Notes under the pieces: model-generated | What the model was told of the DNA's origin: nothing | Seen by the model: the letters and a program-made list of their open reading frames with translations, nothing else | Database searches by the model: none | Virus record (IMG/VR): IMGVR_UViG_3300032250_000269 | Coordinates: 89,069-99,415 of that record | Direction: 5' to 3' (one strand) | DNA from: a virus | Taxonomy: Duplodnaviria; Heunggongvirae; Uroviricota; Caudoviricetes | DNA length: 10,347 nt | Shown: positions 1 to 10,347 of the stretch, piece by piece | How positions within the stretch are numbered: position 1 is the stretch's first letter | Layout: the number at the start of each line of letters is the position of its first letter | Position numbers and translations under genes: made by a program

Positions 1-9
1 GATTATATA

Positions 10-627
10 ATGCCCACGGGATACACCGCTGATATTGAAAATGATATTTCGTTTGAAGATTTTATTCTAGGATGTGCACGTGCTTTTGGTGCAACAATGC
101 ATCAGCGTGACGATAACATGAAGGATAAGCCAAAGCTTCGTGACACTGAGAACAGCTATCATGTTGATGCACTTTTAGAAGCAAAGAAGAAGGTTGCTGA
201 GCTTGAATCCATGAAGGGTGTGAATGATCGCACTGCTTATGGTAAGAAGGTCATTGAAGAAGAAACTGCTTCAAGTCAAAAATATTTCAACTCAAAGATC
301 AGCCTAAGAAACAAGTATGAAGCTATGCTTCAGAAAGCATATAGCTGGAATCCACCAACACCCGATCATGACAATCTCAAGCAGTTTATGATTGAACAAA
401 TCACCTCATCAATCAACTTCGATTGCGACACCAAGTATACTATGGAACGTCTTACTGAGCTTAGCAAGGCTAAGCCCCTTGATAAGTATAATGATGATTT
501 GCGCCTTGCATACAAGGATGTAGAGTATCATGAGACTGAACTTATGAAAGAACGTGAACGTAATGTAGGTGCCAATAAGTGGATTTCTGCACTATATGAT
601 TCGCTAGGAATTGAATACGATAATTAA
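10..627 (+). CDS. Phage hypothetical protein (205 aa)
   Basis: Long ORF ending TAA. The N-terminus MPTGYTA..I....F..F...CARAFGA resembles a recurring phage hypothetical family, but I cannot assign a function. Confidence 0.8.
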
Positions 628-637
628 TGGAGAGTGT

Positions 638-1519
638 ATGAAAGGCATTATCATGGCCGCTGGTAACGGGACAAGGTTGTATCCCGCTACTCTAAGCATT
701 TCAAAACAACTACTTCCGGTATATGATAAGCCAATGATCTATTACCCGCTTGCTACACTCATGCAAGCGGGTATTAGTGATATTCTAATCATCGTCATGC
801 CACGTGACAAGATTGCATTCCAGAACCTTCTAGGTGATGGTTCGCAGTATGGTATTAAGATCACATATGCAGAACAAGAAATTCCTGCTGGTATTGCTGA
901 AGCATTTTTGATTGGCGAAGAGTTTATTGGAGGTGATGATGTTGCCTTGATTCTTGGTGATAATATTTACCATGGTAATGGGCTATGGGATAAGTTACAA
1001 ACTGCCCGTTGTTTTCCTCTTGGTAAATCAACCGTGTTTGCTTATCATGTTGATGATCCAGAACGCTATGGTGTTGTTGGTTTTGACAAAAAAGGTCGCC
1101 CAAACTCTATCGTTGAGAAGCCATCAAAGCCTAAGTCAAATTGGGCTGTAACTGGTCTGTACTTCTACACCAATGATGTTGTAGATATCGCAAAATCGAT
1201 TGAACCTTCTGCTCGTGGTGAGCTTGAAATTACAGATGTTAATCAAATTTTCCTTGATTATTCACAATTGCGTGTAGAAAAGCTTGGATATGGTTATGCA
1301 TGGCTTGATACTGGAACACACGAAAGTCTTTTGGAAGCTAGCTCGTTCGTTGGTACGATTGAACGTAGGCAAGGAATGAAGATTGCTTGTCTTGAAGAAA
1401 TTGCTTACAATAATGGATGGATGAGCCAAGAACAAGTAATTCAACGTGCCCAAATGTTCATCAAGACTGATTATGGCGCATATCTAATGAAGAAAGTAAA
1501 TCAAAATGACTTCTTTTGA
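638..1519 (+). CDS. rmlA: Glucose-1-phosphate thymidylyltransferase (293 aa)
   Basis: Motifs [54 protein letters not shown] and [17 protein letters not shown] 638 follows GGAG at 629-632 and is preferred over the upstream TTG 611 in the ORF track. Confidence 0.96.
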
Positions 1520-2036
1520 ACGTATGAACATACCAGATGTAATTAAAATTATCCCTGATCAACATGTAGATAATAGAGGTATATTCTCTGAAGTATATGT
1601 TGATCATCTCACCATGCCTCGTTGGTTTCAGGATAATCAGAGTATTTCATATAAGGCTGGTACAGTTCGTGGTCTTCATTATCAACGTGGAGTATACGCA
1701 CAGGCAAAGTTGGTTCGTTGTGTATATGGATCAATTATTGATGTTGCAGTTGATATTCGTCCAGACTCGCCAACATATGGAAAACATGTTGCAGAAATTC
1801 TGTCATCGGTTAATGGTTCTCAGCTATTAATTCCAAAAGGATTTGCTCACGGATTTATGACATTGACAGATAATGCTATTGTATTATATAAGGTAGATAA
1901 TGTCTATCATAAGGATAGCGAAGCGGCCATTCGCTGGAATGATCCTGACTTGGATATTGGATGGAACTATCTAAAGGCAACAGCAATCTCTGATAAGGAT
2001 GCAGCCGCACCATTTTTCAAGGATATCATACTATGA
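1506..2036 (+). CDS. rmlC: dTDP-4-dehydrorhamnose 3,5-epimerase
   Basis: Cupin RmlC motifs [22 protein letters not shown] (catalytic His), [31 protein letters not shown] and IRWNDP. Overlaps the rmlA stop. Confidence 0.96.
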
Positions 2037-3052
2037 TTAAATATAAGTTTTTAGTTACTGGTGGTGCTGGTTTTATTGGTTCTGCTGTATGTCGTATGCT
2101 TATTGAGCAAGGACATTATGTTGTATGCTATGACAAACTAACATATGCTGGTAATATGAATTCACTTCGTAGTATTGCAGAAAATGAAAGATTTCATTTT
2201 GTTCATGGCGATATTTCTAACGAAAATCTTGTTGCCGAAACACTCAACAAGTATGAGATTGATATATGCATGAACTTGGCTGCTGAAAGTCATGTTGATC
2301 GTTCAATCGACAATCCATTTGCTTTCATCGATACTAATGTATTTGGCACATATAAGCTTCTTGAAGCATGTTTGAATTATTGGAAGTATAGAAACAATAT
2401 TTTTGTTTTTCATCATATTTCAACTGATGAAGTATTTGGCGATCTACCATTTGACAATAGCGTATTCACAGAAACCACTGCATATGCTCCTAGTTCACCA
2501 TATTCTGCTTCTAAGGCTTCTTCTGACCACTTTGTAAGAGCATGGCACGAAACATATGGCCTTCCTGTTATAGTAACAAACTGTTCAAATAACTATGGAC
2601 CATATCACTTTCCTGAGAAGCTTATACCATTAACAATTCTTAATGCTTTGCAACAAAAACCACTTCCTGTATATGGAAATGGTGGTAATGTTCGTGATTG
2701 GCTTTATGTGTATGATCATGCAAGAGCACTTATTTTAGTAGCAACTGAAGGTGTAATTGGTCATACATATTGCATCGGTGGTCGTGAGGAACGTACTAAT
2801 ATACAGGTGGTAGAAGCCATTTGTGATATTGTTGATTATCATATAGGCAATCCTCTTGAAAGTCGTCATCTTATTACTTTTGTAAAGGATAGGCCCGGTC
2901 ATGATCGTCGTTATGCTATTGATCCTTCAAAGATTGAACATGATCTTGGTTGGAAGGCACAGGAAACATTTGATAGTGGTTTAGAAAAGACTGTGCTATG
3001 GTACATTCAAAATAAATGGTGGTGGTCGCAAATTGAGACCTCAAATAAGTGA
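2033..3052 (+). CDS. rmlB: dTDP-glucose 4,6-dehydratase
   Basis: Rossmann [40 protein letters not shown] (YxxxK), [14 protein letters not shown] and [16 protein letters not shown] overlap with rmlC. Confidence 0.96.
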
Positions 3053-3058
3053 GGTATT

Positions 3059-3382
3059 ATGTCTCTTTTAGATTTTATTGAAACAGACGATGATGATCCT
3101 ATGGTAAATGCAGTACAGTCGTTATCTGAAAAGATTCGTCAACGCCGTATTCAAATGTTGGTTCATTCATATATTTACTATCATATGGATGACAATGTTG
3201 TCAGTGATGATAAGTGGCAACAATGGGCTGATGAGCTTGTAGAACTACAAAAGCGTAAGCAAACCATAGGGTTTTATGATAAAGCCTTTATAGATTGGAC
3301 AGGAGCATCAGGTGCTTTCTTACCTTTTGATCCATGGGTGAAAGAAAGAGCAAAAAACCTCTTGACCAAAAAAGAATCATAA
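3059..3382 (+). CDS. Stand-alone protein resembling NAD-dependent DNA ligase N-terminal domain Ia
   Basis: IRQRRIQMLVHSYIYYHMDDNVVSDDKWQQWADELVELQ matches the LigA Ia pattern (H..YY..D.P.ISD..YD.L..EL..LE). No adenylation KxDG motif. SD GAGG at 3051-3054. Confidence 0.65.
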   Translation: MSLLDFIETDDDDPMVNAVQSLSEKIRQRRIQMLVHSYIYYHMDDNVVSDDKWQQWADELVELQKRKQTIGFYDKAFIDWTGASGAFLPFDPWVKERAKNLLTKKES

Positions 3383-3390
3383 TATATAAG
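3362..3390 (+). promoter_or_regulatory. Sigma70-like early promoter TTGACC-17-TATAAG
   Basis: TTGACC 3362-3367, 17-nt spacer, TATAAG 3385-3390, followed by GGGTC. Same layout as the promoter at 3977. Confidence 0.6.
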
Positions 3391-3419
3391 GGGTCCATCG
3401 AAAGCGAAAGGACTTCAAA

Positions 3420-3803
3420 ATGCTCAATCTTTCTGACATTAACGCTCTGACCAACTCGCATGATGGTGATATCTATTCTGACCTGTACAAGGACGTTTAT
3501 GGTTGTCGTCCCCGTTACGCTAAGTTTTTTTCGGTTGAAGAATTTGACGAAGATTTCAAGTTTCTTTCGAAGAAGCTTAACGAACAGATTGAGCAAGATA
3601 AGAAGTGGCAGGAAAAGAACCGCATTTCTTTCGAAATCCGCATCAACGAAATCATGTTTGTCACCAACAACATGAACCGTGAAGATGCTCTTCGTATCCT
3701 CGCTCAGGCAGAAGATATGGAAGAAGATATCAAGTTTTATGGTTGGGAACGTATGGAATACGAATTCGACCTTGGTTATGGTTATATTAAGGGGACGATG
3801 TAA
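3420..3803 (+). CDS. Conserved T4-like phage hypothetical protein (SDLYKDVYGCRPR motif)
   Basis: 127-aa ORF with SD AAAGGA at 3407-3412. The YSDLYKDxYGxRPR motif recurs in T4-like phage hypotheticals. Confidence 0.85.
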   Translation: MLNLSDINALTNSHDGDIYSDLYKDVYGCRPRYAKFFSVEEFDEDFKFLSKKLNEQIEQDKKWQEKNRISFEIRINEIMFVTNNMNREDALRILAQAEDMEEDIKFYGWERMEYEFDLGYGYIKGTM

Positions 3804-3961
3804 TGACTAGAGAAATGGCAGAACAAATCGTTGATGACATTATCAAGGATATCAAAGGTCGTAGAGGTATTGGCGATGAATTTTGTCAAATCGACCTAGA
3901 AACACGTGATGAAATTTTCGAAGAGTGGGTTGATATTGTTTTGAGTGGTAGCAACATTTAA
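3803..3961 (+). CDS. Small phage hypothetical protein (52 aa, MTREMAEQIVDDIIKDIKGRRGIGDEF...)
   Basis: Absent from the ORF track and read by hand. TAATG overlap with the upstream stop, SD AAGGGG at 3789-3794, ends TAA 3959-3961. Confidence 0.75.
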   Translation: MTREMAEQIVDDIIKDIKGRRGIGDEFCQIDLETRDEIFEEWVDIVLSGSNI

Positions 3962-3970
3962 ACGATAAAA

Positions 3971-4019
3971 AATTTGTTGACACCCTTATTTTTTCATATT
4001 ATAAGGGGGTCAACAAATT
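3971..4019. repeat. 19-bp inverted repeat (one mismatch) enclosing the promoter
   Basis: AATTTGTTGACACCCTTAT (3971-3989) pairs with ATAAGGGGGTCAACAAATT (4001-4019) around an 11-nt loop. Confidence 0.9.
3977..4005 (+). promoter_or_regulatory. Sigma70-like early promoter TTGACA-17-TATAAG
   Basis: TTGACA 3977-3982, 17-nt spacer, TATAAG 4000-4005, followed by GGGGTC. Confidence 0.75.
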
Positions 4020-4026
4020 AAAGGAA

Positions 4027-4284
4027 TTGATTATGAAGATTGTCCAGTGTTATGACATTCAAGTTTGGGATGGCGGCGATCGCACTAACCATAAGTATTA
4101 TGTTTCTTCGCAGGAAGCCGCAGATCAATGGTTGGCTAAGAATCGGTTTGATACAGTTACTTATCGTGAGTTAATCATATTTGATGATCTTGCTGAGATT
4201 GAAGACTATGATAAGGGTGAAGCTCGTAAACGTGCTCTTGCCAAGCTCACCCCTGAAGACAAGATTGCACTTGGTATTAAGTGA
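4027..4284 (+). CDS. Phage hypothetical protein (about 83-85 aa)
   Basis: ORF directly after the promoter, SD AAAGGA near 4020-4025. The likely start is ATG 4033. C-terminal RKRALAKLTPEDKIALGI. Confidence 0.8.
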   Translation: MIMKIVQCYDIQVWDGGDRTNHKYYVSSQEAADQWLAKNRFDTVTYRELIIFDDLAEIEDYDKGEARKRALAKLTPEDKIALGIK

Positions 4285-4296
4285 AAGGTTTATATT

Positions 4297-5343
4297 ATGA
4301 TTAAGTTTCCTAGCGTAGATCAGTTTCGTAACGTGATTCGTCACGTACAGACGCATACACGTTATGCTGGTAAGGATGAGAACGGTGAAGCAATTTATGA
4401 TGCTTCTCGCCCACTTCCTACACTGAAGTTTCGTGGCACTGTAAAGCTTCATGGTACTAATGCTGGTATCGTGTATGATAATGCGACTGATTCAATCACG
4501 TATCAGTCACGTGAGCGTGTGTTGTCACTTACTCAAGACAACGCTGGCTTCATGCTGAACATGATGAACCATGAAGATAAGCTTCTCAAGGCATTTCGCA
4601 CCATGGCTTTTAATCACACTCCCGATCTTGATAAGATTGCGGTGTTTGGTGAGTGGTGTGGACAGGGAATTCAAAAGGGAGTTGCTGTAAGCGAACTTCC
4701 TAAGATGTTTGTTGTATTTGCTATCAAGTTTACATTCACTGATGGTTATTTTGAGTGGGTTGACATTGAAGGCGATGAGATTGAAGGTACAACAATCCCT
4801 AACATGTTTTACATCGATGATTTTCCAACATGGGAAATTGATGTTGACTTCAAGTATCCTGAGATTGCTCAGAACGAGATGATCAAGATCACTGAAGCGG
4901 TCGAAGCTGAATGTCCTGTTGGTAAGCACTTTGGTGTTTCTGGTATTGGTGAAGGTGTTGTATGGGCCTGTATCAGTGAAGGATGGGAGGATAACTCTGG
5001 AACTTGGTTCAAGGTCAAGGGTGAGAAGCATTCTGTTTCAAAGGTGAAGACACTTGCTGCCGTTGACATTGAAGCTGTCGAAAACATGCGTGAGTTTGTT
5101 AAGAGTGTGGTAACTGAAGCACGACTTGAACAAGGTCTTGACAACCTAGTACGTGAGCAGCTAAAGCCTTTTGAAATGACAAGCATGGGTGACTTCATTC
5201 GTTGGATATACAACGATGTACTCAAGGAAGAAATGGACACTATCATCGCTAACCAAATCGATCCTAAAAAGCTGGGTGGCGCTGTTGCTAACGAAGCACG
5301 TCCTTGGTTCATCAAGAAGTTTAATGAAGGTGTAGGTCTTTAA
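4297..5343 (+). CDS. rnl2: RNA ligase, Rnl2 family (348 aa)
   Basis: Nucleotidyltransferase motifs: I KLHGTN (Rnl2-type KxHGxN), III FGEWCG, IIIa VFAI, IV GEGVVW, V FKVK. SD AAAGG upstream. Confidence 0.85.
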   Translation: MIKFPSVDQFRNVIRHVQTHTRYAGKDENGEAIYDASRPLPTLKFRGTVKLHGTNAGIVYDNATDSITYQSRERVLSLTQDNAGFMLNMMNHEDKLLKAFRTMAFNHTPDLDKIAVFGEWCGQGIQKGVAVSELPKMFVVFAIKFTFTDGYFEWVDIEGDEIEGTTIPNMFYIDDFPTWEIDVDFKYPEIAQNEMIKITEAVEAECPVGKHFGVSGIGEGVVWACISEGWEDNSGTWFKVKGEKHSVSKVKTLAAVDIEAVENMREFVKSVVTEARLEQGLDNLVREQLKPFEMTSMGDFIRWIYNDVLKEEMDTIIANQIDPKKLGGAVANEARPWFIKKFNEGVGL

Positions 5344-5528
5344 TGTACTTTTATCAAGCACAGTGGTGGGACGAAGGAAACCAGTTTGGCGAACTTCGTT
5401 CCACACGTGAAGAAGCAATTGCTGATCTTGCATCAATGGGTTGTCCTGTAGAAAAACTTGTTGAAGATAAGCATGGTTTGATGTATGTACCGAATATGGG
5501 TTGGGGAATTGCAATTCTTCATGTTTGA
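5343..5528 (+). CDS. Small hypothetical protein (61 aa)
   Basis: TAATG overlap with the ligase stop indicates translational coupling. No recognisable motif. Confidence 0.7.
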   Translation: MYFYQAQWWDEGNQFGELRSTREEAIADLASMGCPVEKLVEDKHGLMYVPNMGWGIAILHV

Positions 5529-5534
5529 TATTGT

Positions 5535-5610
5535 GCTCTCTTAGCTCAGTGGTTAGAGTAAGACTCTCTAAAAGTCATGGTCGTGGGTTCGAATCCCACA
5601 GAGAGCACCA
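5535..5610 (+). tRNA. Amber suppressor tRNA, anticodon CUA
   Basis: Acceptor stem GCTCTCT/AGAGAGC, A73 and encoded CCA (5608-5610). D arm GCTC-AGTGGTTA-GAGT. Anticodon stem (A)GACT/AGTC(A) with loop CT-CTA-AA (anticodon 5568-5570). Short variable loop TGGTC. T arm GTGGG-TTCGAAT-CCCAC. Confidence 0.93.
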
Positions 5611-5627
5611 TTTTTTAGGAAAATGAT

Positions 5628-5816
5628 ATGAGTTTTTTTGAATATATCAGGTCACGAGAACTTTATAAATATCATAGCGAAGGAGCTAGTCCTTGGCCAT
5701 CTAACATACAGGTTATTTTTGCAGAAAAATTATTGCAAAAATGTAAAAAAATGGAAGAACAATTTCCTGTATTTCCAGAAATGTATGATAAATATCTTAG
5801 AGACAAATATGTATGA
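5628..5816 (+). CDS. Small hypothetical protein (62 aa)
   Basis: SD AGGA at 5617-5620, 7 nt before the ATG. Ends TGA. Confidence 0.65.
   Translation: MSFFEYIRSRELYKYHSEGASPWPSNIQVIFAEKLLQKCKKMEEQFPVFPEMYDKYLRDKYV
5664..5671 (+). promoter_or_regulatory. Possible T4-type late promoter TATAAATA inside ORF 5628-5816
   Basis: Perfect match to the gp55 late consensus, with a variant GATAAATA at 5787-5794. Chance matches are plausible in AT-rich DNA. Confidence 0.35.
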
Positions 5817-5956
5817 CAGATATGAGTTCGTACACAAGTAACAGAGTTTTCGAAGGTAAGCGTGTTATTACTGACGAACAAGCCAAAAGGCACCGTGAAA
5901 GGCTCAAAAGAGCATTAGATAGAAGGAAGAATGATATGAGCACTGAAACTATGTAG
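5813..5956 (+). CDS. Small basic ORF (47 aa) ending in amber TAG; an internal SD could yield a 6-aa leader MSTETM (5936-5956)
   Basis: Read by hand: MTDMSSYTSNRVFEGKRVITDEQAKRHRERLKRALDRRKNDMSTETM*. ATGA overlap with the upstream gene. AAGGA 5923-5927 lies 8 nt before ATG 5936. Confidence 0.6.
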   Translation: MTDMSSYTSNRVFEGKRVITDEQAKRHRERLKRALDRRKNDMSTETM

Positions 5957-5977
5957 CCGTATGACGCAATAGGACCA

Positions 5978-6027
5978 CCTTGTGGTTTAATAAGACCAAA
6001 CACAAAAATCTTATTAAAACACAAAGG
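5978..6027 (+). promoter_or_regulatory. RBS-sequestering hairpin in front of the gene at 6037
   Basis: CCTTGTG-G-TTTAATAAGA (5978-5995) pairs with TCTTATTAAA-A-CACAAAGG (6009-6027), about 17 bp. It covers most of the SD AAAGGA (6023-6028). Confidence 0.7.
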
Positions 6028-6036
6028 AATTCTATT

Positions 6037-6420
6037 ATGACAAATTTTATTAATACATTTAAGGCTAAAGCTCACTCAAAGAATCTAACATGTGCAGACA
6101 TGATTGCTCTATGCATCTATCGCACAGTCAAAGCTAAGTCAGAAGACAAAGAAACAATCCTTAAGTATTTTCTAACAAAATCATTTTCTGCTGGCAAGGT
6201 ATGTGCTCATAGGCAGTATCCTTATCAGTCAATCATCAATGCGATGTATAACTTCAACCATAGACTTCGTGGTGGTAGAATTTGGATGGATAATGCGTGG
6301 AAGCAAACCAGTGGTATTGTTCTTGGTGTCGAAGTAACTGAAGTTTTGACAGAAGAAGAACTGTTGAAGTTTCGTGAACTAGCTGCTATGATTACTCCTG
6401 ATTTTGTAAAGGCACTTTGA
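6037..6420 (+). CDS. Hypothetical protein (127 aa), upstream partner of the Pth2-like gene
   Basis: ATG 6037 with SD AAAGGA at 6023-6028, preferred over TTG 5980. Only 1 nt separates it from the next gene. Confidence 0.85.
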   Translation: MTNFINTFKAKAHSKNLTCADMIALCIYRTVKAKSEDKETILKYFLTKSFSAGKVCAHRQYPYQSIINAMYNFNHRLRGGRIWMDNAWKQTSGIVLGVEVTEVLTEEELLKFRELAAMITPDFVKAL

Positions 6421-6421
6421 T

Positions 6422-6793
6422 ATGAGACATTACGCATACTTTTTCACTCGCCAAGATATTTCTCCTGAATATCAAGTAGTACAGACAGCACATGCCGCAT
6501 TCCAGCTTGGGGTAAACTCCCAACGCTGGATTGACTCTCCACCACCAAAACAGCAAGTGATGGATGATGTTAAGGCTGAGAACACCAACTACTTCACTGT
6601 AGTTGGTGTTCGCAATCTTGACGCACTTCTTGCTGTGTCTACAATCCTTGACAAGTTTAATTTCAAGTATGAAGTTTTTCGTGAGGATGATCTTAACGGA
6701 GAACCAACTTCGATTGCAGTATATCCTATCGAAGATATTGCTAGAGGACCACTACTAGCATTTAACCTTCTCAAGATCGATAAAAAGAGTTGA
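6422..6793 (+). CDS. Peptidyl-tRNA hydrolase type II (Pth2)-like protein
   Basis: PTH2-family pattern: YFFTRQDIS..YQVVQTAHAA (cf. vvRxDL....xAQxxHA), central VVGV, then VFREDDL..EPTSIAVYP and a C-terminal R....LL. Confidence 0.7.
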   Translation: MRHYAYFFTRQDISPEYQVVQTAHAAFQLGVNSQRWIDSPPPKQQVMDDVKAENTNYFTVVGVRNLDALLAVSTILDKFNFKYEVFREDDLNGEPTSIAVYPIEDIARGPLLAFNLLKIDKKS

Positions 6794-6810
6794 CTTGAGA
6801 AGCGAATCAT

Positions 6811-6818
6811 ACTAAATA
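6811..6818 (+). promoter_or_regulatory. Late-promoter variant ACTAAATA directly upstream of the tmRNA gene
   Basis: 6/8 match to TATAAATA, located immediately before the first paired segment of the tmRNA precursor. Confidence 0.5.
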
Positions 6819-6820
6819 GA

Positions 6821-7136
6821 GTTATCAGTTGTTGACAATCAACAATAAAGGTCTAGAGGACACGGGGGCAGTACCCGTCACCTCCACCATCTACTTAGTA
6901 AGAACTGAGAGGGTATCTCAGACAAGCAATGTAGCTAATTGTTTCGGGGGTTACTTGCTAGGTAGTTGATGGGGGTGAACTAGGATCGACTTGGACGGAA
7001 TAGGAAGATCGAGACTGATTGACTGGCAAAGTGCCACAAAACGTAAATGCAAACGATAACAACGCATATGGAGCTTTTGCGCTAGCCGCATAAGTAATCG
7101 GGGGTCCGGTGGGTACCTAGCAACAGAAACCCACCA
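6821..7136 (+). ncRNA. ssrA: Circularly permuted two-piece tmRNA, alphaproteobacterial type
   Basis: Acceptor piece about 6821-6889 has T arm ACGGG-GGCAGTA-CCCGT and ends CACCTCC-A-CCA. Intervening segment 6890-6970. Coding piece begins GGGGGTG (6971-6977), giving an acceptor stem with G3:U70 alanine identity, followed by AACTAGGATCGAC. Resume context TAAAT-GCA. Tag ANDNNAYGAFALAA* at 7049-7093. Terminal hairpin GGTGGGT/ACCCACC (7108-7135). The pieces pair via TTGGAC/GTCTAG and ACTGAT/ATCAGT. Confidence 0.95.
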
Positions 7137-7160
7137 CTTTATTATGGGATGTGATTTGAC

Positions 7161-7625
7161 ATGAAACCTTATTTTGTTGGTATGGGATTTATTCCTATTT
7201 TGATCTTTGCACATTTTTTTATGCCACCATGGTTCTTTATGATAGTAGCATTTTCTATGCTATTCTTTTTTTGTCAGATGGCGGCTAATCATAAAGAACC
7301 AGTATTTGAGTGGCCTGAATTGTCGTTTTCTCAAAATGACAAAACTATCATCCTTACCATGTCAACCAAAGATGGTAAGAGTATTGATAGATATCTTTCT
7401 ATCAACCGCCTTAACCTTCCTAAAACAGTTGTTGAAAAGACCGTAGAAAAAACCACATCATCTATCTGGCACGTGCTTGGTATGATGCCTACGACTGATA
7501 GGAACGCTGTAGAGAAGGCATTTCGTAAAATGTCTATGGTATATCATCCTGATACTGGTGGTACGACTAGTGCTTTTAATGCGCTTGTGGAAGCAAAAGA
7601 AAAGGCACTACAGAAGTGTAGGTAA
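7161..7625 (+). CDS. Membrane-anchored J-domain (DnaJ-like) protein
   Basis: Hydrophobic N-terminus (about residues 4-37). C-terminal WHVLG...AFRKMSMVYHPDTGG...FNALVEAKEKAL carries the HPD motif. Confidence 0.85.
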   Translation: MKPYFVGMGFIPILIFAHFFMPPWFFMIVAFSMLFFFCQMAANHKEPVFEWPELSFSQNDKTIILTMSTKDGKSIDRYLSINRLNLPKTVVEKTVEKTTSSIWHVLGMMPTTDRNAVEKAFRKMSMVYHPDTGGTTSAFNALVEAKEKALQKCR

Positions 7626-7626
7626 A

Positions 7627-7697
7627 ATTTCCTTTGTGTATAAATAGATTGTCCCTAGTCCTAAGACAACGGACACACACACATACACAAAGGAAAT
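7627..7697 (+). repeat. Perfect 15-bp inverted repeat that sequesters the SD of gene 7702
   Basis: ATTTCCTTTGTGTAT (7627-7641) pairs with ATACACAAAGGAAAT (7683-7697). Confidence 0.9.
7639..7646 (+). promoter_or_regulatory. T4-type late promoter TATAAATA
   Basis: Perfect consensus in intergenic DNA, 55 nt before ATG 7702. Confidence 0.85.
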
Positions 7698-7701
7698 AAC
7701 T

Positions 7702-7920
7702 ATGTCACAAGATACCCCATATCTCCTACGCATGGAGATGATCAAGCTTGCTCAACAGAGAGCATCAGAAAAATTTCAAACAGAATGGTCTACAGCAGCA
7801 GAAAAAGCAAAAATCAACGAAAATGCTTCGTTCCTAACTGAAGTTCCAGAATACCCTAGTACAGAAAAACTTTTAGAAGAAGCCAAAAAGCTTAGAAAGT
7901 TTGTTGACGGCAAGGAATAA
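7702..7920 (+). CDS. Small late hypothetical protein (72 aa, MSQDTPYLLRMEMIKLAQ...)
   Basis: SD AAAGGA at 7689-7694, late promoter upstream and terminator downstream. The TPY.LR.E..K.A start resembles small T4-like phage hypotheticals. Confidence 0.85.
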   Translation: MSQDTPYLLRMEMIKLAQQRASEKFQTEWSTAAEKAKINENASFLTEVPEYPSTEKLLEEAKKLRKFVDGKE

Positions 7921-7928
7921 AATTATAA

Positions 7929-7962
7929 GGGGATCAGAAAAAAAATCTGATCCCCACTTTTT
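7929..7962 (+). terminator. Rho-independent terminator
   Basis: GGGGATCAGA / A7 loop / TCTGATCCCC, followed by ACTTTTT. Confidence 0.9.
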
Positions 7963-7965
7963 ATG

Positions 7966-7994
7966 TTGACACGAATCGCTTCTGCCTGTATAAT
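7966..7994 (+). promoter_or_regulatory. Perfect sigma70 consensus early promoter TTGACA-17-TATAAT
   Basis: TTGACA 7966-7971 and TATAAT 7989-7994, just after a terminator. Confidence 0.9.
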
Positions 7995-8021
7995 TAAGGC
8001 TCAACGAACGGAGAATATATT

Positions 8022-8498
8022 ATGAACATTGTTGAATTTGCTAAGATCGTGAAGCCTAACACCAAGGCAATCCTTCAGACCAAGACTGCGGTCAAGATGA
8101 ATAAGAAGGACGTTGATACCAAGAGCATTCCTAATCCACACACTGAAGTTTTCAAGATCAACACCATCAAGGTGACGATGAATGATGACTATCAGTATCG
8201 TGTGAATGAACAGCGTATCAAGGAAGGCAACAGTGCCAACTTTGAAGCCAAGAGCATGACTTATGGTCAGATGGTTGGTAACGCTCTTCTTGAGAACAAT
8301 GGCCAGCTTTACATCAAGTGCATTGAGGAAGGTCGTATTGGCATTACTATCTATGTCGATGCTGCTAACAACGTCATTGAATATGATGCTCTAAAGCCCT
8401 TCATTCCTGCTCGTAAGAGTAATGGTCAGGGTCTTGAAGAGGAAATCAAGGTTCGCAACTTCAAGGTTGATAGCGTAATCGGCTTTGAACTTATCTAA
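8022..8498 (+). CDS. Early phage hypothetical protein (158 aa)
   Basis: SD GGAG upstream, with its own promoter and terminator. Strong codon bias: all 17 Lys codons are AAG. Confidence 0.9.
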   Translation: MNIVEFAKIVKPNTKAILQTKTAVKMNKKDVDTKSIPNPHTEVFKINTIKVTMNDDYQYRVNEQRIKEGNSANFEAKSMTYGQMVGNALLENNGQLYIKCIEEGRIGITIYVDAANNVIEYDALKPFIPARKSNGQGLEEEIKVRNFKVDSVIGFELI

Positions 8499-8506
8499 AT
8501 GATATG

Positions 8507-8542
8507 AACAACTGCCATCGCAATAGTGGTGGCAGTTGTTTT
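8507..8542 (+). terminator. Rho-independent terminator
   Basis: AACAACTGCCATCGC / AATA loop / GTGGTGGCAGTTGTT, a 15-bp stem with two G:U pairs whose 3' arm runs into a T-tract. Confidence 0.8.
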
Positions 8543-8550
8543 GTCTTAAT

Positions 8551-8581
8551 CGATGAACCGTTTCGTAATAGCGATGAACCG
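8551..8581. repeat. 10-bp direct repeat CGATGAACCG, two copies at a 21-bp period
   Basis: Copies at 8551-8560 and 8572-8581. Confidence 0.85.
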
Positions 8582-8644
8582 CATTACAATCTGTTGACAT
8601 TCATACAAAAGTAGTATACATATACTTGTATGAAATTTTTATTA

Positions 8645-8652
8645 CATAAATA
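8645..8652 (+). promoter_or_regulatory. Late-promoter variant CATAAATA at the head of the long hydrolase leader
   Basis: 7/8 match to TATAAATA in intergenic DNA. Confidence 0.55.
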
Positions 8653-8946
8653 TTTCTATAGGAGGTAGTCTACCTCCATTACCATTACAACAGCTTCAAG
8701 TCCTTATGTGGCTAAGAAAGCGTTTATGTCAAAAATAGCATAAAATCCCTTTATGCGAAAAACAACATAAACACCGACGAAAACACTAATGATTTTGCAT
8801 TCCTAGTAATGGAGGGATGGATGTAGAAGATACCGATTTTTATTTTCATTGTATCTTCTCATGAATTATTGATAGTAGGCGTTGAGATACGCTATAACGC
8901 TTTCAGTAGTTCCAAAGTCATTAATTGACGAGAATACAAATGACTT
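8653..8946 (+). ncRNA. Candidate structured 5' leader RNA of the SleB-gp33-gp59 operon
   Basis: About 290 nt with no convincing gene and many stems: GGAGGTA/TACCTCC, GCATAAA/TTTATGC, CCTCCATTAC/GTAATGGAGG, AGAAGATAC/GTATCTTCT, GCGTT/AACGC and AAGTCATT/AATGACTT. Confidence 0.55.
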
Positions 8947-9491
8947 ACTTAACAAAAAATAAAAAATATACTTTAAAAAACATAGTGATTACATTTTTTA
9001 TTATGGTATCAATTGTTGCAGCAGCAATATCAACTCCTGCAAAACCATCACCAACAGTAGAAAGTTCTAGACAAGTAGAACAAAATACTGTACAGAACAA
9101 AAGAATTACACCGTATGACGAAAGTCAGATAAATTGTCTAGCCCGAAATGCATATTTTGAGGCAGGAAATCAATCTGAAAGAGGCATGATTGCTGTTACG
9201 AGTGTAGTTATGAACCGTACTAAGGATAGTAGGTTTCCAGACACACCATGTGCTGTTATTAGACAGAAAAACCATGGTGTATGTCAATTTTCTTGGGTCT
9301 GCCAAGGTAAAAACAAAATCCGTGATGCAGATATGTTTAGAAGAGCACGAGCAGCCGCAGAGCGTGTCTATCTAAATAAAGTGTACGATGTAACACACGG
9401 CGGATTATTTTATCATGCAAAATATGTTCATCCTAGATGGAATTTAACACAGGTTGCCAGTATTGGCGCACATATATTTTATAGAGGATAG
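8940..9491 (+). CDS. SleB/CwlJ-family (Hydrolase_2) cell-wall hydrolase with N-terminal signal or anchor; ends in TAG
   Basis: CLARNAYFEAGNQ (catalytic Glu), AVTSVVMNR....RFPDTPCAVI, CQFSW, LFYHA.YV.P.W and IGAHIFY. Hydrophobic IVITFFIMVSIVAAAI. The start is ATG 8940 or the in-frame TTG 8925. Confidence 0.92.
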   Translation: MTYLTKNKKYTLKNIVITFFIMVSIVAAAISTPAKPSPTVESSRQVEQNTVQNKRITPYDESQINCLARNAYFEAGNQSERGMIAVTSVVMNRTKDSRFPDTPCAVIRQKNHGVCQFSWVCQGKNKIRDADMFRRARAAAERVYLNKVYDVTHGGLFYHAKYVHPRWNLTQVASIGAHIFYRG

Positions 9492-9494
9492 TTG

Positions 9495-9737
9495 ATGAGT
9501 GAATTAAAGTTAGCCAAAGCGATTAATACAGACAGATTTTTTAAAGAAATTGATTCTTTAGTTAAGAAACATAGACTGAGTTATATTGACGCTATAGTCT
9601 TTTTCTGTGAAAAGAACGAGATTGAAATAGAAACCGCTGCTGCAATGATCGCTGGCAACTATAGAATGAAGTCATCACTACAAACAGAAGGCGAAGAGCT
9701 TCATTTTCTGCCAAGGTCTGCTAAGCTTCCTATCTAA
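9495..9737 (+). CDS. gp33: T4 gp33-like late transcription co-activator
   Basis: F..EID..V......YIDAIVFFCEKNEIEIE...L...E.EELHFL....KLPI pattern. Conserved 33-59 gene order. SD GAGGA at 9484-9488. Confidence 0.88.
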   Translation: MSELKLAKAINTDRFFKEIDSLVKKHRLSYIDAIVFFCEKNEIEIETAAAMIAGNYRMKSSLQTEGEELHFLPRSAKLPI

Positions 9738-9753
9738 CTAATAGGATTATATT

Positions 9754-10329
9754 ATGACTGGTTTTGAAGCCTACAAGATGTACTTGGGGATTAAGTCGCA
9801 CTTCGCCAATAATACTTATAGTTATGTAAAATATCAAGGTAATGTTAGAGCAAACGAGCATTCGTTTAATAAAAGAAATGATAGATATTTCTTTGAAAAA
9901 TTATCAAAACAACCCGATCTATTGAACTTTCTTGTTGCAAATTTTCTAGAAGGTGATATATGGGTACGTGATTTGTTCAATGACGAATCACAAGAAAGAT
10001 ATGCTAACTGGCAACGAAGAGTTCAGTCATTATCATATAACTTTCAAAATGAGCTATCCCAAATCTCTGAAGATTTTAAAGGCTATTTTGTTGTCAATAG
10101 CGGACAACACCCAAAACTACTAAAACAATTTCGTCATGGTAATATCAGCATTGAAACGCTGACTATTCTTAATGACCTAATCAACTTCTTCCCATATTGG
10201 GATAAGAAGATTTCAGACAATATCATTTGGCCAAAAACCAGAGACAAATGTCTGAATTACAGTGAGTTTATCAAATATGATAAATCTAAAATGAAGAAGA
10301 TTATCAAAGATATACTTGCTGATCAGTAA
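9754..10329 (+). CDS. gp59: T4 gp59-like helicase loader
   Basis: MTGFEAYKMYLGIKSHF...YSYVKYQG, F.KRNDRYFFEKLS and ISIETL.IL...F.YWDK.I patterns. Follows gp33. Confidence 0.92.
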   Translation: MTGFEAYKMYLGIKSHFANNTYSYVKYQGNVRANEHSFNKRNDRYFFEKLSKQPDLLNFLVANFLEGDIWVRDLFNDESQERYANWQRRVQSLSYNFQNELSQISEDFKGYFVVNSGQHPKLLKQFRHGNISIETLTILNDLINFFPYWDKKISDNIIWPKTRDKCLNYSEFIKYDKSKMKKIIKDILADQ

Positions 10330-10347
10330 CTTTTTTTACATGATTTG

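What the first reader, a model, noticed from the sequence alone, without database searches (positions are those of the whole stretch)
4297..7625. Clustered translation-rescue module: RNA ligase, amber tRNA, Pth2, tmRNA and J-domain co-chaperone
Seen: within about 3.3 kb on one strand lie an Rnl2 ligase, a suppressor tRNA, a Pth2-like gene, a tmRNA and an HPD J-domain gene. Established: these address broken RNAs, stop-codon decoding, dropped-off peptidyl-tRNA, non-stop stalled ribosomes and protein folding respectively, and many anti-phage defences and TA toxins cut tRNA or mRNA to stall translation. Inference: a coordinated counter-defence or quality-control island with internal feedback through the amber-gated leader. 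The small unknown ORFs at 5343, 5628, 5813 and 6037 are candidate new components.
Basis: inference. Interest (0 to 1): 0.85.

Follow-up and report, generated by a model that had tools for sequence, protein, structure and literature searches.

The report
Suppressor-tRNA-gated Pth2-like operon among translation genes
All five translation-related genes are really there, but related phages do not keep them together as one module; what they keep is a stop-codon-reading tRNA next to a short leader that seems to switch on a two-part tRNA-hydrolase-like enzyme only when that tRNA reads through a UAG stop.

Summary
The window is the end of a 99-kb uncultured T4-like phage fragment. Positions 4297-7625 hold an Rnl2 RNA ligase, a tRNA-CUA, a Pth2-fold gene, a permuted alpha-type tmRNA and a membrane-anchored HPD J-domain gene.

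Rnl2 and the J-domain gene are neighbours only in the two closest lineages. The tmRNA moves or is missing. An ArfB-like gene, Rnl1 and a kinase lie 40-65 kb away.

The unit that is kept is tRNA-CUA, usually a late promoter, a leader, ORF 6037 and the Pth2-like gene.
- In 19 independent leaders a mini-ORF ends in a stop, and 4-7 codons later come Pro-Pro codons.
- The CCNCCU of those Pro-Pro codons pairs with the Shine-Dalgarno site (SD) of the next gene, at the base of a covarying hairpin.
- Eighteen leaders use TAG (14 of them have a tRNA-CUA upstream). One uses TGA and sits beside a tRNA-UCA.
- ORF 6037 is not a new stand-alone component. In 81 of the 150 best family representatives it is fused to the Pth2-like domain as its N-terminal half.

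No counter-defence role was shown. This scan had already noted similar amber-gated Pth2-like leaders on other genomes. My literature searches found no published description.

The parts
4297..5343 (+). Rnl2-type RNA ligase (348 aa). A variable neighbour, not part of the conserved core.
   Evidence: PF09414 E 8.8e-13; phrog_548 E 1.7e-68 over the full length; motif I KLHG is present. It is adjacent only in L010 and L017. It is 58.5% identical to the Cr30 Rnl2, which lacks the other parts.
5343..5528 (+). 61-aa ORF whose start overlaps the Rnl2 stop. Function unknown; it travels with Rnl2.
   Evidence: Found directly after Rnl2 in L010 (77% identity) and L017 (48%) and nowhere else. No Pfam or PHROG match.
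5535..5610 (+). Amber-suppressor tRNA (anticodon CUA, class I, CCA encoded).
   Evidence: Detected by ARAGORN and Rfam. The cloverleaf covaries in 11 orthologues. It lies upstream of 14 TAG-ended leaders. The discriminator base varies A/G/U among orthologues. Its closest tRNA in the same genome is a CAU tRNA, 79% identical.
5628..5816 (+). 62-aa ORF of unknown function, poorly conserved. It contains the late-promoter-like TATAAATA.
   Evidence: A homologue is found only in L017. Weak match to phrog_25034.
5664..5671 (+). T4-type late-promoter consensus TATAAATA upstream of the leader.
   Evidence: The same 8-mer lies between the tRNA-CUA and the mini-ORF in 8 of 13 loci.
5813..5956 (+). Leader ORF ending in TAG at 5954-5956. 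It has an internal SD (AAGGA, 5923-5927) and a mini-ORF start at ATG 5936, giving MSTETM-UAG.
   Evidence: All 15 split-gene loci have an SD and a mini-ORF of 6-15 codons ending in TAG.
5957..5980 (+). Read-through codons PYDAIGPP. The Pro-Pro codons (5975-5980) act as the anti-SD. In this window the frame stays open a further 19 codons, to TGA 6038-6040, which overlaps ATG 6037.
   Evidence: The Pro-Pro codons are in frame in four different spacing classes, and the Gly and Pro codons show synonymous third-position changes.
5978..6027 (+). Hairpin that pairs the Pro-Pro codon region with the SD (AGGA, 6025-6028) of gene 6037.
   Evidence: RNAfold predicts it in every locus. RNAalifold gives 14 pairs, 10 with compensatory changes. 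84.8% of cells are paired against 70.3% in shuffles (0 of 500 shuffles reach it). Covariation score is 0.416, against 0.20 in shuffles and 0.11-0.12 when partners are slid.
6037..6420 (+). 127-aa protein: the detached N-terminal domain of the two-domain Pth2-like enzyme family. Confident model with no recognised fold.
   Evidence: 78 homologues, none with a Pfam match. AlphaFold pLDDT 91 with no fold match. The N-terminal halves of 81 of the 150 best family representatives match its profile, with E down to 1e-24.
6422..6793 (+). Pth2-fold hydrolase-like protein (123 aa). Its ATG starts 1 nt after the TGA of gene 6037.
6791..7184 (+). Circularly permuted two-piece tmRNA of the alphaproteobacterial type, tag ANDNNAYGAFALAA. 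A variable neighbour.
   Evidence: RF01849 120 bits; RF04321 105 bits; ARAGORN. Its position varies among relatives. Two-piece tmRNAs next to gp33 in T4-like marine phages are already published (PMC9004378).
7161..7625 (+). Membrane-anchored J-domain protein (154 aa, HPD motif present). A variable neighbour.
   Evidence: PF00226 27.4 bits against a cut-off of 27.8; phrog_9210 E 3.6e-8. Homologues are adjacent only in L010 and L017.

Best explanation
The stretch is not one five-gene machine. It is a variable accessory region of a T4-like phage. It lies between the tRNA array and the conserved hydrolase-gp33-gp59-gp32 block, and it has collected several translation-related genes: Rnl2, a tmRNA and a J-domain protein.

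Inside it sits one conserved regulatory unit: tRNA-CUA, usually a late promoter, a leader, gene 6037 and the Pth2-like gene.

Proposed mechanism, step by step:
1. On the transcript, the ribosome-binding site of gene 6037 is locked in a hairpin. The 5' base of that hairpin is formed by two proline codons (CCNCCU).
2. A short upstream reading frame with its own SD ends in UAG, six codons before those proline codons. This places the hairpin base 24 nt past the UAG in this window, and at least about 15 nt past it in relatives.
3. A ribosome that terminates at the UAG should therefore leave the hairpin closed.
4. If the phage's tRNA-CUA reads the UAG, the ribosome moves onto the Pro-Pro codons, where peptide-bond formation and termination are slow. 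In this window it then continues through the whole hairpin to a TGA that overlaps the ATG of gene 6037.
5. The SD is freed. Gene 6037 is translated, and by stop/start coupling so is the Pth2-like gene.

The two products are the halves of what most relatives encode as one protein. I infer that this enzyme hydrolyses an ester bond on tRNA, acting on peptidyl- or aminoacyl-tRNA. Its synthesis would then be tied to how actively stop codons are being read through, for example to recycle tRNAs left over after read-through.

What is shown here: the architecture, its conservation, the base-pair covariation, the match between leader stop codon and tRNA anticodon, and the domain fusion. What is inferred: that read-through happens, that it opens the SD, and what the enzyme acts on.
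For: Conserved core:
- tRNA-CUA, ORF 6037 and the Pth2-like gene stay together in the window, L010, L011/L022, L016, L017, L019 and L023. Identity falls as low as 30-36% for ORF 6037 and 55% for the Pth2-like protein. The same holds in the metagenome loci L028, L032, L034, L037, L038 and L039.

Leader design:
- All 15 split-gene leaders have an SD, a mini-ORF, TAG, 4-6 codons, Pro-Pro, and then either a stop or an open frame reaching the next start. The end of the Pro-Pro codons lies 46-58 nt from the ATG of gene 6037 in every case.
- Four leaders in front of fused genes have the same design.
- In L043 the leader stop is TGA and the adjacent tRNA has anticodon UCA. In L047 it is TAG with a tRNA-CUA.

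Hairpin:
- It has 14 pairs, 10 with compensatory changes. The CC of the second Pro codon pairs with the GG of the SD in 14 of 15 loci.
- It beats all 500 shuffles and every slid control.

Translation beyond the stop:
- The Pro-Pro codons are in frame with the mini-ORF at spacings of 4, 5 and 6 codons in the split-gene leaders and 2-7 in the fused ones. No stop codon intervenes, and the Gly and Pro codons show synonymous changes.

Other support:
- TATAAATA lies between the tRNA and the leader in 8 of 13 loci.
- Domain fusion is seen in 81 of the 150 best representatives.
- The Pth2 fold is confirmed.
- The phage is not recoded: + strand stops are TAA 101, TGA 47 and TAG 2, and reading TAG as sense hardly changes ORF coverage.
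Against: - Nothing here is experimental. Whether the tRNA is expressed, whether it is charged and with which amino acid are all unknown. The discriminator base differs among orthologues.
- The base after the TAG is mostly C. From my own knowledge that is not the best context for suppression.
- L045/L046 have a TAG leader but no tRNA within the 440-860 nt of upstream sequence available.
- Some relatives carry the Pth2-like gene with no tRNA-CUA, no ORF 6037 and no leader (L021, L024). The enzyme therefore does not strictly need the gate.
- The Pth2-like protein scores below the Pfam cut-off, and from memory the catalytic Lys of canonical Pth2 appears to be replaced. The chemistry may differ.
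- TAG is not clearly depleted in relatives that carry tRNA-CUA: 8 of 154 stops against 3 of 45 in those without.
Confidence: 0.6

Rival explanations
1. Rnl2, tRNA-CUA, the Pth2-like gene, the tmRNA and the J-domain protein form one coordinated island. It repairs or bypasses damage done by host defences that target translation, such as anticodon nucleases or mRNA-cutting toxins.
For: All five genes are on one strand within 3.3 kb. The same order is kept in L010, and in L017 apart from the tmRNA. Published comparative work on jumbo phages places PTH2 and RNA ligases in an RNA-repair and ribosome-rescue context (PMC7824862). The genome invests heavily in this theme: 29 tRNAs, an ArfB-like protein, Rnl1 and a kinase.
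Against: Six of nine related long loci lack Rnl2 and the J-domain gene near the Pth2-like gene, and the tmRNA shifts position or is absent. Cr30 has Rnl2 alone. The likely tRNA-repair pair, Rnl1 plus a kinase, and the ArfB-like gene lie 40-65 kb away. No defence or anti-defence signature was tested or seen in the window.
Confidence: 0.1
2. The leader works mainly as a nascent-chain arrest peptide of the RAPP/RGPP class. The peptide made after read-through jams the peptidyl-transferase centre at Pro-Pro, and this arrest opens the SD. Simple ribosome passage would not be enough.
For: L023, L035 and L037 read SIRAPP and L047 reads IRGPP after the stop codon. RAPP and RGPP are proven arrest motifs, also found upstream of genes of diverse function (PMC10951233 and PMC12992588). 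In 9 of 15 split-gene leaders a stop codon follows Pro-Pro directly. The peptides before and after the stop recur among lineages (NEGxGG, STETM, PYxAIGPP).
Against: The window and most relatives have IGPP, VGPP, AKPP, RDPP, TGPP or KPPP, with no Arg at the key position. Variants with that Arg replaced (AAPP) are arrest-defective in the published systems. The Pro-Pro codons are also fully explained as the anti-SD. In the window the frame continues through the hairpin anyway.
Confidence: 0.25
3. Negative-feedback homeostat. The 6037/Pth2-like enzyme deacylates or otherwise inactivates the suppressor tRNA itself, so read-through switches on its own brake and keeps suppression low.
For: ORF 6037 co-occurs with the tRNA-CUA more tightly than the Pth2-like gene does. 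L021 and L024 have the Pth2-like gene but neither ORF 6037 nor the tRNA. The gate senses exactly the activity that such an enzyme would control. The prfB-style logic of a stop-codon-sensing autoregulator is well established (own knowledge).
Against: There is no evidence on substrate. The 6037 fold matches nothing known. The complex prediction gave no verdict and is not used as evidence either way.
Confidence: 0.15
4. No gate exists. The mini-ORF is an ordinary upstream ORF terminated by RF1, the hairpin is a generic stabiliser or terminator, and the tRNA-CUA is a neighbour only by descent.
For: All loci are related T4-like or large phages, so shared ancestry inflates the apparent conservation. 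The TAG+1 context is not ideal for suppression. One leader lineage (L045/L046) shows no nearby tRNA.
Against: TAG is invariant while the flanking peptide and nucleotide sequences diverge completely. The single TGA leader sits beside a tRNA-UCA. The open, in-frame stretch to Pro-Pro is kept at several spacings. TAG ends only about 2 of 150 genes in this genome.
Confidence: 0.07

Closest known systems
Leader-peptide control by SD unmasking (ermC/ermB-type leaders; secM-secA; RAPP/RGPP arrest peptides ApdA, ApdP, ApcA)
   Same: A short upstream ORF overlaps the 5' arm of a hairpin that hides the SD of the next gene, and a ribosome held on that arm turns the gene on. Some relatives even carry RAPP or RGPP at the stall site (PMC10951233, PMC12992588).
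   Different: The input is not a drug, a secretion defect or an amino acid. The ribosome reaches the controlling codons only if a stop codon is read through, by a suppressor tRNA usually encoded 25-385 nt upstream of the mini-ORF. The window's motif (IGPP) lacks the Arg needed by RAPP-type arrest.
Stop-codon recoding in phages with their own suppressor tRNAs (code 15 / code 4; bioRxiv 10.1101/2021.08.26.457843; PMC9523058)
   Same: A phage-encoded suppressor tRNA makes expression of certain late genes depend on stop-codon read-through.
   Different: This genome is not recoded. No large gene has an in-frame TAG, and TAG remains a rare stop. The stop lies in a regulatory leader, not inside the controlled genes.
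prfB (RF2) autoregulation through an in-frame UGA
   Same: A stop codon placed early in a transcript senses how well that stop is being decoded and sets the output of a translation factor (own knowledge).
   Different: prfB uses a +1 frameshift and senses release-factor level. Here the escape is read-through by a dedicated tRNA and the output is a Pth2-fold protein.
Archaeal/eukaryotic peptidyl-tRNA hydrolase Pth2 (PF01981; PDB 1xty, 2zv3, 3erj, 1q7s) and the PTH2 genes noted in jumbo phages (PMC7824862)
   Same: Same fold, with TM 0.56-0.65 and Foldseek probability 1.0. The R-x-D...Q-x-x-H-A-A and T-x-I-A-V-Y-P stretches resemble Pth2 motifs (the comparison is from memory).
   Different: Below the Pfam cut-off (15.4 against 23 bits), with no hit against PDB sequences. 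It has an obligate partner domain, ORF 6037, of unknown fold, fused in most relatives. Catalytic residues were not verified.
Two-piece tmRNA of T4-like marine phages (Melnitz, pelagimyophages; PMC9004378) and phage tmRNAs in general (PMC4131195)
   Same: A permuted alpha-type ssrA a few genes upstream of the gp33 coactivator gene in a T4-like aquatic phage.
   Different: Rfam reported no glutamine riboswitch in the window. Here the tmRNA abuts the Pth2-like gene and overlaps the start of a J-domain gene.
T4 Rnl2 (gp24.1), and membrane-anchored or phage J-domain proteins such as DjlA and Rki of phage RB43 (own knowledge)
   Same: Rnl2: motif I and full-length family match. J-domain protein: a C-terminal J domain with HPD after N-terminal membrane segments.
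   Different: Neither is linked to the conserved core outside the closest relatives.

Membership tests
Rnl2 RNA ligase (PF09414 / phrog_548) | Nucleotidyltransferase domain with the motif I lysine (KxxG), scoring above the family cut-off. | tested here: met
   PF09414 49.2 bits against a cut-off of 27; KLHG at residues 50-53.
Rnl2 RNA ligase (PF09414 / phrog_548) | Full-length architecture, including the C-terminal domain. | tested here: met
   phrog_548 aligns residues 1-343 to profile positions 3-340 of 341, E 1.7e-68.
Suppressor tRNA | Cloverleaf maintained by compensatory changes, with a CUA anticodon in a canonical 7-nt loop. | tested here: met
   68.8 bits to the Rfam tRNA model. 15 of 21 pairs have compensatory changes in 11 orthologues, and the loop CUCUAAA is invariant.
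Suppressor tRNA | Aminoacylation and decoding of UAG in vivo. | not testable with these tools
   Only indirect support: the frame beyond the TAG is conserved, and the leader stop matches the tRNA anticodon.
Pth2 peptidyl-tRNA hydrolase (PF01981) | Sequence score above the Pfam gathering threshold. | tested here: not met
   15.4 bits against a cut-off of 23, E 0.022. A profile of 33 homologues finds no PDB sequence.
Pth2 peptidyl-tRNA hydrolase (PF01981) | Pth2 alpha/beta fold. | tested here: met
   The model has pLDDT 83. The 15 best PDB hits and all 30 Swiss-Prot hits are Pth2, Bit1, PTRHD1 or unnamed homologues, with TM 0.5-0.65.
Pth2 peptidyl-tRNA hydrolase (PF01981) | Catalytic residues (the Lys and Asp of S. 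solfataricus Pth2) and esterase activity. | not tested
   I had no residue-level alignment to a solved Pth2. From memory, the Lys position appears to be Tyr/Gln and the Asp may correspond to the invariant D90. This is a lead only.
Alphaproteobacterial two-piece tmRNA (RF01849) | Permuted tRNA-like domain plus a tag reading frame, scoring above the gathering threshold. | tested here: met
   120.2 bits against 50. RF04321 scores 104.9 against 47. The tag ANDNNAYGAFALAA is followed by a stop.
Alphaproteobacterial two-piece tmRNA (RF01849) | A cognate SmpB partner encoded by the phage. | tested here: inconclusive
   No PF01668 match in the 99-kb fragment, but the fragment is estimated at only 56% of the genome.
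J-domain (DnaJ, PF00226) | HPD tripeptide between helices II and III. | tested here: met
   The sequence YHPDTGG lies in the matched stretch, residues 103-147.
J-domain (DnaJ, PF00226) | Score above the Pfam gathering threshold. | tested here: inconclusive
   27.4 bits against a cut-off of 27.8. phrog_9210 gives E 3.6e-8.
RAPP/RGPP arrest peptides | An Arg-(Ala/Gly)-Pro-Pro core at the stall site. | tested here: not met
   The window reads AIGPP. The Arg is present only in L023/L035/L037 (RAPP) and L047 (RGPP). Replacing that Arg (AAPP) abolishes arrest in the published systems.
SD-sequestering leader (translational attenuator) | A conserved hairpin that pairs the SD of the regulated gene with sequence inside the leader reading frame. 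| tested here: met
SD-sequestering leader (translational attenuator) | A demonstrated change in downstream translation when the ribosome occupies the 5' arm. | not testable with these tools
   Needs reporter or toeprint assays.
Recoded (code 15) phage | In-frame TAG codons inside conserved protein genes. | tested here: not met
   ORF coverage is 86.5% under code 11 and 86.9% with TAG read as sense. No real gene is joined across a TAG.

The most novel reading that the evidence does not exclude
Phage suppressor tRNAs in genomes that are not recoded exist, at least in part, to drive a dedicated read-through-sensing leader. The leader has a mini-ORF, a matching stop codon, and Pro-Pro codons that act as the anti-SD. 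It licenses synthesis of a two-domain Pth2-fold enzyme that acts on the suppressor tRNA or on the peptidyl-tRNAs that read-through creates. On this reading it is a portable, self-contained translational circuit present in hundreds of phage lineages, with the leader stop codon covarying with the tRNA anticodon (UAG with CUA, UGA with UCA).
Probability: 0.45. Interest if true: 0.8.

Novelty: new variant of a known kind. Interest (0 to 1): 0.6.

Why it matters
Many phages that use the standard genetic code carry a suppressor tRNA with no identified target gene. One genome announcement says so outright (PMC9022506). This locus and its relatives point to a concrete target: a leader whose stop codon matches the tRNA and which controls a conserved tRNA-hydrolase-like enzyme.

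If confirmed, three things follow:
- It would be a natural sensor of stop-codon read-through built from very few parts, which interests translation biologists and people who engineer genetic codes.
- It would define a large, unannotated two-domain enzyme family: 887 clusters at 50% identity, none of the 20 members checked having a Pfam match.
- It corrects the idea that the five neighbouring translation genes are one counter-defence island. That matters for how such gene neighbourhoods are read in other phage genomes.

Tried and rejected
- Near-identical DNA in GenBank phages: none. The distant search found only Rnl2.
- ORF 6037 has no tblastn match in 50,697 phage records. The Pth2-like protein has only 24-30% matches, in Xanthomonas jumbo phages and uncultured megaphages.
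- Fold searches for ORF 6037 gave nothing above noise: Foldseek PDB best E 0.25, AFDB clusters best E 0.24, VIA-align best Z 5.2.
- Complex prediction on the Pth2-like protein plus ORF 6037 returned no verdict. I do not use it as evidence either way.
- A profile of the Pth2-like family against PDB sequences found no hit.
- Whole-genome recoding of TAG is rejected.
- Read-through fusion of the cell-wall hydrolase to gp33 (TAG at 9489-9491, same frame): relatives have TGA or TGA-TGA there, so it is not conserved.
- The "second amber gate" before the hydrolase (ATG-TAG at 8821-8826) is shared only with L010 and L017. More distant relatives have other mini-ORFs there.
- TAG depletion as a general correlate of carrying tRNA-CUA is not supported in relatives: 8 of 154 stops against 3 of 45.
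- A sigma-70 promoter as the explanation for the conserved block after the TAG: the hexamer spacing I worked out from the alignment would be 19 nt, and the "spacer" is itself conserved. Rejected (reading of the sequence).
- Rfam found no glutamine riboswitch or any other family beyond the tRNA and tmRNA.
- The amino-acid identity of the tRNA-CUA could not be assigned.

Full report
**Context.** The window is the last 10.3 kb of a 99,415-base IMG/VR virus record, estimated 56% complete, with 38% G+C. PHROG matches to the gp33 late-transcription coactivator, the gp59 helicase loader, an rml sugar cassette and a cell-wall hydrolase mark it as a T4-like phage. Nearly all genes are on the + strand. 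The fragment carries 29 tRNA genes scattered over 68.9-94.7 kb, plus the tmRNA. The stretch in question is therefore the tail of a long tRNA/small-ORF region. That region ends at the conserved hydrolase-gp33-gp59-gp32 block.

**Checking the observation.** All five named parts are real.
- Rnl2 (4297-5343) passes the Pfam cut-off and matches phrog_548 end to end.
- The tRNA (5535-5610) has anticodon CUA and scores 68.8 bits. In 11 orthologues, 15 of 21 cloverleaf pairs show compensatory changes while the loop CUCUAAA never changes.
- The gene at 6422-6793 is only a sub-threshold Pfam PTH2 hit. A model built on 33 homologues (pLDDT 83) matches only Pth2, Bit1 and PTRHD1 structures, with TM 0.56-0.65 and probability 1.0. 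"Pth2-like" is thus correct for the fold, and unproven for the chemistry.
- The tmRNA is a permuted alpha-type gene at 120 bits, with a tag ending in ALAA.
- The last gene (7161-7625) has two hydrophobic N-terminal segments and a C-terminal J domain with HPD. It scores 0.4 bits under the Pfam cut-off.

I fetched relatives through the Pth2-like protein, which has 266 homologues, none annotated, and through ORF 6037. This gave nine long loci and thirteen shorter ones. All the long loci end in the same hydrolase-gp33-gp59 block, followed by gp32 wherever the locus reaches that far, so they are comparable.
- Rnl2, ORF 5343 and the J-domain gene are present only in the window, L010 and L017.
- The tmRNA lies after the Pth2-like gene in the window and L010. 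It lies before the tRNA-CUA in L011/L022 and L038, directly before the Pth2-like gene in L024, and is absent in L016, L017, L019, L021 and L023.
- Several relatives carry DUF2828/DUF7788 and VWA genes, a DNA-ligase-family gene or a nuclease in that slot instead.
- Cr30, the nearest cultured phage by Rnl2, has nothing else of the set near its Rnl2.
- In this genome an ArfB-like GGQ protein (122 aa), Rnl1 and a 165-aa AAA_33 kinase lie 40-65 kb upstream, and no SmpB was found.

The five genes share a theme but are not inherited as a unit. The theme itself has been noted before: PTH2 and RNA repair in jumbo phages (PMC7824862), and a two-piece tmRNA next to gp33 in T4-like marine phages (PMC9004378).

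**What is conserved.** The tRNA-CUA, ORF 6037 and the Pth2-like gene stay together down to 30-36% identity for ORF 6037. Between the tRNA and ORF 6037, every locus has the same small device:
- an SD and a mini-ORF of 6-15 codons that ends in TAG;
- four to six further in-frame codons with no stop;
- two proline codons;
- then either a stop (9 loci) or an open frame that runs to or over the ATG of ORF 6037 (6 loci, including the window, where TGA 6038-6040 overlaps ATG 6037).

The peptides differ widely. Before the stop they read MSTETM, MTNEGHGG, MTRIRDIPR and others. After it they read PYDAIGPP, SIRAPP, VIAKPP and TSSRDPP. The TAG and the Pro-Pro are invariant. The end of the Pro-Pro codons lies 46-58 nt from the ATG in all 15 loci.

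**The hairpin.** Folding shows why the Pro-Pro codons are kept. In every locus their CCNCCU pairs with the AAGGA/AGGAG SD of ORF 6037, at the base of a 12-20 bp hairpin whose inner stem has a different sequence in different lineages.
- On a 15-sequence alignment RNAalifold predicts 14 pairs, 10 with compensatory changes.
- 84.8% of cells are paired, against 70.3% in shuffles (0 of 500 shuffles reach it) and 32-54% when the partners are slid.
- The covariation score is 0.416, against 0.20 in shuffles and 0.11-0.12 in slid controls.
- In the window the hairpin spans 5978-6027 and the SD is at 6025-6028.
- The hairpin base begins 24 nt past the first base of the TAG here, and at least about 15 nt past it in the shortest relatives. 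From general knowledge of the ribosome footprint, a ribosome terminating at the TAG should not open it, whereas one that has read through will.

**The leader stop matches the tRNA.** A profile search of the Pth2-like family found 887 clusters. Four leaders in front of family members from that search have the same design.
- L047 has TAG, then LSVVIRGPP, with a tRNA-CUA about 130 nt upstream.
- L044 and L045 have TAG, then a peptide ending in TGPP.
- L043 has TGA, then IKPPP, and the tRNA directly upstream has anticodon UCA.

One TGA/UCA case is a small sample. It is, however, the result expected if the neighbouring tRNA decodes the leader stop. Scan notes on other genomes report the same rule. 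Those notes are leads, not independent evidence.

**Timing.** The T4 late-promoter consensus TATAAATA lies between the tRNA and the mini-ORF in 8 of 13 loci, and at 5664 in the window. By my rough estimate from base composition, a chance occurrence in such short segments has a probability near 0.02 per locus. The unit is therefore probably a late transcript.

**ORF 6037 is half of the enzyme.** Of the 150 best representatives of the Pth2-like family:
- 81 are single proteins of about 200-300 aa. Their N-terminal half matches the ORF 6037 profile (E down to 1e-24) and their C-terminal half is the Pth2-like domain.
- 13 more are long without a detectable ORF 6037 match.
- 56 are stand-alone.

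In the window the two genes are separated by a single base between the TGA stop and the ATG. ORF 6037 is thus the detached N-terminal domain of a two-domain enzyme, not an independent new component. Its model is confident (pLDDT 91) but matches no known fold, and neither the split nor the fused forms have a Pfam match.

**Arrest peptide or plain unmasking?** RAPP and RGPP are proven arrest motifs (PMC10951233, PMC12992588), and they occur in L023/L035/L037 and in L047. The window and most relatives lack the Arg, and the published Arg-to-Ala (AAPP) variants do not arrest. The invariant feature is therefore the Pro-Pro codons acting as the anti-SD. From my own knowledge, slow X-Pro-Pro peptide-bond formation and slow Pro-stop termination could lengthen the open state. 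A true nascent-chain arrest may be an add-on in some lineages.

**What the circuit is for.** This phage is not recoded. Its + strand stops are TAA 101, TGA 47 and TAG 2, no real gene is joined across a TAG, and only about two genes end in TAG. The suppressor is therefore not needed to read phage proteins. I infer that the gate ties production of a tRNA-ester hydrolase to the level of read-through.
- One possibility is recycling of the tRNAs and peptidyl-tRNAs left when ribosomes run past stop codons. In that case the nearby tmRNA and the distant ArfB-like gene make loose functional sense.
- The other is a brake on the suppressor itself.

I cannot separate these two, and relatives with an ungated, stand-alone Pth2-like gene (L021, L024) show that the enzyme also works outside the circuit.

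**Verdict.** The five-gene counter-defence island is not supported as a unit. The amber-gated leader is strongly supported and extended: Pro-Pro codons as the anti-SD, a covarying hairpin, a frequent late promoter, a leader stop that matches the tRNA anticodon, and a split two-domain enzyme. The individual parts belong to known kinds. I did not find the gate in the literature searched, though this scan has already met close variants on other genomes.

Noticed in passing
window 8925-9737: The cell-wall hydrolase ORF ends in TAG (9489-9491), and the gp33 coactivator ORF follows in the same frame after one more codon. Amber read-through would therefore fuse the two. Relatives have TGA or TGA-TGA at this junction, so the TAG is specific to this lineage.
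   Followed up: yes
window 8770-8946: The leader of the hydrolase gene has a nucleotide block (about 55 nt, ending in GGAGGGATGGATG) that is almost identical in six loci. After it come ATG-TAG in the window, L010 and L017, and ATG-GAT-GAC-TAG or a 24-codon ORF ending in TAG-TAA in L016, L022 and L024. More distant relatives have ordinary mini-ORFs. It may be a second, lineage-restricted amber-dependent leader or a conserved RNA element. There is no Rfam match.
   Followed up: partly
G000:C1:27591-27959 (locus L040 1483-1851): A 122-aa GGQ-motif protein (RF-1 domain, 54.7 bits) resembling the ribosome-rescue factor ArfB, next to a dihydrofolate-reductase-like gene and 66 kb from the window.
   Followed up: partly
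G000:C1:48517-50860 (loci L041, L042): Rnl1-type RNA ligase (PF09511, 111 bits) and, about 1.3 kb downstream, a 165-aa AAA_33 kinase. They may form a tRNA-repair pair, and they sit apart from the Rnl2 in the window.
   Followed up: no
L043 285-1627: An opal-suppressor tRNA (UCA) and a TGA-gated leader precede a fused 6037/Pth2-like gene. That gene is followed by a tRNA-Met and a 69-aa gene with the Acb2/Tad1 hairpin domain (PF24729), a family of anti-defence nucleotide sponges.
   Followed up: partly
L016, L019, L021-L024, L044 (downstream of the Pth2-like gene): In relatives, a 470-aa DUF2828/DUF7788 gene, often with a VWA-domain gene, occupies the slot where the window has the tmRNA and the J-domain gene. 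Two or three tandem ADP-ribosyltransferase genes (PF03496) lie upstream on the opposite strand.
   Followed up: no
window 5535-5610 and G000:C1:82798-82873: The tRNA-CUA is most similar (79%) to one of the phage's three CAU tRNAs rather than to its Gln, Lys, Glu or Trp tRNAs. The discriminator base of the orthologues varies among A, G and U. The inserted amino acid is therefore open and may differ between lineages.
   Followed up: partly
L021 4209-4570 and L024 9722-10010: The two relatives with a stand-alone Pth2-like gene (no tRNA-CUA, no ORF 6037) share a conserved non-coding block of about 100 nt just upstream of that gene. It is possibly a different leader RNA.
   Followed up: no
window 7627-7704: A second TATAAATA (7639-7646) lies in the spacer after the J-domain gene, just before the 72-aa ORF 7702. 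That ORF is well conserved in L010, L017 and L021.
   Followed up: no

What the first reader, a model, noticed from the sequence alone, without database searches (positions are those of the whole stretch)
5535..5610. Amber-suppressor tRNA (CUA) in a phage region that is not recoded
Seen: an intact cloverleaf with a canonical C32-U33-CUA-A37-A38 loop and encoded CCA, a 27:43 A-A mismatch, a G10:U25 pair, G1-C72/C2-G71/U3-A70 and A73. Of 20 gene-ending stops I counted, 10 are TAA, 8 TGA and 2 TAG. No large gene needs TAG as a sense codon. Established: phages that reassign TAG often carry such tRNAs and place TAG in late or lysis genes. Inference: here the tRNA is more likely a regulatory partial suppressor than part of a full code change. 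The charged amino acid cannot be read from the sequence.
Basis: partly seen in the sequence, partly recalled or inferred. Interest (0 to 1): 0.85.

Follow-up and report, generated by a model that had tools for sequence, protein, structure and literature searches.

The report
Phage amber-suppressor tRNA with built-in switch
A T4-like phage that uses the normal genetic code carries a genuine tRNA that reads the UAG stop codon, and in every relative found the tRNA sits beside a short leader ending in UAG, placed so that reading through it should unmask the start of an operon containing a peptidyl-tRNA-hydrolase-like gene; this gives such puzzling tRNAs a concrete, testable target.

Summary

The phage is not recoded. 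Reading TAG as sense gains no coding density in this 99-kb contig (56% complete), in sister contig G001, whose tail and baseplate genes are intact, or in a complete 199-kb relative.

The tRNA is conserved in at least 12 lineages, with compensatory stem changes and an invariant anticodon loop.

The main result is a linked cassette. About 340 nt downstream (40-200 nt in relatives) lies an SD-ATG leader of 6-10 variable codons ending in TAG (5954-5956), followed by a near-invariant block. The block's 3' half pairs with the SD and AUG of the next gene. All 16 cassettes found follow a tRNA-CUA, including 5 of 5 loci chosen only by the downstream gene. The gated operon is an unknown 127-aa protein plus a Pth2-fold protein, next to a phage tmRNA.

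My best reading (about 0.6) is a suppressor tRNA with an amber-gated translational switch. Expression, charging and the inserted amino acid are untested.

The scan has also noted similar amber switches in other phages. I found no publication describing one.

The parts
5535..5610 (+). tRNA with anticodon CUA (amber suppressor), CCA encoded
   Evidence: ARAGORN; Rfam RF00005 68.8 bits, E 1.1e-13. Orthologues occur in at least 12 lineages with compensatory stem changes, an invariant loop CUCUAAA, G1-C72, C2-G71, U31-A39 and a non-Watson-Crick 27:43 pair.
5813..5956 (+). 47-aa ORF ending in TAG; its last six codons double as the leader of the switch
   Evidence: ORF list. The G001 orthologue is about 50% identical and ends in TAG at the homologous position.
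5923..5927 (+). Shine-Dalgarno (AAGGA) of the short leader
   Evidence: Read from the sequence. An SD at proper spacing before an in-frame ATG is present in all 11 distinct lineages.
5936..5953 (+). Leader mini-ORF (MSTETM), in frame with the TAG
   Evidence: Leaders are 6-10 codons, variable in sequence and always in frame with the TAG: MTNKDGGSAF, MIKEGWGGTK, MIKEGYVD, MTNEGIGG, MTNEGVGG, MTNEGHSG, MxMEQMPGG.
5954..5956 (+). Conserved amber codon, the proposed site of action of the tRNA
   Evidence: TAG is present in 16 of 16 cassettes, each downstream of a tRNA-CUA on the same strand.
5954..5980 (+). Conserved 27-nt block TAG CCG TAT GAC GCA ATA GGN CCN CCT
   Evidence: The first 20 nt are identical in 11 contigs. 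Gene-anchored relatives keep TAG CCG TAT and vary further on.
5957..6040 (+). Read-through frame (27 codons) ending at TGA 6038-6040, which overlaps the ATG of the next gene (ATGA)
   Evidence: In relatives the frame always covers at least the 8 block codons. After that it stops at once, runs to the next start, or fuses in frame (L141).
5968..5984 (+). 5' arms of the masking helices: AAUAGGA (5968-5974) and CCUUGUG (5978-5984)
   Evidence: Folds; pair counts on alignment A3.
5987..6017 (+). Central hairpin (9-10 bp)
   Evidence: Present at the same place with four unrelated sequences in the window group, G001, L138 and clade B.
6020..6036 (+). 3' arms of the masking helices: the SD of gene 6037 (AAGGA, 6024-6028) and UUCUAUU just before its AUG
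   Evidence: The block change AAUAG to AGUAG/GGUAG is matched by CUAUU to CUACU in L139 and L140.
6037..6420 (+). Gated gene 1: 127-aa protein of unknown function
   Evidence: 53 homologue clusters, none annotated. AF2 pLDDT 92.8. No credible fold match.
6422..6793 (+). Gated gene 2: 123-aa protein with the Pth2 (peptidyl-tRNA hydrolase 2) fold; its start is one base after the stop of gene 1
   Evidence: Pfam PTH2 only at E 0.022, below the cut-off. The AF2 model (pLDDT 77) matches 13 Pth2/Bit1 structures at TM 0.62-0.72, E down to 1.6e-5.
6791..7184 (+). Permuted (two-piece) alpha-type tmRNA, tag ANDNNAYGAFALAA
   Evidence: ARAGORN; Rfam alpha_tmRNA 120 bits. A tmRNA lies beside the tRNA-CUA in G001, L120-122, L134, L135, L138, L139, L141 and L142.

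Best explanation
The gene at 5535-5610 encodes a functional amber-suppressor tRNA of a standard-code, T4-like phage, probably one that infects an alphaproteobacterium. It does not serve a changed genetic code. It works together with a cis element that travels with it: a short leader ORF ending in UAG, followed by a conserved block.

Proposed mechanism:
- The 3' half of the block (the Ile-Gly-Pro-Pro codons) base-pairs with the Shine-Dalgarno sequence and start-codon flank of the next gene, closing over a central hairpin.
- A ribosome released at the UAG stops about 13 nt short of this helix and leaves it closed.
- A ribosome that inserts an amino acid at the UAG translates through the helix arm and opens it. 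In this window it then terminates on the ATGA overlap with the next start codon.
- The downstream operon (a 127-aa unknown protein and a Pth2-fold protein, next to the phage tmRNA) is therefore translated in proportion to suppressor activity.

What is shown: the tRNA, its conservation, the standard code, the linkage, the in-frame leaders and the conserved pairing. What is inferred: that the tRNA is charged, that it reads this UAG, and that read-through raises downstream translation.

A plausible logic, also inferred, is that nonsense suppression drives ribosomes into 3' ends and raises peptidyl-tRNA drop-off, so the phage couples rescue functions to the suppressor. The amino acid is unknown. 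Lys is my best guess, from the single-base difference from the phage's own tRNA-Lys(CUU) loop and the shared weak 27:43 pair.
For: The tRNA is real.

Twelve orthologues keep G1-C72, C2-G71, the loop CUCUAAA, U31-A39 and CCA, while their stems change in a compensatory way.

The code is standard.

The G000 and G001 leaders both end in TAG, followed by the same 8 codons. The only difference is a synonymous GGA/GGT, and both read-through frames end on ATGA of the next gene.

A search with the 17-nt core that excludes the TAG found 20 contigs. Ten have TAG, a tRNA-CUA and an SD-leader. The other ten have none of these and unrelated flanks.

An independent sample anchored on the gated gene gave 5 of 5 loci with tRNA-CUA, leader-TAG, block variant, hairpin and SD-ATG.

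Leaders vary in length and sequence but are always in frame with the TAG and preceded by an SD.

The TAG-to-AUG distance is 78-89 nt in all 11 lineages, although clades A and B gate unrelated genes.

Folding with a ribosome parked at the UAG gives the same three-helix structure in six lineages (-17 to -20 kcal/mol). Holding the block open raises the unpaired probability of SD plus AUG from 0.45-0.56 to 0.65-0.82.

On alignment A3, 89.7% of cells pair, against 30-55% when partners are slid. Three pairs change on both sides. The covariation score is 0.183 against 0.100 +/- 0.02, reached by 0 of 500 shuffles.

Gated gene 2 has the Pth2 fold.

Suppression by suppressor tRNAs is an established source of non-stop ribosome complexes handled by tmRNA (PMC8012679, citing Ueda 2002).

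TAG stops are about threefold depleted in G000 and G001 (7 of 196) against related phages of similar GC (51 of 475), p = 0.002.
Against:
- The TAG is part of a block conserved as a whole, so its conservation is not independent of the block. Bases 4-14 of the block are conserved for reasons I cannot explain.
- The predicted masking is partial: 3-6 of 9 SD/AUG bases pair with the block, and the accessibility shift is modest. Free-RNA minimum-energy folds in clade B sometimes choose other pairings.
- TAG depletion is confined to the window's own lineage. Other cassette-bearing loci have 8.6% TAG stops against 12.2% baseline, p = 0.30. An efficient suppressor would therefore extend many of their proteins.
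- G002 and many other large phages carry a tRNA-CUA without this cassette, so the cassette cannot be the only reason such tRNAs exist.
- The lineages are related, so the 16 of 16 count overstates the number of independent events.
- The function of gated gene 1 is unknown.
Confidence: 0.6

Rival explanations
1. The tRNA is a working suppressor with a general or unknown role, such as tolerance of amber mutations, an evolutionary step towards TAG recoding, or disturbance of host or competitor termination. The neighbouring leader-TAG cassette would then be an ordinary upstream ORF whose stop merely happens to be TAG, and the masking helix would be opened by some other signal.
For: Standard-code phages with suppressor tRNAs and depleted TAG or TGA stops are described as likely precursors of recoding (bioRxiv 10.1101/2021.08.26.457843). 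XacN1 has CUA tRNAs with no identifiable target (PMC5852040). Many large phages, including G002, have a tRNA-CUA without the cassette. TAG is depleted in G000 and G001. The TAG is embedded in a block conserved as a unit.
Against: The cassette is linked to a tRNA-CUA in 16 of 16 cases, including a sample chosen without reference to the tRNA or the block. TAG is the rarest stop here (2-12%), yet it is the only stop ever seen at this leader. The helix begins just beyond the footprint of a ribosome at the TAG, and the read-through frame always spans its 5' arm.
Confidence: 0.22
2. The phage is in fact TAG-recoded (code 15-like) in genes that lie in the unseen 44% of its genome, and the tRNA serves that recoding.
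For: The contig is 56% complete. It starts inside the DNA polymerase gene and lacks the core capsid and tail module. Recoded phages concentrate in-frame TAGs in late genes.
Against: Sister contig G001 has the orthologous tRNA and cassette, and its tail-fibre and baseplate genes are intact under code 11, with full-length profile matches. The endolysin and a virion structural protein in G000 are intact. The complete relative G002 fits code 11. No RF2 gene was found, only a stand-alone GGQ protein.
Confidence: 0.04
3. The tRNA-like gene does not act as an amber suppressor. It could be a decoy or target mimic for a tRNA-directed host nuclease. It could be a relic. Or its C34 could be modified (for example to lysidine, like the similar CAU tRNA) so that it reads another codon such as UAA.
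For: It lies beside an Rnl2-type RNA ligase, which suggests a tRNA-damage and repair context. Its closest paralogue in the genome is a tRNA(CAU) with a similar acceptor stem, at 79% identity.
Against: The anticodon CUA and the whole loop are invariant in 12 lineages, while the stems drift with compensation. That is the pattern of a decoding tRNA. A relic would decay. A UAA reader would hit about 65% of the phage's own stops. The linked cassette carries UAG, not another codon.
Confidence: 0.06

Closest known systems
tRNA-Sup(CUA) genes of standard-code large phages, e.g. Xanthomonas jumbo phage XacN1 (PMC5852040)
   Same: A canonical CUA tRNA within a large phage tRNA set. The phage uses TAG as an ordinary stop. 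Read-through of the annotated amber stops reveals no extended homology; here the endolysin's TAG is likewise not conserved.
   Different: For XacN1 no target could be named. Here a conserved amber-ended leader with an SD-masking helix is physically linked to the tRNA in every relative found.
Suppressor tRNAs of TAG-recoded ('code 15') phages such as crAss-like, Lak and Agate, and their standard-code relatives (Borges et al., bioRxiv 10.1101/2021.08.26.457843)
   Same: A phage-encoded CUA tRNA. TAG is rare as a stop in a low-GC phage (2-4% here). The idea that stop-codon decoding is used to time gene expression is shared.
   Different: There are no in-frame TAGs in protein bodies. The tRNA is not Gln-like in build (G1-C72, with N73 either A or G). 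No RF2 gene is present. Control would act through one leader codon and an RNA helix, not through recoded late genes.
Leader-peptide translational control through SD-masking hairpins (ermC-type attenuation; translational coupling by unmasking, as in RNA phage MS2). Recalled from general knowledge.
   Same: A short upstream ORF with its own SD. The position of the ribosome in the leader decides whether a helix that hides the next gene's SD and AUG is open.
   Different: The deciding event would be stop-codon read-through by a dedicated tRNA encoded next door, not drug- or amino-acid-dependent stalling or ordinary upstream translation.
Engineered UAG switches in leader peptides (reviewed in PMC6412442)
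   Same: A TAG placed in a leader makes downstream expression depend on a tRNA-CUA.
   Different: Those are synthetic, act on transcription attenuators (trp, tna) and use orthogonal synthetase pairs. This one is natural, acts on translation and is phage-borne.
Programmed stop-codon read-through in phage Qbeta (A1 protein). Recalled from general knowledge.
   Same: A phage uses low-level read-through of a stop codon to make a second product.
   Different: Qbeta relies on host near-cognate tRNA at UGA, and the extension is itself the functional product. Here the tRNA is phage-encoded, and the extension peptide is not conserved beyond the 8 block codons.

Membership tests
tRNA (Rfam RF00005), amber-suppressor class | Cloverleaf with canonical D, anticodon and T arms that scores above the family threshold | tested here: met
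   68.8 bits against a gathering score of 29; ARAGORN.
tRNA (Rfam RF00005), amber-suppressor class | 7-nt anticodon loop with U33, anticodon CUA and a purine at position 37 | tested here: met
   The loop CUCUAAA is invariant in 12 orthologues.
tRNA (Rfam RF00005), amber-suppressor class | Maintained by selection: compensatory stem changes among relatives | tested here: met
   Pairs 3:70, 5:68, 6:67 and 7:66 and the anticodon stem change on both sides.
tRNA (Rfam RF00005), amber-suppressor class | Aminoacylated, and inserts an amino acid at UAG | not testable with these tools
   Needs a charging assay, a reporter or mass spectrometry.
tRNA-Pyl (the ARAGORN label) | The atypical PylT build (very small D loop without G18G19, short variable loop, no T-psi-C consensus), as recalled from general knowledge | tested here: not met
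   The D loop AGUGGUUA has GG, the variable loop is 5 nt and the T loop is UUCGAAU. ARAGORN gives this label to any CUA anticodon.
TAG-recoded (code 15) phage system | Many conserved genes interrupted by in-frame TAG; coding density recovers when TAG is read as sense | tested here: not met
   Density is 0.858 against 0.859 in G000, with no gain in G001 or G002 beyond the TGA and TAA controls. No in-frame TAG occurs in the 20 window genes. G001's late genes are intact.
TAG-recoded (code 15) phage system | Accessory code-change genes (RF2, a cognate synthetase) | tested here: not met
   The RF-1 domain search finds only a 122-aa stand-alone GGQ protein in G000 and nothing in G001 or G002. Synthetases were not searched.
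Leader-ORF / SD-masking translational switch | A short ORF with its own SD upstream of the regulated gene | tested here: met
   SD plus an in-frame ATG in 11 of 11 distinct lineages.
Leader-ORF / SD-masking translational switch | A conserved helix that pairs the regulated gene's SD and AUG with leader-proximal sequence | tested here: met
   Same architecture in six lineages; 89.7% paired against 30-55% for slid controls; covariation above all 500 shuffles.
Leader-ORF / SD-masking translational switch | Downstream translation changes with the ribosome's fate in the leader | not testable with these tools
   Only thermodynamic modelling was possible. A reporter assay is needed.
Pth2 (peptidyl-tRNA hydrolase 2) for gene 6422-6793 | Sequence match above the Pfam PF01981 threshold | tested here: not met
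   15.4 bits against a cut-off of 23, E 0.022.
Pth2 (peptidyl-tRNA hydrolase 2) for gene 6422-6793 | The Pth2 fold | tested here: met
   The top 13 Foldseek hits are all Pth2 or Bit1 structures, TM 0.62-0.72, probability 1.00. Model pLDDT is 77.
Pth2 (peptidyl-tRNA hydrolase 2) for gene 6422-6793 | Catalytic residues and hydrolase activity | not tested
   Active-site residues were not mapped.

The most novel reading that the evidence does not exclude
The tRNA-CUA, the amber-ended leader and the SD-masking helix form a self-contained natural 'suppression sensor'. This portable module makes translation of a ribosome-rescue operon (a Pth2-fold protein plus an unknown partner, beside a phage tmRNA) conditional on the activity of the phage's own suppressor tRNA. 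It is conserved across a whole clade of T4-like phages of alphaproteobacteria. It would be the first described natural riboregulator whose input is stop-codon read-through by a dedicated tRNA, and it would explain why standard-code phages keep amber suppressors.
Probability: 0.5. Interest if true: 0.88.

Novelty: new variant of a known kind. Interest (0 to 1): 0.8.

Why it matters
CUA tRNAs in phages that use the ordinary genetic code are a recognised puzzle. The XacN1 authors searched for targets and found none. The recoding literature treats such tRNAs as possible way-stations to a new code.

Here the tRNA comes with a conserved, precisely placed UAG in a leader that is wired by RNA pairing to the next gene's ribosome-binding site. 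That turns the open question of what these tRNAs are for into a bench experiment with clear on and off predictions.

If the switch works, three things follow:
- It is a natural counterpart of the engineered amber switches used in synthetic biology.
- It links nonsense suppression to ribosome-rescue functions (tmRNA, Pth2, a GGQ factor) in a phage.
- It offers a compact, portable control element.

Tried and rejected
1. Endolysin-gp33 read-through fusion. The window's endolysin ends in TAG and is in frame with gp33, but the stop is TGA in G001 and TAA in G002. I reject it as a coincidence of frame.

2. It is present only in the window and G001. The same, otherwise conserved sequence reads ATG-TTG in L139 and L121. 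Not supported.

3. The +1-frame mini-ORF ATG-ACG-CAA-TAG inside the block. Its ATG is lost in L138, L141 and L142, so it is not the conserved feature.

4. Genome-wide TAG avoidance as a general correlate of the cassette. It holds only for G000 and G001.

5. A first cross-genome tblastn screen for alignments spanning in-frame stops was swamped by off-frame matches. One rerun used an invalid option and wrongly returned 'no homolog' for everything. One search corrected it.

6. RNAalifold on a MAFFT alignment of both clades gave a meaningless consensus, because the 3' halves were misaligned. I replaced it with per-lineage folds and pair counts on a better alignment.

7. Ancestry of the tRNA. Its D arm excludes the phage's short Leu type. 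The nearest paralogue is a tRNA(CAU) at 79%, and its loop is one base from tRNA-Lys(CUU). No firm assignment is possible. The G002 suppressor has a different, Gln/Glu-like build and may be of separate origin.

8. Function of the 127-aa gated protein. There were no Pfam, NCBIfam or PHROG hits, no Atlas lead, no Foldseek match in the PDB or AFDB clusters, and a best VIA-align Z of only 5.1.

9. A megablast of the window against the phage collection found nothing. An exact search for the tRNA body with a free anticodon found nothing.

11. The closest isolate, Caulobacter phage Cr30, has five tRNAs, none of them CUA, no tmRNA and neither gated gene.

Full report
WHAT IS THERE

ARAGORN finds one tRNA in the window, at 5535-5610 on the + strand, with anticodon CTA. 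Rfam's tRNA model scores it at 68.8 bits, E = 1.1e-13. ARAGORN's 'Pyl' label only reflects the anticodon. The D loop has G18G19 and the T loop is UUCGAAU, so this is an ordinary elongator-type tRNA.

CONTEXT

The window is the last 10.3 kb of a single 99,415-bp viral contig with 37.9% GC, rated 56% complete. It is a T4-like phage. It has the gp33 late-transcription coactivator (9495-9737), the gp59 helicase loader (9754-10329), an Rnl2-type RNA ligase (4297-5343), a SleB-type endolysin (8940-9491), and DNA polymerase, helicase and ribonucleotide reductase genes elsewhere. The contig carries 29 tRNAs and a permuted, alpha-type tmRNA at window 6791-7184. I did not test that.

NOT RECODED

With a simple longest-ORF caller, coding density is 0.858 under code 11 and 0.859 with TAG as sense. 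The TGA and TAA controls behave the same way. Sister contig G001 (78 kb; RNA ligase 75% identical) and the complete 198.6-kb relative G002 show no gain specific to TAG.

The window's contig lacks the core capsid and tail module, so I checked G001, which has the orthologous tRNA. Its 1,565-aa tail fibre and its baseplate wedge genes are intact under code 11, with full-length profile matches. No release factor is encoded. There is only a 122-aa stand-alone GGQ protein, closest to PrfH/ArfB-type rescue factors.

THE tRNA IS UNDER SELECTION

G001 has the same order of genes: ligase, tRNA-CUA, tmRNA. Across 12 orthologues the loop CUCUAAA, G1-C72, C2-G71, U31-A39 and CCA never change, and pair 27:43 is always non-Watson-Crick. 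Acceptor and anticodon stems change on both sides.

The amino acid cannot be assigned. The D arm excludes the phage's own peculiar short tRNA-Leu type. The nearest paralogue is a tRNA(CAU) at 79%. The loop differs from that of the phage's tRNA-Lys(CUU) only at position 36. Lys is a guess, not a result. G002's CUA tRNA has a different, Gln/Glu-like build.

STOP-CODON USE

TAG ends 2 of 142 to 4 of 170 + strand ORFs in G000. With one caller applied to all genomes, G000 plus G001 have 7 of 196 TAG stops. Related phages at 35-42% GC have 51 of 475, and Cr30, which has no suppressor, has 17 of 181. Fisher's p is 0.002 for the first comparison. This depletion is specific to the lineage. Other cassette-bearing loci pool to 8.6% against 12.2%, p = 0.30, and G002 uses TAG for about a fifth of its stops.

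WHICH TAGs MATTER

I compared the few TAG-terminated ORFs of G000 and G001. The endolysin's TAG, which is in frame with gp33, is TGA in G001 and TAA in G002, so I reject that read-through. One site is conserved. The 47-aa ORF 5813-5956 and its G001 orthologue both end in TAG at the same position. After the TAG, 8 codons are identical apart from a synonymous GGA/GGT. The frame stays open for 27 and 26 codons, and it ends in both at a TGA overlapping the ATG of the next gene.

THE CASSETTE

The block TAG CCG TAT GAC GCA ATA GGN CCN CCT occurs in five more viral contigs, each time downstream of a tRNA-CUA. That pattern allowed only third-position variation, so I repeated the search with the 17-nt core that excludes the TAG. 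Of 20 contigs, ten have TAG directly before the core, and all ten have a tRNA-CUA immediately upstream and an SD-ATG leader. The other ten have no TAG, no tRNA and unrelated flanks.

In every lineage an SD and an in-frame ATG open a leader of 6-10 codons whose sequence varies. In this window the leader (SD 5923-5927, ATG 5936) is also the C-terminus of ORF 5813.

For a sample independent of both the block and the tRNA, I took homologues of the downstream 127-aa protein and fetched their contigs. All five loci with DNA show tRNA-CUA, leader-TAG, a block variant, a hairpin and the SD-ATG of the gene. Four of the five have a permuted tmRNA upstream. In these variants TAG CCG TAT is unchanged, later codons change (some non-synonymously), and the +1-frame ATG inside the block is lost in three.

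THE RNA STRUCTURE

Folding shows that the block's 3' half forms the 5' arm of a long-range helix. AAUAGG pairs with CUAUU at the downstream start codon. The Pro-Pro codons (CCU/UCCU) pair with the SD (AGG/AGGA). Both enclose a 9-11-bp hairpin.

With a ribosome modelled at the UAG, all six tested lineages adopt this structure (-17 to -20 kcal/mol). Holding the block open raises the mean unpaired probability of SD plus AUG from 0.45-0.56 to 0.65-0.82. The central hairpin has four unrelated sequences across lineages.

Where the block has AGUAG or GGUAG instead of AAUAG, the partner is CUACU instead of CUAUU. On a seven-lineage alignment, 89.7% of cells pair against 30-55% for slid partners, three pairs change on both sides, and no shuffle out of 500 reaches the covariation score.

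The TAG-to-AUG distance is 78-89 nt everywhere, although clade A gates the 127-aa gene and clade B gates an unrelated gene of about 122 aa. The read-through frame always covers at least the eight block codons. After that it stops at once, runs to the next start, or fuses in frame. What is conserved is traversal of the helix arm, not a peptide.

WHAT IS GATED

- Gene 6037-6420 (127 aa) folds confidently (pLDDT 92.8) but has no family or fold match.
- Gene 6422-6793 starts one base after the stop of the first gene. It misses the Pfam PTH2 threshold, but its model matches 13 Pth2/Bit1 structures at TM 0.62-0.72.
- The tmRNA follows.

It is established that suppressor tRNAs create non-stop ribosome complexes that tmRNA must clear (PMC8012679, citing Ueda 2002). 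Coupling rescue functions to suppressor activity is therefore a coherent logic, but it is my inference.

COMPARISON WITH WHAT IS KNOWN

- CUA tRNAs in standard-code large phages are published, with no known target (XacN1, PMC5852040).
- Suppressor tRNAs in standard-code relatives of recoded phages are discussed as steps towards recoding.
- Engineered UAG leaders exist (PMC6412442).
- I found no paper describing a natural amber-ended leader linked to a phage suppressor tRNA.
Those notes are unchecked, and their architecture differs (TAG inside the gene rather than a leader with a masking helix).

LIMITS

Everything functional is inferred. I had no expression or charging data. The masking is partial in the models. 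The lineages are related. Bases 4-14 of the block are conserved without explanation. Other phages keep CUA tRNAs without this cassette.

VERDICT

The reading 'regulatory suppressor, not a code change' is supported in silico. The novelty lies in the linked switch.

Noticed in passing
window 6791-7184 (+): A permuted two-piece alpha-type tmRNA (Rfam 120 bits, tag ANDNNAYGAFALAA) in a phage. A tmRNA lies beside the tRNA-CUA in most relatives, upstream of the tRNA in clade B and L138-L142 and downstream of the gated operon in the window and G001. G002 has one directly upstream of its endolysin.
   Followed up: partly
G000 genome 68984-69060, 75858-75934 and 84135-84212 (outside the window); also G001 and G002: Every tRNA with a Leu anticodon in these phages is only 76-78 nt long. 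They have no long variable arm, a 3-bp D stem and an 11-nt D loop, whereas bacterial tRNA-Leu is normally a long-arm (class II) tRNA.
   Followed up: no
G000 genome 27591-27959 (L143:592-960): A 122-aa stand-alone GGQ-domain protein, closest to release factor H, C12orf65 and ArfB-type rescue factors, with no codon-recognition domain. It is a third ribosome-rescue-type gene in this phage.
   Followed up: partly
window about 8770-8840 (+): A non-coding stretch upstream of the endolysin is conserved almost base for base in G001, L139 and L121, and partly in L140. It may be a regulatory element or a small RNA. The ATG-TAG inside it is not conserved (ATG-TTG in L139 and L121).
   Followed up: partly
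window 8940-9491 and 9495-9737: The SleB-type endolysin, which has an N-terminal membrane segment, ends in TAG and is in frame with the gp33 gene. The arrangement is a coincidence, because the stop is TGA in G001 and TAA in G002.
   Followed up: yes
window 6037-6420: The 127-aa protein has 53 homologue clusters and a confident predicted fold (pLDDT 92.8), but no detectable structural or sequence relative of known function.
   Followed up: yes
window 611-3052: The phage carries rmlA, rmlC and rmlB-like genes (glucose-1-phosphate nucleotidyltransferase, dTDP-4-dehydrorhamnose 3,5-epimerase and a dTDP-glucose 4,6-dehydratase-type enzyme), which is a dTDP-sugar pathway cassette.
   Followed up: no
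window 7161-7625: A 154-aa protein with hydrophobic N-terminal segments and a C-terminal J-domain match just below the Pfam threshold (27.4 against 27.8 bits). It is conserved in G001.
   Followed up: no
L078 3403-3570 (G004, a 358-kb phage with terminal repeats): Two different tRNA-CUA genes lie in tandem in a complete jumbo phage genome. That genome also has a stand-alone RF-1-domain ORF and a sub-threshold alpha-tmRNA match.
   Followed up: no
L121, L123, L138-L142 (downstream of the cassette): A conserved 470-aa DUF2828/DUF7788 protein, often followed by a vWA protein, lies between the gated operon and the endolysin in relatives but is absent from the window.
   Followed up: no

What the first reader, a model, noticed from the sequence alone, without database searches (positions are those of the whole stretch)
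5923..6040. Amber-gated translational switch controlling the hypothetical + Pth2-like operon
Seen: SD AAGGA (5923-5927), then ATG AGC ACT GAA ACT ATG TAG (5936-5956, also the end of ORF 5813). Past the TAG the frame stays open for 27 codons (PYDAIGPPCGLIRPNTKILLKHKGILL). It crosses the whole hairpin 5978-6027 that hides the SD of gene 6037 and stops at TGA 6038-6040, overlapping that gene's ATG (ATGA). The amber tRNA gene is only about 340 nt upstream. Established: ATGA overlaps give translational coupling, and translating ribosomes melt RBS-sequestering hairpins. Inference: amber read-through would switch on the downstream genes, making this a leader that senses the phage's own suppressor tRNA or host RF1 failure. 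I know of no description of such a circuit, but I could not search the literature.
Basis: partly seen in the sequence, partly recalled or inferred. Interest (0 to 1): 0.92.

Follow-up and report, generated by a model that had tools for sequence, protein, structure and literature searches.

The report
Amber-gated ribosome-pausing leader in phage
A lake phage places a short leader with an in-frame UAG stop just downstream of its own UAG-reading tRNA gene. The leader most likely lets the next genes be translated only when that stop is read through, which would give an "orphan" phage suppressor tRNA a conserved target.

Summary
The 27-codon open frame and the ATGA overlap are not special: 24% of this genome's genes have an extension that long, and only 2 of 24 related leaders keep the overlap.

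What is conserved in all 24 distinct leaders:
- An SD and a mini-ORF with an invariant in-frame TAG.
- Six to nine in-frame codons after the TAG that end in Pro-Pro, or Gly-Pro in one. The window has PYDAIGPP; distant relatives have RGPP, RAPP and RDGP.
- Pro codons that pair with the SD of the next gene, and a variable hairpin that starts 0-3 nt after them.

A tRNA(CUA) gene lies 41-491 nt upstream in 20 of 21 loci with enough sequence. Neither this contig nor a related 142-kb one is TAG-recoded.

Best reading (about 0.6): read-through of the UAG carries a ribosome onto a RAPP-like pause site that is itself the anti-SD strand, and this unmasks the downstream RBS. The downstream genes are a 127-aa protein of unmatched fold and a Pth2-fold protein; the two are fused in some relatives. 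Nothing here is experimental. The window's own motif lacks the arginine that published arrest peptides need.

I found no published natural example. Earlier AI reports of this scan describe the same design in other phage genomes.

The parts
5535..5610 (+). tRNA with anticodon CUA (amber suppressor type), CCA encoded
   Evidence: ARAGORN. Rfam tRNA, 68.8 bits. A tRNA(CUA) lies 41-491 nt upstream of the leader TAG on the same strand in 20 of 21 related loci with enough upstream sequence. The amino acid it carries is unknown.
5813..5956 (+). 47-aa ORF that runs into the leader and ends at the gate TAG
   Evidence: The protein sequence is conserved in L001/L012. Only this lineage has it fused in frame to the leader mini-ORF.
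5923..5927 (+). Shine-Dalgarno (AAGGA) of the leader mini-ORF, 8 nt before ATG 5936
   Evidence: Every related leader has an SD before its mini-ORF ATG.
5936..5953 (+). Leader mini-ORF before the gate (MSTETM); relatives mostly have M-x-N-E-G-x-G-G
   Evidence: Third-position variation in the GGN GGN codons.
5954..5956 (+). Invariant in-frame amber codon (the gate)
   Evidence: TAG in 24 of 24 distinct leaders, 15 of them found through the downstream protein only. TAG ends only 2 of 143 + strand ORFs in this contig.
5957..5980 (+). Post-amber codons PYDAIGPP, a RAPP-like pause or arrest segment. Codons 5-8 are also the anti-SD strand.
   Evidence: Variation is concentrated at codon position 3 (7 of 8 codons, against 1 of 8 at position 2). 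Distant leaders with unrelated nucleotides keep in-frame RGPP, RAPP, RDGP, KPP or TGPP.
5981..6040 (+). Non-conserved tail of the read-through frame, ending at TGA 6038-6040
   Evidence: Length and frame are not conserved: stop at 0, 1, 4 or 12-32+ codons after Pro-Pro; ATGA overlap in 2 of 24 leaders.
5968..5974 (+). P1 5' strand (AAUAGGA); pairs with 6030-6036 (UUCUAUU) between the SD and the AUG
   Evidence: Covariation GGA:UCC to GGU:ACC in L002 and L036.
5978..5984 (+). P2 5' strand (CCUUGUG, starting with the second Pro codon); pairs with 6020-6027, which includes AAGG of the SD
5987..6017 (+). P3 inner hairpin (5987-5995 pairs with 6009-6017)
   Evidence: At least 7 unrelated stem sequences occupy the same position in relatives, all starting 0-3 nt after Pro-Pro.
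6024..6028 (+). Shine-Dalgarno (AAGGA) of gene 6037, paired in the free leader
   Evidence: The opening energy of the window's RBS is 6.9 kcal/mol with a ribosome at the TAG and 1.2 with a ribosome at Pro-Pro.
6037..6420 (+). Gene A: 127-aa protein, confident predicted fold with no match
   Evidence: pLDDT 90.6. No convincing match in PDB or AFDB. No Pfam, PHROG or NCBIfam family. Fused to the Pth2-like domain in relatives such as P0213.
6422..6793 (+). Pth2-fold protein (peptidyl-tRNA hydrolase 2-like), 1 nt after gene A
   Evidence: The top 13 Foldseek PDB hits are all Pth2/Bit1, TM 0.56-0.65. Pfam PTH2 scores only 15.4 bits against a cut-off of 23.
6791..7184 (+). Permuted (two-piece) alpha-type tmRNA, tag ANDNNAYGAFALAA; a neighbour of the module
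   Evidence: A tmRNA lies within 1.6 kb of the leader in 10 of 18 leaders of the main clade.

Best explanation
This is a cis-acting translational switch of the leader-peptide (arrest-peptide) type whose input is decoding of UAG.

Ribosomes start at the leader's own SD and ATG (5923/5936), or arrive from ORF 5813, and meet UAG at 5954. If RF1 terminates there, the ribosome's footprint ends just short of the structure. The SD of gene 6037 then stays paired with the Pro codons and the SD-AUG spacer stays paired with the Ile-Gly codons.

If the UAG is read through, most plausibly by the tRNA(CUA) encoded 344 nt upstream, the ribosome translates PYDAIGPP. It slows at Gly-Pro-Pro, a RAPP/RGPP-like site that is a literal RGPP or RAPP in distant relatives. 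At that point it physically occupies the anti-SD strand and the 5' arm of the hairpin. The freed SD recruits a new ribosome to gene A, and the Pth2-like gene follows by close coupling.

Shown: the architecture and its conservation.
Inferred: the read-through, the pause, the unmasking, and the role of the phage tRNA.
For: 1. TAG is invariant in 24 of 24 distinct leaders. Fifteen of these were found only through the downstream proteins, so they are unbiased with respect to the leader. TAG ends only 2 of 143 + strand ORFs here and 11 of 169 in a related contig.
2. The frame after the TAG behaves as coding. Position-3 variation occurs in 7 of 8 codons, against 1 of 8 at position 2. A length change in L035 is exactly 3 nt. 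Leaders with unrelated nucleotides keep, in frame, SIRAPP, LCRGPP, TYNYSRGPP, LYLSRDGP, LCLKPP, LSTGPP and VYESTGPP.
3. RAPP and RGPP are the strongest published arrest cores. [quoted passage not shown]
4. In all 24 leaders the Pro codons pair with the SD, and an inner hairpin starts 0-3 nt after them. There are at least 7 unrelated stem sequences and P1 covaries. MFE z-scores range from -1.9 to -5.7.
5. In the 18 leaders of the main clade, modelled RBS opening energy falls from a mean of 7.1 kcal/mol (ribosome at UAG) to 3.1 (ribosome at Pro-Pro); in the window it falls from 6.9 to 1.2. The six distant leaders fall from 6.9-9.1 to 1.5-5.6.
6. tRNA(CUA) lies 41-491 nt upstream on the same strand in 20 of 21 loci.
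7. The same leader drives two unrelated genes, A and B (hhalign probability 2.7%), so it is a portable regulatory module.
8. No other conserved use of TAG was found. The TAG that ends the hydrolase gene is TGA or TAA in relatives, and there is no recoding in 99 kb plus 142 kb.
Against: - Nothing is experimental. It is unknown whether the tRNA is made, charged, and able to compete with RF1.
- The window's own core is A-I-G-P-P. It lacks the arginine that is essential in ApdA, ApdP and SecM; AAPP variants are arrest-defective (PMC12992588). Here the pause may be only an ordinary EF-P-sensitive Pro-Pro slowdown.
- Sequestration of the window's RBS is moderate: 8.2 kcal/mol, the 82nd percentile of 103 RBSs in the genome.
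- Part of the leader set was found with a pattern that allowed only synonymous variation, which inflates the codon-position signal. In the unbiased subset, 5 of 7 distinct changes are synonymous (my count).
- The Gly-Pro-Pro codons are also constrained as the anti-SD strand, so not all of their conservation needs to be at the peptide level.
- L052 has no tRNA(CUA) in 780 nt upstream.
- The contig is about 56% complete, so other TAG-bearing genes may exist.
Confidence: 0.6

Rival explanations
1. The architecture is the same, but the sensed variable is host RF1 activity or general UAG read-through (near-cognate decoding when RF1 is low or inhibited), not the phage tRNA. The tRNA gene is only a neighbour.
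For: The switch geometry responds to any read-through. L052 has the leader but no tRNA(CUA) within 780 nt. The amino-acid identity and charging of the tRNA are unknown.
Against: tRNA(CUA) is on the same strand 41-491 nt upstream in 20 of 21 loci, often only about 15-20 nt before the leader's SD, so the two are probably co-transcribed. TAG is strongly avoided as a gene stop in this contig (2 of 143), as expected if an efficient suppressor is active.
Confidence: 0.12
2. This is an RNA-only element. The conserved sequence and helices regulate the RBS (or processing of the tRNA-mRNA transcript) without translation past the TAG. The mini-ORF merely ends there.
For: Codons 5-8 after the TAG pair with the SD and spacer, so they are constrained as RNA. 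The third base of the Ile/Val codon is invariant A, an RNA-type constraint. The fixed TAG-to-AUG distance of 69-89 nt fits a structural module.
Against: This does not explain why the stop is always TAG. It does not explain why codons 1-4 after the TAG (outside the helices) vary only synonymously or conservatively. It does not explain why unrelated nucleotide sequences in distant leaders still spell RGPP or RAPP in the TAG's frame, or why the length change in L035 is 3 nt.
Confidence: 0.12
3. The leader encodes a small functional peptide containing a recoded TAG (local 'code 15' use), and regulation of the downstream gene is incidental.
For: The peptide core PY.A[IV]GPP is conserved. In L034 the read-through frame continues in frame into gene A.
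Against: Only 6-9 residues are conserved. The C-terminus ends anywhere from 0 to more than 30 codons later. A sense reading would tolerate CAG or another codon in some lineage, yet TAG is invariant. There is no general recoding.
Confidence: 0.04
4. The switch works by classic translational coupling. Ribosomes that read through traverse the hairpin, terminate at the ATGA overlap and reinitiate on gene 6037.
For: In the window and L001 the read-through frame ends at TGA overlapping the ATG.
Against: Only 2 of 24 leaders have this arrangement. Fourteen stop 41-62 nt before the gene's ATG, directly or one codon after the final Pro (Pro-Pro, or Gly-Pro in L050); the others end in other frames inside the gene.
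Confidence: 0.05

Closest known systems
RAPP/RGPP-type ribosome arrest peptides (ApdA, ApdP, ApcA; SecM with RAGP)
   Same: A short upstream ORF ends in x-(A/G)-P-P. The ribosome stalls with the Pro codons in the P and A sites and opens a stem-loop that hides the RBS of the next gene (PMC10951233, PMC12992588, PMC7897499). Relatives of this leader carry literal RGPP (L035, L056) and RAPP (L049).
   Different: An in-frame UAG precedes the motif, so only read-through ribosomes reach it. The nascent chain is only about 10-25 residues, with no signal or membrane segment to release arrest by pulling force. It is phage-encoded and sits next to a suppressor tRNA. The window's own core (AIGPP) lacks the essential Arg.
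ermC / cat-type leader-peptide translational attenuation
   Same: The leader ORF has its own SD. A paused ribosome on the 5' strand of a helix frees the SD of the downstream gene.
   Different: The input is not an antibiotic bound in the exit tunnel. It is whether a stop codon is decoded as sense.
Engineered amber-gated leaders and suppressor-tRNA feed-forward loops
   Same: A TAG placed in a leader peptide makes downstream expression depend on a suppressor tRNA (Liu et al. 2011, as described in PMC6412442). A suppressor tRNA and an amber-bearing target can form a coherent feed-forward loop (PMC7969014).
   Different: Those circuits are synthetic. The 2011 design acts on Rho-dependent transcription termination in tna. 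This element is natural, translational, and combined with a Pro-Pro pause and an anti-SD.
AMD1 stop-codon read-through followed by a C-tail arrest peptide (mammals)
   Same: Read-through of a stop codon delivers ribosomes to a downstream arrest sequence (PMC13025110).
   Different: AMD1 is eukaryotic. Its arrest limits translation of the same mRNA by queuing; it does not unmask a downstream RBS, and no dedicated tRNA is involved.
Stop-codon-recoded phages (TAG read as Gln, 'code 15')
   Same: A phage-encoded tRNA(CUA) is proposed to time late gene expression (bioRxiv 10.1101/2021.08.26.457843; PMC9523058).
   Different: No gene in 99 kb of this phage, or in 142 kb of a relative, needs TAG as a sense codon. 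The only conserved in-frame TAG is in this leader.
prfB (RF2) autoregulation by an in-frame UGA (from my own knowledge)
   Same: Competition between a release factor and an alternative decoding event at an in-frame stop sets the expression level.
   Different: prfB uses a +1 frameshift inside the regulated gene itself and senses its own product. Here a separate leader, read-through and SD unmasking are used.

Membership tests
RAPP/RGPP-type arrest peptides | C-terminal core Arg-(Ala/Gly)-Pro-Pro (or RAGP/RAPG), with Arg essential | tested here: not met
   The window has A-I-G-P-P and the main clade has [IV]GPP. The feature is met in relatives: RGPP in L035 and L056, RAPP in L049, RDGP in L050. 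The requirement for Arg is from PMC12992588.
RAPP/RGPP-type arrest peptides | Encoded directly upstream of a gene whose RBS is sequestered in a stem-loop that the stalled ribosome disrupts | tested here: met
   The Pro codons pair with the SD, and the hairpin starts 0-3 nt after Pro-Pro in 24 of 24 leaders. The modelled opening energy drops when a ribosome sits at Pro-Pro.
RAPP/RGPP-type arrest peptides | [quoted passage not shown] | not testable with these tools
   Needs toeprinting, PURE translation or cryo-EM.
RAPP/RGPP-type arrest peptides | N-terminal signal or membrane segment that lets a localisation machine release the arrest | tested here: not met
   The whole read-through peptide up to Pro-Pro is 15 residues in the window and 9-24 in relatives. 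That is too short to leave the exit tunnel.
Leader-peptide translational attenuation (erm/cat type) | Short leader ORF with its own SD, and a pause site overlapping the strand that pairs with the downstream SD | tested here: met
Stop-codon-recoded (code 15) phages | Many genes, typically late ones, interrupted by in-frame TAG under the standard code | tested here: not met
   Coding density is 0.906 with or without TAG as a sense codon. Only 2 + strand ORFs end in TAG, and neither extension is conserved. The same holds for the related 142-kb contig. Caveat: the contig is about 56% complete.
Translational coupling by overlapping stop/start (ATGA) | The upstream frame terminates at or within the downstream start codon, conserved among relatives | tested here: not met
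   Present in the window and L001 only; absent in 22 of 24 leaders.
Pth2 (peptidyl-tRNA hydrolase 2) for gene 6422-6793 | Pth2 fold | tested here: met
   AlphaFold model with pLDDT 84.7. The top 13 Foldseek PDB hits are all Pth2/Bit1, probability 1.00, TM 0.56-0.65.
Pth2 (peptidyl-tRNA hydrolase 2) for gene 6422-6793 | Sequence membership (Pfam PF01981 above its gathering score) and catalytic residues | tested here: inconclusive
   Pfam gives 15.4 bits against a cut-off of 23. A profile search against PDB gives E = 1 to a peptidyl-tRNA hydrolase. Catalytic residues were not mapped.

The most novel reading that the evidence does not exclude
The leader may be a monitoring substrate as well as a gate. 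Read-through ribosomes arrested at the Pro-Pro site carry a very short peptidyl-tRNA. The operon's own product, gene A plus the Pth2-fold hydrolase (fused into one protein in some relatives), would resolve exactly such complexes. If so, the phage would run an autoregulated ribosome-rescue or peptidyl-tRNA-recycling system that is licensed by its suppressor tRNA and sits beside its own tmRNA.
Probability: 0.12. Interest if true: 0.9.

Novelty: new variant of a known kind. Interest (0 to 1): 0.8.

Why it matters
Many phages with the standard genetic code carry suppressor tRNAs for which no target gene is known. [quoted passage not shown] This leader would be a conserved natural client of such a tRNA.

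It would also be a natural counterpart of circuits that synthetic biologists built on purpose, namely amber-gated leaders and suppressor-tRNA feed-forward loops.

It would extend the RAPP/RGPP arrest-peptide class to phages and to a new input, stop-codon decoding instead of secretion force.

It also links a suppressor tRNA, a Pth2-fold protein, an unknown partner protein and a phage tmRNA into one translation-control module, which can be tested directly with reporters and toeprinting.

Tried and rejected
- RNAalifold on a MAFFT alignment of 16 leaders gave no consensus structure, because the inner hairpins are unalignable in sequence. I used per-sequence folds instead.
- Gene A: Pfam, PHROGs, NCBIfam, ESM Atlas, Foldseek PDB, AFDB clusters and VIA-align wide gave no convincing match. 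The best Z was 5.1, which is at noise level for helical proteins.
- Gene B: no family was found and it is not related to gene A.
- tRNA identity: the closest phage tRNA is a Met/Ile-type CAU tRNA at 79% identity, so no amino acid can be assigned.
- The TAG between the hydrolase gene and the gp33-like gene is not a second programmed read-through. Relatives have TGA or TAA there.
- No comparable leader follows the tRNA-Sup genes of Xanthomonas phage XacN1 or Yersinia phage fHe-Yen9-04.
- A scan with the TAG left out of the pattern found only the known loci plus one GC-rich chance hit.
- A gp23 family search rang nowhere, including in the control genomes, so it says nothing. A gene-A search in type-B fragments is uninformative because those records are 5-19% complete.
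- A T4-type late promoter as the driver was rejected for this window. TATAAATA at 5664-5671 is not more than chance here: 2 matches against 0.84 expected, and 39 of 200 shuffles do as well. It does sit next to the leader or the tRNA in some relatives.
- Six literature searches found no natural amber-gated leader.

Full report
**Context**

The window is the last 10.3 kb of a 99.4-kb phage contig with 37.9% GC, about 56% complete by CheckV. The contig carries 28 ordinary tRNAs, one tRNA(CUA) and a permuted alpha-type tmRNA. It also has T4-like genes: a gp33-type late coactivator, and gp59 and gp32 in relatives.

Under the standard code the coding density is 0.906, and it does not rise if TAG is read as a sense codon. 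TAG ends only 2 of 143 + strand ORFs of at least 50 aa. A related 142-kb contig behaves the same way. So the phage is not recoded, yet it avoids TAG as a stop.

**Observation**

Every coordinate in the finding is right.
- SD AAGGA lies at 5923-5927. The mini-ORF ATG..ATG lies at 5936-5953 and TAG at 5954-5956, which is also the end of ORF 5813.
- There are 27 open codons up to TGA 6038-6040, which overlaps ATG 6037.
- tRNA(CUA) at 5535-5610 ends 344 nt before the TAG.
- The region folds better than shuffles: z = -3.96 for 5970-6045.

The structure has three helices:
- P1: 5968-5974 pairs with 6030-6036.
- P2: 5978-5984 pairs with 6020-6027. Here CCUU pairs with AAGG of the SD.
- P3: 5987-5995 pairs with 6009-6017.

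A 27-codon open extension follows 24% of genes here. The RBS opening energy of gene 6037 is 8.2 kcal/mol, only the 82nd percentile of 103 RBSs in the genome.

**Comparative evidence**

I collected leaders by three routes:
- Homologues of gene 6037 in IMG/VR and in the protein collections.
- Homologues of the Pth2-like gene.
- Pattern scans of viral and metagenome contigs.

This gave 24 distinct leaders. All 24 share the following:
- An SD and an ATG.
- A mini-ORF of 2-15 codons that ends in TAG.
- Six to nine further in-frame codons that end in Pro-Pro. L050 ends in Gly-Pro.
- A stem-loop whose 5' arm starts 0-3 nt after those codons.
- An SD (AAGGA or GGAG) that pairs with the Pro codons.
- The gene's ATG 69-89 nt after the TAG.

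Fifteen of the 24 were found through the downstream proteins alone, so the invariance of TAG is not an artefact of the search. A pattern without the TAG recovered the same loci plus one chance hit.

**Is the frame after the TAG translated?**

In the main clade the eight codons read P-Y-x-A-[I/V]-G-P-P. Variation occurs at codon position 3 in 7 of 8 codons, at position 2 in 1 of 8 and at position 1 in 3 of 8. Some of these sequences came from patterns that allowed only such changes. In the unbiased subset I count 5 synonymous changes out of 7 distinct ones.

The distant leaders give stronger evidence. Their nucleotides are unrelated, yet in the TAG's frame they spell:
- TYNYSRGPP (L035)
- SIRAPP (L049)
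- LYLSRDGP (L050)
- LCLKPP (L053)
- LSTGPP (L051)
- VYESTGPP (L055)
- LCRGPP (L056)

RAPP and RGPP are the two most potent known bacterial arrest cores. [quoted passage not shown] Finding them repeatedly, in frame, a few codons after an invariant stop codon is hard to explain unless ribosomes pass that stop.

**Structure**

All 24 leaders fold with z between -1.9 and -5.7. The inner hairpin has at least seven unrelated sequences at the same position. P1 shows an A-U to U-A exchange: GGA:UCC becomes GGU:ACC in L002 and L036. In nearly all leaders the Pro codons (CCN CCU) pair with the SD.

I modelled a ribosome as 28 unpaired nucleotides. With UAG in the A site the RBS stays closed. In the 18 leaders of the main clade the mean opening energy is then 7.1 kcal/mol. 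With Pro-Pro in the P and A sites it drops to 3.1. For the window the values are 6.9 and 1.2. The six distant leaders drop from 6.9-9.1 to 1.5-5.6.

What follows Pro-Pro is irrelevant to the design:
- Nine leaders stop at once.
- Five stop after one codon.
- One stops after four codons.
- The other nine run on for 12 to more than 30 codons in assorted frames; one is in frame with the gene.
- The ATGA overlap occurs in 2 of 24.

This rules out translational coupling as the conserved mechanism and fits a paused ribosome.

**Link to the tRNA**

A tRNA(CUA) gene lies on the same strand 41-491 nt upstream of the TAG in 20 of 21 loci with at least 500 nt of upstream sequence. L052 is the exception. 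In many loci only about 15-20 nt separate the tRNA's CCA end from the leader's SD, so co-transcription is likely.

The TAG that ends the hydrolase gene in the window is TGA or TAA in relatives. The leader therefore holds the only conserved in-frame TAG I found. The amino acid carried by the tRNA cannot be inferred.

**What is controlled**

- Gene A (6037-6420) has a confident predicted fold (pLDDT 90.6) with no match in PDB or AFDB.
- The next gene (6422-6793) has a Pth2 fold, although Pfam scores it below threshold.
- In several distant relatives the two are one protein. P0213 is an example: its C-terminal half matches the Pth2-like profile at 99.9% probability. The two proteins therefore probably work together.
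- A second set of phages uses the same tRNA-plus-leader module in front of an unrelated 120-aa gene B. The leader is thus a portable regulatory cassette.
- A phage tmRNA lies within 1.6 kb in 10 of the 18 main-clade leaders.

**Mechanism and its limits**

The best-supported reading is an amber-gated arrest leader: read-through of UAG places a slow ribosome on the anti-SD strand and so opens the RBS. Only the architecture and its conservation are shown. Every step of the mechanism itself is inferred.

The main weakness for this particular window is that its core, AIGPP, lacks the arginine that published work finds essential (PMC12992588). The pause here may be weaker than in the RGPP and RAPP relatives. 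The RBS is also only moderately sequestered.

**Novelty**

Six full-text searches found only synthetic analogues. These are a TAG engineered into tna/trp-type leaders (PMC6412442) and a suppressor-tRNA feed-forward loop (PMC7969014). The eukaryotic AMD1 case, read-through followed by arrest, also turned up (PMC13025110).

Earlier AI reports of this same scan describe the same design in other phage genomes. I reached the reading independently before consulting them, and they are not independent evidence. One of them was later priced at 20/100 for its bold reading because nothing is experimental, and that caution applies here too.

What this window adds:
- An Arg-less [I/V]GPP variant in a T4-like lake-phage clade.
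- Two alternative downstream genes.
- Fusions of gene A with the Pth2-like domain.
- The association with a phage tmRNA.
- Evidence against ATGA coupling.

Noticed in passing
window 6791-7184: A permuted (two-piece) alpha-type tmRNA with tag ANDNNAYGAFALAA sits directly after the Pth2-like gene. Relatives carry a tmRNA within 1.6 kb of the tRNA(CUA)-leader module, on either side.
   Followed up: partly
window 8925-9737: The cell-wall hydrolase ORF ends in TAG at 9489-9491 and is directly in frame with the gp33-like late coactivator gene. Reading TAG as sense would fuse them (270 aa). Relatives have TGA or TAA there, so this is not a conserved read-through.
   Followed up: yes
window 8811-8870: GGAGG, then ATG TAG, then a 9-bp hairpin (GAAGATAC...GTATCTTC). 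The stretch TGGAT(G/A)TAGAAGA plus the hairpin is conserved in L012 and partly in L013. It looks more like the end of an upstream reading frame followed by a hairpin than like a second gate.
   Followed up: partly
P0213, and probably the other 214-270-aa hits (e.g. P0217, P0226); loci L051, L052, L055: In distant relatives, gene A and the Pth2-like protein are fused into a single polypeptide of roughly 214-270 aa. This fused gene is still preceded by an amber leader (MR-TAG-LSTGPP*, MTQ-TAG-VYESTGPP*).
   Followed up: partly
L051 88-351 and L052 511-774: Upstream of the leader there is a second amber element. MRNEQAVGG-TAG continues in frame for 77 codons through a called 57-aa gene. The 'xNEQxVGG-TAG' head is thus reused in front of another ORF.
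   Followed up: no
L036 about 2040-2260 and L037 about 2080-2300: A conserved GC-rich, apparently structured segment of about 120 nt (ending ...GGCATCCCGTTGA) lies directly 5' of tRNA(CUA), between the tmRNA and the tRNA. It has no Rfam family at gathering threshold.
   Followed up: no
window 4297-5343 and 7161-7625: An RNA ligase (PF09414, phrog_548) and a small protein with a C-terminal J-domain (DnaJ, just under the Pfam cut-off) flank the module. The neighbourhood is rich in translation and RNA-repair functions.
   Followed up: no
L006/L021/L032 (between the tRNA and the leader), L049 (21 nt before the leader ATG), L037 and L034 (just before the tRNA): T4-type late-promoter-like TATAAATA boxes sit next to the tRNA or the leader in several relatives. 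The window has one at 5664-5671, inside ORF 5628-5816, but it is not more than chance there.
   Followed up: partly
L034 2423-2503 onward: In this relative the read-through frame after the TAG is in frame with gene A. Read-through ribosomes that escape the pause would make an N-terminally extended gene A product.
   Followed up: no

Follow-up and report, generated by a model that had tools for sequence, protein, structure and literature searches.

A permuted two-piece tmRNA gene in an uncultured freshwater T4-like phage, probably transcribed from a host-type promoter

An uncultured T4-like freshwater phage, represented in IMG/VR by a 99.4-kb virus contig with 37.9% G+C, carries a gene for a permuted, two-piece tmRNA (ssrA). 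We consider it probable (about 0.72) that this RNA is functional, that it would be expressed early through the host sigma factor, and that it would work with partners supplied by the host. The gene lies in the final 10.3 kb of the contig, a stretch of 10,347 nucleotides that we refer to as the window; all coordinates are window positions on the + strand unless stated otherwise. The contig, with a CheckV completeness of 56%, contains 29 tRNA genes and one tmRNA. We regard the phage as T4-like because it encodes gp59, gp33 and, elsewhere in the contig, a B-family DNA polymerase, a gp41-like helicase, RnlA and a Dda-like helicase; NrdA was also found there. The PF07068 (Gp23) profile gave no match in the contig, and its control also matched nowhere.

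ARAGORN detected a permuted tmRNA at 6796-7184 with the tag peptide ANDNNAYGAFALAA. The Rfam model of alpha_tmRNA (RF01849) matched positions 6791-7138 over its whole length with 120.2 bits (E 5.2e-33, for a gathering score of 50), and that of tmRNA_permuted (RF04321) matched 6827-7093, again over the full model, with 104.9 bits (cut-off 47). At laxer thresholds the alpha model remained the top member of its clan. The Rfam matches at E values up to 1 comprised tmRNA, tRNA and two chance-level matches, with no riboswitch or other RNA family in or beside the gene. An earlier reading made from the letters alone, without database searches (the sequence-only reading), had proposed a permuted tmRNA of the alphaproteobacterial type at 6821-7136. 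The ARAGORN and Rfam results confirm the permuted tmRNA, and the type is supported by the model score, the T loop, the style of the tag and the 3' motif. The details given in that reading (the gene order, an 81-nt spacer, G3:U70, the GGCAGUA T loop and a 12-bp closing stem) can all be found in the sequence.

In the permuted order, the T arm, the 3' acceptor strand and the CCA come before the 5' acceptor strand and the tag frame, within a probable precursor running from about 6825 to 7138-7146, near the span first proposed. The acceptor piece, of around 65 nt (6825-6889), was delimited with Rfam alignments, RNAalifold covariation and slid-partner controls, and its 5' end was estimated from the promoter. 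It comprises P2 strands (6825-6843 and 6851-6858), the T arm ACGGG/GGCAGUA/CCCGU (6862-6878), the 3' acceptor strand (6879-6885), the discriminator A73 (6886) and an encoded CCA (6887-6889). It is followed by an intervening segment of exactly 81 nt (6890-6970; RNAfold -24.8 kcal/mol), expected to be removed on maturation. RNAfold recovered the stem that closes this segment, CTACTTAGTAAG at 6891-6902 with CTTGCTAGGTAG at 6954-6965 (12 bp, two of them G-U pairs), and an inner hairpin occupies 6905-6921. In the phage clade described below, the spacers measure 64-155 nt and no member has an ORF longer than 24 aa in it. The coding piece, of around 170 nt (6971-7140, with an estimated 3' end), was defined with ARAGORN, Rfam, RNAalifold and the slid-partner controls. 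It opens with the 5' acceptor strand GGGGGUG (6971-6977) and continues with P2 strands (6990-6996 and 7004-7018), a pre-tag hairpin (7025-7035) and the tag frame called by ARAGORN (7049-7093), which goes from the resume codon GCA at 7049 to the stop TAA at 7091-7093. It ends in a terminal hairpin, GGUGGG/CCCACC (7108-7135), which has the alpha-type loop motif ACCUAGCAACAGAA and matches the 3' end of the RF01849 model. The elements of alanine identity are all present: an acceptor stem of 7 bp, the pair G3 (6973):U70 (6883) and A73.

The 20-mer that opens the coding piece was found in 115 IMG/VR stretches, and ARAGORN called permuted tmRNAs in more than 70 of the fetched loci, with 36 distinct tags. 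Fourteen phage relatives align across the whole gene, with about 70-79% identity to the window. In the alignment of these 15 phage sequences, RNAalifold predicted 55 pairs, 18 of them with compensatory double changes. The acceptor stem is invariant, with G3:U70 in 15 out of 15 sequences, and the closing pair of the T arm is G-C in eight sequences and A-U in seven. Compensatory changes affect eight of ten pairs in the spacer-closing stem, though the sequence of the spacer is not conserved, and double changes affect six of eight pairs in the 3' hairpin, whose loop ACCUNGNAACAGAA is nearly invariant. P2 joins the 5' end of the acceptor piece to the GACUGA stretch of the coding piece, with one compensatory change (in L013) in its support. 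As a control, we moved the 3' partner of each helix by 1-3 columns: the true helices were 96-100% paired, compared with 9-60% for the shifted ones. The tag frame is intact in every clade member called by ARAGORN, with synonymous differences among relatives, and the tag ends in AA plus stop in every ARAGORN-called relative (LAA in the clade of the window), while its centre differs widely among close relatives (NAYGAF, SSVEF, DSFADIR, DVAF). On this comparative evidence, selection has preserved the helices and the tag frame throughout a clade of uncultured T4-like phages.

The tmRNA is situated in the early/replication region of the genome, upstream of gp33 and gp59, from which it is separated by four ORFs and a cell-wall hydrolase gene. 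The homologue of gp33, the late-transcription coactivator, lies at 9492-9737 (phrog_254, E 1.7e-14), and the gp59 helicase loader follows directly at 9754-10329, with both Pfam halves matched (PF08993 and PF08994). Immediately 3' of the tmRNA, an ORF of 154 aa (7161-7625) gives a weak C-terminal DnaJ (J-domain) match, slightly below the cut-off (PF00226, 27.4 bits vs 27.8); among the fetched loci, we found this ORF only in the window and in its syntenic relative L063. A tRNA with anticodon CUA (an amber suppressor, labelled 'Pyl' by ARAGORN) lies intact at 5535-5610, with 68.8 bits for the Rfam tRNA model, 1.2 kb upstream of the tmRNA and separate from the main tRNA cluster of the contig. Further upstream, we identified an Rnl2-type RNA ligase (4297-5343) and a stand-alone Nlig-Ia domain protein (3059-3382), the NAD+-binding, DNA-ligase-like N-terminal domain. 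The Nlig-Ia gene is immediately upstream of the tmRNA in relatives L019, L039, L100, L113 and L050, so the window has about 3.4 kb of extra genes between the two. Besides, three consecutive genes of the dTDP-rhamnose pathway (611-3052), encoding an RmlA-like nucleotidyltransferase, an RmlC epimerase and an RmlB-type dehydratase, suggest sugar modification by the phage. Judged by the Rnl2 ligase, the closest cultured phage is Caulobacter phage Cr30 (58.5% identity), in which the alpha_tmRNA model gave no match.

Regarding its expression, the gene is preceded by a -35 hexamer, TTGACT (6790-6795), and by a -10-like hexamer, TAAATA (6813-6818), separated by a 17-nt spacer (6796-6812) that contains a CGAATC box, and hence GANTC, at 6803-6808. 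The -35 hexamer overlaps the end of the upstream ORF 6422-6793, whose TGA stop occupies 6791-6793. Its TTGAC is retained by 11 of the 15 aligned relatives, two more have degenerate versions, and the CGAATC box is conserved in L063. The whole promoter (6790-6818) falls just outside the span of the sequence-only reading. TAAATA coincides with TATAAT at three of six positions and lacks the final T, and the site was missed by a consensus promoter scan, whose rule calls for T as the final base of the -10. The cassette has 17 other occurrences in the contig, all on the + strand. From the 38 CGAATC sequences of that strand, 20 lie in TTGAC-N17 spacers, at 18 distinct sites including the tmRNA, while none of the 16 on the - strand does. 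A -10 that lacks the final T is found in many of these cassettes (TATAAG, TATAAA, TAAAAG), so by the standards of the family TAAATA, for all its poor agreement with TATAAT, is not unusual. The tmRNA site thus combines TTGAC(N), a 17-nt spacer with CGAATC, a TA-rich -10 and the + strand, as in the sigma-70-type cassettes. By this form, the gene is probably under host-sigma, early-type control, its early timing being suggested by the sigma-70-like architecture. A second site of the kind, TTGACG-N17-TAAATA, with the same octamer formed by TAAATA and the two bases before it (ACTAAATA), occurs outside the window at contig positions 37985-38013 (G000:C1), and hints at a small sub-class among the host-type promoters of this phage.

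One could argue that the gene is driven by a T4-type late promoter, dependent on gp55/gp33, either only late or early plus late, which would keep ribosomes free during the bulk synthesis of structural proteins. Late control was the proposal of the sequence-only reading, which had noticed ACTAAATA just upstream of the gene; the octamer is indeed there, at 6811-6818. The phage does have a late system, as judged by its gp33 homologue and by the strand bias of TATAAATA boxes (12 on the + strand vs one on the - strand). Together with eight AATAAATA and five GATAAATA, these amount to 25 late-type boxes, [T/A/G]ATAAATA, on the + strand of the contig, mostly intergenic, and most of them are 20-40 nt ahead of a ribosome-binding site and start codon. 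A perfect TATAAATA stands at the aligned position in four relatives (L105, L050, L059 and L055) and in phage Melnitz, L074 has CATAAATA there without a -35, and the late promoters of Aeromonas phage Aeh1 have the consensus (A/G)CTAAATA (PMC2988020). However, position 2 is A in each of the 25 late-type boxes, and TTGAC is missing from their -35 region, whereas ACTAAATA has C at position 2 and TTGACT 17 nt upstream. Two of the four copies of ACTAAATA on the + strand of the contig follow TTGAC by 17 nt, and the tmRNA site has the CGAATC box in its spacer, as do 17 other sigma-70-type cassettes. Among the 15 aligned sequences, seven have TATATATA, and no late box, at the -10 region, and ACTAAATA appears in the window and L063. 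The octamer is therefore better read as part of TTGACT-N17-TAAATA, and the claim of late control gives way; a late or dual contribution to expression in the window is unlikely. In several relatives, and in Melnitz, the -35 and a perfect TATAAATA occur together at the homologous place, an arrangement that may allow both early and late firing. Outside the window, a perfect TATAAATA box also occupies the gap between tRNA-Leu (CAA) and tRNA-Cys (contig positions 84213-84220, G000:C1), and could be either a late promoter within the tRNA cluster or a chance match.

Under the host-sigma reading, the host RNA polymerase with its primary sigma factor would start at the cassette and produce a precursor of about 320 nt. 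Host RNase P would cut 5' of G6971 and host 3' trimming would expose the CCA at 6889, so that the 81-nt stem-closed spacer would be discarded, and pairing in P2 and in the 7-bp acceptor stem would hold the two pieces together. The RNA would be charged by host AlaRS via G3:U70 and A73, and host SmpB and EF-Tu would deliver it to ribosomes stalled on mRNAs that are broken or lack a stop codon, where translation would resume at GCA 7049 and add the tag. A tag ending in ALAA is the usual ClpXP degron. The set of partners (SmpB, RNase P, AlaRS, EF-Tu and ClpXP) is that of known trans-translation. The use of host SmpB is suggested by the phage sequences: the PF01668 profile found no SmpB in the 99.4-kb contig, itself incomplete, or in the records of five relatives, all fragments and one of them 79% complete. 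This extends to the whole contig the lack of smpB that had been pointed out for the window. SmpB, RNase P and AlaRS of the host are thus the likely partners of the phage tmRNA. The likely benefit is that ribosomes would be kept free while host mRNAs, and some phage mRNAs, are cut during infection, which fits the neighboring genes for RNA repair and translation, namely Rnl2, the 29 tRNAs and the suppressor tRNA.

Alternatively, the phage tmRNA could act as a competitor that takes SmpB from the host tmRNA, imposing a tag chosen by the phage, or that counteracts host tagging. A similar role has been suggested for Sphingobium phage Lacusarx (PMC5648845), a tmRNA of phage DS6A consisting only of the tRNA-like domain inhibits the host tmRNA (PMC4131195), and in a phage that lacks SmpB both RNAs must share that of the host; the variable tag centre would also suit this role. 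But the tag retains the ANDN start and ALAA end typical of alphaproteobacterial degradation tags, and the full mRNA-like domain and resume context are conserved, resembling ordinary trans-translation and not a decoy. We find competition a very improbable explanation. That the gene is a passive, functionless remnant, a host ssrA fragment or attachment-site copy left by imprecise excision, is hardly credible: ssrA is a frequent site of prophage integration, and prophages often carry pieces of the gene (a point also made in PMC9004378), but here the gene is complete, its helices show compensatory changes and its tag frame is intact across 21 distinct phage sequences, its position beside gp33-gp59 is retained, and among the bacterial sequences searched no match is longer than about 60 nt. 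By all appearances, then, this tmRNA is a working gene and not a relic.

In the search for its origin, we retrieved 99 bacterial genome stretches with the exact 20-mer, mostly from Pelagibacteraceae, and these share with the window only short stretches, 22-47 nt long, of the tRNA-like domain. When 401 evenly sampled Alphaproteobacteria were searched, BLAST scored no higher than 57 bits, compared with 250-265 bits for the phage relatives. We therefore discarded a recent bacterial donor among the 99 holders of the 20-mer and the 401 Alphaproteobacteria, where no match went beyond about 60 nt. The only holder of the 20-mer not labelled as a proteobacterium was L162 (JBDUCS010000167.1), an 8.5-kb contig binned to a Gemmatimonadaceae MAG; it may belong to a phage or an alphaproteobacterium and have been mis-binned. 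Ranked by global pairwise score, the 24 tmRNAs closest to the window all come from phages. In a tree of 180 permuted tmRNAs, built quickly by maximum likelihood, the window fell on a long branch within a phage-only clade of 21 that had full support; this clade is nested in a phage-only group of 42 (support 82), and another 18 phage tmRNAs nest within Pelagibacteraceae. The phage-only status of the clade is provisional, given a biased and very incomplete sampling of bacteria. In at least 25 loci, the tmRNA is followed on the same strand by a SleB-like hydrolase and then by gp59, with gp33 placed between the last two in the window. The order shared by the window, its relatives and Melnitz makes this position common to distant aquatic T4-like phages. 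Taken together with the phage-only neighbors and clade, it indicates that any capture was ancient and that the gene has evolved since within phages. Capture from an alphaproteobacterial host, as suggested by the sequence-only reading, agrees with the alpha-type RNA, while its recent version does not agree with the phage-borne neighbors and the phage-only clade.

Among the closest known systems are the tmRNAs of Melnitz, a phage of Methylophilales OM43, and of related pelagimyophage contigs (PMC9004378). Buchholz et al. 2022 (PMC9004378) described a two-piece ssrA in Melnitz, placed behind an early promoter, and found permuted tmRNAs in 17 of 47 contigs related to it. They also counted 402 tmRNA-bearing phages, 53 of them with two-piece tmRNAs, among 18,146 genomes, and the tmRNA database lists 79 phage sequences (PMC11915505). 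The notion that tmRNAs are uncommon in phages thus holds for cultured phages, with a tmRNA in 2.3% of genomes (PMC9004378), but not for aquatic T4-like contigs, given the 115 stretches with the 20-mer. tmRNAs have also been reported in phages of Sphingobium and Caulobacter. Like the window, Melnitz is an aquatic T4-like myophage with a permuted alpha-type SsrA (gene 86, MZ577097.1, 45984-46436), located upstream of gp33 and gp59 in the order SsrA-gp33-gp59, with gp32 further on. The tags are similar in style (ANDNYVPVDYALAA in Melnitz vs ANDNNAYGAFALAA), both promoters have a TTGAC -35 placed 17 nt before the -10 region, and no phage SmpB has been reported or found in either. They differ in that BLAST similarity is restricted to 33 nt of the tRNA-like domain, with 91% identity; in that the -10 of Melnitz is a perfect TATAAATA, in contrast to ACTAAATA plus the CGAATC box; in the glutamine riboswitch reported in the 3' part of the Melnitz ssrA, in contrast to the window, where no Rfam family other than tRNA and tmRNA matched above chance level; and in the four ORFs and hydrolase gene that separate tmRNA from gp33 in the window. 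Unlike Melnitz, the clade of the window is known solely from uncultured contigs.

The two-piece tmRNA encoded by ssrA of Caulobacter crescentus was reportedly described by Keiler, Shapiro and Williams in 2000. The alphaproteobacterial form (RF01849) shares with the window the permuted order, G3:U70, the T loop GGCNGUA, an ANDN...AA tag and the 3' loop motif GGCAACAGAA. The RNA of the window is shorter: model positions of about 59-82 and 190-197 (the outer P2 helices) are deleted in the alignment, and the element between the stop codon and the 3' hairpin (about 277-318) is also absent. The bacterial tmRNAs searched can be aligned to the window only in the tRNA-like domain or the 3' motif. Within the phage collection, the only record matched by the whole window gene in BLAST was Rhodobacter phage RcSimone-Hastad (L003), which has a permuted alpha_tmRNA with 97.7 bits for RF01849 (MW677525.1, 32147-32537, minus strand), with the tag ANDNVRMDAQALAA, in a gap without any annotated feature. 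The match amounts to 76% identity over only 114 nt, its 63-kb genome is of another type, and its tmRNA falls outside the clade of 21 in the tree. In Erythrobacter phage vB_EliS-L02, an unannotated 34-nt stretch (OL955261.1, 75799-75832) matches the tRNA-like domain with 88% identity, and may be part of another unannotated phage tmRNA.

Two-piece tmRNAs of phages had already been published, at the same genome position in related aquatic phages (PMC9004378), and the general picture of phage tmRNAs is unchanged by our findings. They add a well-supported freshwater example to those known in marine T4-like phages, and go slightly beyond the published work in three respects: the sizeable phage-only clade, in which the gene is not a recent copy of any bacterial ssrA searched; the gp33-gp59-adjacent position common to the window and Melnitz; and a promoter that belongs to the phage's family of host-type cassettes and not to its late promoters. 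As a tentative proposal, less likely to be right than wrong, aquatic T4-like myophages may have long inherited ssrA vertically instead of capturing it repeatedly from hosts. The gene would be fixed beside gp33-gp59 and would evolve as a phage-only lineage, with a trimmed architecture and a fast-changing tag centre. The dual promoter of its ancestors (TTGACA-N17-TATAAATA, the form found in Melnitz and many relatives) would have been remodelled, in this sub-lineage, into the GANTC-box cassette. If so, a tmRNA supply that was 'early plus late' would have become an early one, driven by host sigma and possibly sensitive to methylation. Were the phage cultured, it would offer a small, natural two-piece tmRNA in which to study why phages supplement ribosome rescue.
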